From a virus (taxonomy: Duplodnaviria; Caudoviricetes), in IMG/VR virus record IMGVR_UViG_3300044253_000005, positions 4,568 through 68,567 of that record: a DNA stretch of 64,000 nt; one strand, written 5' to 3'. This document shows, piece by piece, positions 1 to 64,000 of the stretch (position 1 is its first letter; every line of letters starts with the position of its first letter). The notes beneath the pieces were generated by a model that saw only the letters and a program-made list of their open reading frames with translations, was not told the origin of the DNA and searched no databases. The position numbers were made by a program, and so were the translations under genes.

Positions 1-142
1 GCTCGGCTTTCAGCGTCGTCGAGCTCAGGTCGCGCGTCTGTTCTTCTTCGCAGAGCGCCACGTACAGGTCGGCCGGCGCCGTCAAGCTGACACCGTTGAG
101 AAGTTCGAGCATCGCCGTCTCTAGGTATGCACTGGCGGGCAT
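1..142 (-). CDS. Phage tail/baseplate-associated protein, N-terminal part (runs off the window)
   Basis: Manual translation from ATG at 142: MPASAYLETAMLELLNGVSLTAPADLYVALC..., resembling the common phage tail family that starts MSxYLExxLLxxxxxxxxxTAPxxxYVAL; follows the BppU-like gene. Confidence 0.55.
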   Translation of the reverse strand, partial: MPASAYLETAMLELLNGVSLTAPADLYVALCEEEQTRDLSSTTLKAE

Positions 143-158
143 GGTCAGTCTCCTGTGG

Positions 159-500
159 TCATGGTTTCTCTACGGTCATCGTGCCGGCCAGCGGGAAGAA
201 GACCTCCGGCGGCACGCCGGGCAGTTCGAGCTGCACGACGTAGTGGGCCTGGGTGGGCGCGAGCGTAGAGGTTTCCTCGGCGGACAGTTCGACCTTGATC
301 TTGCCCGCGGCCCGTTCGAGCGTGAAGCCTTTGCCCTCTCTCAGCGCGACGCCGTTGTCGGCCACGAGCGTGACGACGTAGCCCGTCAAGTCGAGCGCCG
401 CCGTCTTCGAGCGGTCGGTGAACAGCGAGATCGTCGCCGCGTAGGTGCCGCCGATGAGGATCTTCAGCGGTTTGTCGGCGGGGATCAGGTGCGGCGGCAT
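159..500 (-). CDS. BppU-like baseplate upper protein N-terminal domain
   Basis: Beta-rich 113 aa with LDLTGYxxxL and G-x-I-x-V-x-L-S-A-E-E-T motifs typical of the BppU N-domain. Confidence 0.55.
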   Translation of the reverse strand: MPPHLIPADKPLKILIGGTYAATISLFTDRSKTAALDLTGYVVTLVADNGVALREGKGFTLERAAGKIKVELSAEETSTLAPTQAHYVVQLELPGVPPEVFFPLAGTMTVEKP

Positions 501-502
501 CG

Positions 503-2719
503 CTAGCTGCCCCCCGTGCGCACGGCGCGGCGCAGGTCCGCGACGTTGCGGCGCGTCTGCGCGTTGTAGGCGTCGCTCTCGTCCCGGAACTCGGGGTCCT
601 GGGGGCGCCGGCGCGGAACGCGAGCGCCAGCCAGCGCTGCCTCGCGGAAGCCCATGCGCACGACATCGAGCAGGTCCTCGATCGGCACCATCCCGCCGAG
701 CGTCGGGTCGGACTCGCGCACCTTGGCGCCGCCGCCGGCGTCCCGGCGGATGTTCGCCTTGCCCGCCTGCGTCAGCGCGTTCTCGTCGCCGGGGATGCCG
801 GAGCGCCCCGGCGCGCGCGGATCGGCGCCGGCCGGCCCAGCGCCGCCTTCTTCAGGCCCGCCCATGAGCAGGCCGGGCGGGTCGTCCTCACCGACCATGG
901 TCTTCGTCGGATCGAGCTTGGGCACCTGGCGGTACTGCGCGCTGACCATCGGCCGACGGATCACGCCGTCGCCCTGCTTGGGCGTGGCCTTCTTCGCCGG
1001 CACGCCGGGGTCGGTCATCACGCCGGCGGCGTCGTAGGTGGGCGGCTTGCCCTCATCCTCGTCGCCCTCGTCCTCCTGGGCCTTCTCGAACTCGGACGCG
1101 ATTTTCGCCTGCTCGTCGTCGTAGTCGAAGGTCTCGATGTCGAGCTGGCGCGCGTTCATCTTCGCGGCGGTCTCCTTCGAGATCCAATCCATCGACTCGG
1201 CGAACGCGATGTCCTTCAGGGTGGCCGAGCGTTCCTCGACGGCGATCGAGGGGAAGATGAACTCGATCTCGGCGTCCTCGCCGCTGAGCCCGGCCTCCTC
1301 GAACACCCGCCGGGCCATGTCGTGGAGCATTCGCTGGCAGACGCGCTGGCGGCGCTCGAAGCGCTTTTGACCCGGCTCGGTGGCGATCAGCGCGCCGGCG
1401 CGCGCGGTGCCGCCCGACTTGCCCGCGGTCCAGAGATACTGGCGCGAGACCCCGACGCCGTTCGCCACCATCTCGACGATCTCATCGACCGTGGTGTCCT
1501 CGCCGCGCGCGCCGCCCTGGAAGGCCATCGCCGTCAGCTCGGACATATCGTTGTGGGCGACGATCGCGCCCGGTTCGGGCGGACGGCCACCGGGGAAGAT
1601 CGTGTTGCGCAGTGCCTCCACGTCGGAGGCGTTGCCTTTCACCATCAGGTCGAAGACCATCCGCGCTTCCATGTCCGAGCGGACGACCTTGCTCGTGAGC
1701 AGGTCCTGGAGGCGCTTCAGGTAGCCGAGCGCGGGGAACAGATCCGAGCGCCCGCGGACCTCGGCGCTGCGCACGTTGAGCCGGTAGTGGTCGATCTCCT
1801 CGGCCGGGATCTGGCGGATCGTGTAGCGCGTGACGGCCTGCGGTTCGGTCGGCACGCCGGAGGGCGGGGTCAACGTGCCGGCCGCGTCGCCAGGTGCGAA
1901 AAGCTGCATCCGCTCCTGCTCCTGCTGGTGATAGAAGTAGACGGTCTCCCAGTCCTCCTGGTCGGTGATGATGTCGTAGATCCCCGCGGGGTCGAGCGAG
2001 CGCGGGACCAGGCCCGCCAGCGTCCTGAAGTAGCGCAGCATGACCTCGCCGTAGGTGGCGAGGTCGCCGAGGATTTCTTCCAGGCGCGCGTCCATGCCGT
2101 TGCGCTCCCACCAGGCGTCCCACGCCTTCTGCCCCAATTCGGTTTTCGCCACGGCCTCGACGCCGCGCCCAATCACGAACTCGGTGCCGATCTCCACCGA
2201 GCGGTGCGCGAGCGGATTGTGCTGGTAGGCCTCGAAGGCCTTGGCGCTCATGGCGAAGTAGTCCGACCAGTAGAGCTGGCGCGTGGCCGGGCCCGGCAGC
2301 AGCGGGATGTACGCCGCCGTGGGCCCGCGCGTGTAGGGCATCTGGTCGAGGCCGTAGCTCCAGTAGTCGCGCGTGGACTCGCGGAATTTGACCTTGCGTT
2401 TGCCGCCGAAGTTCATCGAGACGAGCGTCGGCATCGTCTCGCGCAGCGCGCGCACCTGGCCCTCGATCGCGCCGCGCGAGGGGTAGGCGCGCACGCGATG
2501 GTCAACGGCGCGACCCTTCTCGAAGCGGCCCTCCCAGAGACGCCCGCGCAGCTCGAAGTCGCCAGTCGGCTCCTCGTCGGGGCACGGCGGCAACGACTTC
2601 GTGATGTCGTACTGGTACTGGTCCGCCGGCGGGTTGAGGACGATCGCGTGAGCGCGTGCGGGATCGTTGCGGCGTGAGCGCGGCGTCGAGCGCGCGGTGG
2701 TTTGCCTACGAGGCGGCAT
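503..2719 (-). CDS. Portal protein with long N- and C-terminal extensions
   Basis: 738 aa; portal-like segments WWERNGMDARLEEILGDLATYGEV, GRSDLFPALGYLKRLQDLL, IEFIFPSI; near TerL; GC3-rich frame. Confidence 0.8.
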   Translation of the reverse strand: MPPRRQTTARSTPRSRRNDPARAHAIVLNPPADQYQYDITKSLPPCPDEEPTGDFELRGRLWEGRFEKGRAVDHRVRAYPSRGAIEGQVRALRETMPTLVSMNFGGKRKVKFRESTRDYWSYGLDQMPYTRGPTAAYIPLLPGPATRQLYWSDYFAMSAKAFEAYQHNPLAHRSVEIGTEFVIGRGVEAVAKTELGQKAWDAWWERNGMDARLEEILGDLATYGEVMLRYFRTLAGLVPRSLDPAGIYDIITDQEDWETVYFYHQQEQERMQLFAPGDAAGTLTPPSGVPTEPQAVTRYTIRQIPAEEIDHYRLNVRSAEVRGRSDLFPALGYLKRLQDLLTSKVVRSDMEARMVFDLMVKGNASDVEALRNTIFPGGRPPEPGAIVAHNDMSELTAMAFQGGARGEDTTVDEIVEMVANGVGVSRQYLWTAGKSGGTARAGALIATEPGQKRFERRQRVCQRMLHDMARRVFEEAGLSGEDAEIEFIFPSIAVEERSATLKDIAFAESMDWISKETAAKMNARQLDIETFDYDDEQAKIASEFEKAQEDEGDEDEGKPPTYDAAGVMTDPGVPAKKATPKQGDGVIRRPMVSAQYRQVPKLDPTKTMVGEDDPPGLLMGGPEEGGAGPAGADPRAPGRSGIPGDENALTQAGKANIRRDAGGGAKVRESDPTLGGMVPIEDLLDVVRMGFREAALAGARVPRRRPQDPEFRDESDAYNAQTRRNVADLRRAVRTGGS

Positions 2720-3455
2720 CGGGCGCCGGGATCGTAGACCCCTCAGCGGCAGGGAGATCCAGCACCCGCTCCAGGCGGTCGTACACGTGCGCCGGGCAGG
2801 CGGGGTCGCGGTTGACTCGCGTCCAGAGCAGCACGAGGTACTCGCGCTGCAACTCGGGGAGCACCTTCAGCTTGCCGGCCAGCCGCTTCTCCAGGCGTTC
2901 GATCTCGGCGATCGCTTCGGCGGTGTCCTGCCCGACGACCGGCCCTTTCGAGCGCTCGTAGCTGCGCCGTTTCTGTTTGGCGCGCGCCTCGTCGGAGTGC
3001 TCGGGCGTGCAGTAGGCCTGCCGGTTGCTCGTCGGCGTGAACTCGACCTCGCACCCGTCCAGGCGGCAGATGCGTGTCGCGGCCTCCTCGTCGCTCGGAC
3101 GCTCGCGGCGCTCGCGGCGTGCGCTGCGCTGCTCGCTCGCGCTCGCCCGCTGCTCGCGCTCGGCCAGGTCGCGGCACTCGGGCGTGCAGTAGGCCTGCGC
3201 CGGCGCCGTGGGCAGGAACGTCTTGGCGCACGCCTCGCGCCGGCAGGTCTTCTCGCGCGGCTTCCAACCCTGGTAGCCCATGCCGGCGGCGCGCTCGGCG
3301 AGCTGGCGCTCGCGCTCCTTCGGCGTGATCCGCTTCTGTGGCTTCTGGTGGCGGATGCGCACCGTCGTGTCGTGGCCGGCGCGCCGATTGCGCTTGCCGA
3401 CCTCGGCGATACGGCGGTCAAGCTCTGCGGCAGCAGCTCCGGTGGGGCGAGGCAC
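2706..3455 (-). CDS. Protein with two tandem Cys/His zinc-binding repeats (start uncertain)
   Basis: CxxxxC-x3-F-x-P-x5-AYCTPE(C/H) occurs twice; a 22-nt DNA repeat (ctcgggcgtgcagtaggcctgc) lies near 3000 and 3178. Confidence 0.6.
   Translation of the reverse strand: MPRPTGAAAAELDRRIAEVGKRNRRAGHDTTVRIRHQKPQKRITPKERERQLAERAAGMGYQGWKPREKTCRREACAKTFLPTAPAQAYCTPECRDLAEREQRASASEQRSARRERRERPSDEEAATRICRLDGCEVEFTPTSNRQAYCTPEHSDEARAKQKRRSYERSKGPVVGQDTAEAIAEIERLEKRLAGKLKVLPELQREYLVLLWTRVNRDPACPAHVYDRLERVLDLPAAEGSTIPAPDAAS
2731..2741 (-). promoter_or_regulatory. Putative late promoter GGGTC-TACGAT upstream of portal
   Basis: -10-like TACGAT 11 nt before the portal ATG; the same 11-mer recurs before other virion genes. 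Confidence 0.65.
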
Positions 3456-3490
3456 GAGAAAAAACCCTAGACAGGGGTCCGGCGTAAGCG

Positions 3491-3571
3491 CTACGGTGCC
3501 AGGCGCTGCATTCGTGTGACGCTTGCGGATCGACCGCCCTGACGGCGAGAGCCAGCTTCGGCAAGGGCCAT
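3491..3571 (-). CDS. 26-aa peptide MALAEAGSRRQGGRSASVTRMQRLAP
   Basis: Strong SD AAGGAGG upstream of the ATG, immediately after two hairpins. Confidence 0.35.
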   Translation of the reverse strand: MALAEAGSRRQGGRSASVTRMQRLAP

Positions 3572-3593
3572 CCGGTCGGCCTCCTTTCCCCAG

Positions 3594-3685
3594 ACGCCTC
3601 CCGGCGCTGAAGCACCCCACCGGGAGGCGTTTGCGGTTCTCCCCCAGACGCACAAACGCCGCCCGCGGGGAGTGGGCGGCGTTTG
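3594..3685. terminator. Pair of GC-rich hairpins downstream of groES (terminator-like)
   Basis: Perfect 11-bp stem 3594-3604/3620-3630 and perfect 12-bp stem 3653-3664/3674-3685. Confidence 0.55.
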
Positions 3686-3731
3686 CTCTCGACCTCCAGG
3701 AGCCTCGTCCGCGACGAAGCCTACAGATCCA

Positions 3732-4439
3732 CTACTCCGGCTCGATGCCCGCCTCGCTGGCCCCAGCCGTCGCCTCGGCCTGGGACTCGGACCCATCCCC
3801 CGCCCCAGGCGCCTCGCTGGACGCTGACGTAGGGCGCTCGGCCTCGGCCGCCGGCGTGATCTTGGCGGCGCGGCCCTCGCCATCGCAGAGCAGCCAGTGT
3901 GTGCGGTCGAGCTCGGAGTCGATCTCGATCTGCACCACGCCGGCGCCGTACACGCCCCCGAGCGCCTTCGCCTCGGCCTCTAGGTCCGGTGCGACCACGA
4001 GCTTTGCCGCGGGTCCGGCGAGCTGGCTGCCGGCGGCTCGCAGGTTCTCGATCGTCAGCGGCAGGTAGGCCTCGCCGGCGAAGTGCTCCTCCACGTCGAC
4101 CACGTCCTCCTGCTCGACCACGCGGCAGAACACGTCGGACTCGCGCAGCATCACGACTTCGCGCAGGTCGACCTTCATTTCCGTGCCGCCGTATTTCGAG
4201 TAGAGGACTTCGTCGCCGAGCTTCAGCGGGGGCGTGTCGTCGACGCCGAGGGCCATGCCGGCCTTTTCGAGCGTGACCTGCTGGTCGACGCCGACGAGCG
4301 GGCCCATCGCGATGATGATGCCGCGGTGCGGCTTCTCGCCGACGTTGTCCGGCAGGATGAGCCCGGACTTGAGGATCTTCTCCTCCTCGATCGGCTCAAC
4401 GAACAGCCGGTCGCCAGTCGGCTCCAGCGTGGTGCTCAT
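3732..4439 (-). CDS. groES: Co-chaperonin GroES (Cpn10) with a ~125-aa C-terminal extension
   Basis: LEPTGDRLFVEP..KSGLILPD..GIIIAMGP..KLGDEVLYSKYGGTE..MLRESDVF; SD GGGAGG before the ATG at 4439. Confidence 0.9.
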   Translation of the reverse strand: MSTTLEPTGDRLFVEPIEEEKILKSGLILPDNVGEKPHRGIIIAMGPLVGVDQQVTLEKAGMALGVDDTPPLKLGDEVLYSKYGGTEMKVDLREVVMLRESDVFCRVVEQEDVVDVEEHFAGEAYLPLTIENLRAAGSQLAGPAAKLVVAPDLEAEAKALGGVYGAGVVQIEIDSELDRTHWLLCDGEGRAAKITPAAEAERPTSASSEAPGAGDGSESQAEATAGASEAGIEPE

Positions 4440-4609
4440 GTGGACCTCCCCACGATTTGCGTTTCGCGGGAACCTACGCCGGGCAGCGGACGGTCGGAGT
4501 GCGAGGGGTAGGTGCGGGGCAGCGGGTGGTTGCGACGCAGGTGCCGGCCGACCGCCTTCGCGAAACTCCAGTAGAGCCAAAGGCCGACGAGGACGATCAG
4601 CAGCGTCAT
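4436..4609 (-). CDS. Small membrane protein
   Basis: Hydrophobic N-terminus MTLLIVLVGLWLYWSFAK; ATGA overlap with groES. Confidence 0.5.
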   Translation of the reverse strand: MTLLIVLVGLWLYWSFAKAVGRHLRRNHPLPRTYPSHSDRPLPGVGSRETQIVGRST

Positions 4610-4792
4610 GGCGCCGACTCTACCGGCCACACTCGACAACTCGACGCCGCGTTTCTCGCTGCGAGCGGGCTACACGCCAAGCAGCTCGCGCACGCGCTGG
4701 CGGACGTAGCGGCGGTAGCCAGCGTCGACCACCACCACGGCGAGCACGACGAGCAAGCGGGGAGGTCTCACGGGACGCGGATCGTAGAGGTC

Positions 4793-4892
4793 GACCGGGT
4801 CGCCGTCGGCTGCTCTGCCGTTTGAGCTACCCACGCCAGCACGGAGGCGAGGGACGGGAGTCGAACCCGCAACGTCCAGCGGCGGCCCGGTC
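4793..4892 (-). ncRNA. Circularly permuted tRNA-like RNA (YrlA/Y-RNA-like topology)
   Basis: 5'->3': GACCGGG C CGCCG C TGG A CGTT [T-arm GCGGG TTCGACT CCCGT] [CCCTCGCC TCCGTGCT GGCGTGGG loop-closed acceptor stem] TA [D-arm GCTC AAACGGCA GAGC] A G CCG A CGGCG A CCCGGTC; the two ends pair. Confidence 0.75.
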
Positions 4893-4894
4893 TA

Positions 4895-4993
4895 GGTGCG
4901 CCCGACGGGAGTCGAACCCGCTACCGCTGGCTTGAAAGACCAGTGCTCTTGAAGCACCCCGAAGGTTGCTCGTTACCGTTGAGCTACGGACGC
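4895..4993 (-). tRNA. tRNA-Glu(TTC) with a ~25-nt insertion in the D-loop
   Basis: Acceptor GCGTCCG/CGGGCGC, discriminator A then CC; anticodon arm CTGGT CTTTCAA GCCAG; T-arm GCGGG TTCGACT CCCGT; D-stem GCTC/GAGC with an expanded loop. Confidence 0.85.
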
Positions 4994-4999
4994 TCGGCC

Positions 5000-5005
5000 A
5001 GCCTA
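5000..5005 (-). promoter_or_regulatory. -10 element (TAGGCT) for the RNA locus
   Basis: TANNNT hexamer with 6 nt between it and G1 of tRNA-Glu, so the predicted TSS coincides with the tRNA 5' end. Confidence 0.5.
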
Positions 5006-5093
5006 TCGAACGGGGGCCCGGTGGCGATGCCATCCGAGCCCCCGACCCGTGTCTCAGTGGTCGAGCGCAAGCCTACGCGAGCGAGCGGCCGCG

Positions 5094-5294
5094 TCAGTCG
5101 CGGAACGGGAACCACGGAATGTGGCGACGCACGCGCTGGCGCCAGCGCTGCACGTTGCGGCGCTGCTCGAACCGCACGATCGCCGCGAGCAGACGCCCGA
5201 CGAAGCTGCGGCCGAGCTGCTCAATGATCGCGTCGCCGAGCGCGCGGTAGGCGTCCTCGGCCTCCTTCCACTCCTCCGAGAACGTCCGGTGCAT
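5094..5294 (-). CDS. Hypothetical protein (66 aa)
   Basis: ORF track; fits minus-strand gene packing. Confidence 0.45.
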   Translation of the reverse strand: MHRTFSEEWKEAEDAYRALGDAIIEQLGRSFVGRLLAAIVRFEQRRNVQRWRQRVRRHIPWFPFRD

Positions 5295-5441
5295 CAGCGG
5301 TTGCGCTTGCGCGAGCCGCGTGCGCGACGAGCTGCCTTGCGCCGGCGGCCGCGCTCGGCGGCGCTCAGCTTGCGCCGCTTGGGCGCCGGCGGATCGGCGG
5401 GACCGCTGAAGTCGTAGCAGTAGACGGGCATGGCCGAGATC

Positions 5442-6881
5442 CTACCCGAACTCGGAGTTGGAATAGCGCGAGCCTTTGCGCGGGCGCTTGGCCGGCTTGC
5501 GCTCGGTCTTCGCGCCGGCGGGCTTGCCGCGCACGGGGAAGACGTTGACGAGCAGGTAGCCGAGCGTGTCCAGCGGGTGCTCGTAGTAGCCGTCCTTCTC
5601 GTAGGTCTCCTTCAGGATCGGGTCGGCCGTGCTGCCCATCGGCGGCGCGCCCTTCGCCCACTGCGCCTGCTCCAGCGCCTCGGTGAGGAAGTCGCAGCCC
5701 ACGTGAATGTGGAGGCGGTCTTCCTTGAGCAGTTGCTTGATGAGCGTCACGCGATCGCGCGGCGCGACTTCGGCGGCGTTGACGTGGACGCCGAAGCGTT
5801 CGACGGTGAAGTGATCGCTCTCGGTGGCGACGCTGGTCTGTGCCTTGCCCGCCGGGTCGCAGCCCGCCGGCGCCTCCTCGGTCTTCACGCCGAGCTCCAG
5901 GTCGCGCACCACGACCTGCTCCATCATCGCCTGGGTGGTCATGCGCTCGGCGTGCAGTTCGGCGTAGACGTAGACGTGGCGCTTGGCCTCGACCTGGGCC
6001 CACAGGTGAATGCCGTGGTGGTAGCCGAAGTCGATCCCGCGCACCTGCGGCCAGTTCGCCTTGGGGTCGCGCTCGATGTCGACCACGTGGCGCGCGCGGT
6101 CGAACTCGTCGCGGAAGACCGACTCGCCGGGGAGCTGGAAGGCGTCAAGCCACTCGCTCGGGTACTCCTGGTGCAGCTCGCGCTCGGTCGGCATTTCTTC
6201 GCGCTTCTCCTCGTACCAGGCCTCGTCGCGTTCCGGGTGCGCGTCCCACGGGATGAACAGCGGGAAGAAGCGCGAGAGGCCGGAGATCGCCTTGCGCCAC
6301 TCGGCGGCGAAGGCGTTGTGGAAGCCGTTGGCCGTCGAGATCCCGATCAGCTTGCCGCCGGCGCTCAGCGTCGGCAGCAGCGACGTGAGGATCTTCGAGA
6401 TCCCCCGGATCTTCGCCCACTCGTCGATCATCACGAGCTGCGCCGTGATGCCGGTGCCGGCGAATTCGGTGGCGGGCAGCGAGTAGATCCGCGAGCCGTT
6501 GGCGAACTCCAGGTGGTCGACCACGTCCTTGACGAGAATCGGTCTCAGCTCGAGCGGCAGGCGTTTGTGCATGAAGCGCACGCGGTCGAGAAGCTCGATC
6601 GACTCGCGCAGCCCCCGGTTGAGGATCAAGCACGTCTGCCCCTCGTTGCAGCTCACCAGCCAGAGCATGTAGGCGAGCGTCAGCCAGGAGAGACCGAGCT
6701 GGCGCGCCTTCAGGAAGATGATGCGCGACTGGCGCTCGATCTCGTGCAGCGCGTCGACCTGGAAGTCCCACAGGTTGAAGGGGATCGGCGGACCACCTTC
6801 GCCCTGCTGGATTTTGCAGTGCGGGATGAAGTGCTCGGGCAGCAGCTTCGCGAGCTTGACGGCCTTCGCGGTGAGCGCCAT
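5442..6881 (-). CDS. terL: Terminase large subunit
   Basis: Walker A-like IIFLKARQLGLS, EFANGSRI, Walker B LVMIDEW, nuclease motifs RGIDFGY, CDPAG, HPLDTLGY. Confidence 0.93.
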   Translation of the reverse strand: MALTAKAVKLAKLLPEHFIPHCKIQQGEGGPPIPFNLWDFQVDALHEIERQSRIIFLKARQLGLSWLTLAYMLWLVSCNEGQTCLILNRGLRESIELLDRVRFMHKRLPLELRPILVKDVVDHLEFANGSRIYSLPATEFAGTGITAQLVMIDEWAKIRGISKILTSLLPTLSAGGKLIGISTANGFHNAFAAEWRKAISGLSRFFPLFIPWDAHPERDEAWYEEKREEMPTERELHQEYPSEWLDAFQLPGESVFRDEFDRARHVVDIERDPKANWPQVRGIDFGYHHGIHLWAQVEAKRHVYVYAELHAERMTTQAMMEQVVVRDLELGVKTEEAPAGCDPAGKAQTSVATESDHFTVERFGVHVNAAEVAPRDRVTLIKQLLKEDRLHIHVGCDFLTEALEQAQWAKGAPPMGSTADPILKETYEKDGYYEHPLDTLGYLLVNVFPVRGKPAGAKTERKPAKRPRKGSRYSNSEFG

Positions 6882-9800
6882 CAGGGCCTCAGCCCGTACT
6901 CCATGAAATCCGAGACGGGTCGTCCGCTCAGCGGGACGAGCGTGGGCTTGGGCGGGGGCGCCGTCGGCTGTTCCTCGTCCATCGTGCCGGTCTCCAGCAG
7001 GCGTTCGACCTCGCCTTCGAGCTGCTCGGTGTCGATGCGCTCCAGCGCGTACAGGTTGCGCAGGTGCTCGTAGCGCGTCGGGCGCGGCGTCATGCGTGGT
7101 GGCGCGTGTCCCACCAGCGCGAGGCTAGTCGTCGTCGCGGCGCGGAGTGTAGGCCTCGATCACTTCCGCCTTCGCCAACTCGGCCGCGGCGTTGAGCATC
7201 CCCAGCTTGTCGGTGAGCAGCAGGCCGTCGGTGAAGCGCACGGCCATCCCCTGCGAGCCGTCGGACTCCAGCGTGCGGATCAGCGCGATCGCCTCCAGCG
7301 GCACGGCGTCGTCTTGCAGGTTGAGCGCGTCCAACCCGTAGATGTGCGGGCCACTTCCGCTCGCCGACGTGCTCACTCGACACAGACCGCAGAGCGCACG
7401 AACGGAGGCGGCCCGATCTTGCGCTCGATCGCGCGGCGGATGCGCCGGCTAGACCAGCGCGGGTGCTGCTGGCGCAAGCTCGCTTCGAGCGCAGCACAGC
7501 GCGCCAGGTGCTCAGCCTGCTCGGGTGGCACGCGGATCGTGGCCTTGCCCTGCTCGCGCACCGGGCTCGGTTCGGGCGCCGGCTCGACGACCTCGGAGTA
7601 GAGCCCCACGTCGCCCGCCTTGCAGCAGCCGTGCGCGCAGTCCTCCTCGCGTGGCGCGGGGAAGGCCTCGCGCGGCTCGGCCGTCGTGCCGCCGAAGGTG
7701 ATCGGCGGCCCAGGCTTGACGGTCGCGCGAACGTGCGCGAGCTGCTCGGCCGTCGTGCGGCTCAGCTCGCCGTTCACGCCGGCTGGAGAACGTAGCGGTA
7801 GCCGCGCGCCGGATCGCTGGCACGCTGGTGGCACAACGGCTGGCGGTGCAGGTGGTAGACCCGGAAGTGCGGATCGTGGTCGGGCAGCGGCAGCTCGCCG
7901 GCGTACAGCCGGACGGGCGTCTCGATCGCTTCGTAGAGCAGGTGCCCGTCGACCGGCACGACCAGCCCGTCGCGCGGGCCGCCGATCAGCTCTGCATAGG
8001 CGCGGTCCATACCAGAAAGGCTAGGCCGCCAGCGGACGGATCAGTGTCCTGCCGGCGGCCGGTGGCGCGCTTCGAGCTTCTGGACCTCGCGCAGGTATTC
8101 CGCGCAGACGATCGCCTCCTCGTCGCTGAGCGTCTCGTCGCGCTTCAGGGCCATGTGGATGACATCGTTGGGCGCGTCGCTCATGCGCACGTTGACCGCC
8201 GCGTTCGTGTCCTCGCTCTGCGGTGCCCGACCCACGACCTTCGGGTAGGTCACAGGTCGCCGATCTTGCGCAGCACGCACGCGCAGAGCGCCCATTCCTG
8301 CCCTTCCCAGTCGAGGCCTTCGCCGTTGCAGTCGGCGCAGTCCCAGTCGGCCAGATGGCCCGCGAGCTTCTCGACGATCGCCATGCGCTCGGTGCTCTCC
8401 TGGAGCACGTCGTCGGCCAGCTTCGCCGCCGGCGTCGGCTCAACGCCCGTCGCGTGCGCGATCGCGCGGCGCAGCGCGCGTGGCAGCCACGGATCGCCCG
8501 GTTCGTCCTGGGTAAAGGTGATCGTGAGGATCGGCCTACGGGAGAGCCGGCGCGCGATCGCCACCTTGCGCGCGCCCGCGGTGCTGACGATCGCCAACTC
8601 GCAGCGGTCGCAGTCCTCGTGCTCCTGTACGTCAGGGTTAGGCACGCTCGACTCCTTCCGAACGCGCGGGGCAACCTGTTTCATCGCACTCAGGCCCCTC
8701 GTCGTCGGGCTCTAGCGGGCCGCGACAAACGACGCAGCGACGTTCCTCGATGAGTTGTTCGCGTTCAGCCTCGATCAGCGCCAAGCGGTCGCTGTCGTTC
8801 TCTGGCGGGTTCACGGCGTAGGGCTCGATGCCTTCGTTGATTTGGCTCTGTACGTCAGACACGGCTTTCCCTTTCGCGACGCGTGGCTTGATCGGCGGCG
8901 GCGTCCTGCGGCTCAACGAAGTCTGCGCAGGCGCATCCCTCGACTATACAGCGGAAGGGCGTCTCGGGGTCCGTCAGATCGCCGTTGATCGCATCGTCCA
9001 GGCGGTGATCGTCGGAGCTGTGACCGCAGTTCAGACACCGCTTCCGCCACCCCTCTACGTCGTAGGGCGTGTGGGGGGTCACTCGTTCTCCCCCACCGCG
9101 ACCATCCGCTCGAGCAGCTCCAGCGCCGACCCCTTGATCGCGGTCGTCGTCGGCTCGAACCGCTCACGCCACTTCTCCAGGATCGCGGCCTTGACGCTAG
9201 GTGGCATCGACAAGCTCCTCCAGGAAGTCGCTCTCGGCGATCATCTCGCGCATACGGGCCGCCTCCGTCTCGCTGTGAACGCGGACCTCCTTCGTGCGCA
9301 GCTCGCGGCCGAGCGCGGCGTCGTCGCCGCACTCCACAATCCGCACGCCGCCGATCGCGTACTCGCCGGGGGCGACCTTCTCCGGGTCGATGATGATGCG
9401 CACCAGGCGCGTGCTCACAGCTCCTCCACGCGCAGCTCGAATGCGGCGGCCGTCGAGATCAACGCGGTCTCCTCCTCAACGACCGCCAGCGCGCGCTGGC
9501 CGAGCGCGTGGAAGTCATCGCCGTCGAGGTCCTCCAGCGCCGGCGCGAGCAGCACGAAGACGATCTCCGACTTCGGGTCCAGGTACGGGACCTCGGACGG
9601 TTGCAGCTCGTCGGGCCACCCCTCGATCGGGAGGTCCTTCTGCATACCCCCGAACATCGACAGCACGCCGAGCTTGTTGCCGACGGTCATGGCGGGTCCA
9701 ACGCGCACGGCTACCGGGTGACGGTTGGCCGCCCACTTGGCGACCTCCGGTCCACGCACTGCGACTTCGACTTTGATCTGGCCGTGACGCTTCATACCAG

Positions 9801-10477
9801 CCACCCTACGCCACGCCGGCGTCGCCACGGTGCCATCACTTGCCCGCCTGCCAGAACAGCCACAGCGCCACGAGCAGCAGCACCAGCGACGCCGCGTCGC
9901 TCACGGCTGCGCCAGCTCCCAGCCCAGCATCAGCGTGTGCGCCGCGAGCCCCTTCATCGCCGCGAGCAGTCGATCGTCGATGTCCTCGGCGTGCTCGATC
10001 ACCCCGTCGCGCACCAGGCCGGCAAGATGGGCCGCGACAAGCTGGGAGATCGTGTGCTCGACCTTGCGCGCGTCCACGTCCATGCCCGCGTAGGTGAGCA
10101 GCACGCGCGGGTCGTCGTGCTCCAGCTCGACCGCCGGCACGTCCTCGCCGTCGAAGATGCCGGTGCGCTCGAAGCGGGCCTCCACGCGCTCCAGCGCGGC
10201 GTCCAGGTCGTAGCTCATCCGGGCAGCCTCAGCGAGCAGAACCAGCCGAAGCTCTCGCCCCACGCGCTCACTCGGCGACCTCTACGAACACGCCGCGCTG
10301 CTCGGTGCGCACGAACGTGCGGTAGTCCGCCTTGATCTTCGTGGGCCAGCCGCCGTAGGTGTGAACGTGGCCGTAGCGCTCGCCGTTCACACCGACCAGC
10401 TCGGCGCGATCGTCCAGCTTCTCGCACAGGCTCAGCGGGAGCGCCTCGCGGCAATCGAGAGCGAGCGCGGGCATCAC
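6881..10477 (-). other. About 13 small, tightly packed hypothetical ORFs between terL and terS (e.g. 6881-7114, 7125-7376, 7774-8010, 8250-8684, 8638-8916, 8855-9082, 9197-9418, 9415-9828, 9901-10263, 10268-10477)
   Basis: Frequent ATGA/GTGA overlaps, GC3-rich frames, several CxxC pairs. Confidence 0.6.
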
Positions 10478-11130
10478 TCCTCCACGCTCGTCGCGTCGAC
10501 GACTTCCTCGTCGTCCTCCTCGGCCAGGATCGCGGCGATGCGCTGCCGGCGGTCGAGCGGGATCTGGACCGGCTGCTTGCCGGCGAGCAGCTCCTCCAGG
10601 CCTTCGCTCATGTCGTGTTCGATCAGCTTGGCGTCGCGTTTGCCGAACTCGTTGGGGAACATCCGCTCAAGCAGGAAGGCCGCCGCCTTCCAGTCCTTGG
10701 CGGTGGCGGCGGTGATCCGACCGACGAGCAGGACCTTGTGCCCAGCTCGCGCGAGCGCGCAAGCGGCTGCGAACTCCGACAACTCGTTCTCCACACCCTC
10801 GTCCAGGAAGGCTCGGCCTTCGCGCAGCCACTGGGCCAGCGTCGACTCGCCGATCCCCGCGTGGGCCGCTGCATCCTTCTGCCACACGCCCGCTTTGAGC
10901 GCGTCCAGCACGTCCTTCTTCACGTCGTCCGTCAAGCCGTGCGGCCGGTGCGCGTCGCCCGTGTGGCTCGCGCAGTATTCGCTGCCGACCTTCGCCTTGC
11001 GCGTGCAGCGTTCTCCGTTCTTCTTCCGGCCCACGCAGAACGGGCGCAGCTCGCGCTTGGCTTTGGCGACCTTCTTCGTCCGCTCGGGCCGTGGCTTCTT
11101 CGTGCGCAGGTCGACGACGTTGCTGGTCAT
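10474..11130 (-). CDS. terS: Terminase small subunit-like protein (Zn finger + HTH)
   Basis: C-x8-C-x9-C-x2-H knuckle; HTH GVWQKDAAAHAGIGESTLAQWLREG; DWKAAAFLLERMFPNEFG motif typical of TerS-like proteins. Confidence 0.7.
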   Translation of the reverse strand: MTSNVVDLRTKKPRPERTKKVAKAKRELRPFCVGRKKNGERCTRKAKVGSEYCASHTGDAHRPHGLTDDVKKDVLDALKAGVWQKDAAAHAGIGESTLAQWLREGRAFLDEGVENELSEFAAACALARAGHKVLLVGRITAATAKDWKAAAFLLERMFPNEFGKRDAKLIEHDMSEGLEELLAGKQPVQIPLDRRQRIAAILAEEDDEEVVDATSVEE

Positions 11131-11423
11131 CCGATCGCGTCCTGTAGATCATCGGCAGATACCGCTTCGCGGGTCTCCGGTTCAGCCGATGGCTGCTTGC
11201 GGTGCTGCGCCGCGTTCGGGCACGTGGCGAAGTGCGAGACGTGACGCATGACGCCGGGGTCCGGCGTGACGTAGGCGGCGATCGGCGTGCCGGTGCTCGA
11301 CTCCTGCTCGCGCGTGAGCATGATGTTGCCGCCCTCGACGGGCTCGGGGTCGACGGGCATCCGCTTGCCGGCTTCGGTAAGCACCCACGTGACGGGAGCG
11401 TTGCAGCTACGGCAGCGGCTCAT
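11127..11423 (-). CDS. Conserved phage zinc-binding protein
   Basis: CRSCNAPVTW..TEAGKRMPVDPEP..GGN..HVSHFATCP pattern of a widespread phage family. Confidence 0.65.
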   Translation of the reverse strand: MSRCRSCNAPVTWVLTEAGKRMPVDPEPVEGGNIMLTREQESSTGTPIAAYVTPDPGVMRHVSHFATCPNAAQHRKQPSAEPETREAVSADDLQDAIG

Positions 11424-12839
11424 GGCGTTACGCGATCCTCCAGAACGCCACGGCCTTCTTTGACCGCGCAGAGCACTCGACCCACCACGGATGTTCGACC
11501 CCGCGAATCTTGCAGGCGATCTCGTCCAGCTCGCGCATCAGCACTCGCGTAACCTGAGTAGCGACGACGATTTCCTCGTCTATGTACTCGCCGTGATCCC
11601 GCGCAAAGGCGACCGCGTCCTCCGGTGTCGCTGCACAAAGACCGTTCACGTACACCGGCGGGTCGCCGTCTTCGCCTAGCAGAATGCTGGGTAGCAGGTC
11701 AGCCATCATCCCTCCAGCCTGGGCGCGCCTGGCGCACTGGCGCCGGCGGCGGCTTGCCCTCAAGCGCGCGCTTGGCGCGCACCTGCATCCTCGCCGTCCA
11801 CGCTTCCCAGTCGACGGCCAGGAAGTCGCTCGCCGCTACGGCTTCGGCCAGCTCGACCAGCGGCGCGACCTCGGACTCGGGGATCATCGCCACCTGCTCG
11901 ACCGCCTCGCCGCACTCGAAGCACTCCTCCCGCTCGCCGTGGAGTCCGTGCGTCTTGCATCGCGCGACGTTCACGACCGAGAGCGCCATCAGTCGACCTC
12001 CTCGCCCCAGTCTTCGGCGCAGTGATCGTGGACCCACAGATCATCGACCTTGACGATCGGTTCCTCCTCGACGATCGCGCAGCCGCAGAGCGGGCACTCG
12101 GTCTCGTAGGTGGCGGGGATCGGCTTCATGCGTAGTCCACGATGCCAGAGCGCTGCTCGACGAAGCGACGCAGGTTGAAGAAGCGCGCGGTCCGCTCGTC
12201 AACGTCCAGCCGGACCGCGAGGACCCGGCCGTCCTCGCGGATCTCCGCGGCGAGGATGCGCGCCGTCCCGAACTGCTCGCCCTCGTGGATGAGCGAGACC
12301 GTGTCGCCGACGATGCCGTCGGCGCTCCCCTGGGGCGCGCCATCGCGTCGGCCGAGACCGGGCGGAACAGCGGGCACGTGACGAAGTGCTCGATCCCGAC
12401 GCGCACGTCCTCGCCCTCGGCCGGCGTCATCCCGACGACGCGCGGGTGCCGGCACGTGCAGCCCTGCTCGGCCGCGTTGCGGAGCGCCTGGTCCTTGATC
12501 CAGGAAGGCACGGCGGTCATTGGAGCTGGACCCGGATCTCGATCGTCTCTGGCTTCACGTCGCGCAGAGCCTCGGCGATCAGCTCGTAGGAGCGCTTCAT
12601 CACAGCCCACAGGTCCATCGGATCTACGTCCACGAACGCGGCGCGTGAGAGCATGATGTTGACCTCGTCGAAGTGCTCGCGAGTCGCCAGTACGCCAGGT
12701 GTGACCTGTGCCTGCTCTGCTAGGCGGCGATCAACACACCAGCCAGCTACGTCCGGGCCGGCGACGCGCGCGAGGACCTCGACGCGCTCAGGCCACGCGC
12801 GGACGCGACGGCCGGGGCCCACTCCATGCACGCCGGCGC

Positions 12840-13052
12840 TCACGGGTAGGCCTCGCGGATCTCTGCGGCGTGCGCGATCGACGCCGGCGACGGGTGCTGC
12901 CACATCGTCGATGCGCCGGGGATGCAAGCGCAGCACAGGTCGGCCTCGACCCACAGGCAGGCGTCGTCGATCTGGCCCGTCTGTGGGTCGTGGACCACGC
13001 AGGCGTTGTCCTCGGTGCAGCCACACACGCGGCAGGTGCGCACGGTCGTCAT
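12840..13052 (-). CDS. Cys-rich phage protein
   Basis: CRVCGCTEDNAC...CLWVEADLCCAC, a recurrent phage motif. Confidence 0.6.
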   Translation of the reverse strand: MTTVRTCRVCGCTEDNACVVHDPQTGQIDDACLWVEADLCCACIPGASTMWQHPSPASIAHAAEIREAYP

Positions 13053-13344
13053 CGCGTTCCCTTCGGTCGAGGTCTGACGCCGCGCTTGGCCTGGTGAGAG
13101 AGCGGCTCGCCGCCGCGGCGCAGGTGCGGCGAGATCTTCCTCGGCTGAGGAATGCGTGCGATCACCTTCGACATGCCGACGAACCTGAAGACGGTGTTGT
13201 CGCGTTTGCGCCCGTCGAGCGGCTTGTAGCGCGCGACCTGGCCGGTCGGGACGCCGTGGCCCTCGACGTTGAGCGGCGTGTTGCGGTCGCGCACGTCGAC
13301 GGTGACGCCGGCGGCGGGGCCTCCCTGAAGCACGACGGCGGGCA

Positions 13345-13593
13345 TCAGAACGGCACCGGTGCCGCGTAGCGGTCGCTCTCAGCGTCGTGGACGATGGCGC
13401 CAAGCTCGACGAGCTCGCGCAGGCGCTCGTCGTGGACATCGTTCACCGTCGAGCCATACTTGTCGGCGATCTGCTTGCTCGTGACGCCGTGCTCGCGCGC
13501 CCACAGGCTCGCGTCGCCGGTGTGCGAGTACGGCACGAGCGCGAGCGCGACGATCGCGTTGAATGCGGCTTGGGTGTCCGGCGCGATCGTCAT
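13345..13593 (-). CDS. Probable winged-HTH DNA-binding protein
   Basis: GVTSKQIADKYG...VHDERLRELVELGAIVHDAESDRY. Confidence 0.5.
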   Translation of the reverse strand: MTIAPDTQAAFNAIVALALVPYSHTGDASLWAREHGVTSKQIADKYGSTVNDVHDERLRELVELGAIVHDAESDRYAAPVPF

Positions 13594-16031
13594 GCGAACA
13601 GCGGCTGCTGGGCGCCGGGGTTGACGGGGTCGACCTCGCGGAGCTCGCGCAGGTTGGGCGCGTGGGTGAGCGAGACCATCGAGTAGCAGCCGCGTTCCTT
13701 GCCGCGCAGGTAGACGTGGCCGGCGGATTTGCCGTCCCACTGATACCAGTGGATCTCCTCGTCGAGGCGCGGCACGTCCTCCGGCTCGTTGAGGATGTCG
13801 GCGGTGCCGTCGAGCGCGCGCACACAGCGCACAACGCGCGGGCAGCGAGAGACGGTGAAGCTCGCGCCGGCGAGCGGGCCGTCGGCGCAGGAGACGAGCA
13901 GGCTCACGGCTTCGCCTCCTTTCGTGCCTCGGCCTCACGGCGCGCGGCCTCGACCGCGGCGTTGGCGGCCGCCATGCGCTTGAGCGCCTCCGGCCTGGCG
14001 GGTTCGCCGCAGTGCGGGCAGACGGTGAGGCTCACGAGCGCAGCGCCTTCCAGATCGCGTAGGCCGTCAGCAGCCAGCCGCCGATCAGCTCGTGCGTCGG
14101 CGGGAGCGTGCGCAGCATTCGGAGCTTCATCTTCGGCTGCCCCGGCACGTTGGGCAGCAGCTCGATGTTGGCGAACCAGTAGCGACCTGTCCGGCTCTGC
14201 TCGTTGGTCATCACCACGTCGCCGATGACGCCGAGGGCCCTCGCGTTGCGACTGGGCGGCGGCCACTCGCTCGGGATCGCTACTCGTTTGTAGCCGTCGT
14301 AGGGCATGGCCTACAGGCTACGCCTCGGCCCGCTGGCATCGGTGTCCGTCGACTCGCGCGCTAGCTCGGCGCCGGCAGCGTCGAAGCGATCGAGCGTGCG
14401 TTTGCACTGAGCGACGGTCAGCGAGTAGGTCTTCGTGCCGTCGGCGTTGTGGGCGAGCACGCGCGGACGGATGCCGAGCGCGGCCGCCGAGCGGCCGACG
14501 ATCGTGGCGCAGGGGTCGGCGCCGGCGTGGCCCTTCTCCTGCGCGGCGGCGAGCTGCTTGCGCAGGTGGGTGATGATCTCGGGCTCGGCCATCAGCTCCG
14601 CGCTCACGCTTCGCGCTCGAAGGTCCACTTGCCGGCCTCATCGTCCCAGCGTTCCCCCCTATGCGTCGCCCCCATCTGGCGCTCCAGCAGCTTGACGCGA
14701 TCGCGCAGCTTCGACAGCTCGACGCGATCGCCGACGACCTCTCGCCAGTAGCTGATCCGGCGCGGGTCCTTCATGCACTTCGAGCACGAGCAGCCCAGGT
14801 AGGGACCGATCAGCTTGTGGCGCAGGCCCCACAGCTTCAGCAGCGGCGACCACGAGTAGTAGATGCCGCCCTGCCACTGATCGGTCGCCGGGCCCCAGGA
14901 GCCGAGCAGATGCGAGAGCTTGTCGTCGTTGAAGCCGGGGCGCTCGTGCGGGTTGAGATCGTCGGGCCACTGCACCGGCGGGTCGTCCATCGCGGCGTAG
15001 TGGCGCGCCTCGCGCCAAGCGCTCCAGCGCGCCCCGCGCCACGGGCGCGCGAGCGCGTCGCGGATCAGCATGTGCGCGATCGTGCCCCAGACGGACCGGC
15101 GCAGCTCGGGCGTCTCCAGGCCGGGAAGCGCGCTCACTGAATCCCCAGCTTCTTCGCGACCGCGACGCCGAGCTTCTGCCCGAGCGCACGGCGCTGGTGT
15201 TCGCGCAGATCCCTCGCACGATCGGGATCGGGCTCTCGGAGATCCGGTGCGTCGTAGCGCAGAAGCTCACCATCAACCTGAACTTGAGCTTTCAGCGTCA
15301 GCCGCCCGTCGACCTCCTCCGCGGAGTGCTCGGGCTCGGAGACCAGGTGCCAGCCAGCCTTGCGGAGCTCGTCGAGCAGCACCGTGGCGTTCGGCTGCTC
15401 GCACTTCTCCCGCGCGGCGTCGAGCGCGCGGCCGAGGACTCTCCACGGCGCGGTCTTCACAGGCGCTTCGCCTCCCTCGGTCAGCTTGCCGTCGACCGCC
15501 AGGCCGAGGTCATGCAGCCGGCGCGCCATGCGCCCGCCGGCGCCGCGGCGCGAGACCGTCACGATGCCCATCGTGCCGTGGCCGTGGTGCTCGTAGTAGT
15601 CGAAGCACGAGGTCCGGTCGACGTTGCCGGCGTGGTGCTCGGTGAGCCAGCGCACGCACATGATCGTCGCGGCAGTGTGGACGGGCGCGCTCACGATCGC
15701 TTGCGCTCCTGGAGCCACGCCATCGTGGCGTCGTGGTCAGCCTGGTGCTTCTCGCTCAGCGCCTGACGCCCCTCGACGATCAGCCGGCGGCCGTCGTGCT
15801 CCTCCCATTCGGCTCGCAGCTCGGCGAGCTTCGCCTCCAGCTCGGGCGTCGGCTCGGCCCCACGCGGGTCGAGGAAGCCGAAGTGCCCGCCGCAGTCCAG
15901 GCAATAGAACTCAGCCTGGCTGAAGACCATCGTCGAGATCAGCGGCGTGTCGAGCTCGCAGCGCGGACAGCAAGCGATCGGTGGCGTCTTGCGCCCGATC
16001 AGGTCGAGTCCCTTGGCTACGTCGAGGTTGC

Positions 16032-16238
16032 TCATCGTCCCTCCGCGGCCGCGATGCAGGCGTCGCGCGCCTTCGAGTAGCGCTCGCCCAGGATGCCCTC
16101 GGTCGACCTGTAGGCGCCCCACAGCTCGTCGCGCAGCGGCTTCGGCACCATGAACCAGTGCGGTCGGCACATCAGCAGCGAGCGGTCGTGCTGGTTGGTG
16201 CAGCCCTCCACGGGGCACTCTCGCGTCGACGCGCTCAT
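16032..16238 (-). CDS. Conserved phage zinc-binding protein
   Basis: CPVEGC...LLMCRPHWFMVPKPLRDELWGAY family pattern. Confidence 0.6.
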   Translation of the reverse strand: MSASTRECPVEGCTNQHDRSLLMCRPHWFMVPKPLRDELWGAYRSTEGILGERYSKARDACIAAAEGR

Positions 16239-17331
16239 GGCTGCTTTACCTCGGCCGCGATCGTCGCCTGGTCCTCGGGGATCGTCAGCTCGGCGATCAC
16301 CTGGCCGGCGCGCTCGAACAGGGCATCCGGGATATCCAGCTCGATCCCGAAGGCGACCGTCGGCAGTGCGTGACGGTCGACCGTGCCGTCGTAGATCGGC
16401 TCGTCGCTCGGACGCTGCGTGACCGCGAATCGCGGCTGGCGCCCGCGCGCGGTGCGCGCGTTCTCGTCGATCGCGACGCGCAAGTAGACGGTGGCCTTCA
16501 CGATCCCTCCTCGGTAGACGACGGGTAGGTGTCCTCGTCGGTCTCGCTCGCGGGGTCGCGCCATTCGAGGGCGGCCTCGTAGCGCCAGTCGACAGTCTTG
16601 CGGTCGGCGTTCATCGCGATCTTCTGGCTGAAGCGGATCGAGCGGATGACCTGGTTGGGTTTCAGGTGAAGATCGACCGAGGGCTGCTCGCCGAGGGGCA
16701 CGCGCTTGACCTCGCCCTCGATCCGGCTCACCTGCACGAGCGTCATCGCGCCAGCCTCAGCGGTCGCAGACGACCACGCACGCGACGCGGCACCGGCTTG
16801 CGCTGCCGATACCGAGCCGCGCGCTTCTCCTTCACTTCGGGCGGGAACGCGCGAGGCATCGAGCGCAGGGCGCTCGGCTCCTCGACGATCTCACCGCGGC
16901 GACCGCGGGGCACGAGCTAGGAGCCGGTGCCGATGTCGACGGCGCCCGTCGACGGCGCCGCGGCTGCCGGGAAGCTGTCGGCGATGTGCTTGACGAGCTG
17001 GTCGCGGAAGGCGTCGACCGCGGCGGCGACACGCGCCTCCAGGTTCTCGCCGAGCGCCTCGACGCGCGCCAGGCGCGTGACGCCGGACACATCGCCCTGC
17101 TGGTTGAGCGCCAGGCTAAAGCGCAGGTCGTTGCCGACGCGGTTGATCCGCAGCGCGGCGACCTGGCCGTCGGTGCTCGGGGTCTTCGGTGTGGATGAGG
17201 CCTCCATCAGTGTCTCCTTCGGGTGGTGATCGAGTAGTGGGCGACGACATTACCAGCCACTCGGACGGACAGGTTTCCACTCTCGCCCAGTGGTAGCCTC
17301 GGCGCAAATCCCAAGCTCGAAGGAGGCCGTA

Positions 17332-18150
17332 ATGTCCGTCGATTTGTCAGTCCTTGCGCAGCGCACGCTAACCCGTGGTGGGTGGCGGCCCGACTCGCCC
17401 GACCATCGTGATCGGATCTTCAACAACGAGGAGGTCGTGCTCCGCGACGAGTCGCTGCCGCTGAAGTTCGGCATCGCCAAGTTGCCGGCGATCTTCAACC
17501 AGCTCGAACTGGGGAGCTGCACGGCGAACGCGATCGTGCGCGCGCTGATGACGCTCGGGCTCAGCCAGGGCGAGGCCGAAGTGATGCTCTCGCGGCTGTT
17601 CGTCTACTTCAACGAGCGCGTCATGGAGGGCACGGTCAAGGAAGACGCCGGCGCCGAGATCCGCGACGGGATCAAGTCGGTCGCCACGCTTGGCGCGCCC
17701 CCGGAGAGCGAGTGTCCCTACGACATTGCGAAGTTCAAGAGCAAACCGTCGGCGAAGGCCTACGCCGACGCGAAGAAGCACCTGGCGATCAAATACCAGC
17801 GCGTCCTGCCGGGCGGCGCCGGCTCGCCGATCCGCACGCCGATCTACCACGGCTTCCCGGTCGTGTTCGGCTTCAGCGTGCCGGCGAAATTCGAGGACGG
17901 GAGCTGGGACCCCACGAAGGAGTACCTGCCACTGCCTGGGTCCGACGAGGGGTTCATCGGCGGGCACGCGGTCGCCGCAACCGGGTGGGACTTCTCGCTC
18001 AAGCGCTTCAAGGTGCCGGTCTTCCAGATCGACAACTCCTGGGGCGAGGACTGGGGCATCGACGGGCGCTTCTGGATCGACGCGCGCTATCTCAACCAGC
18101 CGGCGCTCAACCTGTCGAGCGACTTCTGGGTCGTGTCGGCGGTCTCGTGA
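17332..18150 (+). CDS. Papain-like cysteine peptidase (C1A, xylellain-like)
   Basis: NQLELGSCTANA (Gln, Cys), GGHAVAATGW (His), IDNSWGEDWG (Asn); SD AAGGAGG before the ATG at 17332. Confidence 0.92.
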   Translation: MSVDLSVLAQRTLTRGGWRPDSPDHRDRIFNNEEVVLRDESLPLKFGIAKLPAIFNQLELGSCTANAIVRALMTLGLSQGEAEVMLSRLFVYFNERVMEGTVKEDAGAEIRDGIKSVATLGAPPESECPYDIAKFKSKPSAKAYADAKKHLAIKYQRVLPGGAGSPIRTPIYHGFPVVFGFSVPAKFEDGSWDPTKEYLPLPGSDEGFIGGHAVAATGWDFSLKRFKVPVFQIDNSWGEDWGIDGRFWIDARYLNQPALNLSSDFWVVSAVS

Positions 18151-18554
18151 TCCCGAAGGTCGAGGAGCTGAAGCGCTGTAGCCGCTGCGAGCGGGAGAAG
18201 CCGCTCGCAGCGTTCTACGTCATCCAATCGCGGGGCAAGCCGTGGCGGATGGCGAAGTGCGCCGAATGCGTCAGCGAGCTGGCGAAGGACTGGGCCAAGC
18301 GCAACCCGGCGAAGAAGGCCGCAGCCGACGCGCGCTATGCGCGTCGGCGTCGCTCGAAGCGCCGACCCACAACCTACGGACTCGGTGAGTTCGAGTTTGC
18401 TGTGCTGGAGGCGGCATCAGGCGGTCTTTGCGCCATCTGCCGCACCTTCGTGGGGCAACGGCGATGTCGAGGCGATCGCGGAGTCGATTCGCGCGCACGG
18501 CCAGTACCGCGCGATGGTCGTAAACAAGCGCACGATGCAGGTGCTGGCCGGTAA
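18147..18554 (+). pseudogene. Truncated endonuclease VII-like protein
   Basis: CSRC..KPLAAF..CAEC...YGL..EF..L....GGLCAIC, then loses similarity; no DHxH catalytic motif. Confidence 0.6.
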
Positions 18555-18888
18555 TCACCTGCTCCAAGCGCTCTACGAGGTCGAGGCCACGCACGCGCTC
18601 GCCCACTTCGTCGACGTTGACGAGGACGAGGCGCTGCGCATCAACCTGGCCGACAATCGCATCCCGGAACTGGGAGGCTACGACCATCAGCAGCTCGCCA
18701 ATCTGCTCGGGTCGCTGGACGGCGATTTCGAGGGCACCGGCTACGACCAGGAGGCGCTAGATAAGGTGCTCACGCGGATTGCGTCGGACGAGTCCCAGCA
18801 GCTCGACCCGCCTGTCGAGCGCAGCCTTGAGTGTCCATCGTGCGGCCACGTCGCGCCGGCCAAAAAGTTCGGCGCACCGGAGGACTAG
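18457..18888 (+). pseudogene. N-terminally truncated ParB/Srx-like domain protein
   Basis: NGDVEAIAESIRAHGQYRAMVVN..VLAGNHLLQA..ADNR..ELGGYD; lacks the usual LxPxPxNPR N-terminus and a credible start codon. Confidence 0.65.
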
Positions 18889-19130
18889 CCCTCGGCCTTC
18901 GGCCGCGTCTTGCGCAGCGCCGTCTGCACCGTCACGCGATGCACACCGGCAAGCCGGGCGACGCGCTCGCGCGAGCCGTACATGCCCCAGAGCTTCTCGG
19001 CGCGCCGCGCTAGGCGAGCGAGCTCGCGCTGGAGCTGCGCCGCCTCTCTGGCCTGTTTCTTCTCGACCCTCTCGTGCGCGCGGCGCTTCTTTGCGTGCGC
19101 ACGGATCTGCGCTTCGAGCGGCTCTGTCAT
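18885..19130 (-). CDS. Small HTH DNA-binding protein
   Basis: SRERVARLAGVHRVTVQTALRK. Confidence 0.6.
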   Translation of the reverse strand: MTEPLEAQIRAHAKKRRAHERVEKKQAREAAQLQRELARLARRAEKLWGMYGSRERVARLAGVHRVTVQTALRKTRPKAEG

Positions 19131-19420
19131 GCGGGCCCTTTCGTGATCTCCACCGTAAACGCGGTCAGTGGGCGGTTGGGCTTGCCATCGCCTCGGACGG
19201 GCTGCTTGCTGTCGACGGCTTTCCAGGCTTCGGCGGCCGCGACCCCGTCCTCGAACTGGAGCGCCTTCTCGATGTCGGGCGTCGTGACCAGGTGGCAGAG
19301 CATCGGGAAGCCTTCGGGGGAGACGCCGGCGCGCGAGGGGTCGTACTCGGCCACGTACTGGCCGTCGAAGGGCGTCGTGCCCCCGGCGACCAGCGATTCG
19401 ATCCTGATGACCGCACTCAT
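19127..19420 (-). CDS. Hypothetical protein
   Basis: ATGA overlap with the HD gene; GC3-rich. Confidence 0.5.
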   Translation of the reverse strand: MSAVIRIESLVAGGTTPFDGQYVAEYDPSRAGVSPEGFPMLCHLVTTPDIEKALQFEDGVAAAEAWKAVDSKQPVRGDGKPNRPLTAFTVEITKGPA

Positions 19421-19890
19421 GCGTGCGTCAACGCCTCGCTGAGGATCTGCTTGGCGCGAGCGTAGCGCCCGCCCGGCTCGCGCATCGGCAGCGACTCCGG
19501 CGGGCACTCTCGCGTCATGTTGTCGTCGAGGTCGAGCAGCTTGATCGCGCGCGCCATCGCGCCGGCTTCGCCGGTCGCCACGGCCATGCGCTGGACGTAG
19601 GCCTCGTAGGTCAGCCCGGCCTGCCGCGTGAGCAGGTAGAGCGCCGAGGCCTGGTCGTCGTCCATCCCTTCCCGGCGCAGGAACTCGGCGGTCGCCAGGC
19701 CGTCCTCGACGGCGTCGTGCATCCACGCGATCGCGCGCCAGCGGTCGAACAGGTCGCCGTCGGGAAGTTCCTCGGCGACGCGCCGCACGTGGTCGAACTC
19801 CAGCGCTCCAACCTTGTCGCGCCGGCCGGCGTAGAGACGAACGGCGAGCGCCTGCGCGCGCGCCTCGGTCAGTCCTGCTGCTGCATTCAT
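19417..19890 (-). CDS. HD-domain hydrolase (SpoT/Mesh1 HD_4-like)
   Basis: GRRDKVG...HVRRVA...AWMHDAVED...LLTR...YEAYV...IKLLDLDDN. Confidence 0.75.
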   Translation of the reverse strand: MNAAAGLTEARAQALAVRLYAGRRDKVGALEFDHVRRVAEELPDGDLFDRWRAIAWMHDAVEDGLATAEFLRREGMDDDQASALYLLTRQAGLTYEAYVQRMAVATGEAGAMARAIKLLDLDDNMTRECPPESLPMREPGGRYARAKQILSEALTHA

Positions 19891-20746
19891 GCGATCACCG
19901 CTTTCAGTCGCTGCTTACAGGCGTCCAGGAAGGCCGCCTCCACACCTTCAGTCCAGGCCTTCGCCAGATCCTCGACGAGCTCCGGCGCCGCGCCCTCGCC
20001 GGCGACGTTCACCGCGAGGATCTCCGGCGAGGCCGGATAGAAGTTGCCCTCCAGTGTCGGCCGCGCCGGCAACGCCGCCGCGCGTTCGGACTCCGTCGCG
20101 CTCTTGCGCGCGAGCGTGCGCAGCGCGATCTTCGCCTTGACCGGGTCCGTGGTCGTCCACGAGGCCTGCGCGCGCGCCATCGCTTCGCCGCGCATCTTCG
20201 CCTCCGTGCGCCACGCTTTGAGCTGCTTTGCAGGCGTTTTACGTGAAACGGTCATCGCCTCGCACGAGTCGCTGTGCGCAGGTGCGTGCGCGCCGCCGCT
20301 TGCCGCTGCGCGTCGTGGCTCTGCTCGTCACGAATCGTCGCGTCGAACTGCTCGACGCCCGCCACGCCCGCCTGCCTGTCACGTTGGGCGACCGCCGTGT
20401 CGGCGGCGACCTCGATCTCTCGCAGCACGCGAGCCATCTTGCCCGCGTCGCCGCTGTTGAGTGCGCGCGCGACCTCCGCGCGGAACGCGGGACTGAGAGC
20501 TATCTGGACGGTCATCCCTTCTCCTTCGGTGGTGGTTTGCACGCGAGCTTGAAGCACGTACGGTCGAAGCGGCCGGCGCTGTCGGCATAGAGCGCGTTGC
20601 CCACACGCTCGGCCAGGCGGTTGAGCGCCGGTCGATCGCGCGGGTTGGCTTCGATGCCCGCGCGAATCGCCGAGGCGAGGATGTCTCGGTCCTTCGTCGT
20701 CATGTGGTGTCGGGTCTCCTTCGCGGTCGCTTGTGGTGGTGCCTAC

Positions 20747-20774
20747 ATAGTAGCGCGGCGCTACGGTTTTGCAA
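20747..20774 (-). promoter_or_regulatory. Sigma70-type promoter TTGCAA-N16-TACTAT overlapped by a GTAGCG-N3-CGCTAC palindrome
   Basis: Hexamers read directly; precedes an SD and a run of small genes. Confidence 0.55.
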
Positions 20775-21520
20775 GTCGGCGCTCATGCCCTTCCCGCTGG
20801 CGGCGCATCCTCTCGCCGTGCGGCCACCAGAGCGTGTAAGCCGGTCGCGTGCCGCTCGGTTCCTGGCGCTGCTCGATCCGCGTGATCCCCGTGATCGGAG
20901 CGAGCACGCGCCCGTCGACGGTGAACTGCCGGAAGCCGGTGCGCGAGGTCCGGCCGAGCCTGCCGAGTCTCTGCTTGCCCTCGATCGTCACGCGCACGCG
21001 GAACCCGACCAGGTGGTCTAGCTCGTGTTCGATTTCGATCTGGCTCGGCGTCAAGCTCATGCGCCCAGCTCCATCGGGCCGCCGCCGAGATCCGGGCCAA
21101 CGTCGGCCTCATCGCGGGCAACCTGCTGTTCGCGCACGCGCTCGTGCATCCGCGCGCGCTGGCGCTGCTGTTTGGCCTCCTGATCTGGGTGACTCTCGCC
21201 CCGATTCCAACAGGCCCGGTACTCGCTGCGCGGCTGCTTGCGCCAGCCGCCGACGGCGAGCCCGTAACACAGCAGCATGACCTCGCGGTTGGTTAGCGCC
21301 AGCTCGTGGGGCACCACGTCCAGCGCGCGTGGTCCCAGCACGCCGGTGAAGGCGCGGATATCGGCGACCCAGCCTGCAATCTCGGTGCTGATCTCACCGT
21401 CGAAGGCGAGTCGCACGAGCCACTTCGCGCCTCGCTGGCTGATGCGCTCCCAGCTCTCGACATCGCCGAAGTTGCTCGCCCAGGTCAGCATGTGCCGGAC
21501 CTGATCGTCGGTGGCCCGCT

Positions 21521-22069
21521 TCATGGCAGCACCGAGTAGTCGCGCAGCTCGCCGTCGACCATGATCGGCGGCGGGCGATCGCGCGGCGTCCAGATCCCGT
21601 AGACGCAGCGCGAGCCATCGCGCGACGGGTCGTAGGTGTCGCGGATCACGCCGTCGATCACGGCGACCAGGTGACGCGAGCACGAGGCGATCAGCCTCGG
21701 CGCCGGGAGCTCCTCACGGCGCAGGTGAACGCGACAGCCGGTGCCGAAGCCCATCGTCGGCGTCCAGTACCAGCCGTGATCGAGCAGGTATTCGCGGCTG
21801 ACCACCTTGCTGACGCCGTGGCGAGGGCTGGCCGTCTTGCGCTTGCGCCCGCTCGGTTTGCGCGGGAGGGGCGCCGCGCGGGCGCGCTCGAACAGCTCGT
21901 CGTAGACCTCGCGGTACGGGCGGCCGGTGGCGATGGCGATCGCGCGCGTGGCGCAGTCGCCGGCGTGACCCCTGAAGCCGGCCGCCACGCGGCCGCCGTC
22001 GTCGTACTCCCAGACGACCTGCCCGTCGCGCTCGATCAGCCTCGGCCGCACGCCGGCGATCGGGCTCAT
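21521..22069 (-). CDS. Hypothetical protein, possible papain-fold hydrolase
   Basis: GDCATRAIAIATGRPYREVY ... RHLVAVIDGVIRDTYD gives a Cys-His-Asp arrangement. Confidence 0.5.
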   Translation of the reverse strand: MSPIAGVRPRLIERDGQVVWEYDDGGRVAAGFRGHAGDCATRAIAIATGRPYREVYDELFERARAAPLPRKPSGRKRKTASPRHGVSKVVSREYLLDHGWYWTPTMGFGTGCRVHLRREELPAPRLIASCSRHLVAVIDGVIRDTYDPSRDGSRCVYGIWTPRDRPPPIMVDGELRDYSVLP

Positions 22070-23052
22070 GCCTCCCTCGCTTTCTCGATGCCTTCGGCGA
22101 TCCGGTCTTCGTCGGCCTGCTCCAGCTCGACCTGCTCGTTGTAGAGCCGCGTGTCGATCTGCTCCTCGATCGCCGCGTCGACGGTGCTCGCGAGCTGGTC
22201 GGGCGGCATCGCCTCAAGCTGGCAGGTCTGCCCGACCCAGTTCACCGAGCGCGTGTCCGAGCGCTTCGGCGGCGCCGTCGGCAGGTCGTTTTCGTGGACC
22301 TGCTCCTCGGTCAGCGCCACGCGCACGGGGATCAGTTCGCGCTTGGCGTGGCCTTCGACGATGCGCATCACTTCGTCCTCGTCGAGACCCATGTGCGAGC
22401 CGAGCGCGATCGCGTTGGTCGGATCGTCGCGCGTCGTCGCCACGTTGACGATCTGGCGCACGAACATCCGGGCGTCGCCAGCCTGGCTGTCGAAGATCGA
22501 CTCGCCCGACGGGTCGTAGTCGCCGCAGTGCATGAACACCGTCGGCACGTCGCGCTGGAGCGCGCGGCGCGCGATCTCGTGCGTGACCGTCACGCTGGAG
22601 AAGCCGCCGGTGGAGTAAACCGGAACCGAGAACGGGTAGGCCACGCGCTGGAGCTGGGGCACCATGCCGCCGGCCTCGCACCACAGCTCGATCGCCAGGT
22701 CCTGCGTCGACATACGATCGCGCGAGTAGTGCTTGCTGCGCTCCTCGATGTAGTCCCAGAAGCCGGCTACGTCCGGGTAGGTCTGCGGGGCGCCGCCGGC
22801 CGTGCCGTCGTCGCGGATCGAGGCGAACGGGATCATCCCAGCGCGGCGTGCGCGCACGAGCGTCTCGCACAGCCGCGCGTAGGCCTGCTCGGTCTTGTCG
22901 TAGCCGTGCTCACCGACCAGCCGGTAGAAGATCTGGCGCGCGGTGACGGGCAGATAGTCCTCGTATTCGTCGAGTACGGTCTTGATCTGACCGACGAAGT
23001 CGATCGTCGCTGGCTTGGGGTTCCAGGTTGCGAAGCCGCGAGGTCTAGCCAT
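22066..23052 (-). CDS. Topoisomerase VI-A-like/DUF2399 Toprim domain protein
   Basis: TARQIFYRLV winged helix; ELWCEAGG, GGFSS, CGDYDPSG, VALTEEQV, QLEAM. Confidence 0.75.
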   Translation of the reverse strand: MARPRGFATWNPKPATIDFVGQIKTVLDEYEDYLPVTARQIFYRLVGEHGYDKTEQAYARLCETLVRARRAGMIPFASIRDDGTAGGAPQTYPDVAGFWDYIEERSKHYSRDRMSTQDLAIELWCEAGGMVPQLQRVAYPFSVPVYSTGGFSSVTVTHEIARRALQRDVPTVFMHCGDYDPSGESIFDSQAGDARMFVRQIVNVATTRDDPTNAIALGSHMGLDEDEVMRIVEGHAKRELIPVRVALTEEQVHENDLPTAPPKRSDTRSVNWVGQTCQLEAMPPDQLASTVDAAIEEQIDTRLYNEQVELEQADEDRIAEGIEKAREA

Positions 23053-23235
23053 CGGAGCGCCTCCTTTTCGTCACTCGCAACTCTGTCTCGACGTTGAAGA
23101 CGCCGTAGCGAGCATCCTCGTAGGCGAGTTCGATTCTCGTCTCGCTTCGGAACGGGACGCCCGTGACCTTGCGCGGCCCTCGCGCCAGCTCGACAACATC
23201 GCCTTCGCGCACGTCACCGGCGCGCACGAGACTCA

Positions 23236-23640
23236 TCAGCGATCACCTACCTGCGCGGCGAGCCACGCCGCGTCCTCGGCGGCGACCTCGCTCTGACGCT
23301 CAGCCGCCTGCGCGAGCGTCGCGTAGCCGCTGCCGTGCTCGGCGAGCCGCGCGCGATGCGCAGCGGCAGCTTTGAGCCGGTGGTGCTCGCGCACCGTGAG
23401 AAGGCGCCCACCCTGGTCGGTGAAGCGACCGAGGCGCCGTGCGCTCTCGACCGAGCCGCGCACAACGTCCAGCGGCAGCGGGAACAGGTGCGAGCGGTTG
23501 GTGCGCGAGCGCATGAGCTGGTAGGCCCCGCCGCGCTTGCCGCGCAAGACGTAGGGCAGAGCCTCGCGGACCTTCTCGTCGCCGTCGACGCGGCGCTCGA
23601 CGGTGTACTCGACGCCGTTTTCTGCTGTGATCGTGCTCAT
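23236..23640 (-). CDS. Hypothetical protein
   Basis: SD AAGGAG and promoter upstream. Confidence 0.5.
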   Translation of the reverse strand: MSTITAENGVEYTVERRVDGDEKVREALPYVLRGKRGGAYQLMRSRTNRSHLFPLPLDVVRGSVESARRLGRFTDQGGRLLTVREHHRLKAAAAHRARLAEHGSGYATLAQAAERQSEVAAEDAAWLAAQVGDR

Positions 23641-23674
23641 GTGGTGGTGTGCTCCTTCGGTGTGGTGTTCCCAC

Positions 23675-23695
23675 ATCGTAGCACAGGGCTACGAT
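23675..23695 (-). promoter_or_regulatory. Promoter -10 TACGAT inside a perfect inverted repeat ATCGTAGC-N5-GCTACGAT
   Basis: 8-bp perfect IR read directly; upstream of the 23640 gene. Confidence 0.6.
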
Positions 23696-25218
23696 TGACA
23701 GACCTCGCGTAGGATCGCGAGGGCGAGCAGCGGCGGGATGGCGTTGCCGATCTGCTCGAACACCTTGCTTCGTGTGCCCTGCCAGGGGTAGTTCGGCGGG
23801 AACGACTGGAGCACCGCCGCCTCCTCGACGGACACGCGCACGGCGTTCGCCTGCTGGGAGCCCGATACGTCGCTGTCGTGGTGGCCGGGCTCGCTGATTC
23901 GAGGGTCGCCGTTGACCGTTGTCGAAGGACGCGAGTCATCTGGCACCCAGCGCGCGGGTACCTGCGCGGCCGATGCCGTGACCGTAGGTGCGGGCTCGCT
24001 CGCGGCGCGTGGTCGGTTGCCGCCACGCTCTGAGCCGCCAACGTCAAGGTTCCACGAGTCGTTCCTGCTCTCGACGGCGATCGTCGGCGCAGGCTCGTCT
24101 ACGGAGCGCTGCCGGTTGGCCTTCCCGGTGTGCCCGTCTTTTTGATCCCGGCTGTTGTAGCTCGTCCAGGACACGTCGTTCAGCCGCGCGCCGAACCGCA
24201 GCGTCGGCGCGGGCTCGTCTGACGCACGACTGGCCTCGTGCTCGCCGGTGCCCGCGCGCAGCCATCGGCGCTCGCCGTGATCGTGACCGCCGGTGATCGT
24301 AGGCGCGGGCTCATCCACGCTGCGCTCTGTCGCGTTGCCCTGCGCGTTTGCTCGGAAGCGCGTCCATGAGCGAGCCTTCTCCGTGAGCGCGAAAGCGGGC
24401 TCGGTCGCTGGCCGTAGGTCGCGCTCTCGATACTCGCCCTCGCCGCCCTCCACGTCGTTGAGGCGCGGGAAGCCGCTCTCGTCCAGCGGCGCCCAGCCGA
24501 GAGCATCGGCCATGCTCACCCACGGCAGCAGTCCCTCCTCGCCGCTGTAGACGATGCGCTTCGGCTCTGGCGCGTCGAACAGCGACTCCTCCTGTGCCTC
24601 TTTCCGCCGCGGCGCGACGTAGCGCTGATGCGTCGGCGGTGGCCGTCGAGCCTCCTTCCCGTCACGCCGAGCGAGCAGGATCGCGCGTTTGCGGGTCTGC
24701 GGGACCCCGTACTGCTCGCTGCTCAGCACGCCGGTCCAGGTCGAATAGCCCGCGCGCCTGAAGCCCTTAGCCATCGCTTCCCACAGCGGCAGCACCGGCT
24801 CGACCTGCTCGAGCGCGATCCACGTCGGGTGCAGCGCCAGTGCCCATCGCAGCGGCTCTAGGACCAGATGCCCGCGCTCGTCCTCGCAAGCCTCGTCAAG
24901 CTCCTCGCGCGATGGCGGCTTGCCTTCCAGCCACCGTTCGATCGCCTCCTCATACGCCGCCAAGGCACGGCGACCATGCCCCCCCCCAGCCATCGAAAAC
25001 GCCTGGCACGGCGGCGAAGCGATCAGCCCCCACACGGGCGCGAACTCCTGCGGGTCGAGCGATGACACATCGGCCTGGATGGTGCGCAGCCCGGCAACAT
25101 TGCGCGTCGCACAAGCAGCGTCGTCGAACTCGATGCCCAGTGGTTCGAGTCGGAACTCGGCGGCAGCGATATCCCAACCGCCGGGCCCGGCAAATAGATC
25201 CACGACCGCGCGCGTCAC
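23689..25218 (-). CDS. DNA (cytosine-5) methyltransferase
   Basis: VDLFAGPGG (motif I), SPPCQAFS (IV), LEQV (variant VI), GVPQTRKR (VIII), QIGNAIPP (X); GTG start overlaps the upstream TGA. Confidence 0.92.
   Translation of the reverse strand: MTRAVVDLFAGPGGWDIAAAEFRLEPLGIEFDDAACATRNVAGLRTIQADVSSLDPQEFAPVWGLIASPPCQAFSMAGGGHGRRALAAYEEAIERWLEGKPPSREELDEACEDERGHLVLEPLRWALALHPTWIALEQVEPVLPLWEAMAKGFRRAGYSTWTGVLSSEQYGVPQTRKRAILLARRDGKEARRPPPTHQRYVAPRRKEAQEESLFDAPEPKRIVYSGEEGLLPWVSMADALGWAPLDESGFPRLNDVEGGEGEYRERDLRPATEPAFALTEKARSWTRFRANAQGNATERSVDEPAPTITGGHDHGERRWLRAGTGEHEASRASDEPAPTLRFGARLNDVSWTSYNSRDQKDGHTGKANRQRSVDEPAPTIAVESRNDSWNLDVGGSERGGNRPRAASEPAPTVTASAAQVPARWVPDDSRPSTTVNGDPRISEPGHHDSDVSGSQQANAVRVSVEEAAVLQSFPPNYPWQGTRSKVFEQIGNAIPPLLALAILREVCQS
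24979..24987 (-). repeat. G9 homopolymer inside the methyltransferase (currently in frame)
   Basis: GCT GGG GGG GGG CAT just after the PCQ motif. Confidence 0.8.
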
Positions 25219-25631
25219 GGGGCGTAGTCTCGTTGGAGCACGTGGGCGAGCCCCAGCTCGCGAGCGAACTGGAAGACCTTGGGCGCCTTGCGGCGCAGCA
25301 GGGCGAGCGGGATGCGCCGACTCGCTTTGTGGTGGCGCTCGTGACACTCGCCGCAGACGGCCAGCCGGTTGCGCACGTCCCAGCGCACGCGCTCGAAGTC
25401 AAAGCCGCGCGAGAGCGCCTCTTTGCGCAGGGTCTGGACCCGGATGATGTGGTGGCCGGCCTCCGCACGCCGGCGTCCGCAGACCGCGCACAGGTGGCCC
25501 TCGACGCCGGCGTGCCAGCCCTCGGACTTGATCCGGTCGGAGACTGCCAGCGGGCGCTTCTGCGAGCGGCGCTTGGGCAGTGCTCGGCGCTCCAGCGCGC
25601 CGCTACGCTTGAGCGGCTCGCCGCGCTTCAC
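25215..25631 (-). CDS. HNH endonuclease-like protein
   Basis: CAVCG...HHI...NRLAVCGECHERHH; basic MKRGEPLKR N-terminus. Confidence 0.8.
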   Translation of the reverse strand: MKRGEPLKRSGALERRALPKRRSQKRPLAVSDRIKSEGWHAGVEGHLCAVCGRRRAEAGHHIIRVQTLRKEALSRGFDFERVRWDVRNRLAVCGECHERHHKASRRIPLALLRRKAPKVFQFARELGLAHVLQRDYAP

Positions 25632-26242
25632 TCGGTCGTCTTGATCCTCTCGACCTTCGCTCGCCGAGCGCCCACGTCTTTGATGATCTTCACGCCGTCG
25701 AGGACCTCGACCGTTCCCGACACCTTGCGCAAGTCCGTGACGCCCCGCTTCATCACCTTGGCGCTCGGCTCGCAGGAGACGAGCTCAACCTGCACGCCGC
25801 CGAGGGTGATCGTGGGCGCCTCCTTCAGGAGCGTCGCGAGCTCGATGTGCTGCGCGGACCAGGGCACGTCCAGCACGACGGTGACGCGCCGCTGGAGAGC
25901 CTTGGCTGCGGCCGCGGAGCTGATCGCGCCGGCGTCGACGAGCTCGCGCAGCGCCGTCTCCAATGCGTCGGGCGGGTACTCCTCGGTGCCCGCGGTCGGC
26001 GACTGTGCCGAGACCGTCATCCCGGCGCCGTGCCACGTCCAGGTGGCGTCGCGGTCCATGCGCGAGACGAGCTCCTCGCTAAGCGCCTTTTCGATATCGC
26101 CCAGTTTCGAGCGAACCTCGCCGGCGCCGAGCAGCATGTCGGCGAGCTGCTCGGTGGGCGCGCGCAGGATGTCGACCGCCTCGCCGGTACGCGGGTCGGG
26201 GAGGTTGCGCTCCTCGGTTGGGGAAGTGATGTCAGCACTCAT
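25628..26242 (-). CDS. Hypothetical recombination-module protein
   Basis: 204-aa ORF directly downstream of the SSAP. Confidence 0.5.
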   Translation of the reverse strand: MSADITSPTEERNLPDPRTGEAVDILRAPTEQLADMLLGAGEVRSKLGDIEKALSEELVSRMDRDATWTWHGAGMTVSAQSPTAGTEEYPPDALETALRELVDAGAISSAAAAKALQRRVTVVLDVPWSAQHIELATLLKEAPTITLGGVQVELVSCEPSAKVMKRGVTDLRKVSGTVEVLDGVKIIKDVGARRAKVERIKTTE

Positions 26243-26259
26243 GTGAAGTCGCCCTCCGT

Positions 26260-27375
26260 CTACGCCTCGTCGGCGATCCGTTCGGCCGCCTCGCGCTCGC
26301 GTTTATCCTCCTCGGTCTCGCCGGCGGGGTCGCCGACCCCCGGCTCGGCCGTCGGCGTGGCGTGCGCTGGCGCCTGCTGCGCTGGCGCCGCGCCGTCTGA
26401 CGCACCCGGCGGCCGCCGATTCTTCGCTGCCCGTGCGACGCGCACGACGGCGCCGAGCGCGACCGCAGGCAGGTATTTCGCGAAGCCCGCCTCGTTGGCG
26501 GCCTTCTCGGTGATCTTCGCGATCTCGTCGAGCGCGAACTGCACGGGCTCGTCGCCCGGCTTGACGCTCCCACCGACCGGGTCCAGCAGGTAGGCGATCG
26601 CCTGGCGCGATGTCGCGAGCTGCGGGTCCGGCGCCGCCATTCCGAAGGGCAGCACTTTCGCCGCCGGCGGCACCGGCATCTCCTCGGCCGGCGTCGGGTT
26701 GTAGCCCGCGATCGCCACCACCCAGCCGAGCGAGGCGCGGTAGGCACGCGAGGCCGCGCGCGTCGAGGCCATCGACTTCAGCGCCGGGTCGGGCTTCTTC
26801 GCCCAGGAGGATTCGGTGCGCGAGACCATGCCCTCCTCGCGGCCGACGACGACGCCCGCCGCCGTCTTGACCTCGACCTCGGCCTCCCAGTCGTAGCCTT
26901 CCACGTCGTAGTCGAGCTCCGTCGTCTCGACCACCTGGCGCTGACCCTTCGGACCGCCCCACTTCTTTTTGATCTCGTGGACGTGGTAGACGGTCTTCTC
27001 CGGGAGCGGGCGGCTGTAGACAACCTCGGCGTGCAGGGCCTCGCCGCCGAGCGCGCCGAGCAGCACGCCGAGCGCCTGCCATGCGCCGATTTCCAGGTGC
27101 GGCTTGCGCCCGCCCACGTCGACGGCAAAGCCCTGCGCCTCGACCAGGTGCTTCATCGCGTTGGCGATCTGCGTCGCCTTCTCGATGACCTCGCCCGGCG
27201 TCTCGCCTTGGATGATCCTCGCGCTGGTCAGCGCGGCCTGGGACTCACGGACGACCAGCTCGGCGCCGGCGTCCTCCGCGGGCTCGTCGACCACGTCGGC
27301 GTCGACGACCTCCTCGGGCTCCTCAGCGCGCGGCTGCTCTCCTGCGGTTGGGGCGTCTGCTGCTGGTGGTGTCAC
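26260..27375 (-). CDS. Probable single-strand annealing protein (Rad52/Redbeta superfamily-like)
   Basis: GRKPHLEIGAWQALG...E..W....ALKSMASTRAASRAYR..LGWVVAIAGYNPTPAEEM; SD AAGGAG before the GTG at 27375. Confidence 0.55.
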   Translation of the reverse strand: MTPPAADAPTAGEQPRAEEPEEVVDADVVDEPAEDAGAELVVRESQAALTSARIIQGETPGEVIEKATQIANAMKHLVEAQGFAVDVGGRKPHLEIGAWQALGVLLGALGGEALHAEVVYSRPLPEKTVYHVHEIKKKWGGPKGQRQVVETTELDYDVEGYDWEAEVEVKTAAGVVVGREEGMVSRTESSWAKKPDPALKSMASTRAASRAYRASLGWVVAIAGYNPTPAEEMPVPPAAKVLPFGMAAPDPQLATSRQAIAYLLDPVGGSVKPGDEPVQFALDEIAKITEKAANEAGFAKYLPAVALGAVVRVARAAKNRRPPGASDGAAPAQQAPAHATPTAEPGVGDPAGETEEDKREREAAERIADEA

Positions 27376-27562
27376 GGGTGGCTCCTTCGGGTGGCTGTGG
27401 ATCGTCGAGCTCACGTGCCAGCGCGCGCTCGACGAATGCTCGTTGCGTGGCCTGCTCTCCTTCGGATGCGACCTGCTGATCCATGCGTCGGAACAGCTCG
27501 GGCCGCACACGCACCGCCAGCTTAACCGGCGTGTCGTGGACCCGTGGTCGCCCTCGCTTCAT
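27323..27562 (-). CDS. Ribbon-helix-helix DNA-binding protein
   Basis: GRPR..VKLAVRVRPELFRRMD.....QRAFVERALAREL. Confidence 0.65.
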   Translation of the reverse strand: MKRGRPRVHDTPVKLAVRVRPELFRRMDQQVASEGEQATQRAFVERALARELDDPQPPEGATRDTTSSRRPNRRRAAAR

Positions 27563-27609
27563 CCTGGCTGGTTTTATATCGGGCGCCGGTCGGACACGTG
27601 CCGAGCCGC

Positions 27610-28224
27610 TCAGGAGAGCGTTTCTTCGGTCGCGAACAGACCGTCGGCGCTCGGGTGAACGCGCACGATGCCGTCGCGTTCGAGCGTGACGCGCTCGTGC
27701 GTCTCGATCCTCGTCACGCGCGTCGGCGTTTCCTGCACGACCGCTTCGACCGTGCAGCGCACACGCACCGCCGAGCGCCGGCGGCAGCCGACCAGTCGCA
27801 CGCTCGCGCCCGGTGCCTGCTTGGCCCAGTAGGCGCGTTCGTAGCTGAGCGCCGCCGAGCGAGCGCCTGCGCTCGACAGACGCGGCGCCGCGTCGGCCGC
27901 GCCGAGGAACATGGCGAACAGCCAGCAGAACACGACGGCGAGCAGGATGCCGAGGATCACGCCGACACGCATCAACGGGAACGGGTGCGGGCTCTCGCGT
28001 CGCTCGCGACTCTGCGCCAGCGAGCGAGCGCACTCGCGCTCCCAGCTCTCGACGCTCGTGAGCCTCTGCGGGAGACGCACCGCCGTGCCGGATCGCTGGA
28101 GCGCCTCGTGCTGCCTGCGCAGGTGCTCTCCCAGGTCAGCGAGGCCGCGACCCTGCGTGCGCGCGATCGCGGTAAGGCCCTCCTGGACATCGGCCATGCT
28201 CGCGCCCAGCTTCGGCGCGCTCAT
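27610..28224 (-). CDS. Single-pass membrane protein
   Basis: Hydrophobic VGVILGILLAVVFCWLFAMFLGA segment. Confidence 0.5.
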   Translation of the reverse strand: MSAPKLGASMADVQEGLTAIARTQGRGLADLGEHLRRQHEALQRSGTAVRLPQRLTSVESWERECARSLAQSRERRESPHPFPLMRVGVILGILLAVVFCWLFAMFLGAADAAPRLSSAGARSAALSYERAYWAKQAPGASVRLVGCRRRSAVRVRCTVEAVVQETPTRVTRIETHERVTLERDGIVRVHPSADGLFATEETLS

Positions 28225-28420
28225 GACGCACCGCGCAGGCGGGTCATTGTGCGCCGGTGCAGGCCTTCGCGGAAGGTCTCCCAGTAGACGGCGTCGACGA
28301 GCTTGCGCACGCTCTCGCCGGTCGAGTCGGCTGCCTGGCGCAGGTGCTCCATCGCGGCGCAGAAGTCCGAGATCCCGCGCGAGCTGACCCGCGCGCCGAG
28401 CTTGACGTTGACGGGCGCCT

Positions 28421-28699
28421 TCATGCCGCCACCGCCGTCGAGTCCTGCGTCTGCTGCTCGGCTTCCTCGATGCACATGCCGCACCGTATCGCCTGGCGGA
28501 TCATCGGGTTGCCACAGTCCCAGCAGGTGTAGCTCGTGCGCGAGCGACCGCGCCGCCAGTTGGCGATCGTCGTGCGCGAGACGCCGTAGCGCTTGGCGAT
28601 CGCGGCGAGCGAGAGGCCGAGCTCGGAGCGCAGGTGCTCGATGTTGCGTTGACGCTCGGGCATCGAATGTCCGAGCGTCGTCGGTGGTGCAGTCTGCAT
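28421..28699 (-). CDS. Cro/XRE-like HTH regulator with a C-terminal C4 zinc finger
   Basis: LGLSLAAIAKRYGVSRTTIANWRRG then CWDC..CGMC; divergent from the replication genes. Confidence 0.75.
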   Translation of the reverse strand: MQTAPPTTLGHSMPERQRNIEHLRSELGLSLAAIAKRYGVSRTTIANWRRGRSRTSYTCWDCGNPMIRQAIRCGMCIEEAEQQTQDSTAVAA

Positions 28700-28766
28700 G
28701 GTGGACTCCTTCGGTGGTGTGGTGTTGGCCGAGAATACCAGCCATCGCCGATAAACTTCGCGAACC

Positions 28767-29078
28767 GTGCCCGACTCCCTGCAACGCGAACGTGCTCGTC
28801 GCGCTGTAACCAACGCGGTCCGCGACAGCCGATTGACGAAGGGCCCGTGCGAGGAAGCTGGCAACGGACGTTGCACGAGCACGGTCGAAGCCCACCACGA
28901 CGACTACTCGCAGCCGCTCGTCGTGCGGTGGCTGTGCTCGTTTCATCACCGGCTGCTGCACTTCCCGATCAAGCACGGAACGCCGCGCGGTTACCAGCGC
29001 GGATGTCGGTGCGAGCGCTGCCGGGATGCGATGCGTGCTTACTGGCGCCGGGAGTCGCGCGAACGGCGCGCTGGGTAG
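28767..29078 (+). CDS. HNH-like protein with an HGT..GCRC zinc module
   Basis: EAHHDDYSQPLVVRWLCSFHH and HGTPRGYQRGCRCERCRDA. Confidence 0.7.
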   Translation: MPDSLQRERARRAVTNAVRDSRLTKGPCEEAGNGRCTSTVEAHHDDYSQPLVVRWLCSFHHRLLHFPIKHGTPRGYQRGCRCERCRDAMRAYWRRESRERRAG

Positions 29079-29104
29079 CGGCATCTTTTCGCCGACCGGG
29101 GTAG

Positions 29105-29350
29105 CTATCCTTCTGCATGTGGGTTCTGCCGTCAGTGGTGTCGGCGGACTCCTTCGGAGAAACGGCCCCGGTGCGCACTGGGGCCGTTTCGCTGTCCGGG
29201 CCACTTACTAGCTTCCGGCCCGCGTGCTCGACCCAGCGCGTCGCGGGCCGCCGGAGAGATCCGGTGGCCCGCACTCCTTCTGTCCGAGAGGAGACGTAGC
29301 TTCGCCGACGAAGGTCACGTGGCTGGGTCACTTAGAAGGGGGTCGCGCGC
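29105..29350 (+). ncRNA. Structured leader or ncRNA upstream of the replication initiator
   Basis: -10 TATCCT at 29105; 14-bp hairpin at ~29159-29190; 13-bp hairpin 29243-29272 capped by a GAGA tetraloop; G-U pairs favour the + strand. Confidence 0.5.
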
Positions 29351-29353
29351 AGG

Positions 29354-29971
29354 GTGTGGGTCAAGCTCGACGATGGGATGCCGGACAACCTGAAGGTTGG
29401 TCCGCTAAGCGACCGTGCATTCCGTCTGCACATCACAGCTCTGTGCTTCTGCGGGCAGCAGCTAACCGACGGGCAAGTCCCGACCTGGTGGATCGAGCGC
29501 CGCGGCGCTGACCCGAAGGAGCTGGTCGACGCCGAGCTGTGGACGGCCAACGCCGGCGGCTGGGAGATCCACGACTTCCTAGTCTACAACCCCTCGCGCG
29601 CCGAAGTGCAGGGCAAGCGCGAGTACGCGCTCGAAATGCGCGCGCTGCACAAGGACCGCTCGTTGATCGAGGCGATCCGCCGGCGCGACCGCGACCTGTG
29701 CCGCTTCTGCGCCGTGCAGGTGAACTGGACCGATCGCCGCGGCTCGACCGGGGGCACCTACGACCACCTGATCCCAGGCGCCGGCAACAACCTCGGCAAC
29801 GTCGTCGTCTCCTGTCGCGGCTGCCATTCGACCAAGGGCGGCAAGGCGCTCGATGACTGCGAGCTGGAGCTGATGGCGCCTCCTCCTCCCCCGGATTCAA
29901 GTCGGAGTCAGATCGGAGCTAGAACTAGACCCGGCTCGGATCAAGACACCCGACCCGACCCGACCCGATGA
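29354..29971 (+). CDS. RepA-like replication initiator N-domain fused to HNH
   Basis: WVKLDD..PDNLKV..LSDRAFRL...GWEIHDFLVYNPS, then RRRDRDLCRFC..TYDHLIP..N..NVVVSCRGCHSTKG. Confidence 0.75.
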   Translation: MWVKLDDGMPDNLKVGPLSDRAFRLHITALCFCGQQLTDGQVPTWWIERRGADPKELVDAELWTANAGGWEIHDFLVYNPSRAEVQGKREYALEMRALHKDRSLIEAIRRRDRDLCRFCAVQVNWTDRRGSTGGTYDHLIPGAGNNLGNVVVSCRGCHSTKGGKALDDCELELMAPPPPPDSSRSQIGARTRPGSDQDTRPDPTR

Positions 29972-30142
29972 ACTACAAGACAGCCAGCTACAGGATCACA
30001 CCTGTGGTTGCGCGCGAGCGGTGCGATCGAGCCGGATGACGTGGAGGGTGGTCTGCACTTCAACTTCCGCCGGCCAGGCGCACAGCCGGCGTGGCATGGC
30101 CGATGGCTTCGAGGCCTCGAACTCGACGTAGCGGAGCACGGG

Positions 30143-30529
30143 ATGACCGAGCGCATGGCGAGGGCCGAGGAACAGGGCGCCACAGATGCGCCAGAGCCCG
30201 CTGTGGCGCCAGCGGCGGGTGAACACAGCGACTCGCCCACGGAGGCCCTCCTGGATGCGTGGGCGCCCGTAGACGAGGAGATCCGCCAGATGGTCGAGGA
30301 CTCGGCCTACCGGATCTGGCTCGCCCCGAGCGGCTCCGGGCGCATTCACCCGCACGCCCGCCTGGGCGGCGTGTGGTTCGTCGGCGTCGATCCGCGCGCG
30401 CTGAGCTGGGTGCGCGATCGCTTCGGGCGCCTCTACGACGCCGCGGCCGGCAGGCCGGTGACGTTCGTCGCCTGCGAGCAGCGAGCACCCGACCAAAGCG
30501 GCGAGCCCGCCGGCGCCCCCGATCTATGA
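30143..30529 (+). CDS. DnaA N-terminal domain (domain I)-like protein
   Basis: DAWAPVDEEIRQMVEDSAYRIWLAP...VGV....SWVRDRFGRL; GGAG SD before the ATG at 30143; same frame as the rep gene. Confidence 0.6.
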   Translation: MTERMARAEEQGATDAPEPAVAPAAGEHSDSPTEALLDAWAPVDEEIRQMVEDSAYRIWLAPSGSGRIHPHARLGGVWFVGVDPRALSWVRDRFGRLYDAAAGRPVTFVACEQRAPDQSGEPAGAPDL

Positions 30530-30574
30530 GGGCGCGGCGGGCTCGAACGCCGGAGGGATGGAGACCGCTGGAGG

Positions 30575-31192
30575 CTAGTTGCCGAGGCGGTCGCGACCGG
30601 AAGGACCGCTCGCGGCTGGGCTCGCGTTCGTGCCACCTTTGAGGATCTTGTTGATCCCGGCAGGCTTGAAGACCAGCGCGTGCGCTCCGAAGGCGCCGAG
30701 GATGGCCGTCAGTACGAGCTGCACAGTGGCGTCGTTCCAGCCGAACACATGCGTTTCGATTGCTGCCCACACGGCGCCGACGACACCCGAGACGACCGCG
30801 AGCGCGATCGCCTTGGCGGCTTCGGAGATCCACGGGGCGTAGTGGTTGAGCACGTAGGTGAACAGCGGCGTCACGGCACCGAGGATCAGCGCCCAGGTCT
30901 GCACGCTCGGCACGAAGCCGACGCCGTGCGCGGCCGCCAGAGCGAAGCTCGGCAGCAGCGCCAGGCAGAGCAGCGCCAGAGCGCCGCCGCGCGCGATGCA
31001 GGTGCTCAGCGTGCGCTTGCTCCACGTGCGCCCGCGCCACTGCCACCATCGCACCGTCACGAGGTCGGCGTGGTCGTCGTCGCGGAAGTGATTGCCGTGG
31101 CCCCCGGCCTGCACGTCGGCGCTGTGCACGCCTTCGGCGTAGACCGATCGGAAGCGCACGGGCACCAGCAGGCTCAACAGATATCGCAGCAT
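30575..31192 (-). CDS. Holin-like multi-pass membrane protein
   Basis: Four to five hydrophobic segments, basic C-terminus; SD AGGAGG before the ATG at 31192. Confidence 0.55.
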   Translation of the reverse strand: MLRYLLSLLVPVRFRSVYAEGVHSADVQAGGHGNHFRDDDHADLVTVRWWQWRGRTWSKRTLSTCIARGGALALLCLALLPSFALAAAHGVGFVPSVQTWALILGAVTPLFTYVLNHYAPWISEAAKAIALAVVSGVVGAVWAAIETHVFGWNDATVQLVLTAILGAFGAHALVFKPAGINKILKGGTNASPAASGPSGRDRLGN

Positions 31193-31256
31193 GGTGTTCC
31201 TCCTAGCTATAGGGATCGAGAGAGATTCTGTTGCGTCGCTCGGACGCGAGACCCAG

Positions 31257-31697
31257 TCAGTGACCCGGCAGGATTTCGACCGCGTAGGCGCGGCAGTCGA
31301 GCGGCGCAAATGCGCGGAGCTGTCGGTCGACGGACTCCTGGTTGATCGCGAGGATCTTCGGGGTGTCGAACTGGGGTAGCAATTCGAGGAACAGGGGGAA
31401 GTTCTTTTGCCCCTGTTCGACGTTTTCGCGCAGCCCCTCTCGGAGGCGGTTGCCGCTTTCGCAGTTGGTCAGCCGTGCGTTGATGGTGGCCGCCGTCTGT
31501 TCGCTGCGGCTGACCGCTTCGTTATGCACCTGCGCCCGGAGCTGCACCTGCTGTTCTTTGAGCTGCACCTGCTGGCGGTGGATCACCTGGCCCTGGTTGT
31601 GCAGCACCTTGAAGCCGATCGCCACGAAGGCGATCGCCAGGTAGGGACCGAGGGCATCGAGCACACGCACGACTCGCTTCAGCGTCTTCCTAGACAT
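31257..31697 (-). CDS. Membrane-anchored coiled-coil protein (lysis-associated?)
   Basis: N-terminal TM LGPYLAIAFVAIGF; Gln-rich heptads. Confidence 0.55.
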   Translation of the reverse strand: MSRKTLKRVVRVLDALGPYLAIAFVAIGFKVLHNQGQVIHRQQVQLKEQQVQLRAQVHNEAVSRSEQTAATINARLTNCESGNRLREGLRENVEQGQKNFPLFLELLPQFDTPKILAINQESVDRQLRAFAPLDCRAYAVEILPGH

Positions 31698-31778
31698 GGA
31701 AGACCCCGACCCACTGCGCGATCGCCACGCCGGCGCTCACAGCCACGAAGACCCACGGGTAGTGGTCGCGCACGAGCT

Positions 31779-31985
31779 TCACTCGTCGGCGTCCCGCCGT
31801 CGCTTGGAGCGTGCGCGTTGGAAAAGCAGGAGGGATGCGGCGAAGCCCATCACGCCGGCGTTCGGTTCGGCGCCGGCGAGCTTCCATTCGAGGACCTGCC
31901 AGGTCCCGAGCAGGAAGCCCCCGACCTGCGCCCAGCGGGGCCACTCCTGCTGGGCGTTGCGCCACAGTGCTCGAAGTCGGCCCAT
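31779..31985 (-). CDS. Small membrane protein (holin/antiholin-like)
   Basis: Two hydrophobic stretches and a basic tail. Confidence 0.5.
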   Translation of the reverse strand: MGRLRALWRNAQQEWPRWAQVGGFLLGTWQVLEWKLAGAEPNAGVMGFAASLLLFQRARSKRRRDADE

Positions 31986-32046
31986 TCACGAGATCGAGAG
32001 ATAGCGGTTGTCGGGGAAAGTTCGTCGCATGGTCGAGACCGCGCGG

Positions 32047-32057
32047 ATCGTAGACCC
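32047..32057 (-). promoter_or_regulatory. Putative late promoter GGGTC-TACGAT
   Basis: Same motif as the portal promoter; lies at the end of the tail gene. Confidence 0.6.
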
Positions 32058-35000
32058 TAGACCAGCAGCGTCAAGACGAGCTGGAAGTCGACCTCGGCGT
32101 TGGATTCGCTCGCGCCGACGATCGTCGCCCAGATGCGTTGGCCCGCCGCCGAGTTTTCAGGTGTGGCGAATTCACGCACGTCGATCACCGCGGGACCCGT
32201 CCAGGGCCCGCCGAGCGCAGTCGTGCGGTCGGTGCCGTTGATCTTCAGTTTGACCGCCTTGCCGCTCACGTTGAGCGAGATAAACACGCGCGCGTCCACG
32301 AGCTCCTCATTGCCGAGCAGCGTGCACATCGAGGGGGAACTGACCGCACCGATCCCGAGCGGGATCGTCTGGATGAAGGTGCCCATGCGCGAGGTGTAGT
32401 TGCGCTGGTAGGCGCGCGGCGATCGCGTGGCTTCGCGCAGCGCCGAGCGCAGTGCGGCGGTCGGGTCCTTCGGGCGAGCTCGGAAGCCGACCGCAGTGCT
32501 AGAGCGACCTTCGGAGTTGAAGTTGCGCGTGACCTGGAGGAGCTGGCGCGTGGCCGTGTCGCGCACGCTGCCCTCCGGCAGCCATAGCCGCGCGCCGTCG
32601 CCCGGTCGCCAGCGGAACTGGTTGAGCACGCCGGTGAGCGGGAAGGTGTCGGCGAGGCGATCGCGTGCGGTCGGTTCGCCTTCGATGTTCTGCCAAACGC
32701 CGGAGCGCAGTTCGCGCTCGGCTTCGGCGCGCGCCGCCAGGAGCGCGGGGAATGCGATGTCGCCGGCGTTAACCCACCCCTGGAGGTCGAACAGGTCCTG
32801 TGTGACCTCCTGGGCCGAGATCGCCTCGAACGCGATCTGTGAACCCTTGCCGTCGGCGATGCCCGAGCCGAAGGCTTTGAGCGAGGAGACGCTGTCGGTC
32901 GCATCCTCGGTGACCGACCAGCCGTTCATGCCCGAGCGCTGGTCGCGATCGTCGGTCTCGATGATCTCGTCGGTTTCGATCCCCACCCGCGCCTTCGGGA
33001 TGATCGCGCAGGGGAATTCCCCCGACTCCAACTGCCGCGCCTCCGCGCGGAGCTGGTAGCCATAGTTGCGCGCGGTTTCTGTGACGAGGTCGAAGTGCGA
33101 GCTGCCCTGCACGCGCGCGTCGACGCAGCCGAGCGGCGAGAGCGACGTGGAAGGCACGATCTGTTCGGCCGTCGTCGTAATGGCTTTGCCGCCCGGATCG
33201 GTATAGGTCGCCGCCGGCGAAAACTTCAAGCTGCACGTTCCCGACGTGTCGGGAGACGAGCGGAAAAACTCCAGGATGATCGGATACCAGCCGTCCGCCC
33301 CGCCAAGCGACGCGGCGTTGACGGTCGCGGAGAAGTTCTGGCTGGCGTTCACCGCCCACTGGTCGACGAGCTGTTGCCCGTATTGCGTCTTGCCGATCCA
33401 CAATCGACAGCCTGCATTCGTGCCCACGCCCACGGTGACGGTTAGATTGCCTTTCGACAAGGGGAGGTAGATCGCGCCGAACCAACGCGCAGCCCAATAC
33501 GTTTCCGGGACCCCCGCCGGCTGCTGAGAGCCAGTGAGTTCGGGTTGCTGGTCCTGGATGAATTCAGGGAAGCCCGCTCGACGCGGATCGGGCGCGAGGA
33601 CGATGTCCCACCAGTTGCCGGTGCCGGTCGTCGCACCCTGCACGACGTAGCGACCGTGAAGGCCGCCGACCGGGTAGGTCGCCGCCGTGCCGGGCAGCAC
33701 GTAGTCGCCCTTTTCGGAGCCGCGCATGAGGAACGGCTGGCGCTGAGCAAACCCGAAGCGCGTAAAGAGCACTTCGGCTTCGGTCGTGATCGCTTCCTCG
33801 GTTTCGAGTACGACCGCGAGTTCGACTTCGCCGGTGCCGACGACCTCGGCCGGGCGAACTGCCAGGAGTTCGCCGTCGATGTAGTAGAAGACCCAGCGGC
33901 CGTCGCATTCCATCGTCAGCGTGTGAAAGCCAACCGCCGGCGTTTTTTCTGGGGTGATGTATCCGAAGGTCGTGCCGCCGCCGGTGCGGAAGTAGCTCGC
34001 CACGCCGGACAGGCCGTTCGTCGTGAAGTCCGCCTCCAGCGCATTGTTGCCCGAGGCCGCGCTCAACTTGACGTTGAGGGTCCAGCCGCCCACGCTTTTG
34101 AGCACGTTGAAGGGCAACACGACTTTCCACGCTTCGTTGGTCGCGACCGTGAACAGGTTTTTATTGCTGAAGGCGACGAAGCCGCGATTGGTCGTGCGGT
34201 TGGTGCCGCTGAATTTCGCGAGCAGACCGCCATTCGTCCCCGTCGCCACCGTGGCGGTGCCGGTGCCGGTGTGTATAGCGTTGGTGGATACGCCCTGGCC
34301 TGTCGGCGTGGTGCCGGCCGGGAATTCGGTAAAGAGCGAGCGGACCCAGAGCGTCGAGTAGCGTTCGATCATGTCGCGCGGTGCGATCACGCCCGTCCAT
34401 TCCTGCTCGTAGGCCTTGCGCAGCAGGAACACGCCGTCGTACCCCGTCACCATGATCTTCTGCCGATCGCGCGTGACCTTCAGGATGCAGCCGATCGTCT
34501 CGATCTCGCCCTCGCGGCTGATCTCCAGGTACTCGGTGTGCCCGCGCGCGCTGAAGCGCGAGCGCCAGGGTTGACCGTCGGAGGCGTCGCGGTTGGGGAA
34601 CGTCAGCGTGAATTCGCCCGAGTCGAGCAGGCGCAGCGTGTAGCTGCCCTCGTGGAAGTCCGGCGAGTCGGGCAGTCGAGAGATCGGCAGCGGGTTCGCG
34701 TAGAGCGTCTTCGACAGTACGGGCAGGCCTTCGCCCAGAGGGTTGATTACGCCCGGTTCGCCTTCCTGTTCCTGCTTGGGCGCGATGTGCCGCAGCATGT
34801 AGCGACCCGGCTGAAGGGTCTCTTGCTGGCGGTAGCGGGTCTCGATCGTCGGGGGTGAGGGCGGCGCCGCTTCTTCACCTTTCAGAGTCCCTTTGGCCGT
34901 CGTTTTCGCTTTGGCGACGCCGGCGAGCTTGCCCTGGCCCGAGAGCGCGGCCGCGGTCCCGAATTTGGCTTTGGCGCTGCCGGCCATCGTGCCGGTCGTG

Positions 35001-35611
35001 GCTTCCGGGGAGAAGGTCGCCATCGCCATCGCCCAGAAGTCGCTGGTGATCGTCCAGCTCGTCGCTTCTTCGCCGGCGGCGGCGGCGATGACGAAGGCCG
35101 AGGCGTTGCCGGTGTGCCCGGCCGCGGACATTTCCGTCCACCCGCCCGAAGGGCCTCCCGATTTCGATTCTTCGAGAATGCGCCCGATGCAGATGAACAG
35201 GTTGCCGCTCGTCGCCGGTTTCGCTTTGGTCGTCGCCATCGTGGCGGATTTGCCGCTGTTGGTGCTCGTTTTGTCGAGCGCGCCGACGCCCGACCACTCC
35301 GAGACGACGAGCGGGTCGAAGGCGGTGGTGGCCTGGTCGAAGGTGACCGTGAGCACGTTGGCGCCGGCGCTCGTCACGCGGCCGTACCAGAGCTCGGCGC
35401 TGTCTTCCGGTTTTTCTGAGTTGTTGGCGACGACCGCTTTTTTCCATTCGGCCACGCCCCCGCCGCTGATCGTGCTGATGTTCGCGCCCCGGCTGCCGGC
35501 GAAGTTGACGATCACGGTGTTGCCCACCGTGAAGTTCGCCATGCCGCTCGTGAGGAATTCCGCGACGCTCGGCGGCGAGTAGCCTTTTTCCTGGACTTTG
35601 GCGATCGCCAT
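32057..35611 (-). CDS. Tail hub/receptor-binding protein with PA14-like and ConA/LamG-like domains
   Basis: 1184 aa after the distal tail gene; WAARWFGAIY..G.LT..VG...GCRLWIG...GWYPIILEF (PA14); FHTLTMECDGRWVFYYIDG (LamG-like). Confidence 0.7.
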   Translation of the reverse strand: MAIAKVQEKGYSPPSVAEFLTSGMANFTVGNTVIVNFAGSRGANISTISGGGVAEWKKAVVANNSEKPEDSAELWYGRVTSAGANVLTVTFDQATTAFDPLVVSEWSGVGALDKTSTNSGKSATMATTKAKPATSGNLFICIGRILEESKSGGPSGGWTEMSAAGHTGNASAFVIAAAAGEEATSWTITSDFWAMAMATFSPEATTGTMAGSAKAKFGTAAALSGQGKLAGVAKAKTTAKGTLKGEEAAPPSPPTIETRYRQQETLQPGRYMLRHIAPKQEQEGEPGVINPLGEGLPVLSKTLYANPLPISRLPDSPDFHEGSYTLRLLDSGEFTLTFPNRDASDGQPWRSRFSARGHTEYLEISREGEIETIGCILKVTRDRQKIMVTGYDGVFLLRKAYEQEWTGVIAPRDMIERYSTLWVRSLFTEFPAGTTPTGQGVSTNAIHTGTGTATVATGTNGGLLAKFSGTNRTTNRGFVAFSNKNLFTVATNEAWKVVLPFNVLKSVGGWTLNVKLSAASGNNALEADFTTNGLSGVASYFRTGGGTTFGYITPEKTPAVGFHTLTMECDGRWVFYYIDGELLAVRPAEVVGTGEVELAVVLETEEAITTEAEVLFTRFGFAQRQPFLMRGSEKGDYVLPGTAATYPVGGLHGRYVVQGATTGTGNWWDIVLAPDPRRAGFPEFIQDQQPELTGSQQPAGVPETYWAARWFGAIYLPLSKGNLTVTVGVGTNAGCRLWIGKTQYGQQLVDQWAVNASQNFSATVNAASLGGADGWYPIILEFFRSSPDTSGTCSLKFSPAATYTDPGGKAITTTAEQIVPSTSLSPLGCVDARVQGSSHFDLVTETARNYGYQLRAEARQLESGEFPCAIIPKARVGIETDEIIETDDRDQRSGMNGWSVTEDATDSVSSLKAFGSGIADGKGSQIAFEAISAQEVTQDLFDLQGWVNAGDIAFPALLAARAEAERELRSGVWQNIEGEPTARDRLADTFPLTGVLNQFRWRPGDGARLWLPEGSVRDTATRQLLQVTRNFNSEGRSSTAVGFRARPKDPTAALRSALREATRSPRAYQRNYTSRMGTFIQTIPLGIGAVSSPSMCTLLGNEELVDARVFISLNVSGKAVKLKINGTDRTTALGGPWTGPAVIDVREFATPENSAAGQRIWATIVGASESNAEVDFQLVLTLLV

Positions 35612-37563
35612 TAGACCGAGCGCGTGACGATCGTGGGCGTCGTGCGCGAGTCCATCAGCGCATACTGACCACGATCGCGCACGCCTTCGTACCGGCCCAG
35701 TTCACGATCTTCGAGCTGGAAAATCTCGATCCGGTCGACGCTGAGCGTGCCGGCGGCCGAGAGCCAGGCGTGGATTTCCAGTGAGCTGCCGCTGGCAAGT
35801 TCGCCGAGCTCGACCCACGTGTAGGCTTCGCTCGACACGACTTGCGTGACGCCGGTCGTGGCGCCGCTCTTGGCGTAGATTTTGACTTTCGAGGCTAGGA
35901 CGCTCGACTTCACGCGAGCGAAGATGCGGAACTTGCCGATCGGTCCGACGGGCCACGCGGCCTGCGTGACGTGCGCGTTGGCATCCGTCGTGCGCGTGGC
36001 CGTCGCCGAGTTTTTGTTCGACGCCGCTGTGTCGACCGTGCTCGCCGTGCCGGTGCCGAGCGTCATCGACTCGGCCTCCAGCGCCTGCGCGGTGCCCAGC
36101 GGGAGAAAGCCGAGCGCGACCGAGACGTAGCCGGATGCTTCGGGGCCGCGGAAGGCGACCGAGTTGCGTGGCACGCCGTAGGCTTCGGTATCGCTGCTCA
36201 GGATCGCCTTCAGCGAGGCCTGCACGACAGAGAAGGTGACGCTCCGCGCAGCTCCCCAGCGGTTGAGGATCACCCAGTTCTCGCCAGTGAAGGTCGCAGC
36301 CCCGAGCGTCGCTTCTGCGAACTGCCCGGTGTGGCCGGTGCCCATCGCGGTCGAGACCACCGCGGCGGCCGCGTCCTGCTTGTAGGCCGAGGCGTCGGCG
36401 TCGGGCCCGGCCACCGTCCAGGCGAGCGCAGCGGCGCCCTTTTCGCCGTTCGGTTCGTTACCGGCGTAGACCTCGAAGCGTGGACCCGCCCAGCCTTGCT
36501 GCACGGTGATGAAGATTTCATCGCGGCCGGAGATCCCGGTTTTCACCACAGCTTGAATGACCGCGCGCGTCTCGCTGTATTCGACCAGCGACGCTGAGTA
36601 GAGTTCCTGGTCGGGCACTTCGCTTTCGCCGAGCATGTGCGCCACGGTCATCTTGCCTTGTTCTTCCCAGGCCGCGCCGGTCCAGAAGTCGACGATCCAA
36701 CCGGACTGGTGCGTGGGGTCCCAGCGCACGCGACAGCGCCCGTTTTCGAGCACGGGGCAGTCCATCGTGCCGCCGGTGTTGAGCCACGAATACGGGTAGT
36801 CGGGACCGTAGAACTCCTCCCAGGCCGTGCCGGGCCCGGTCGTCGGCCCGGTCATCTGCCCGCGGCGGTCGTAGGCGACCACCTGGCCCTTGTTGCGGTT
36901 GGCCTCGCTCTGCTCGTAGGAGATCCGCGAGAGATCCTGCACGCCCTGTACGAGGGTCACAAACGAGCCGTCGGCGCCGCCGCTGACGGTCGAGGTCAAG
37001 GGCGATGTGACCGCGCCCGTGGAGAGCACGTCTTCGATCGAGGGGGGCAGGTAGGTGAGCGACAGCGCCGTCATCACCGAGAAGTTGGTGCTGAAGATCA
37101 CGCGGCGGTAGTCGCGCGGCCATAGGCCGCCGCGCAGGTCCTTGATCGAGCAGGCCATCGCGCGCCGGTGCGTGCGGCGCTTGCCGGCGAGCACAAAGGC
37201 GACGCCCTCGACCTTGAAGATGCCGGTCGCGAGGGCCTCGCTCTGGCCGGCGAGATCCGTGAATGAGGCCTGGTCGGGCATGTACCAGCCCGAGTTCTCG
37301 ATGTCTTCGCCCAGGGCCAGGTAGTAGGCGCAGAGCTTGAAGGGCGTGTTGTTGAGAAGCGAGCGGAGCTGGCGACGCAAGCGCAGCCGCTGTTCGACCG
37401 ATTCCGAGGTCACGGTCGACTGGAGCGTGGAGAGACTTATGCTCGGCTTCAGCGCGGCGCGCGTCGCCGGCACCGGCGCGCCACCCTGGTTGGTCACGGG
37501 ATCTCCGACCTGCTCGCTGAAGGCCAGCGGATCGCCGAGTGAGAGCCGGTAGAGCGTGAGCAT
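35611..37563 (-). CDS. Minor (distal) tail protein with a C-terminal CBM-like domain
   Basis: Directly after the TMP; LEAES...GKFRIFARV...YTWVEL..LSVDRIE jelly-roll pattern. Confidence 0.65.
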   Translation of the reverse strand: MLTLYRLSLGDPLAFSEQVGDPVTNQGGAPVPATRAALKPSISLSTLQSTVTSESVEQRLRLRRQLRSLLNNTPFKLCAYYLALGEDIENSGWYMPDQASFTDLAGQSEALATGIFKVEGVAFVLAGKRRTHRRAMACSIKDLRGGLWPRDYRRVIFSTNFSVMTALSLTYLPPSIEDVLSTGAVTSPLTSTVSGGADGSFVTLVQGVQDLSRISYEQSEANRNKGQVVAYDRRGQMTGPTTGPGTAWEEFYGPDYPYSWLNTGGTMDCPVLENGRCRVRWDPTHQSGWIVDFWTGAAWEEQGKMTVAHMLGESEVPDQELYSASLVEYSETRAVIQAVVKTGISGRDEIFITVQQGWAGPRFEVYAGNEPNGEKGAAALAWTVAGPDADASAYKQDAAAAVVSTAMGTGHTGQFAEATLGAATFTGENWVILNRWGAARSVTFSVVQASLKAILSSDTEAYGVPRNSVAFRGPEASGYVSVALGFLPLGTAQALEAESMTLGTGTASTVDTAASNKNSATATRTTDANAHVTQAAWPVGPIGKFRIFARVKSSVLASKVKIYAKSGATTGVTQVVSSEAYTWVELGELASGSSLEIHAWLSAAGTLSVDRIEIFQLEDRELGRYEGVRDRGQYALMDSRTTPTIVTRSV

Positions 37564-37564
37564 T

Positions 37565-40500
37565 TCAGACCCCCGTCATGATGTTCGCGCCGCTGTTGGA
37601 GGACTGCCCGCCGGCGATGTACTGCTGGCCTTGGAACTCGAATCCGACGGTGCCGCCGTAGGCTTTCGTTTGCGCTTCCGTCGCTTCGGTCAGCTTCTTC
37701 GTCGCTTTGGTTTGGTCGTAGATTTCGCTTTCGAGATCGTTAATCGCGCCGGCCAACCCGTCGATCGCATTTTCCATGTTGGTGCGGTCGGGGCCCGACA
37801 GCCCGCCGAGCTGGCTCTGGTCGTAGGCCATCTGCGCCTGGTCGCTGGCGATCTGCTGCTGGCGCGCCGCGGTGAAGGCGGCGAGATCGCTCTGCGCCTG
37901 GGCGATCTGTTCGGGGTTGAGTACGCCTTCCTGTTCACTCTTTTTTTCTTCGAGCCCGGAGAAGTCCTTGCCTTCGCGGTGCAACTTGCCTTCGGCCAGG
38001 CTGGCGACCGACTGCAAGTGCGAGCTGATGTGTTCGTAGCCTTCGGTCGCCGCCTGGATGGTGTTGAGCAGCGTTTCTTTGAGTTTGTTCGCGGCGTCTT
38101 CGCGCGCTTCTTCTTCCTGCTTGAGCGCTTCGGCGACGGCCTGTTTGTATTCGATGTCGGCCTGTGCGGCGTTCGACTGGGCTTCGGCTTGGCTGATCGC
38201 GACTTCTTCGAGCTGGGCCTTCAATTCCTGGGCCTCGTCGCGCACCTGCTTTGCCATTTTGTGCAGGCGATCTTTGGCGTGCTTGCTGTGAGCGCGGGAG
38301 GCCTTGCGCAGCAGGGCCTGTTCGCGCGCTTCGGTTTTCTTAATCAGGTCGTTGAGGCGGTGCGCCTCCTTCCCCATTTCCGCGATCGCCGCGGCCGCGG
38401 CTGCGGCCTGCTCCTGGGCGAGTTTGGGATCGGCGGTCGCGCTGCCGAGTTTGGCCGCGGGGTTGATGTTGAGCAGCCGCTGGTTTGCCAGGTTGACGCG
38501 CAGGTTCGCGCGCACCTGTGCGCCGCTCGTCGCTTTCGAGAGCGTGCTCTGGATCGCGCCGCTCCAGTTGGCGATCGCCTTCTGCGCGGACTTCTCCAGC
38601 GACAGCTCGATCGCGTGTAGCCCCTGCTGGTTGGCTTTGCCGATCAGCCCCGAGAGTTTGCTCAGCGCCTGCGCGGCGGCCGTGCCCGCCTGGCCGGGTG
38701 GCACGGCTTCGCTCAGCTTCAGAAACCGCGATCCGGTCGTTTTGAGCGTCGTTTCCACGTCCTTGCGCAGGCCGGAGACCAACAGCTTGTTGTTGCTGAT
38801 CTTCGCGTCGTGGATCAGCTTCTGGAGCTGCCCGAGCGCTTCGTTGCCGGCCGCACCGGCCTGTTCTTCGGGGGCCTTTTTCAGCACGGCCATCACCGTT
38901 TTGCCGGCGGCCGTGATCGAGGCTTTCGCCAGGTCGTGCGTGTGCGTGCCGTGCTGGCGCTGGGCCTCGCGCGCGGCCGCGCCGGCGAGGCGTGTGGCGA
39001 CGCCAGCGCCGGCGTCGCTCTCGCCGATCACTTTGCTGATCGCGGCGATGACCTTCTTCCACAGCGCAGCGCTCAGCTTGCCGGCGTCCTTCTCGATGTC
39101 GATCGAGCCGGCGAACTTGCTGTCGCTGATCGTGCCTGCCGAGATCCCGCCGAGCGTGACCGGGTCGATGTGCGCGCCGCCGTGGCGTTTGGCCTTGTCG
39201 TGCGCGGCCTTCGCGTTCTGCGCGCGGATACGGCGCCACTGAGCGGCCGTGTGCGTTTCGATCGTGTCGGTCTGCGGGTTGTAGGCTTCCGTCGCTTTTT
39301 CAGGTTTGCCCGGCGCTTCTTCGATGATGCCTTCGCCGATTTCCCCGCTCGTGGCAGCGTGCGGGACGAAGTGCGCGGTCTCGGGCCCGTTCTCGCCGAA
39401 CAGCGCCAGCGTCGGCTGATTGGCCGTCACAGAGCCGCCCTTGGCGAAGGCGCCGGCGAAGCGAGCTCCGAGTGCAGCTTTGGCCCAGGAGACGTTCTCA
39501 AGGCCCGGAGCACCCAGCGCGCGCGCAGCGCCGTAGGTCAAGTCGATCGCGCGCACGTGGCCGTCGAGGCCGGAGCCGCCGGCGCCCACGTCGACCTTCG
39601 GGACTTCGATCGTGCGGCCGTTGTAGCCGACCTTGATCCGCGTGCCCATCGGCAGGCCCCCGAGCGCGGAGAAGTTGAGCGAGCCCGGCGGGTTGGAGAG
39701 CTCGGCGAAGCCCATCAGCGAGTCGTTGGCGATCGCGCCGGAGGCCGTCGAGTGCTGGAAGGCGCTCGGGTCGTTGTGGCCGCCGAATTCGGAGGCGGTG
39801 ACGATCGCGCCATCCTTCAGCGGCTGACCCGTGCCGCCGGCGCCGCCCATCCCAGCCGCGGCCGCGCGGGCGAGGCGCCTGTTGGCCGCGGCGGTCGCTT
39901 TGCGAAGCGCCGCGCGGCCAGCCTTGCCGAGCAGGCCGCCAGGCCCCTTCCACGGCGGGACCTTCAGCGAGTCGAAGCCGATGCCGGTCGTGTCGGCCCC
40001 CGGATCTGGCAAGTGGATCTGGTTGAAGTGCGCCAGGTAGCTTGAGTCGGGAGTCTGGTCGAACCATCCCGCGCCGCCGTTGTCCTTCGAGCGTGCAAAG
40101 CCGCTCGTGCCGGCGTAGGCCTCGCCCACCCGCATGAAGGTGTGGGTGGGGTTGTAGAAGATCGTGACCTGGCCGGGCCCGCTCGGGAAGCCCCAGCCGC
40201 CCATGTTGCCGGAGGTCGTCGTGGGCACCTTGTAGCCGGCCTGCTGCACGGCGTAGGAAACGAAGCCCGAGCAGTCGAAGGGCTCGAAGTGCGCGGGCTG
40301 CTCGTGACCGCCGCCGAGCCGGTAGGGCATGTTGGCCGAGCTGACGCGGTTGATCGCACCGACCAGGCGATCGTAATGGGAGAGCTTGCCGCCGGTCGCA
40401 TACATGGGCGCCGAGTGCGGCCGCGTCTCGCCGGTGACCTCGTGGCCGAGGCTCGTGCCGTAGGGCGCGAGCATCGTGTCGATACGCGCCTCGGTGTGAC

Positions 40501-43500
40501 GGTTGGCGACAAGCAGCTCGCCGGGCGCCACGACCCCGCGCACGCCGCCGTGGCGCCCGAGCACGGGCACCGTGTCGAACAGCCCCGCGCCCGGCACGCG
40601 CCCGCCGGTGGCGAACAGGTTGTGGATACCCGACGCGGCCGCGCTGGCGGTCGAGCCGGCGAGCGTCACCAGCTCCTTCGTCATGGCGCGCGTGATGAGC
40701 GTGTCGCCTTCTTCGGTGGAGACCAGGCCGTGGTGCATCGCGGAGCGGATCGAGGCGACCAGGGCGGTCATCCCCTTGCCGTATTCGGTGGCGCCCTTCA
40801 GGCCGGCCTGCTGGAAGTGCTGAGCGAGTTCGGTCGTCCACGCGCTCATGAGGCCTTTGGTGTTCTTCTTCATCGCGTCGAGCTCGTGTTCGGCGGCCTG
40901 GCGCACGGCGGGCATCTTGCTGCGGGTCTCTTTCTCCAGGTAGGCGAGCGTGGTGTGCCACGCGCCCTGCACGGTGCCCCCGTCTTTGGCGAGTAGCGGG
41001 CCGAGGCCCTGGAAGGTGTGGCTCGCTTCTTCGACGGTTTTTTTCGCGGCTTCGGTCACTTCCTTGTTTTCGATCGTCTTGGCGAGTTCCTTCGTGCTCG
41101 ACATGCCGACGCGCCGCAGGTAGCTGGCGTACTCCGGCCACTTCTTCTCGATGTTCGCGATCATGTTTTCCGTTGCGCCTTTGGGCAGCTTGCCCTGCGA
41201 TTCCATCCCGGCGGTCCAGGCGACGATCGACTTGATCCCGGCGCTGCGCGAGCGCGCCGGGACCTCGCCGAGCAGCTTGTCCATTTCGCCGGTGATCTTC
41301 TTCAGGTCGGGCACCTTGAATCCCGCGGCCTTGTGCTCGATCGAGGCGGCGATCGCCGAGCCGCCGGCGTAGGCCTCGGCGTTGGAGATCGTCACGCGCG
41401 GTTTCACCATCGGGCCGCGGCCGCGGCCGCCGGCGCCGGTCGACGTGGCGCCGCCGCGGCGCTGCTGTTCGTAGTTGTGCTGCGCGTCGAAGGAGTCCTT
41501 GATCGCTTTCTGTGCCGCCGGCGTCATGCCCTTGCCCAGGTGTTCGGCGATCTGCTGGCCGAAGCTCGGCTTTTCCGTGGCGACTTTGATCCCACCGACG
41601 AGCGCGCCGACGGCAGCACCGGCGAGGGTGCCCTCCGGCCCGATCAGCGAGCCGACGCCTGCGCCGGTCGCAGCGTCGCCACCGATCGTCGAGATCGCGT
41701 GACCCGTCTTGCCGCCCACGACGGTGCCGGCGATGTTGGCGACCGCGTTACCGCCGAGCGCGATCATGCCGCCCTTCAGCCCGCGGCCGAGCAGCTCGCG
41801 CGCTTTCGAGGCCAGGCTGATCGCGCCGGCGCCGGCGGCGCCCTCGGCGAGCGGGACGGCGTCGCCTCCGGCCGTCTTCAGCGCGTCCTTCTCGGCCGTC
41901 TTCGCCGCACTTCCTGGCGCGCCGAGCGGCGTGGCGCCGCTCGGGTCCATCACCATGACCGCGATCGGGTTGATCTTCGAGCCCGGCGCCTCCGGGCCGT
42001 TGAAGCCTTGGATCGAGCTGAGCACGTCGGGCACGCCACCAGTGCCGCCGCCGACCGGCGAGCCCGCGCCACCGCTCCCGTGCGTTTTCAGCTTCTCGAT
42101 CAGCAGCGCGGCGCCGGCGAGCTTGGACATCATCGAAGCGACCGGGCCCGCCACGGCGACGACGCCGGCGAACAGCTCGATCAGGTGTTTGGTCGAGGAG
42201 GGCAGCGCCTCGAAGCGTTCGGCCACATGCTGGGTGTCTTCGGCGAGCGTCGTCAGCACGCCGAGCACGGGTGGTCCGACCGACTGCCCGAGCGAGGTCA
42301 TCGCGGCCGAGAAGGAGGCCTTGACGTGGTCGTAGTGCGCCATGCTCGTTTTCTCCCAGACCTCGTTGGCGCCCATCAGGCGGTGGATCGCCTGCTCGCC
42401 TTCGGGCAGCCTGCTGTAGGCCTTGCGCAGGTCGCCGAGGTTCTGCGTCAGCGTGAGGATGCCCGTCGACTGACGACCGCCGCCGAAGGCCTCCGAGAGC
42501 ACGCGCGCCTGTTCGACCGCCGCGCTGCCGCCGTGGGCGAGAACCTCGGCGTATTGCTTTTGATCTTTTTCGAGGGCTTTGCCAGAGACGCCAGTTTCCT
42601 TGAGCGCCTTCGTATAGATTTCAAGCTCGTGGCGACGTTCGGCTAGTCCGAGTGGTTTGCCCCCATGCGCGGGGAACGTGTCGTCCAGGTGCTTCTTCAG
42701 TTCTTCGATCGCCGGCACGATGCCGCCGTGGCGCAGCTTTTCAGCGAGATCGCTGGCCGACAGGCCGATCGTCTCGAAGGCCGCCCTGCCGGCCGAGGTC
42801 GGCGAAGCCAGCAGGTGGAAGGACATCCCCAGGCGTGTCGCGGCCATGTTGGCGTTGATCCCGCGGCCGGTCATCACATCGAGCGCAGCGCCCACGTCGC
42901 GCAAGCCCAGGCCGAAGTTCTGCGCCTGCGGCAGCACTTTGCCGAGCGAGGCCACCAGTTCTTCCATGTGGACGTTGCCGCCGCCGACGATCTCGTTGAG
43001 CAACCCCATGTCGCCGATCGCCGCGCTCGCCGGCTGGTGCAGCGACTTCATGACGATCACCAGGCCGTTGACGGTCGTGTCGAAGTCCGAGGCGCCGATG
43101 TTCGCGCCGATCGACGCCGCCTCCAGCACTTTCATCGCGGCGGCCGCGGGCACGCCCACCGAGGCGACGTGGTAGAGCCCGTCGGCAAGTTCGGTCGGCG
43201 TGCGACGCATCGCCGGCGCGGCCTTGAGCACCGTGCCTTCGAGCATCTTTACGTCCTTCATGCCGTAACCCGCCTGGGTGTGCAGGCGCGACATCGCCGC
43301 CTCGAAGTCCATGCTCATTTTGATCGAGAGGCCGCCGACGGCGAGCAGCGGCAGAGAGACCATGTTCATCGAGCCGGCAAACTCGTGAGTGCCTTTCTTC
43401 ACCTTTTCGAGCGCTTTGCCGTGTTCGCTGAGCTGGTGGGTGTGTTTGCCGAGCGCAGCGCCAGCCGCGCCGGCAGCGCCGGCGCTCGCGCGCGATGCGC

Positions 43501-43888
43501 CCGCTTGAGCGCTCGTGGCGCTCTCGTCGGCCTTGGCCGCTGCGGTGTGAGCCCGCGTCGAGCCTGTGGCCTTCTCTGTGGCGCTGGCGGACTCCTGGCT
43601 GGCGGTAGCATTGCCACGTTGCGCGGTGGCCGACCGCTCAGCCGCCGAGGCGCTCGCGTCGAGAGCCTCGGCGGCGCCCTTCTGCGAGCTCGCAACACGG
43701 GCGCCGGCGGTATCTGCCGCGGCGCCCGTCTTGGCGAGCTGCGCTTCCATCGTGCGGAGCTGCCCGGCGATCCGATCCGCCGTCACGCCGAGCTGAGTGA
43801 AGTCGGTGGACAGCGTCTTGAGCTGGCTCGCGCCGTGCTGCTGAATGTCGATCAGGAAGCTGAGAACCTCCTGGCTGAGCCCGTCCAC
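37565..43888 (-). CDS. Tape measure protein (TP901-like core) with NlpC/P60 and DPBB domains
   Basis: 2107 aa Ala/Gly-rich; MDFEAAMSRL core; FDCSGFVSYA (NlpC/P60); LPMGTRIKVGYNGRTI..PKVDVG..RAIDLTYGAARALG (RlpA-like DPBB). Confidence 0.93.
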   Translation of the reverse strand: MDGLSQEVLSFLIDIQQHGASQLKTLSTDFTQLGVTADRIAGQLRTMEAQLAKTGAAADTAGARVASSQKGAAEALDASASAAERSATAQRGNATASQESASATEKATGSTRAHTAAAKADESATSAQAGASRASAGAAGAAGAALGKHTHQLSEHGKALEKVKKGTHEFAGSMNMVSLPLLAVGGLSIKMSMDFEAAMSRLHTQAGYGMKDVKMLEGTVLKAAPAMRRTPTELADGLYHVASVGVPAAAAMKVLEAASIGANIGASDFDTTVNGLVIVMKSLHQPASAAIGDMGLLNEIVGGGNVHMEELVASLGKVLPQAQNFGLGLRDVGAALDVMTGRGINANMAATRLGMSFHLLASPTSAGRAAFETIGLSASDLAEKLRHGGIVPAIEELKKHLDDTFPAHGGKPLGLAERRHELEIYTKALKETGVSGKALEKDQKQYAEVLAHGGSAAVEQARVLSEAFGGGRQSTGILTLTQNLGDLRKAYSRLPEGEQAIHRLMGANEVWEKTSMAHYDHVKASFSAAMTSLGQSVGPPVLGVLTTLAEDTQHVAERFEALPSSTKHLIELFAGVVAVAGPVASMMSKLAGAALLIEKLKTHGSGGAGSPVGGGTGGVPDVLSSIQGFNGPEAPGSKINPIAVMVMDPSGATPLGAPGSAAKTAEKDALKTAGGDAVPLAEGAAGAGAISLASKARELLGRGLKGGMIALGGNAVANIAGTVVGGKTGHAISTIGGDAATGAGVGSLIGPEGTLAGAAVGALVGGIKVATEKPSFGQQIAEHLGKGMTPAAQKAIKDSFDAQHNYEQQRRGGATSTGAGGRGRGPMVKPRVTISNAEAYAGGSAIAASIEHKAAGFKVPDLKKITGEMDKLLGEVPARSRSAGIKSIVAWTAGMESQGKLPKGATENMIANIEKKWPEYASYLRRVGMSSTKELAKTIENKEVTEAAKKTVEEASHTFQGLGPLLAKDGGTVQGAWHTTLAYLEKETRSKMPAVRQAAEHELDAMKKNTKGLMSAWTTELAQHFQQAGLKGATEYGKGMTALVASIRSAMHHGLVSTEEGDTLITRAMTKELVTLAGSTASAAASGIHNLFATGGRVPGAGLFDTVPVLGRHGGVRGVVAPGELLVANRHTEARIDTMLAPYGTSLGHEVTGETRPHSAPMYATGGKLSHYDRLVGAINRVSSANMPYRLGGGHEQPAHFEPFDCSGFVSYAVQQAGYKVPTTTSGNMGGWGFPSGPGQVTIFYNPTHTFMRVGEAYAGTSGFARSKDNGGAGWFDQTPDSSYLAHFNQIHLPDPGADTTGIGFDSLKVPPWKGPGGLLGKAGRAALRKATAAANRRLARAAAAGMGGAGGTGQPLKDGAIVTASEFGGHNDPSAFQHSTASGAIANDSLMGFAELSNPPGSLNFSALGGLPMGTRIKVGYNGRTIEVPKVDVGAGGSGLDGHVRAIDLTYGAARALGAPGLENVSWAKAALGARFAGAFAKGGSVTANQPTLALFGENGPETAHFVPHAATSGEIGEGIIEEAPGKPEKATEAYNPQTDTIETHTAAQWRRIRAQNAKAAHDKAKRHGGAHIDPVTLGGISAGTISDSKFAGSIDIEKDAGKLSAALWKKVIAAISKVIGESDAGAGVATRLAGAAAREAQRQHGTHTHDLAKASITAAGKTVMAVLKKAPEEQAGAAGNEALGQLQKLIHDAKISNNKLLVSGLRKDVETTLKTTGSRFLKLSEAVPPGQAGTAAAQALSKLSGLIGKANQQGLHAIELSLEKSAQKAIANWSGAIQSTLSKATSGAQVRANLRVNLANQRLLNINPAAKLGSATADPKLAQEQAAAAAAAIAEMGKEAHRLNDLIKKTEAREQALLRKASRAHSKHAKDRLHKMAKQVRDEAQELKAQLEEVAISQAEAQSNAAQADIEYKQAVAEALKQEEEAREDAANKLKETLLNTIQAATEGYEHISSHLQSVASLAEGKLHREGKDFSGLEEKKSEQEGVLNPEQIAQAQSDLAAFTAARQQQIASDQAQMAYDQSQLGGLSGPDRTNMENAIDGLAGAINDLESEIYDQTKATKKLTEATEAQTKAYGGTVGFEFQGQQYIAGGQSSNSGANIMTGV

Positions 43889-43896
43889 CTAGTCTC

Positions 43897-44546
43897 CTAT
43901 ACGTGCCGCACTGAGTTCTCTTGCCGTTCTTTTTCTCGCTGCAACTTGCGCGTTTCCGCTTCGCCTGCTCGGAAGGCCAGCCACAGCGCGAGCACGTCGA
44001 TCGGCATCTGCTGAAGGTCGTGCCAGCTCGTGCCGCCCATGTCGCGGCACAGGCAGTAGTCGGCCCACGCGGGCAGGATTACTCGTCGCTCGACCTCGGT
44101 GAGGGCTTCGAGCTTGACCGGGGTGCCGCGGGTGAGGTAGTGCGCGAGCCTTTGCGCCTCGACGGCGATCTCCCGTTTCCCTCGACCCTCCCGCGGCCCT
44201 TGGCGAGCGCGTCGGTCACGCATTTGTCGACCCACTTGCCCGACTCGCTGGTGAGCTGGTCGTAGTCGGCTGCGGTGGGCTTGTCGTCGCTCAGCGACCA
44301 CTCGACCACGAGCAGCTCGAACAGCGTGCGGTTGATCGCGCGCGAGTTGGTGCGCAGCTCGACGCCGGCGTCGGCTTCGGCGGGCCCGTCGGCTAGCCCG
44401 AAGGCCGCGGCCGGCAGCCGATAGTGCGAGTTGAGATCGTTGACGGTGTCCTGGATCTCCTTCGTGATCTGCGTGCGCAACGTGATCCACGAGGACCCGT
44501 CACGGAACGTCTCGACCTTCGAGGTATCTGCGAGCTTGAGCGGCAT
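43897..44546 (-). CDS. Tail assembly chaperone GT, long -1 frameshift product
   Basis: A -1 shift at GGGAAAC continues as GKREIAVEAQRLAHYL... to the stop at 43897, just before the TMP. Confidence 0.8.
44079..44546 (-). CDS. Tail assembly chaperone G
   Basis: Between the major tail and TMP genes; SD GGGGAGG before the ATG at 44546. Confidence 0.8.
   Translation of the reverse strand: MPLKLADTSKVETFRDGSSWITLRTQITKEIQDTVNDLNSHYRLPAAAFGLADGPAEADAGVELRTNSRAINRTLFELLVVEWSLSDDKPTAADYDQLTSESGKWVDKCVTDALAKGRGRVEGNGRSPSRRKGSRTTSPAAPRSSSKPSPRSSDE
44175..44181 (-). other. Programmed -1 ribosomal frameshift heptamer G GGA AAC
   Basis: X XXY YYZ slippery sequence in the canonical lambda G/GT position. 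Confidence 0.85.
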
Positions 44547-44577
44547 ATGGGGACCTCCCCGGTTGATGAACCGGCGG

Positions 44578-44588
44578 ATCGTAGACCC
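44578..44588 (-). promoter_or_regulatory. Putative late promoter GGGTC-TACGAT
   Basis: Same motif; upstream of the chaperone SD. Confidence 0.6.
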
Positions 44589-44628
44589 CGGCGCGGCGCT
44601 CAACGGCGCCGCGCCAGCCGCTCAGGCG

Positions 44629-45702
44629 CTAGGCGTAGGCTTCTTTGGTGGCGTTTTTGACGAAGACTTTGACGATCGCCGATTCTTCGCCGAGCACCGT
44701 CGACCAGGTGATCTGCTGGTTGAGCACGTCGCTGGCCGACTGGAGGTTGTACTGCCCCATCGGCCGCAGGCGCGGCAGCGAGAATTCGAGTTCGTTTTTG
44801 CCGGACGCGCCGGCGACTTCCGTTTCGCCGTTGCCGAAGCCGACGCCGACCAGGTAGGCCGTGATGTACTTGAGCACGAACGCCGGCGTGCCGCCGCCGC
44901 CCTTCCAGTTGCCTTCGATCCAGTCGCGGTACATGGTCGCGTTGAGGAAATCGAGGGTCGTCTGAAACTGGACCTCGCGCCGGGTCGGCACCAGGCGTGC
45001 GACGTAGAGCTGTTTGTTGGCCTCGAACACGCGCTGCACGTGGTTCATCAGCGTGAGCGTGTAGTCCTGGAGTTCCTGCACTTCGGCGCCGGAGTAGGTC
45101 GCCGTCAGCAGCGAGTGGTCGATCGGCTGCTGGAAGTTCATTTTGGGCGTCGCCAGCGACGGTTTGCCTTCGTTCGGCGACGCCGGCGTTTCCTCTTTCT
45201 GACCGAGGAAGGTGAACTCGGCGGTCGCGAGCGCCTGCTGGGTGCCGCGGAGTACGACCTGGTCGACGTTGCAGCCGACGAGTCGCCGTGCCAGCACCTG
45301 CGACGTGACATCGTGGTCGACCTCCAGCGAGTAGGAGGGCACGACGTTCTGCGGCACGCCGGTGTGGGTGAAGCCCGGTTTTTCCGTGCCGCCCGCCGTG
45401 TCGGACCCGGTGCCGAGCCAGCCGAAGATCAGCGCCGGCACGATCTCGGGGATCAGCTCGGTGGTGACCGTGGCGCCCACTTCGACGCCGACGAGCGCGT
45501 CGACGACGTAGTCACGAAGCCCGCGCGACTGGTCCGGTCGGGCGACCTTCGTGGTCGAGTTGATCGTCGCCAGGCCGGGGATGAAGCCGGTGCGCGCGGC
45601 CGCCGTGCCGCCCGTCGATTTCTTGTTTTCTTTGGGCGCGGTGAACGTGCCGTAAACGGTCTCCTGGGCGAAACCGATGACCTCTGCGCTCTGGACGGGC
45701 AT
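44629..45702 (-). CDS. Major tail (tube) protein
   Basis: IGFAQETVYGT start, beta-rich; position upstream of the chaperones and TMP. Confidence 0.85.
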   Translation of the reverse strand: MPVQSAEVIGFAQETVYGTFTAPKENKKSTGGTAAARTGFIPGLATINSTTKVARPDQSRGLRDYVVDALVGVEVGATVTTELIPEIVPALIFGWLGTGSDTAGGTEKPGFTHTGVPQNVVPSYSLEVDHDVTSQVLARRLVGCNVDQVVLRGTQQALATAEFTFLGQKEETPASPNEGKPSLATPKMNFQQPIDHSLLTATYSGAEVQELQDYTLTLMNHVQRVFEANKQLYVARLVPTRREVQFQTTLDFLNATMYRDWIEGNWKGGGGTPAFVLKYITAYLVGVGFGNGETEVAGASGKNELEFSLPRLRPMGQYNLQSASDVLNQQITWSTVLGEESAIVKVFVKNATKEAYA

Positions 45703-45731
45703 GTGTGCTCCTTACGTTCTGGGGTCGGGGC

Positions 45732-46280
45732 CTATCCTCGCGACCGGCGTGCGCGGGCGGCAACCGTGAGGCGCGCGCCGCGATATACCTTGGTGTCGAG
45801 GTCGATCAGCATGGGCCGAAGCTCGGAGATCGTAGAGGTCGCGACGGCCCCTCCAAACGTGGGCTCGACGCGCAGCGCGGTGCGCACGTTCGAGGCCAGC
45901 TTCATGAGCTGGCGGTAGCCCGGCAGCTCGAAGAAGTCGCCCGCCACGACGGTCGACTGCTCGGGCGTGGCTTTGTCGTAGACGTGCTCATCGGCAACGA
46001 TCAGGATCGGCACGGTGAATTCGTCGAGATCCGTTCCGTGACGGCCGCCGGTCGAGCCGCCGCGGCCCATCGGCACGATCTTGTCGTCGAAGGGCGAAAT
46101 GAATGCGACCGGCAGGCCGGGCATCGGGCCCATGCCCACGTCGCCGAGAATCCAGTAGAGCACCGTCGTATCCGGCTGCTGGCCGGGAAAGACTGGCGCC
46201 GAGGAGAGGTAGCCCGCGAGCGTGTCGAGGAAGCACTCGAACGTGCCCGGCGTGCCGATGACCTCGATCGTTTCGCTCAT
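45732..46280 (-). CDS. Probable tail terminator
   Basis: Position immediately upstream of the major tail gene; size and beta-rich C-terminus. Confidence 0.55.
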   Translation of the reverse strand: MSETIEVIGTPGTFECFLDTLAGYLSSAPVFPGQQPDTTVLYWILGDVGMGPMPGLPVAFISPFDDKIVPMGRGGSTGGRHGTDLDEFTVPILIVADEHVYDKATPEQSTVVAGDFFELPGYRQLMKLASNVRTALRVEPTFGGAVATSTISELRPMLIDLDTKVYRGARLTVAARARRSRG

Positions 46281-46825
46281 GGCAGCGGCGGCGTCTCCGC
46301 ACCAACCCACGGCCCGCCGGCGCCGCCGAGCGCGCGCGGTTCGACGGGCGCGCGCACCCAGTTGCGGACGATCCGCGACACGCCGTTCGCGAGCTCGTAG
46401 GTGCGCGGGTAGATCGGCCGCGGCGGGATCGAGCCGCCCTCCTCCAGGTTCCCCTCGCTGAGGATCACCGGGATCTGGCGACCGTTCTCCGACCAGTCGA
46501 TGCCGATTGCGCCCCACGTCGGCTCGATCACGGTGACACTGTAGGGCCCGTGGCTGCTCGTGGCGGACTCGAACAGGTCACCGAATTCGTAGAGCTGGCG
46601 CTGAGGATCGGGCGCGCCGGAGCTCGTCTTGCGGGCGACCGTCGACTCCTTCAAGGGCGGCCATTCGCCCAGGCCGCGTGCCTCGAAGCGCTTGCGCGTC
46701 TCCTCGCGCACGTAGGCGAGCCCGGCGGCGATCGGCTCGCGGAAGTCGGTGAGCTGGGAGGCGATCAGCTCGACGCGCCTGGCCGGGCCATCCATCTTCG
46801 CCGACTTCATCTGCACGCGGATCAC
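46277..46825 (-). CDS. Virion morphogenesis/neck protein (Mu gpG/HK97 gp10-like)
   Basis: RKRFEARG..EWPPLKESTVARK...L...GDL..S..IPPRP motif. Confidence 0.75.
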   Translation of the reverse strand: MIRVQMKSAKMDGPARRVELIASQLTDFREPIAAGLAYVREETRKRFEARGLGEWPPLKESTVARKTSSGAPDPQRQLYEFGDLFESATSSHGPYSVTVIEPTWGAIGIDWSENGRQIPVILSEGNLEEGGSIPPRPIYPRTYELANGVSRIVRNWVRAPVEPRALGGAGGPWVGAETPPLP

Positions 46826-47142
46826 GTCGGCACCCACCTGCCGGCGCGCACGTAGCCGTGCAGGCCGCAGTCCGGGTCGAAGATGCTCGGCGCGAGCGTC
46901 AGCGGCCGCCAAGACTCGACGGCCCACTTCGGACGCTCGTTGCGCTGATTCGCCGGCACCGCGAACTGAACGCCGCCCTGGCAGATCGCGCCGTCGGCGT
47001 GCCGGTGGGCGATGATGATGCCAGCGCGTTCACTCTCTTTGGTCTCGGGGTTGAGCGCGATAAAGAAGCGCATCGTGACGCCGTGACCGATCCGCTTGCC
47101 GCGCAGCTTCTCCCGCTTCTCGCGTACAGCCGTGGCGCTCAC
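46822..47142 (-). CDS. DUF6527-like small protein
   Basis: W...W.PLTLAPSI....CGLHGYVRAGRW; GTGA overlaps at both ends. Confidence 0.55.
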   Translation of the reverse strand: MSATAVREKREKLRGKRIGHGVTMRFFIALNPETKESERAGIIIAHRHADGAICQGGVQFAVPANQRNERPKWAVESWRPLTLAPSIFDPDCGLHGYVRAGRWVPT

Positions 47143-47474
47143 TCTCGCTCCTCGCAGTAGGCGGCGATGTGGTGCAACCCGAAGCTCGGGAAGCGGCGCA
47201 CGCCCTTGACGATGTAGCGCAGTGGCGCGCGTCCGCCGGCGCTCGTGATGCGCCCGCCCAGCCGGATCACGTCTTCCTTGCGCAGCCCCAGAAACCAGCC
47301 CGGCAGGAAGATGACGTGCGTCGATTCGAGCGCGAAGCTGACGGTATGGTCGATCGCGGAAATCGGCTCCAGGTGACAGGGCGTGTTGCGTCGCCACGCC
47401 TGCTCGTTCTTCCGGCCGGGGTGCGATTTGTCCTCCAGCACTCGATAGATGTCGGCTCTCTCGCTGAGCAGCAC
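47139..47474 (-). CDS. Head closure / head-tail joining protein
   Basis: 111 aa, beta-rich with THVIFL..LRKEDVI..YIVKGV..HH..AYC; neck position. Confidence 0.7.
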   Translation of the reverse strand: MLLSERADIYRVLEDKSHPGRKNEQAWRRNTPCHLEPISAIDHTVSFALESTHVIFLPGWFLGLRKEDVIRLGGRITSAGGRAPLRYIVKGVRRFPSFGLHHIAAYCEERE

Positions 47475-47480
47475 GGCGGC

Positions 47481-47512
47481 ATCGTAGACCCGCCGCCGGG
47501 CAGGTGTACGAT
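47481..47512. promoter_or_regulatory. Back-to-back divergent leaderless promoters
   Basis: TACGAT on - (47481-86) and on + (47507-12), each followed by exactly 6 nt and a GTG start. Confidence 0.7.
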
Positions 47513-47518
47513 GCCCCC

Positions 47519-47842
47519 GTGGCGAACTCGAAGCGAACGCCGAAACCCAAACTGGTCGCGCCGCAGCCGGTCACGCAGGTCACGCTGCAAACGGCGTTCC
47601 TCACCGACGCGCAGCTTGAGCAGCTCGGACTCGATCCCGAGACCGCTTCGGCCACGCTCGCCGACGCGAGTGCGGTCTACTCCAAGGTCAACGAGACGCC
47701 ATACGTCACGCGCGAGCAGCTCGTGAGCTGGGCGCAGTCGACGTGGGGCGGCGAAGAAGACACCGCGCCGGCGGATCGCCTCAACGCCGCCGTGGCCTTC
47801 CTGGAAGCATCCGGCAAGCTGGCCGCAGTCAACGTCGGCTAG
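47519..47842 (+). CDS. Hypothetical protein on the opposite strand
   Basis: Own leaderless promoter; GC3-rich frame. Confidence 0.6.
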   Translation: MANSKRTPKPKLVAPQPVTQVTLQTAFLTDAQLEQLGLDPETASATLADASAVYSKVNETPYVTREQLVSWAQSTWGGEEDTAPADRLNAAVAFLEASGKLAAVNVG

Positions 47843-48183
47843 CGCGCGAGCGCACGCTCGATCTCCGGCCAGTCGGCTGGGCGCCAGATGTAGACCTTGA
47901 CCTGCGGATCAGCGCGGCCGCTCACGGTGTCGAGCACGTCCAGCCAGAGCTGCTGCTCGGGTTTGACCTTGCCGACGGCGGACTTCAGCTCGGCGAAGAT
48001 CAGCTCGCCCTGGCGCACGAGCACGAGATCCGGGAAGCCCTCGGCGCTGTGGCGTGAGTCGAAGGTGTGATAGACGAGCCAGCCGAGCGCGCGCGCCAGT
48101 TCGATGATCGCCTGCTGGAGCTGCGCCTCGGTCTCGGGCATGGCGATCGCCGGCGCCCCGCTTCCTATTTTGCGACCTCGCAT
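47839..48183 (-). CDS. VRR-NUC (PD-(D/E)xK) nuclease; start may be the ATG at 48141
   Basis: E..LQ..II..A...GW..YH..DSR.S..GFPDLVLVR...IFAELK...GK....Q..W. Confidence 0.88.
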   Translation of the reverse strand: MRGRKIGSGAPAIAMPETEAQLQQAIIELARALGWLVYHTFDSRHSAEGFPDLVLVRQGELIFAELKSAVGKVKPEQQLWLDVLDTVSGRADPQVKVYIWRPADWPEIERALAR

Positions 48184-48215
48184 GAGGCGACAAAACAGGA
48201 AGCAGGGCTCAGCGC

Positions 48216-48512
48216 TCAGCTTTCCTCGCTGCCGCTTTCCGGCTTGACGAGGTCGCGCAGCTCGGTCGACGGGTGGAACAGCACGCGCGTGTGCGCCGGG
48301 ATCGTGATCGGCTCGTGCGTGTTCGGGTCGGTGCCCTCGTGCTCGCCCTCCAGGCGCGTCACGAAGCGCCCGAACGGACGCAGCTCGACTACCTCCGACT
48401 CCGCGAGCGCCGTCGACATCGCGTCGATCACGCGATCGACGATGTCCTCGACGGACGCCTGCGTTGCGCCAGCGTCGTTGGCTACCTGCTCGACCAGTTC
48501 TGCCTTCGTCAT
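48216..48512 (-). CDS. hup: HU/IHF-family protein, atypically acidic
   Basis: MTKAELVEQVA...VELRPFGRF...G.DPNT.E.I.IPA...V.F.PS.ELRD.V; ATGA overlap with the upstream GT. Confidence 0.85.
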   Translation of the reverse strand: MTKAELVEQVANDAGATQASVEDIVDRVIDAMSTALAESEVVELRPFGRFVTRLEGEHEGTDPNTHEPITIPAHTRVLFHPSTELRDLVKPESGSEES

Positions 48513-49270
48513 GTGTCTCCCTTCATCGTGGGTTGGCCGCTCAGCATACGCTCCGGCAGCGGTCGAACGGTGCCCGGTCCGAGGATGCTCTCCAGGTGGC
48601 GCAGGTTGTGAAAGCGGCCGCCGTCGTGGGCCATGTAGCGCTCGTATTTCTCGTAACGATCGCTCGGGCGAGCGTAGCCCCAGTGCTTGACCAGCAGGCC
48701 GGTGTTGATCCGCGGGCGCGCGCTCGACGGGATCGCCGCACACGCCATGCGACGCTCCTCCACACGCGCGCCCTGGTCGTGCTTGTAGACCCGGTACTGC
48801 TGCGCCGGCGCCCACGCGCCGTCGCAGCGGTAGACCGAGCCGTCTGGTGCCCACAGATGGAAGAACGTCGCGCCGAAGGCCTCGGCCTGCGGGAGAGCCG
48901 CGAGTGCCGTCAGCGCGTCCCGGACGGTGCCCTGCTCGACCAGCAGCTCCTCGTCGGCGTCGAGCACGACCACCAGGTCGCCGGCGTCGAGCGTCTCGTC
49001 GAGCTGGCGCAGCAGCGTGTTGCGCACGTAGGACTCGTCGGCGGTGAAGCGCGGCGCCGAGCCGTTCGACCACCAGGCCGTGACCGCGTCGCCTTCGGCT
49101 TCGTTGACGCCCATCTTCAGCTCGGCCAGGAGCAGGGCCTCGGTCTTCTCGTCGACGTGATCGGCGACGACGACCAGGCGGTCGGCCCAGCGGCTCGCGG
49201 AGTCGAGCACGCGCCTCAGGTGACGATCCGCCTCGCCGGGCCCGACGATCATCGCGCAGGCGATCGTCAC
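48509..49270 (-). CDS. Glycosyltransferase family 2-like
   Basis: MIV..E...LRRVLDS...AD.LVV.D; VLDADE; KHWGY. Confidence 0.85.
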   Translation of the reverse strand: MTIACAMIVGPGEADRHLRRVLDSASRWADRLVVVADHVDEKTEALLLAELKMGVNEAEGDAVTAWWSNGSAPRFTADESYVRNTLLRQLDETLDAGDLVVVLDADEELLVEQGTVRDALTALAALPQAEAFGATFFHLWAPDGSVYRCDGAWAPAQQYRVYKHDQGARVEERRMACAAIPSSARPRINTGLLVKHWGYARPSDRYEKYERYMAHDGGRFHNLRHLESILGPGTVRPLPERMLSGQPTMKGDT

Positions 49271-49896
49271 TGGCCGACTGCTCGCGTCGCCTCGTAGATC
49301 GCGCGGTCGACCTCCATGCGCTGAGCTTCGGTCATGCCGGCGCCGCGGCCCTCCTTCGCCCAGTGGTGGGTGAAGGCGTAGGCCCTGCGCACGACGACCT
49401 CCAGGCCGGAGCGCCGACACTGGTCGGTGAAGTAGTTGTCGGTGTAGTAGTGCGCTTCGAGCACGGGGCCGATGTTGCCTTCCCAGTCGCGCGTGCGGCA
49501 GAAGGGCACGACGCACGTGTTCATCGTGATCTCCCAGTCGGCCAGGCGCCGGTCCCAGTAGCCGCCGCTCGACTCGATCGGCAGGCCGGGATCGTCGGGC
49601 GCGAGCGCGCCCCGCTCGCTGTGGATCTCCGGCGCCGGGATCTGCCCGCGCTCGCACGCCTCAACGGCCGCATGGTCCCAGCCGATGTGCGGCTCCAGGT
49701 CGTCGGCCGTCAAGTGCAGGTACTCGCCCTCGGCAACCATCGCGCCGAGGTTCCATGCCCGGCCACACGTCTCCAGGTCGCGCATGATGAGGACCTCCAG
49801 CGCGAGCTCGGAGCGATCGCGGTAGGCCGCCAGGCAGCGCTCCAGGTGGTGCTCGCGGCCCTTGATCGTCGGGATGACCACGCTGATCTTCGTCAT
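49267..49896 (-). CDS. Glycosyltransferase family 2-like
   Basis: ISVVIPT..R...LERCL; AWNLG...AEGEYL...ADD; YYTDN. Confidence 0.85.
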   Translation of the reverse strand: MTKISVVIPTIKGREHHLERCLAAYRDRSELALEVLIMRDLETCGRAWNLGAMVAEGEYLHLTADDLEPHIGWDHAAVEACERGQIPAPEIHSERGALAPDDPGLPIESSGGYWDRRLADWEITMNTCVVPFCRTRDWEGNIGPVLEAHYYTDNYFTDQCRRSGLEVVVRRAYAFTHHWAKEGRGAGMTEAQRMEVDRAIYEATRAVGQ

Positions 49897-50264
49897 CGCG
49901 AGTCCACCACAGGCGTCCAGTAGACGCAAATGCCCTTCGCTCGCGCGCGCCTGGTGAAGCACGCCGGGCAGACCGTCCCGCCCACGCCGTAGGCAGCGTG
50001 ATCGCCGTACTGCTCCCGCCAGCCGGGCCAGCCCATAACCTCGTTCCACAGCTCGTCGGGCCCACGCCACCAGCTATCGGTGCTCTCGCCAACGCGACGG
50101 CCGCAATCCTGACAGAGCTCGCAGGGGTAGCGCCGGATCAGCCACCAGTAGAGCCCGCGCAGCGCGGCGCGCCGAGTACGCCATGCGCCGCGCGTGCGCC
50201 ACTCGTAGGCGACCACACCGCGCAGCTCGCGCAGGTTGGAGTAGCGCTTCGTGCCCCCGGCCAT
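49893..50264 (-). CDS. Hypothetical Cys/Trp-rich protein
   Basis: ATGA overlaps; CELCQDC..CPAC. Confidence 0.5.
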   Translation of the reverse strand: MAGGTKRYSNLRELRGVVAYEWRTRGAWRTRRAALRGLYWWLIRRYPCELCQDCGRRVGESTDSWWRGPDELWNEVMGWPGWREQYGDHAAYGVGGTVCPACFTRRARAKGICVYWTPVVDSR

Positions 50265-50759
50265 CAGTGGCGCCCTTCGCGGTAGTGCTGTGCGGTCGTG
50301 TCGAGCGAGCGCTGCCAGCGTGCTCGATTGTCTTCGTCGAGCGACATGCCGTCACACACGGCGCGCCTCACGATCAGGTCGACGATCTCCTGCGCCTGCT
50401 CGTCGCCGGGCAGCTCGACCTGGTGGACGAGGTCGAAGGGTTTGAGGTAGCTCGCGCCTTCCCAGTTGCGGATCTGCGGCAGCGGCTTGCCGGGGTCGAG
50501 CGCGAGCACCATGAACTCGTGCGTGGCGCTGGGGAAGCGCAGAACGGGTGCCGGCGTGCCCTCCTGCTCGCGCAGCGAGACGCCGGCGATCGCGTACCAA
50601 CTCCACCACGGGTGGGCGCCTGGCTGATGCACGAGCCAGCCTTTCAGCGAGGTCGGGAAGTCCTCGGCTTCGCGCGGGTGCGATACGCGCCAGGCGCGCC
50701 CGTGCGAGCTCGTCAGCTCGGGCGTCTCGGGCGGGGCGACCTGTGGGGGGGGGGCACAT
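50264..50759 (-). pseudogene. Hypothetical protein put out of frame by a G10 tract (50745-50754)
   Basis: ATG at 50759 lies 2 nt after the upstream stop; removing one G gives a continuous 164-aa GC3-rich ORF. Confidence 0.65.
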
Positions 50760-50761
50760 GG

Positions 50762-51583
50762 CTAGAGCAGGTGGGCGAAGCGATCGCGGTTGGCGAGCAG
50801 ATAGGGCGGCCACTCCTCCTCGGAGGAGGGCACGCACTGACGCCCCGCACGGTCGAACAGGTCGGCGCCCGTGAGCAGGCAGTCCGCGATGTGCGCCGAG
50901 TCGTTGAAGGGTGCCCGGTTGGCCTCGTGGTGAGCGTTTGAGGCGAGCTTGCGCTTCACGGCGTTGACGCCGCCGAGGTAGGCCATGTGCCAGCCGGCGG
51001 GCTCGCCGGCCATGTCGAAGTCGAGCGCTTTCGCGAGTCGGATCGCTTCGAGGTCGCCGCCATAGCTGTGCCAGAGCATGTCAGAGCTGAAGAAGCGCGC
51101 GATGCCCGGCAGCGGGCGGGGCCAGCGCCAGCGCATGGCGCCGACGTGCATCGCTAGGCGCGGCGCGGAGATCACGCCCCCGCGCGCGGCGCGGGCGGCC
51201 GAGTCGAACACGCCGGGGTGCGGGATCTCGTCGAGGTCTGAGAGCAGGATCGTCTCGGTGTTGCACAGCTCGGGCAGCCCGCGCATGAGCGCTTCGCGCT
51301 GGTGTTTCTCCCGTCGCCAGCAGTCCGAGTTGCTGTCTTCCAGGAGCTTCCTCGGTTCGCTCACCTGCGTGCCGCTCGGCATGTCCTCGACGGTGACGAG
51401 CTTGATCTTCTCGTGCCAGGGCTCGAAGCGCCCCCAGTGGCGACGCAGGTGCAGCGGCTTGGGCTCGCCGGTGTGCGTGACGGGCGCCTCGGCGATCACG
51501 TGCAGGTCGACGACAGGGTCAAGTGTCGCGAGGCGGATCTCCAGCACGTCCAGCTCGTCGTTGAAGGGCGTCAGCGCAATCAC
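50762..51583 (-). CDS. GT17-like (beta-1,4-GlcNAc transferase/MGAT3-like) glycosyltransferase
   Basis: FNDELDVLEIRL..L..VVD..VI.E..VTHTG.PKPL; ILLSDLDEIP; GWHMAYLGG. Confidence 0.85.
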   Translation of the reverse strand: MIALTPFNDELDVLEIRLATLDPVVDLHVIAEAPVTHTGEPKPLHLRRHWGRFEPWHEKIKLVTVEDMPSGTQVSEPRKLLEDSNSDCWRREKHQREALMRGLPELCNTETILLSDLDEIPHPGVFDSAARAARGGVISAPRLAMHVGAMRWRWPRPLPGIARFFSSDMLWHSYGGDLEAIRLAKALDFDMAGEPAGWHMAYLGGVNAVKRKLASNAHHEANRAPFNDSAHIADCLLTGADLFDRAGRQCVPSSEEEWPPYLLANRDRFAHLL

Positions 51584-52503
51584 TCGACGGCCTCGCGGGC
51601 CATGTCGGTGAGCGGCTCACCGTCGGGCCCGAACTGCTGCACCCAGTCGAGGACCTGGGGCAGGCCCTCCTCCAGCTCGACCCCAGGTGTCCAGCCGAGG
51701 CCGCGCAGCTTGTCCGTCGAGAGGCGCTTGACGACTGTCTGCGCGAGCGGCGGGTCGACGAGCTCGACGAGCTCCTGATCGGCGCCGGCGAGCGCACAGC
51801 AATCTTCGGCGAGCTGGAGCATCGTGATCGTTGCGTCGTCGCGTCCGACGTTGTAGATCCCGTGCCGGCCGTGGCGCCCCTGTTCGAGCACCAGGCGGAT
51901 GCCGCGCACGGTGTCATCAATCCAGCACCAGGAGCGCTCGGCGCCGCGATGGATCGGGATCGGCTTGCCGTGGGTGGCCTGCCACAGGATGTTGTCGAGC
52001 GCTCGCCGCCCTTCACCGGGAGGCGCGCCGGGCCCGTAGGGCATCGAGAGACGCACGATCTGGAGGCGCTCGGGCGCGTAGAGTTGGAGCGCCTCCTCGC
52101 CCCAGCGCTTCGTGAGGCCGTAGAGGTTGTGGGGCAACGTACCGAGCGCGTCGGACTCACGGCAGATGTGCTCGCCGCGATCGCCGTAGACCTCCGAGCT
52201 TGAGGCGTACAGGACCTGCACGTCGCGCTCGCCGGCGGCCTGCGCGAGCAGCGTGGTCATACGCGCGTTGGCGTCGATCGTGTGCGCGACATCGCGCTCA
52301 CCGAAGACGCGCCCGACCTGCGCGGCCAGGTGGACCACCACGTCGGGCTTGACGCGATCGAGCGCGGTGCCGATCTGGCCGGGCACCGTGAGATCCCAGC
52401 CCTCGGACAGGTCGACGCCGTGCAGCTCATGACCGCCGTTCTTCAGCTCGCGGACCAGGTGACGGCCGATGAAGCCGCGGTGGCCGGTGACTAGGATTCT
52501 CAA
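51580..52503 (-). CDS. NAD-dependent nucleotide-sugar epimerase/dehydratase (extended SDR)
   Basis: ILVTGHRGFIG, HLAA, YASSSEVYG, YGLTK. Confidence 0.92.
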   Translation of the reverse strand: MRILVTGHRGFIGRHLVRELKNGGHELHGVDLSEGWDLTVPGQIGTALDRVKPDVVVHLAAQVGRVFGERDVAHTIDANARMTTLLAQAAGERDVQVLYASSSEVYGDRGEHICRESDALGTLPHNLYGLTKRWGEEALQLYAPERLQIVRLSMPYGPGAPPGEGRRALDNILWQATHGKPIPIHRGAERSWCWIDDTVRGIRLVLEQGRHGRHGIYNVGRDDATITMLQLAEDCCALAGADQELVELVDPPLAQTVVKRLSTDKLRGLGWTPGVELEEGLPQVLDWVQQFGPDGEPLTDMAREAVE

Positions 52504-52513
52504 CTGGTCAGCC

Positions 52514-53452
52514 TCACATTCGGTGGGGTTGGTTTATGTCGCTGCGCAGCTCGTCTGCCCACGCGCGCCGGCCCTCGGCCGCGAGCGCGTTGCGCTCGTC
52601 GCTCGGGGAGGCTGCGACGTGGTGCAGGAAGGTCGCCGAGCCGCTGTAGGCGACTTGCCAGCCGCGCCGGCGCATCCGATGGCAGAGGATCGCGTCCTCG
52701 TAGTAGAGCCGGGGCATGTTGGCGAAGCCGCCGACGGCCTCGTAGGCCTCGCGCCGGATGAACATCACCGAGCCCGAGACCTGCTCGACCTCGGCGAACG
52801 GTTCGGTGAGCTGGGCCACGTCGAGCTGGCCGAATTCACGGCCGCCGCTCGTGTCGCCCTCCTTGTCGATTCCGCCGTGGGTGATGTAGCCGCGACGGTC
52901 GATCTGACGCGGTCCGAGCACGCCGAGCTCGGGGTGGGAGTCGAACAGCGAGAGCAGCCGCTCGACGCCTTGCGAGGGGAACTCCACGTCGGCGTTGCAG
53001 GCGATCAGGATCGGCGTCGTGGCGTGCAGGAGCATCACGTTGAGCGCGGCCGCGTAGCCAATGTTGTGCTCGCCCGTCTCGCTGACGTGGACCGAGTCGA
53101 GCCAGCGCGGCTGCCCAATGCTCTCGCGGCAGCGCTCGGCCAGTTCGGGCGTCTTGTAGCTGACGATCGCCACCGTCACGACCGGCGGCTGCCAGCCGCA
53201 ACGCGAGCAGGGCGTACTCGCTCCAGGCAGCGGGTCGGTGGCCGCCATTGGGACCAGGTGCCCGGCCTCCTCCATCGCGTGCGAGTAGAGCAGCCCGCGC
53301 GCGGTGAGATCGTCGGGGTAGGTCTTCGCGCACATCTTCCACAGCTCGTTCGGCGGCGCAGCCGCGATCGGGTTCTCGCTCAAGCGCGCCGCGCGAGCTC
53401 GCGCGAGCGCGGGATGCAGCTCAGGCGTGAGAGTGTGCGTGTGGCGACTCAC
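52514..53452 (-). CDS. GT2 glycosyltransferase (WbbL/RfbF-like) with N-terminal extension
   Basis: VAIVSY; NIGYAAALN; CNADV; VSGSVMFIRREAYEAVGGF; YYED. Confidence 0.88.
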   Translation of the reverse strand: MSRHTHTLTPELHPALARARAARLSENPIAAAPPNELWKMCAKTYPDDLTARGLLYSHAMEEAGHLVPMAATDPLPGASTPCSRCGWQPPVVTVAIVSYKTPELAERCRESIGQPRWLDSVHVSETGEHNIGYAAALNVMLLHATTPILIACNADVEFPSQGVERLLSLFDSHPELGVLGPRQIDRRGYITHGGIDKEGDTSGGREFGQLDVAQLTEPFAEVEQVSGSVMFIRREAYEAVGGFANMPRLYYEDAILCHRMRRRGWQVAYSGSATFLHHVAASPSDERNALAAEGRRAWADELRSDINQPHRM

Positions 53453-54261
53453 AGCGCGTAGCGGTCCCAGCAGTGGCGCGCGTACAGGTGGGGTATCCAC
53501 CCGGCGGTGAAGCCGGCGAGCTTCAGGTTGATCCCAAAGCCAATGTCCTCACCCGACTGGTGCCAGCGGTAGCGCACCGTCGAGAAGACGCGCCGGGGCA
53601 TCAGGATCGCGCCCATCGGGATGTCGATCTCCTGGATCGCGCCGAGCTCGACGATCTCCGGGTCTGGCTCGGCGCGTTTCCAGGGCCAGTAGCCGAGGTC
53701 CTCCGGGCGCCCCGCCTCGATCGCCTCGCGCGGGTGGTGATCGCGGTTGCCCAGCAGGCCGGCGTTGCAGGTCCAGTCAGCGTTCGGGTGGAAGTGCGTG
53801 AGCGGCGCGACCACGTCCGGGCAGCCGGGCAGCCCCTCGATCATCGCCGGCGCCTCCAGCAGGTACTCGATCGTGCTCGGGTCCTCCAGCATGATGTCGC
53901 TGTCGAGCGAGAGCACGTGCGTGGCGTCGGTCATGATCGTCGCCGCGGCGAGCATCTGGTTGCGCAGGCGCGCGAGCGTGAAGTAGCGCGCCTGGTCGGG
54001 CTCGCGCCGGCCGTTCTCGTCGGGCGGGCAATTGCGGTCGTGGGGCGGCGAGCCCTCGTGGATACGGATCGTCTGGATGCCCGAGTCGTGCGCGCCGTCC
54101 TCGATCGCCTGCCAGGTAGCGTCGAAGCGCTTGCCGCCGTGGATCATGAGGCCCATGTAGGGCTTGCGCGTCTGCTTGGCGAGGTTCTCGAACCAGCTCG
54201 GCAGCGCCCACTCTCTGTTCGCCACAGGACACGCGACAAGGACCTTTATTACGGCACTCAC
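53449..54261 (-). CDS. GT-A fold glycosyltransferase
   Basis: VLVACPV.NR.WALP; LARLRN; HVLSLDSDI; GEDIGF. Confidence 0.75.
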   Translation of the reverse strand: MSAVIKVLVACPVANREWALPSWFENLAKQTRKPYMGLMIHGGKRFDATWQAIEDGAHDSGIQTIRIHEGSPPHDRNCPPDENGRREPDQARYFTLARLRNQMLAAATIMTDATHVLSLDSDIMLEDPSTIEYLLEAPAMIEGLPGCPDVVAPLTHFHPNADWTCNAGLLGNRDHHPREAIEAGRPEDLGYWPWKRAEPDPEIVELGAIQEIDIPMGAILMPRRVFSTVRYRWHQSGEDIGFGINLKLAGFTAGWIPHLYARHCWDRYAL

Positions 54262-54599
54262 GTCGCGGCCCTCTCTCGACGCTTCCCCGTGCGCACGCAG
54301 GTACGACAAGCGCGGCCGACGACACGGCCGTGTCGTCGGATCAGGCGTGTGTTGCGCTCGTCGAAGCGATGGCCGTTCTTACAGTGCGTCTGACCGCGAT
54401 TCCAACGCGGCGGTTCGATGCCGTCGAATGCCTGGTGGTGTGCTTTGCACAGCTCAAACCAGTCGCCGCGGTTGCGCGTATAGGTGTGTCCGATCGAGGC
54501 GTACTCGGTGCGACCGCGCTGGCCGCAGAATTCGCAGCGGCCGACCTTTGGAAAGTGCCGCTGCATCCAACGATGCGCGGTGCTGTAGTTAACGTCCAC
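54258..54599 (-). CDS. HNH-like nuclease with a THCKxGH zinc module
   Basis: Y..AHRW...CEFCG...Y.R...DW.ELC..HH..FD and THCKNGH.F...NT...R.CRTC. Confidence 0.7.
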   Translation of the reverse strand: MDVNYSTAHRWMQRHFPKVGRCEFCGQRGRTEYASIGHTYTRNRGDWFELCKAHHQAFDGIEPPRWNRGQTHCKNGHRFDERNTRLIRRHGRVVGRACRTCVRTGKRRERAAT

Positions 54600-55083
54600 G
54601 GCGTCGACGGCGCGCGGCCGCCTGCTTGCGCGGGGGCATCGGCGGGATCTTCTGGAGCGCGTCGGCCGGCTGGGCGATGTCGGCCATGCTCCGAGCCATC
54701 GCCATCTGCGCCGCGTGCTCGGTCGCGTTCTGCACGATCTCCTCCAGCAGGTCGCTGAGCGCGAGTTCTTTCTTCACGGCAAGGTCGGCCAACGTGACGA
54801 GCCCAGCGTCGACGATGATCTGCGCGAGCGCGTTGTTGAGCGCTGAGCGGTTCACGTCCTCCGGCACGCCGAAGACGGCCTCCGGGGTGCTCAGTTCCTC
54901 CAGGCGTTCGAGCGCGGCAATCTGGCGCGCCTGGCACTCGTCGAGCGTGCGGCGCTGCTCCTCGCTGAGCTCGATCTGCTCGCCGTCGACGGTGTGCTCG
55001 TGCTCGGGGATCTCGGCGGCCGCGGCGGCCGCGTCCAGGCGCCCCTGCGCGTCGTCGGCGTCGTGCTGGGCTGTGATGTCCAC
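54589..55083 (-). CDS. Hypothetical acidic helical protein
   Basis: ORF track; GC3-rich. Confidence 0.5.
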   Translation of the reverse strand: MDITAQHDADDAQGRLDAAAAAAEIPEHEHTVDGEQIELSEEQRRTLDECQARQIAALERLEELSTPEAVFGVPEDVNRSALNNALAQIIVDAGLVTLADLAVKKELALSDLLEEIVQNATEHAAQMAMARSMADIAQPADALQKIPPMPPRKQAAARRRRRGR

Positions 55084-55200
55084 CAGGCGACCCTATCGAC
55101 GCATCGGACAGAACGGGTGTCGATGTGGCGCCGCGTCGGCGGTGTGGCTTCTCTGGGTGCCTATGACGCGCCGTCTACCACCGGCGCGCTTTCTCCCGTC

Positions 55201-55299
55201 TCAGAAGCCGTTGGTCGACGCGGCGCGTGGAGATTCGAGGATGGCCGCGAGCACGAGACCCGCGGCGACGACGACTCCTATGGCTATGCGGATTTTCAT
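55201..55299 (-). CDS. 32-aa signal/TM peptide, leaderless
   Basis: MKIRIAIGVVVAAGLVLAAIL...; TACGAT 6 nt upstream. Confidence 0.5.
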   Translation of the reverse strand: MKIRIAIGVVVAAGLVLAAILESPRAASTNGF

Positions 55300-55305
55300 G
55301 CTGCG

Positions 55306-55320
55306 ATCGTAGCTATCCTC
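55306..55320. promoter_or_regulatory. Overlapping divergent -10 elements (TACGAT on -, TATCCT on +)
   Basis: atcgtagctatcct read directly; GTAGCTATCCT also occurs at 29101. Confidence 0.55.
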
Positions 55321-55350
55321 CCGGCCACCCAACGGAAGGAGCGACGAGCA

Positions 55351-55560
55351 ATGCCTGTGACCGTGGAGTTCGACAACAAGGCCCACGCGGCCGAGGTCGG
55401 GGAGGCCCTGAAGAACGTCGGGCAGTCCTGGAAGACGCCGACCGTCACGCGCTACGCCGAGGAGATCCTCGTGGCCGGCGGCGTCGAGCCGACGACCGAG
55501 CAGGGCGAGCAGAGCGACAGCGAGGGGCAGGGCGGCAAGCGCGCCGCGCGCAGCAAGTAG
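55351..55560 (+). CDS. Hypothetical protein (69 aa) on the opposite strand
   Basis: SD AAGGAG; GC3-rich. Confidence 0.6.
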   Translation: MPVTVEFDNKAHAAEVGEALKNVGQSWKTPTVTRYAEEILVAGGVEPTTEQGEQSDSEGQGGKRAARSK

Positions 55561-55562
55561 CC

Positions 55563-56255
55563 TCAGCGGACCGGCGTGAACGGTCCGCCCACGTGAAGCT
55601 GGTGGGTGGCCCCCACCGGCGCAGCGGCTGAGTCGGCGCGCGTGTAGTAGGCGGCGCGCGTCGTCTCGGCAGCGCCTTCGCGTTCCTTGGCCTGCGTCGA
55701 GTAGGACTTCGCCAGGTCGGAGAAGTCCATCGAGCTGTCGCCCGACTTGGCGGTGACGGCGCGCGCGCACTTGGCGGCCAGCGCGCGCAGGGCGCGTGAG
55801 GCCGCCTTGTCGACCACCGCCGGCACGAGCGCGGCGGGCACCTGGTCGACGGCGAACTGCGCCGGCGCCGAGAGCCAGGCGATCGCCTCGGAGACGAGCG
55901 CGTCGAGCGACTTGTCGGTGAAGTACGCATAGGCGTAGCTGACCTGGAGGATCACTTCGGGCGGCGCCGGCAGCGTGAAGACGCCGTTGGCGTTCACGTC
56001 CTCGCTCGGTTCGACGGGCTCCGGGCTTTCGTCGACGAACGCCTGGAGCGTGCCCGGCACGACGAACGTGGTCACATAGCCCTGCGTCGGCGTCTGAGTG
56101 AACCGCACCTGGAAGCTCGTCGCCGTCGGCGTGGCCTGCTGCATCACCTGGTCGGAGAGGTCCTCCAGGCGCGCGACGGCGAGAACCTCGCCGTCGCTGG
56201 TCGCGCCGTCCTGGATCGCGTGGCGAACGCGATCGCGAAATTCGAGTGCGTTCAC
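55563..56255 (-). CDS. Head-to-tail adaptor-like protein
   Basis: YAYFTD..L.AL......AA.RAL.ALAA.....V..KSGD.S.D...LAK.Y...A pattern; downstream of the capsid gene. Confidence 0.7.
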   Translation of the reverse strand: MNALEFRDRVRHAIQDGATSDGEVLAVARLEDLSDQVMQQATPTATSFQVRFTQTPTQGYVTTFVVPGTLQAFVDESPEPVEPSEDVNANGVFTLPAPPEVILQVSYAYAYFTDKSLDALVSEAIAWLSAPAQFAVDQVPAALVPAVVDKAASRALRALAAKCARAVTAKSGDSSMDFSDLAKSYSTQAKEREGAAETTRAAYYTRADSAAAPVGATHQLHVGGPFTPVR

Positions 56256-56854
56256 GCCTGGGGGTCGTGGTCGATGCGCCCCGCCAAACGCGGACGCTGC
56301 ACGCCCCGTTTGCGCTCGGGTTTCGAGGCCGCCGCCTCGGCCGCGACCTCGGCCGTCAACGGCGGCGTCGTCGGCGACTCGCCGAGCAGCTTCGCGCGCA
56401 GCTCCGTGGTCGAGAGCAGCATGTCGTCGGTGTCGGCGAGCACGACGTAGCGGACGCCGTGCTCGCGGCACCACTGCGCCTTGAAGTCGACGTGCTTCTC
56501 GTCGTGTTCGCGCGCGGCGAGCTCGGGGTCATCGCCGGCGAGGATGTCGATCAGCACCGGCGCCGGCCCCTCGTAGGGGCGATCGCCGGGCGCGAAGTAG
56601 TAGCGGTCGAACTCCTCCGGTTCGGTGGTGGCGCCCTCGGCCGTCTGGAAGTAGCAAGCCTGGACGATGTGGTTGCCCATGAAGCCCGACGTGCCGACGG
56701 CAGCGGAGATCGGGTCGACCTCTCCGCGGTAGCTGGAGTCCTCCGGGTCGGGCTCGTCGTAGAGGTCTTCGCCGATCACGAGGTCGGCGCCGGGTAGCGG
56801 CGCGCCCATGAACAGGTCCTGGTCGGTGAGCGTGGCGGTGTCGGTGTCAGACAT
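56252..56854 (-). CDS. Hypothetical protein, weak restriction-endonuclease-like (Vsr/DUF559) pattern
   Basis: FDRYY...VLIDI...KAQWCREHGVRYVVL. Confidence 0.4.
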   Translation of the reverse strand: MSDTDTATLTDQDLFMGAPLPGADLVIGEDLYDEPDPEDSSYRGEVDPISAAVGTSGFMGNHIVQACYFQTAEGATTEPEEFDRYYFAPGDRPYEGPAPVLIDILAGDDPELAAREHDEKHVDFKAQWCREHGVRYVVLADTDDMLLSTTELRAKLLGESPTTPPLTAEVAAEAAASKPERKRGVQRPRLAGRIDHDPQA

Positions 56855-56863
56855 CGTGGCCTC

Positions 56864-57229
56864 CTAGTTGAGGATGCGCGCTCGGGCGGCGTCGCGCTCG
56901 TCGGGTGTCTTCAGGATATCCTGCGACCAGTCGGGATCTTTGCGGTAGGCCTCGATCTCGGCCGCGTAGCGATCGCGCAGCTCGAACAGCTTGGCGAGCT
57001 GTTCCCCAGAGAGCGTCTGCCCGTTCTGCATCGTCTGGATGAAGGCCTTGACCAGTTCGTTCTCCAGGTTCGGCGAGCCGTTGGCCGCCTGCTCCTTCAG
57101 AACGGCGTAGAGATCCGCAGCGTCGCGGATCGTGCTCGCGTCCTGGAAGTAGATGCGCTTGGGCCCGGCGGTGTAGGTGCCCTCACGGAGCCGCGAGAAG
57201 ACGTAGAGGTCGGCCAGCTCGGCCGACAC
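56864..57229 (-). CDS. Hypothetical head-associated protein
   Basis: Coupled to the gene after the capsid gene. Confidence 0.5.
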   Translation of the reverse strand: MSAELADLYVFSRLREGTYTAGPKRIYFQDASTIRDAADLYAVLKEQAANGSPNLENELVKAFIQTMQNGQTLSGEQLAKLFELRDRYAAEIEAYRKDPDWSQDILKTPDERDAARARILN

Positions 57230-57504
57230 TACGCACTCGGCTTGAGCTTGGGAAAGGCCTTGTACGCGGCGGCCTGCACAGCCGCTTCGTTGCCCTTGCC
57301 CTTCGCTGCGGCGATCGCCGCCTTGGCGGCAGCTTCGTCGGCGAACTGCGGGGCGCTGGCCTCGCGCAGCGCTGCCTTGACCCGCTCGCCGTCGACGGGC
57401 GCCGGCGCCGGCGAGACCGACTCGCGCAGCGCGACAAGGTATGACGCCGCCTCGACCGGGGAGGTCAGGTTGGCCGAGGCGGCGTCTGTGGCGGTCGTGG
57501 TCAC
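57229..57504 (-). CDS. Small Ala-rich head-associated protein
   Basis: Directly after the MCP; two LRE(S/A) motifs. Confidence 0.55.
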   Translation of the reverse strand: MTTTATDAASANLTSPVEAASYLVALRESVSPAPAPVDGERVKAALREASAPQFADEAAAKAAIAAAKGKGNEAAVQAAAYKAFPKLKPSA

Positions 57505-57519
57505 GGCACGGGCCGCCGT

Positions 57520-58632
57520 CTAGTTGACTCGGAAGGCGTAGCGGGACTCGATCATCGCCGTGTTGAAGCGGCGACGGGTGCGCCAGCGGTACTGGTCCCG
57601 GTTGAAGGATTCGCCGGCGTTCGTCGCCTCCTGGGCGACCTCCAGGGCCGAGCGGTCCTGGAAGACCAGCGACTTCTTCGACTGGAGCAGGATCGCCGCC
57701 CCGTGGACGCCGTCGAGGCCCTTCGTGACCGAGAGCGAGGACGGCAGGAACCGGCTCACCTTCAGGCTGTAGAGCCCCTGGAGCGGGTTCATCGTCATCG
57801 TCCAGCCGGTGCCGCCCGAAGACGCCGTGGAGGCCGTCTGACCGGCCGCACCCGGCACCGAGGGCTGAAGCGCGGACTGGAGCAGCTTGGCCGCGTTGAA
57901 CTCGTCGGAGGGCGACACGAGCAGCGTGTCCGGCTGGGTCATGATGAGCTGGCCCAGCGGGTCCTTCATGAGCTGGAGCGCCACCGTGGCGTTTTCCAGC
58001 GCGGCCTGCGAGAGGCCTTCGCCCGAGCCGTTGTTGGCGACGTTGCCGATCGTCGCGTTGTACGTCGCCGCGAGGATCGCGTTCATCACGGCCAGCTCCT
58101 CGACGTAGCGAATGCGCTCGCCCATCGTGCCCGCCTTCTGCATGATCTGGCCCGTCTGGTCGTCTTCGACCAGCTCGCGCTCGACCGTGAGCATCCGGCC
58201 GAACTTGATGTTGCGCAGGCGCTTGTCGAGGCCGGCCAAGCGGCTGTCCTCGAACTTCTGCGACGGGTTGACCTGCTTGGGCAACTCAGCGCCGTACAGC
58301 GGGGCGTAGAGCTCCTCGAACTTGTCGCTGTTGACCACTCGGACCAGGTCCGGGTAGACGACGGCGACCTGCTCGTAGGCGTCAAACAGGAAGTTCTGCA
58401 CGCCGGCGCGCAGCACGGTCGGGAACGCCGACTCGGCCACGGCCTCGCGCAGTTTCTTCACCGAGAGACGGCGCGTGTTCTTCCAGTCGATCCGGTCCGC
58501 GCCCGGCAGAACGGCCGCGGCCTCCCGAAGTGCGACCGCGTGGTGCGCCGCGCGGTCTTCGCGCTGGATCTTGAGCAGCTCGTTGTTCTCAGGATCGTCG
58601 ACCCCGTGTGGGTTCCTGGCGAGTGTGTCCAT
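57520..58632 (-). CDS. Major capsid protein (HK97 fold, Mu gpT-like)
   Basis: KFGRMLTVERELVEDD; QPDTLLVSP..E..A.KLL; NPLQG; YRWRTRRRFNTA. Confidence 0.88.
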   Translation of the reverse strand: MDTLARNPHGVDDPENNELLKIQREDRAAHHAVALREAAAVLPGADRIDWKNTRRLSVKKLREAVAESAFPTVLRAGVQNFLFDAYEQVAVVYPDLVRVVNSDKFEELYAPLYGAELPKQVNPSQKFEDSRLAGLDKRLRNIKFGRMLTVERELVEDDQTGQIMQKAGTMGERIRYVEELAVMNAILAATYNATIGNVANNGSGEGLSQAALENATVALQLMKDPLGQLIMTQPDTLLVSPSDEFNAAKLLQSALQPSVPGAAGQTASTASSGGTGWTMTMNPLQGLYSLKVSRFLPSSLSVTKGLDGVHGAAILLQSKKSLVFQDRSALEVAQEATNAGESFNRDQYRWRTRRRFNTAMIESRYAFRVN

Positions 58633-58671
58633 GTTCGGGAGGTCCTTTCTCAGGTCCGGTTGGGGTCAGGC

Positions 58672-59199
58672 CTAGATGTTCTTCGCGGCGATGTGCTTGG
58701 GGATGAGCAGGACGCGGATGCGCACGCCCGAGCCGCCTTCGACTTCCTCCGGCGTCGGCGTCGCCTGTTCGGCGCGCGCCGCGGCCGGCGGGTCGAGGAT
58801 CACCACGCCGACGGCGTTGGCTTCCGTGGCGCCGACGGTCGTGACCGTCTGCGCGTCGGCGCCCACCGTGACGAACGCGAAGTGTTTGTATTTCTCAGCC
58901 GCGGTCGTGTTGAGGAACACGCACGCCTTCGCGTACACGGGGATGTTCGACAGCGCTTCGTCGCCGCCGTAGACTTCCGGCTTGGTGGAGCCGCCGGCGA
59001 CGCCGAGCAGGCCGGCCGAATGCAGCGAGCCTTTGCCCGGTTCGATGTCGAGTTTGTCCGTGACCGCGCGAACGCACATGTTCGTCGAGTCCCAGAACAC
59101 GAGGTCGCCCTCGTTGATCGTGGAGTTCGACAGGACGGGAAGCGACTGCGGCAGCGTGTCGTGGTCGATCACGCTGATGGGGTTCTGTCCGGTGGTCAT
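58672..59199 (-). CDS. Capsid decoration/cement protein
   Basis: Between scaffold and MCP; INEGDLVFWD, GLLGVA, A.GVV pattern. Confidence 0.7.
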   Translation of the reverse strand: MTTGQNPISVIDHDTLPQSLPVLSNSTINEGDLVFWDSTNMCVRAVTDKLDIEPGKGSLHSAGLLGVAGGSTKPEVYGGDEALSNIPVYAKACVFLNTTAAEKYKHFAFVTVGADAQTVTTVGATEANAVGVVILDPPAAARAEQATPTPEEVEGGSGVRIRVLLIPKHIAAKNI

Positions 59200-59244
59200 G
59201 GTCTCTGGCTCCTTAGCTCAGTCGAGATTGGTCCGCAGTCGCCC

Positions 59245-59886
59245 TTACGAGCCCGACTCGGCGAGGATGGGGATGCCCTGCTCGGCGAGCGCCTCGGCGC
59301 CGCCGGCAGTCGCGGGCGCCCCGAGCGGCACGAGCGCACCGGCGCCCTCGACGCCGGCGGGGGCGCCGACACCGAGCGACTCGCGGAAGCGCTCGAACAT
59401 GGCCTCGGTGCGCGCCTCGTTGGCGGCGACGTGCGCCGTCATGGCCGCCTCGTCGGGCAGACGCACGAGCTCGTCGAACAGCGCCGGGGCCTCCGGCGAG
59501 TCCGCCGGCACCTTCGACTCGCGCAGGACCTTCGCCGCGAGCACGCCACGGTTGAGCTTCTCGGTCTCGCCCTTGAGCGCGTCGCGCTCGGTCTCGGCCG
59601 CGGTGCGCGCGGTCTCGGACTCGCGGAGCTTGACCTCCAGCTCGCCCTTCTCGCGCTCCAGCTTGGCGGCGTCGCCCCCGCCGTCGGCCTCGCGGAACTC
59701 GGTCTTGACCTCCGGCTCGAACTCGGTGCCCGCGAGCCCCGCGACCTCGCCCTCGACCTTGCCGACCTCCTCGACCGCCTTGGCGATGTCCTCGTTGCTG
59801 GCGTCCGCGCTGCGGATCGTCGCCACGCTCTCGCGCAAGCGGGTGTGCAGACCGTCGAGCTTCGGCTTGAGATCCGTGACCTTCAT
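59245..59886 (-). CDS. Nested in-frame scaffold protein (213 aa)
   Basis: Internal AGGAGG SD 5 nt before an in-frame ATG (MKVTDLKP). Confidence 0.6.
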   Translation of the reverse strand: MKVTDLKPKLDGLHTRLRESVATIRSADASNEDIAKAVEEVGKVEGEVAGLAGTEFEPEVKTEFREADGGGDAAKLEREKGELEVKLRESETARTAAETERDALKGETEKLNRGVLAAKVLRESKVPADSPEAPALFDELVRLPDEAAMTAHVAANEARTEAMFERFRESLGVGAPAGVEGAGALVPLGAPATAGGAEALAEQGIPILAESGS

Positions 59887-60750
59887 GGGAGCCTCCTGTG
59901 GGCTTGGTTTGGGGGCGCTCGCCACGCTCTCGCGCAGCCGGCGGACGATCCGACCGCCACGGGCGGCTCGGGTGACCACGTCGGCGCTCGGCGCCTCGGT
60001 GATCTTGCGGCAGATGTTCACGCGCTCGCCGGCGATCGTGCCCGGTTCGACGTAGCCGCCGCCGTCGATCGAGATCCCGCAGAGATTGACGCCGTCGCTT
60101 TTGTGCGCGGCGATCGCCGACTCCAGCAGATCGACGAACCACTGCTGGCCCTGGTTGACGACCAGGTCGGCTTTGACGGCCGGCTTGCCTTCCGCGCCGC
60201 TCTCCATGAAGCGGACGTTGCGGTAGTAGCCGACCAGGTGGCGCACGCTGCGCTCGGGACGATTGGCCTCCTCGTCCTTGGCGGGGTGATCGGCGTAGGC
60301 CTGCATCCCGTTGAAGACGCCCTCGCTGACGGCCTCGCGGAGCGCCTGCGCGGTGTAAAACACGCGGTCTTTGTCGTTGCCTTTGCCCTCGGTCAGGAGT
60401 TCGACCTCGTAGACGGGCGAGCTGCCCGCGCTCGCCTCGCGAAGGCGCGTGACGTGCGCGTCGACGACTCCGGGGCGCAGCGCGACCGACTCCTGCATCG
60501 CGGCCTTCACCAGGCCGCTGCCTTCGCAGGTCGGGCAGACCCCGCCGTCTTTGATGCCCGTGCCATCGCAGCTCTGGCAGGTGCTCGGCGCGTTGTCGAG
60601 ATCGTTCTCGACGGCGCCGTTGCCGGCGCGGCCAGCGCCGCCACGGACCTGCGCCGGAGCGGTCGACTCGGCGACCGCCTCACGCAGACGCGCGAAGCGG
60701 AGACGTGATCCCCGTAGGCGCTTGAACTTTCCCGGAACGATGGCGGTCAT
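59245..60750 (-). CDS. Prohead protease fused to scaffold
   Basis: Assemblin-type pattern AYADHP..ERSVRHLVG (His) and GISIDGGG (Ser); acidic coiled-coil C-terminal half. Confidence 0.75.
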   Translation of the reverse strand: MTAIVPGKFKRLRGSRLRFARLREAVAESTAPAQVRGGAGRAGNGAVENDLDNAPSTCQSCDGTGIKDGGVCPTCEGSGLVKAAMQESVALRPGVVDAHVTRLREASAGSSPVYEVELLTEGKGNDKDRVFYTAQALREAVSEGVFNGMQAYADHPAKDEEANRPERSVRHLVGYYRNVRFMESGAEGKPAVKADLVVNQGQQWFVDLLESAIAAHKSDGVNLCGISIDGGGYVEPGTIAGERVNICRKITEAPSADVVTRAARGGRIVRRLRESVASAPKPSPQEAPMKVTDLKPKLDGLHTRLRESVATIRSADASNEDIAKAVEEVGKVEGEVAGLAGTEFEPEVKTEFREADGGGDAAKLEREKGELEVKLRESETARTAAETERDALKGETEKLNRGVLAAKVLRESKVPADSPEAPALFDELVRLPDEAAMTAHVAANEARTEAMFERFRESLGVGAPAGVEGAGALVPLGAPATAGGAEALAEQGIPILAESGS

Positions 60751-60761
60751 CGGCGCCGGGC

Positions 60762-60772
60762 ATCGTAGACCC
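60762..60772 (-). promoter_or_regulatory. Putative late promoter GGGTC-TACGAT
   Basis: Same 11-nt spacing to the ATG as at the portal, with a similar ccggcgcc spacer. Confidence 0.65.
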
Positions 60773-60790
60773 CGGCACCGGCGCCCCGCC

Positions 60791-61765
60791 CTACTCGGAA
60801 ATGCCGGCGATGCCGGGGAAGCCGTCGGCCTGGCGCCAGCGGAACTCCGGCACCGAGCCGTGCTCGGCGTTCCACGCCTGCACGATGTAGACGGTCCGCG
60901 TCTTGATGTGCGCTCGCGGCTGGTCGGCGTCCGCGCGCTCGTGTTCGGCGATCAGGTGCCGGCGCAGCTCCCGCACTGCCGGGATCGTGCCCGACCCTTC
61001 GAGCAGGCCGCCGGTGAACGCGAGCGCGCGCGGCTCGTCGGCGGCACAGAACAGGAAGTGCAGGGCCGCGAGTTGCGAGAGCGAGGTCCAGGGCGCGCCC
61101 TTGCGCCGGTTGCGCACGAACTTCAGCGCTGCTTGCAGATCCTCGCGGTTGGACCCGCGGTCGTACAGGCGCAGCGCGTAGCCGTGGCTCATGCCCGCCG
61201 CGCTGCCCATCTGGAAGGGCACGCCGTCGCGGTAGAAGTGCGCGACGCTGCGCAGCGCGGCCGCGACATTGTTTGGGTCACCCTCGCCGCGCAGGTGCAT
61301 CGCGTCGCCGAGGCTTCGCGGCTTGCCCTGGTCCATGACCTCCTGCGCGCGCGGGTCCAGCCCGGTGATGAGCAGCAGCGGCACCGTCACGTCGGCGTCC
61401 ATGACTGCATAGAGCCGGTGCTGCCCGTCGAGCAGAATGCCCTCGCGACTGATCTTGATCGCCTCGCCGGTGAACAGCCAGCCGTCGCGACGCATGTCCT
61501 CGGCGTACTGCGCGATCCGGCGGTTCTCGCAGCGGCGATTGTGCAGGTTGCAGGCCTTCAGGATCGCGTGTGCGCGCGCCGGCGAGATCCGAATGATGCT
61601 CGCCGCCGGTTTCTCGGTGACGAGCTTCGGCAGGCTTCGCGCCTTCGGCGACGAAGGTGAAGCCTGCGGAGCGCGAGCGTGGTCTCTGGGAGGAGTCGTG
61701 TCACCACGCTCGCGCTCCGCAGGCTCAACCCCTGCCGCTTCCAGCAGGGCCTGATCTAGCCCCAT
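60791..61765 (-). CDS. ParB-like N-terminal domain protein (DGQHR type)
   Basis: NRR....RIAQYAEDM..DGW...GEAI......LLDGQHRL.A. Confidence 0.75.
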   Translation of the reverse strand: MGLDQALLEAAGVEPAERERGDTTPPRDHARAPQASPSSPKARSLPKLVTEKPAASIIRISPARAHAILKACNLHNRRCENRRIAQYAEDMRRDGWLFTGEAIKISREGILLDGQHRLYAVMDADVTVPLLLITGLDPRAQEVMDQGKPRSLGDAMHLRGEGDPNNVAAALRSVAHFYRDGVPFQMGSAAGMSHGYALRLYDRGSNREDLQAALKFVRNRRKGAPWTSLSQLAALHFLFCAADEPRALAFTGGLLEGSGTIPAVRELRRHLIAEHERADADQPRAHIKTRTVYIVQAWNAEHGSVPEFRWRQADGFPGIAGISE

Positions 61766-61916
61766 GAGCGCCGCGCTGTGCGCTCTGGCGGAACCGCCGC
61801 CTCACCCGCGATCGGACGATCGTCGCCGAAGCTGAAGCCGAGGGTGCTGCCCACGCGATCCTTCTCCAGGGCAGCGGCGATGCGCTCCAGTGCGTCGGCG
61901 ATCCGCCTCAGCGTGT

Positions 61917-62120
61917 TCATGCGTCCTCCGGCAGCGCGGCGCGGACCATGCAGTCCTTCGCCTCCAGCAGCTTGCGCAGCCCGGCGGTGAGCTCGGGGCC
62001 CTCGAACCGCTCGGCCATGTCGTGGGCGAGCTCGTGGAAGGGCTGACTGATCTCCTGGAGCGCCGGCGGCAGGTGCTCGTACTCGAAGAAGCGCAGGATC
62101 TGTGCGACAGCGGGGTGCAT
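61917..62120 (-). CDS. Conserved 67-aa helical-hairpin phage protein
   Basis: ILRFFEYEHLPPALQEISQPF..LA...ELTAGLRKLLEAKDCMVRA. Confidence 0.7.
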   Translation of the reverse strand: MHPAVAQILRFFEYEHLPPALQEISQPFHELAHDMAERFEGPELTAGLRKLLEAKDCMVRAALPEDA

Positions 62121-62705
62121 CAGAAGTCGACCTCCGTCTGATTGAAGACGACGCGCTTCGCGCGTTCGACCAGTCGCGGGATCTGGAGCTCGGCCTTCGG
62201 CGGCAGCGTCCCGTGGCGCAGCACGACCACGCACCCGTTGTCGGCGACAACGCACGCGACGGTGTTACCCGTCAGCTCATCGTCGATGCGCTTGCCGTAG
62301 ACGGCGTGCTCGCGCGTGTTGAATTCCAGCTCGTGCTGACGATCGGGGCCGATGATCTCGGTCTCGACCTTGATCTCGGCGAGCTGGGCTGCGGTCGGTC
62401 TGTCCACGTCAGTGCCTCCAGTGCTGTCGAACGATGATGATGTCGGTGGCCTCGTTGTAGGAAACGTCGCGCTCGACTTCGGCGTACTGACGCTTGTCGG
62501 TGAGGCCGTAGCGACGGTGGAACAGGTCGAAGCCGGCCATGATGTCGGCGACCGTTTTCGCCGCGCCGGGTGTGTCGTTGACGGCTTTCGCCACGCGCGG
62601 CGCGCGGTTGAGCAGCCACGCCCAGGCGTTGAGGATCTCCGGGCCCGCCTCGATGCGCGCGCGCTGCGCGTTGCGCGCCGGCGGCGCGGCGGCGACTGTG
62701 CTCAT
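62120..62705 (-). other. Two small hypothetical ORFs (62120-62407, 62409-62705)
   Basis: Tight coupling; GC3-rich. Confidence 0.5.
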
Positions 62706-63172
62706 TACGGCCTCCTGTAGGCGGTGTAGCCCGCCGTGTCGAAGTTGCTGATGAACCCCACGATCATCCCCGTGTGCCCCGCCTCGAAGAAGCGCGGCAG
62801 GCCCAGGTGGCGCGTCTCGATGACCGCGTGGTGGACGCCGGGCGAGTTACGAATCCAGATCGTGATGTAGGTGCCCTCGCCGCGCGCCAGGTGCTGGGGC
62901 AGCGTTTCCGTGTTGACGTTCGGCTGCGCTTTCAGCAGGCCCGCGCGCCAGAGCACGTAGCGGATCACGCCCGAGCAGTCGAAGCCGACCCCGGTCTCGC
63001 CGCGCGAGGGGCCGGGCGTTACCGCGTGCCCGCCGTCGAAGGAATAGGGCAGGCGTTCGTGCGCGACTGTGAGCATGACACGGCGCATGACGAGCACGGT
63101 CGCCGACGGGGGCGCGAGGTCGAACGCGCGGCGCTTGACCGCGTGCCAGATACGCAGATGCAGGTAGCGCAT
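62705..63172 (-). CDS. NlpC/P60-like cysteine peptidase
   Basis: PYSFDGGH...FDCSGVIRYVL..AG...HHAVIE. Confidence 0.75.
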   Translation of the reverse strand: MRYLHLRIWHAVKRRAFDLAPPSATVLVMRRVMLTVAHERLPYSFDGGHAVTPGPSRGETGVGFDCSGVIRYVLWRAGLLKAQPNVNTETLPQHLARGEGTYITIWIRNSPGVHHAVIETRHLGLPRFFEAGHTGMIVGFISNFDTAGYTAYRRP

Positions 63173-63499
63173 TCAGTCCTCGCGGATCGGGTTGAAGGCG
63201 ATCTGGAAGTCCTCGCCCGACACGCTGGAGAAGCCGCGCTTGCCCTTGCCGCGCCAGCGGAAGTAGTGGACCGTCGTGCCGAGGGCCCATTCCCAGCCGA
63301 CGATCACGGCGACACCCTGTAGACGGTCGCCTCGTCGGTAGGCGAGGTCAGTCGTGCCGTACCCGATGACCGGGCTGTTGGCGACGTAGACGGCACCGTC
63401 GATTTCGATGACCTCCGGGTTGTGTGGGAACGCTTCGACCTGCTCCTCGAAGCTGCTCCCGTCCTTGTTGGTCAACACTGCGGTCTGTGTCTCGTTCAT
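63173..63499 (-). CDS. Hypothetical protein
   Basis: ATGA overlap with the lysozyme stop. Confidence 0.5.
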   Translation of the reverse strand: MNETQTAVLTNKDGSSFEEQVEAFPHNPEVIEIDGAVYVANSPVIGYGTTDLAYRRGDRLQGVAVIVGWEWALGTTVHYFRWRGKGKRGFSSVSGEDFQIAFNPIRED

Positions 63500-64000
63500 C
63501 GGATGCCCAGCTTTCGTAGGTAGGCGATGTCGCGGCTGACCTTGCCGTGGTGGCGCCGCTCAGTCGTACAGAAGTGCCGGTGAGCCCGCGAGAAGCCGCG
63601 GTAGCCGTGCAGGCAATGGCTCCTGGCGAGGTTCCGATCGAGCGCTTTGCGCTTGCGGTAGTCGACGTGCAGTCGGGCCGTCCGTTCGCGCTTGACGCGG
63701 GCGCGGTGCTGCGCCGGCGTTTCTTCGTGAGCCGGCTTGAGGAACAGCGCAACCTCGGCGTGACGCCGGCGCGAGAGGCCCGCCAGAACCACGCCGCCGG
63801 CGTGGTCGTAGGCGAGCAGCGGGAAGGGGTTGTGGCGCTGGATCGCAGAGCGCAGCGAGCCGGTGAAGATCCCGGCGCCGAGGTTCCACGTGAAGGAGAA
63901 CAGCGCGTCGACCTGGTTCTGGTTGAAGCTGACGCCGAGGCCCTTGATCGCCCAGCCGTAGAAGCGTTCGGCGCGGAAGGTCAGATTGCGCTGGCCGAAA
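63496..64000 (-). CDS. Endolysin, GH24 phage lysozyme (5' end outside the window) with a basic C-terminal tail
   Basis: Manual translation: NQNQVDALFSFTWNLGAG...AGGVVLAGLSRRRHAEVALFL. Confidence 0.88.
   Translation of the reverse strand, partial: FGQRNLTFRAERFYGWAIKGLGVSFNQNQVDALFSFTWNLGAGIFTGSLRSAIQRHNPFPLLAYDHAGGVVLAGLSRRRHAEVALFLKPAHEETPAQHRARVKRERTARLHVDYRKRKALDRNLARSHCLHGYRGFSRAHRHFCTTERRHHGKVSRDIAYLRKLGIR

Follow-up and report, generated by a model that had tools for sequence, protein, structure and literature searches.

A UUC tRNA with a fifth arm in the D-loop, shared by phages and a genus of Solirubrobacteraceae, as the probable reader of GAA codons

The stretch of phage DNA analysed here (64,000 nucleotides of the IMG/VR record IMGVR_UViG_3300044253_000005; hereafter, the window) carries on its minus strand, at positions 4993..4897, a 97-nt tRNA gene with the anticodon UUC and five helical arms, the additional one being a hairpin inserted in the D-loop. 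The same design is the standard form of the sole UUC tRNA in a bacterial genus, and the phages carry this host-type form, contrary to a reading of the hairpin as an addition of the phage. We consider it likely that the molecule is a working elongator tRNA of host-type design which reads GAA, and probably GAG, as Glu, and which keeps the extra arm in its mature form.

The Rfam tRNA model RF00005 matched the gene from end to end (model positions 1–71 of 71) with 57.4 bits (gathering score 29) and with a single 26-nt insertion placed after G18-G19-U20 of the D-loop. The relatives of this tRNA score 56–68 bits with the same model, and the family-specific covariance model R1 gives 101.2 bits for the window copy, which is the sole tRNA detected by Rfam in the phage record; ARAGORN made no call at 4993..4897. 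Direct reading agrees with the Rfam match and bears out the earlier description of canonical arms intact plus an extra D-loop hairpin on a UUC tRNA. The span of 4895–4993 given at that time is the same gene but includes two C residues beyond A73, the tRNA itself ending at 4897. The acceptor stem (GCGUCCG/CGGGCGC) contains one U-G pair, the D-stem (GCUC/GAGC) consists of G10-C25, C11-G24, U12-A23 and C13-G22, and the anticodon stem (CUGGU/GCCAG) closes the loop CUUUCAA, followed by a variable loop of five nucleotides (CGGUA) and the T-arm GCGGG-UUCGACU-CCCGU. The discriminator is A73, after which CCA is encoded only in part, as CCU. The anticodon (4936..4934, minus strand) was assigned by direct reading and by Rfam, and the tRNA-Glu combination of anticodon UUC with U33 and A37 is present in all members of the family. 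The tertiary nucleotides of RF00005, namely U8, A14, G18-G19, A21, the T-loop UUCRA and the 15-48 pair, are all in place; U8, A14, G18-G19-U20, A21, the T-loop, A73 and the anticodon loop CUUUCAA are invariant in the 27 distinct sequences, and the 15-48 pair is G-C in 25 of them and A-A in two (the window and L003), both sides having changed jointly.

According to the Rfam alignment, the insertion occupies positions 4949..4974 (minus strand), between U20 and A21, and is made up of a 5′ linker AAC, the hairpin, and a 3′ linker CA plus A21, so that it reads AAC, GAGCAACC-UUCG-GGGUGCUU, CAA. The hairpin itself (4971..4952, minus strand) is read directly as an 8-bp stem with one A.G mismatch and a UUCG tetraloop, exactly as first described, and folds on its own with −7.4 kcal/mol. 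UNCG-type tetraloops are known for their stability. All 27 distinct relatives have an insert at this place, of 24–25 nt in size except for one of 28 nt. The family alignment fitted to the model misregisters the lower stem, and each insert was therefore also folded alone (RNAfold). In the alignment of the 27 distinct sequences, 92% of the cells are paired and 17 pairs have changed on both sides, a combination reached by none of 500 shuffles. Folded singly, each insert forms one hairpin, mostly of seven pairs, with eight (or seven plus a mismatch) in four cases and nine in one. Among the loops, UUCG predominates (17), followed by CUCG (4), UACG (3), UCCG (1) and UCAC (1), with one UAAU, in which RNAfold closes nine pairs and a 7-pair stem with an 8-nt loop is seen by eye. 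Stem levels 3–6 from the loop covary, and the four levels farthest from it adopt five or six pair types each. Conservation extends to the linkers, which read CAAC/CAAA 5′ of the hairpin and AA/GA 3′ of it. Overall, the hairpin length and the UNCG-type loop are kept, and the stem sequence varies freely.

An insert that keeps its site and size across 27 distinct sequences, with base changes that compensate for each other, recurs far beyond chance. The initial view that the insert is selected and does not reflect decay holds, given the double changes that preserve pairing, the constant length and the intact remainder of the tRNA. Furthermore, because the same tRNA is the sole GAA reader found in the host genus, the arm can be regarded as a selected element of a tRNA that probably works. 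Of the roles suggested for it at first, a sequence-specific protein dock is argued against by the free variation of the stem. A structural switch fares no better: the alternative fold, in which the first GAGC serves as the D-stem, does exist and is about isoenergetic (−35.8 versus −35.1 kcal/mol), but the alternative pairing is possible in only one of the 27 distinct members, the window sequence itself, and the switch reading was rejected for this reason.

The family was assembled from several directions. A blastn search of the window locus against 50,697 phage records returned no match, and the large terminase subunit encoded in the window is less than 37% identical to that of any phage among the matches listed. 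Two phage contigs with a terminase 75–77% identical carry the same tRNA at the same place, with an insert of 25–26 nt. The viral collection was scanned with patterns, one of which constrained the D-loop only and left the anticodon free; a pattern with the exact anticodon arm of the window had no matches, and looser patterns succeeded. With the covariance model R1, built from eight members, copies of full length were then retrieved from 12 further phage contigs and from bacterial assemblies (with labels including Solirubrobacteraceae and Acidimicrobiaceae), which answers the earlier proposal to look for similar D-loop-expanded phage tRNAs. All members carry UUC, whether reached via the terminase, via the D-loop-only pattern in the viral and genome collections, or via R1. 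Across the 13 phage contigs, that of the window included, the tRNA differs by up to about 40%, and the place and near-length of the arm are kept. An unpublished genome, G157, is included in two of the tallies; its locus was left out of the alignment, and none of the conclusions depends on it. Four loci that matched a pattern and not R1, namely L027 and the Collinsella loci L021, L023 and L024 (the latter three found with the D-loop pattern), were set aside as chance matches. On hairpin tRNAs (L016–L022, L029 and L012), ARAGORN reports Thr(ggt), Arg(ccg), Ala(ggc) or an undetermined type, because the extra arm is taken for the anticodon arm; automatic annotation of such genomes probably reports tRNA-Glu(UUC) as missing. 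The same program calls a 96-nt 'tRNA-Ala(cgc)' at window positions 51095–51190 (plus strand), which lacks the T-loop and D-loop consensus and has no Rfam match, and probably represents GC-rich coding sequence called in error.

The hairpin tRNA is concentrated in one genus of soil actinobacteria within the Solirubrobacteraceae. With R1 matches counted at E ≤ 1e-17 (83.5–109 bits; all but two matches 96 nt long) and with groups sampled around genome G001, it was detected in 90 of 101 genomes of the genus, compared with five of 151 at the level of the family, four of 151 at that of the order and one of 151, G001 itself, at that of the class. The host genomes are mostly metagenome bins, and their taxonomy was taken from record titles and the grouping supplied with the collection. 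G001 is a complete chromosome of 3.34 Mb, titled Solirubrobacteraceae, with a complete set of 45 tRNAs, each of which was typed; it encodes a tRNA-Glu(CUC) with a canonical body, and its sole UUC tRNA is of the hairpin type, miscalled as Arg by ARAGORN and located amid ordinary metabolic genes. The hairpin tRNA of L019 is chromosomal and not part of a prophage, its neighbours encoding a hydrolase, a deacetylase and a sugar kinase. A pattern consisting of the CUUUCA loop and a following T-arm found nothing but the hairpin type in 41 genomes of the genus. In four family members outside the genus, a canonical tRNA-Glu(UUC) of 73–75 nt is present. BLAST with the 73-nt tRNA-Glu(CUC) against the host genomes was too insensitive, and a strict pattern for canonical Glu(UUC), which matched in no genome, was replaced with a looser one. 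The hairpin design thus appears native to the likely host genus, where it would have replaced the canonical tRNA-Glu(UUC), no other GAA-capable tRNA having been found there. The gene is usually present in a single copy; in three genomes (G303:C8:109903-128461, G325:C3:723051-745216 and G326:C1:2199863-2203449), two to four copies lie within 4–30 kb, which may reflect local duplication or prophages.

Being the only UUC tRNA in G001 and, by pattern, in 41 genomes of the genus, the hairpin tRNA must read GAA, and GAA in these genomes behaves as a Glu codon. In 196 pairs of host orthologues within the genus, GAA faces Glu codons in 63.5% of cases (GAG 33%, GAA 31%), followed by Ala, Asp and Gln codons; the profile of GAG is the same, and Lys and Arg are absent from the top classes. 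The phage orthologues yield 67 aligned GAA codons, whose counterpart is GAA in 24 cases and GAG in 20. Because GAA and GAG interchange in host as well as phage genes, GAA is, by these alignments, Glu or a residue interchangeable with Glu.

The body of the tRNA is not that of a typical tRNA-Glu. In Escherichia coli, the determinants recognized by GluRS are U11-A24, U13-G22, the absence of nucleotide 47 and U2-A71, although actinobacteria may differ; the hairpin tRNA has C11-G24, C13-G22, a 5-nt variable loop and C-G at 2-71. Within G001, its body is closest to tRNA-Lys(UUU) (82%) and tRNA-Arg(UCU) (77%). Compared with canonical bacterial tRNA-Glu(UUC), it shares the anticodon, a nearly identical loop (CUUUCAA here, CUUUCAC in the canonical form) and the decoding slot beside tRNA-Glu(CUC), in which GAA behaves as Glu. 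In contrast, the D-arm, GUAGCUCAGUGGU..AGAGC here versus GUCUAG/GGUGUAG..GGAC/GCAC, the variable loop of five nucleotides instead of four and the 7–8-bp D-loop hairpin set the two apart, and the bodies are unrelated. The genus genomes searched contain one GluRS-family gene each, and comparison of this GluRS with those from outside the genus revealed no consistent extra domain, only small inconsistent insertions. We infer that the hairpin tRNA is aminoacylated by this single GluRS. Two further features of the synthetase complement were observed: the genus has an archaeal-type non-discriminating AspRS, compared with a long bacterial-type AspRS in five relatives outside it, and a short GluRS-like second gene, probably GluQRS, is lacking from the genus genomes and present in most sampled genomes of the remaining family.

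In the window, the tRNA is located between the gene for the large terminase subunit (5442–6881, minus strand) on one side and a GroES-like gene and the portal gene on the other. A TANNNT-type, −10-like box, TAGGCT (5000..5005, minus strand), ends 7 nt before G1, and boxes at a like distance (7–8 nt before G1) are present at L002 (TAGGAT), L003 (TAAGCT), L029 (TAGGCT) and L009 (TAGGAT). Scans of window positions 4500–5500 for sigma-70 promoters and intrinsic terminators gave no match. The recurrent box is a candidate promoter, from which the phage copy would probably be transcribed as part of the late (terminase–portal) region. The phage record (68.6 kb) is only about 65% complete, for which reason other tRNAs of the phage may be missing from it. 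Some of the related contigs carry tRNA arrays, such as that of L028, in which ARAGORN finds 29 tRNA genes and a tmRNA. In L028, L026 and L014, a canonical Glu(CUC) tRNA is accompanied by the hairpin UUC tRNA and no other UUC tRNA, and in L013, which is devoid of Glu(CUC), the hairpin tRNA is the only Glu-type tRNA found. The arrays of L013 and L028 also include a tmRNA-like gene, called by ARAGORN, whose tag peptide is long (L013:9130-9491, 25 bits with Rfam; L028:4069-4451).

Codon usage provides a rationale for the phage copies. GAA accounts for 29% (322/1105) of Glu codons in the phage and for 10% (300/2904) in the host, where the sample comprised 169 reading frames from the vicinity of tRNA and synthetase loci, i.e. 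it is used about 2.8 times more in phage than in host genes, which would explain why the phage carries its own copy. This resembles the tRNAs by which phages compensate for differences in codon usage, in that a single tRNA gene serves a codon favoured by the phage over the host; unlike in those cases, it is an aberrant host tRNA type that has been copied and not a standard cloverleaf. Most likely, the phage copy supplements GAA decoding in a host-compatible form. A tRNA supplied in the sole form that the host machinery uses for UUC points to the genus as the host, and the tRNA type and GC content, from which alone the host was deduced, together point to the hairpin-tRNA genus or a close relative.

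A second tRNA-like RNA adjoins the hairpin tRNA of the window. It occupies positions 4789..4893 (minus strand), beginning 3 nt downstream of the tRNA, and consists, in this order, of a T-arm, a loop-closed acceptor stem, a D-arm and a long terminal stem, an architecture of a circularly permuted tRNA mimic that was recognized from its fold and from a match to the Rfam YrlA family (36.5 bits, E 3.9e-6). The score is below the YrlA gathering score of 69, and the RNA cannot be counted as a member of that family. Both RNAs share an 18-nt T-arm. Neither the phage record nor 21 genomes of the candidate host genus encode a TROVE/Ro60 protein, and RtcB was not found in the phage record. Like elements lie beside the hairpin tRNA at L003:2370-2466 and L008:9504-9612, and most hairpin-tRNA loci are without such a neighbour. 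Two further odd tRNA-like RNAs adjoin the hairpin tRNA, at L008:9631-9719 and L025:1003-1125; one of the pair has a normal acceptor stem and D-arm with a long helix replacing the anticodon arm, and the other, of 123 nt, carries two hairpins in its D-loop and has an enlarged anticodon loop. Finally, a 92-nt tRNA in the phage array of L028 (L028:801-892, minus strand) has a differently built D-loop hairpin, GGCGG-CAAACA-CCGUC, and the anticodon loop UUUUCAC, so that its anticodon is again UUC.

Taken together, these observations favour a hairpin that would stay in the mature tRNA as a fifth arm, with the phage copy contributing to the supply of GAA decoding. In known tRNA structures, the nucleotides U20 and A21 face outward, and an arm leaving the D-loop between them could spare both the L-shape and the pairing of G18/G19 with the T-loop. 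The free stem sequence, combined with the fixed length (7–8 bp) and stable UNCG-type cap, suggests that the arm acts as a rigid shape or steric element rather than as a sequence-specific binding site, for instance as a mark of identity or anti-identity for a body unlike that of tRNA-Glu. A stronger version, which we advance tentatively and regard as rather improbable, is that the arm is an identity device which allowed a foreign Lys/Arg-like body to take over GAA decoding. The design may then have originated in phages, which show the greatest variety of its forms, and the genus may have captured it and lost the canonical tRNA-Glu(UUC), for example because the new form is spared by a toxin or defence nuclease that attacks ordinary tRNA-Glu. 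On this view, an essential tRNA would have been exchanged entirely, and in nature, for a five-armed substitute whose arm either marks it positively for GluRS or wards off LysRS, ArgRS or nucleases. Conversely, the arm might be neutral: the tRNA would decode GAA all the same, and a frozen insert would be kept hairpinned only since an unpaired 20-nt insert would disturb folding. The freedom of the stem sequence, the variation of the cap among UNCG types and beyond, and a GluRS without consistent change are what such an insert would predict. Yet deletion would offer an easy escape, and both the place and the near-length of the arm have nevertheless been kept in the 90 genus genomes and on the 13 phage contigs; the A-rich linkers are conserved too, and a second D-loop arm, of different build, occurs on a UUC tRNA at L028:801-892. 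A merely frozen insert is, in our judgement, doubtful.

Other readings concern the molecule as a whole. It is quite unlikely that the phage copy is itself a tRNA mimic, serving as a decoy for a tRNA-cutting defence system or as the partner of the adjoining permuted RNA. The proximity of the YrlA-like RNA with its identical T-arm, and the three tRNA-like RNAs in a row in L008, are suggestive of such a role, but the host genus has this very tRNA as its one chromosomal UUC tRNA, and ordinary phage tRNA arrays have it in their UUC slot; the family shows full conservation of the anticodon loop, the acceptor stem and A73, and the permuted neighbour is absent at most loci. An intervening sequence that is spliced out to leave an ordinary tRNA of 71–76 nt is a reading to which we give hardly any weight. 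Non-canonical introns of the bulge-helix-bulge type do occur in the D-loop of archaeal tRNAs (PMC3241643, PMC4090602), and the insert of 24–28 nt recalls them in position and size, both being additions of about 20–30 nt to the D-arm region of tRNA genes that are normal in other respects. In contrast to those introns, the insert belongs to a bacterium and its phages and forms a closed, capped hairpin. A bulge-helix-bulge motif, not apparent to the first-pass annotation either, is absent upon direct reading, which finds no 3-nt bulges around a 4-bp helix, and the tRNA-intron endonuclease (PF01974), detected in four archaeal control genomes, was not found in G001, G299, G296 or the phage record. 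The insert is also far too small for a self-splicing intron, and its UNCG-type cap is typical of a permanent structural element. Just as improbable is charging by a second LysRS, whereby GAA would stand for a residue other than Glu. The nearest relative of the body is indeed tRNA-Lys(UUU), and the genus genomes contain two full-length LysRS genes, compared with one in five relatives outside the genus. In paralogue b (L185 = G299:C1:2235800-2239800; L187 = G001), the motifs E-x-Y and N-G-F-S-E, which by E. coli LysS positions we take to belong to the lysine pocket, are altered to E-F-M and S-G-D-T-E, respectively. However, GAA interchanges with GAG and aligns with Glu, Ala, Asp and Gln, not with Lys or Arg, in host and phage alike; the altered pocket stays acidic, with an additional Asp, as suits a cationic substrate but not Glu; and the co-occurrence with the hairpin tRNA amounts to a single phylogenetic event. 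Furthermore, the frame of the second, class II LysRS of G299 runs without a stop into the alpha subunit of lysine 5,6-aminomutase, which points to lysine metabolism.

The five-armed tRNA has a structural counterpart in the class II tRNAs (Leu, Ser and bacterial Tyr), which are also natural five-armed tRNAs and whose extra helix is retained in the mature form and recognized by synthetases through its shape. The arm of class II tRNAs lies between positions 44 and 48; here, it sits in the D-loop, between positions 20 and 21, next to an ordinary 5-nt variable loop. A 2020 review of non-canonical natural tRNAs includes no D-loop arm among those given (PMC7609411), and a full-text literature search for a natural D-loop arm on a tRNA found no description. 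Structured RNA has been placed in a tRNA D-loop by engineering: an E. coli tRNA-Tyr with an aptamer between positions 16 and 18 was undetectable (PMC5397188), which by analogy suggests that D-loop inserts are not automatically tolerated. That insert was large, in contrast to the natural arm, which comprises 18–20 nt, follows position 20 and is conserved. The latter would offer a natural template for the tagging of tRNAs at a site where engineering failed.

Bacterial elongator tRNAs are regarded as structurally uniform. The hairpin tRNA suggests that an essential tRNA can bear a fifth helix, placed on the elbow side of its D-loop, and yet, by every genomic sign, be the sole reader of a common codon, and this five-armed GAA reader spans about a hundred species together with their phages. 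It also poses an identity problem, namely how GluRS would accept a body unlike that of tRNA-Glu. On the practical side, there is an annotation gap, in that ARAGORN misses the gene or assigns it to Thr, Arg, Ala or an unknown type, and genomes that carry it appear to lack tRNA-Glu(UUC). For the phages, the arm may serve as a host-range marker, since a phage tRNA that copies a lineage-specific oddity of the host points to that host.
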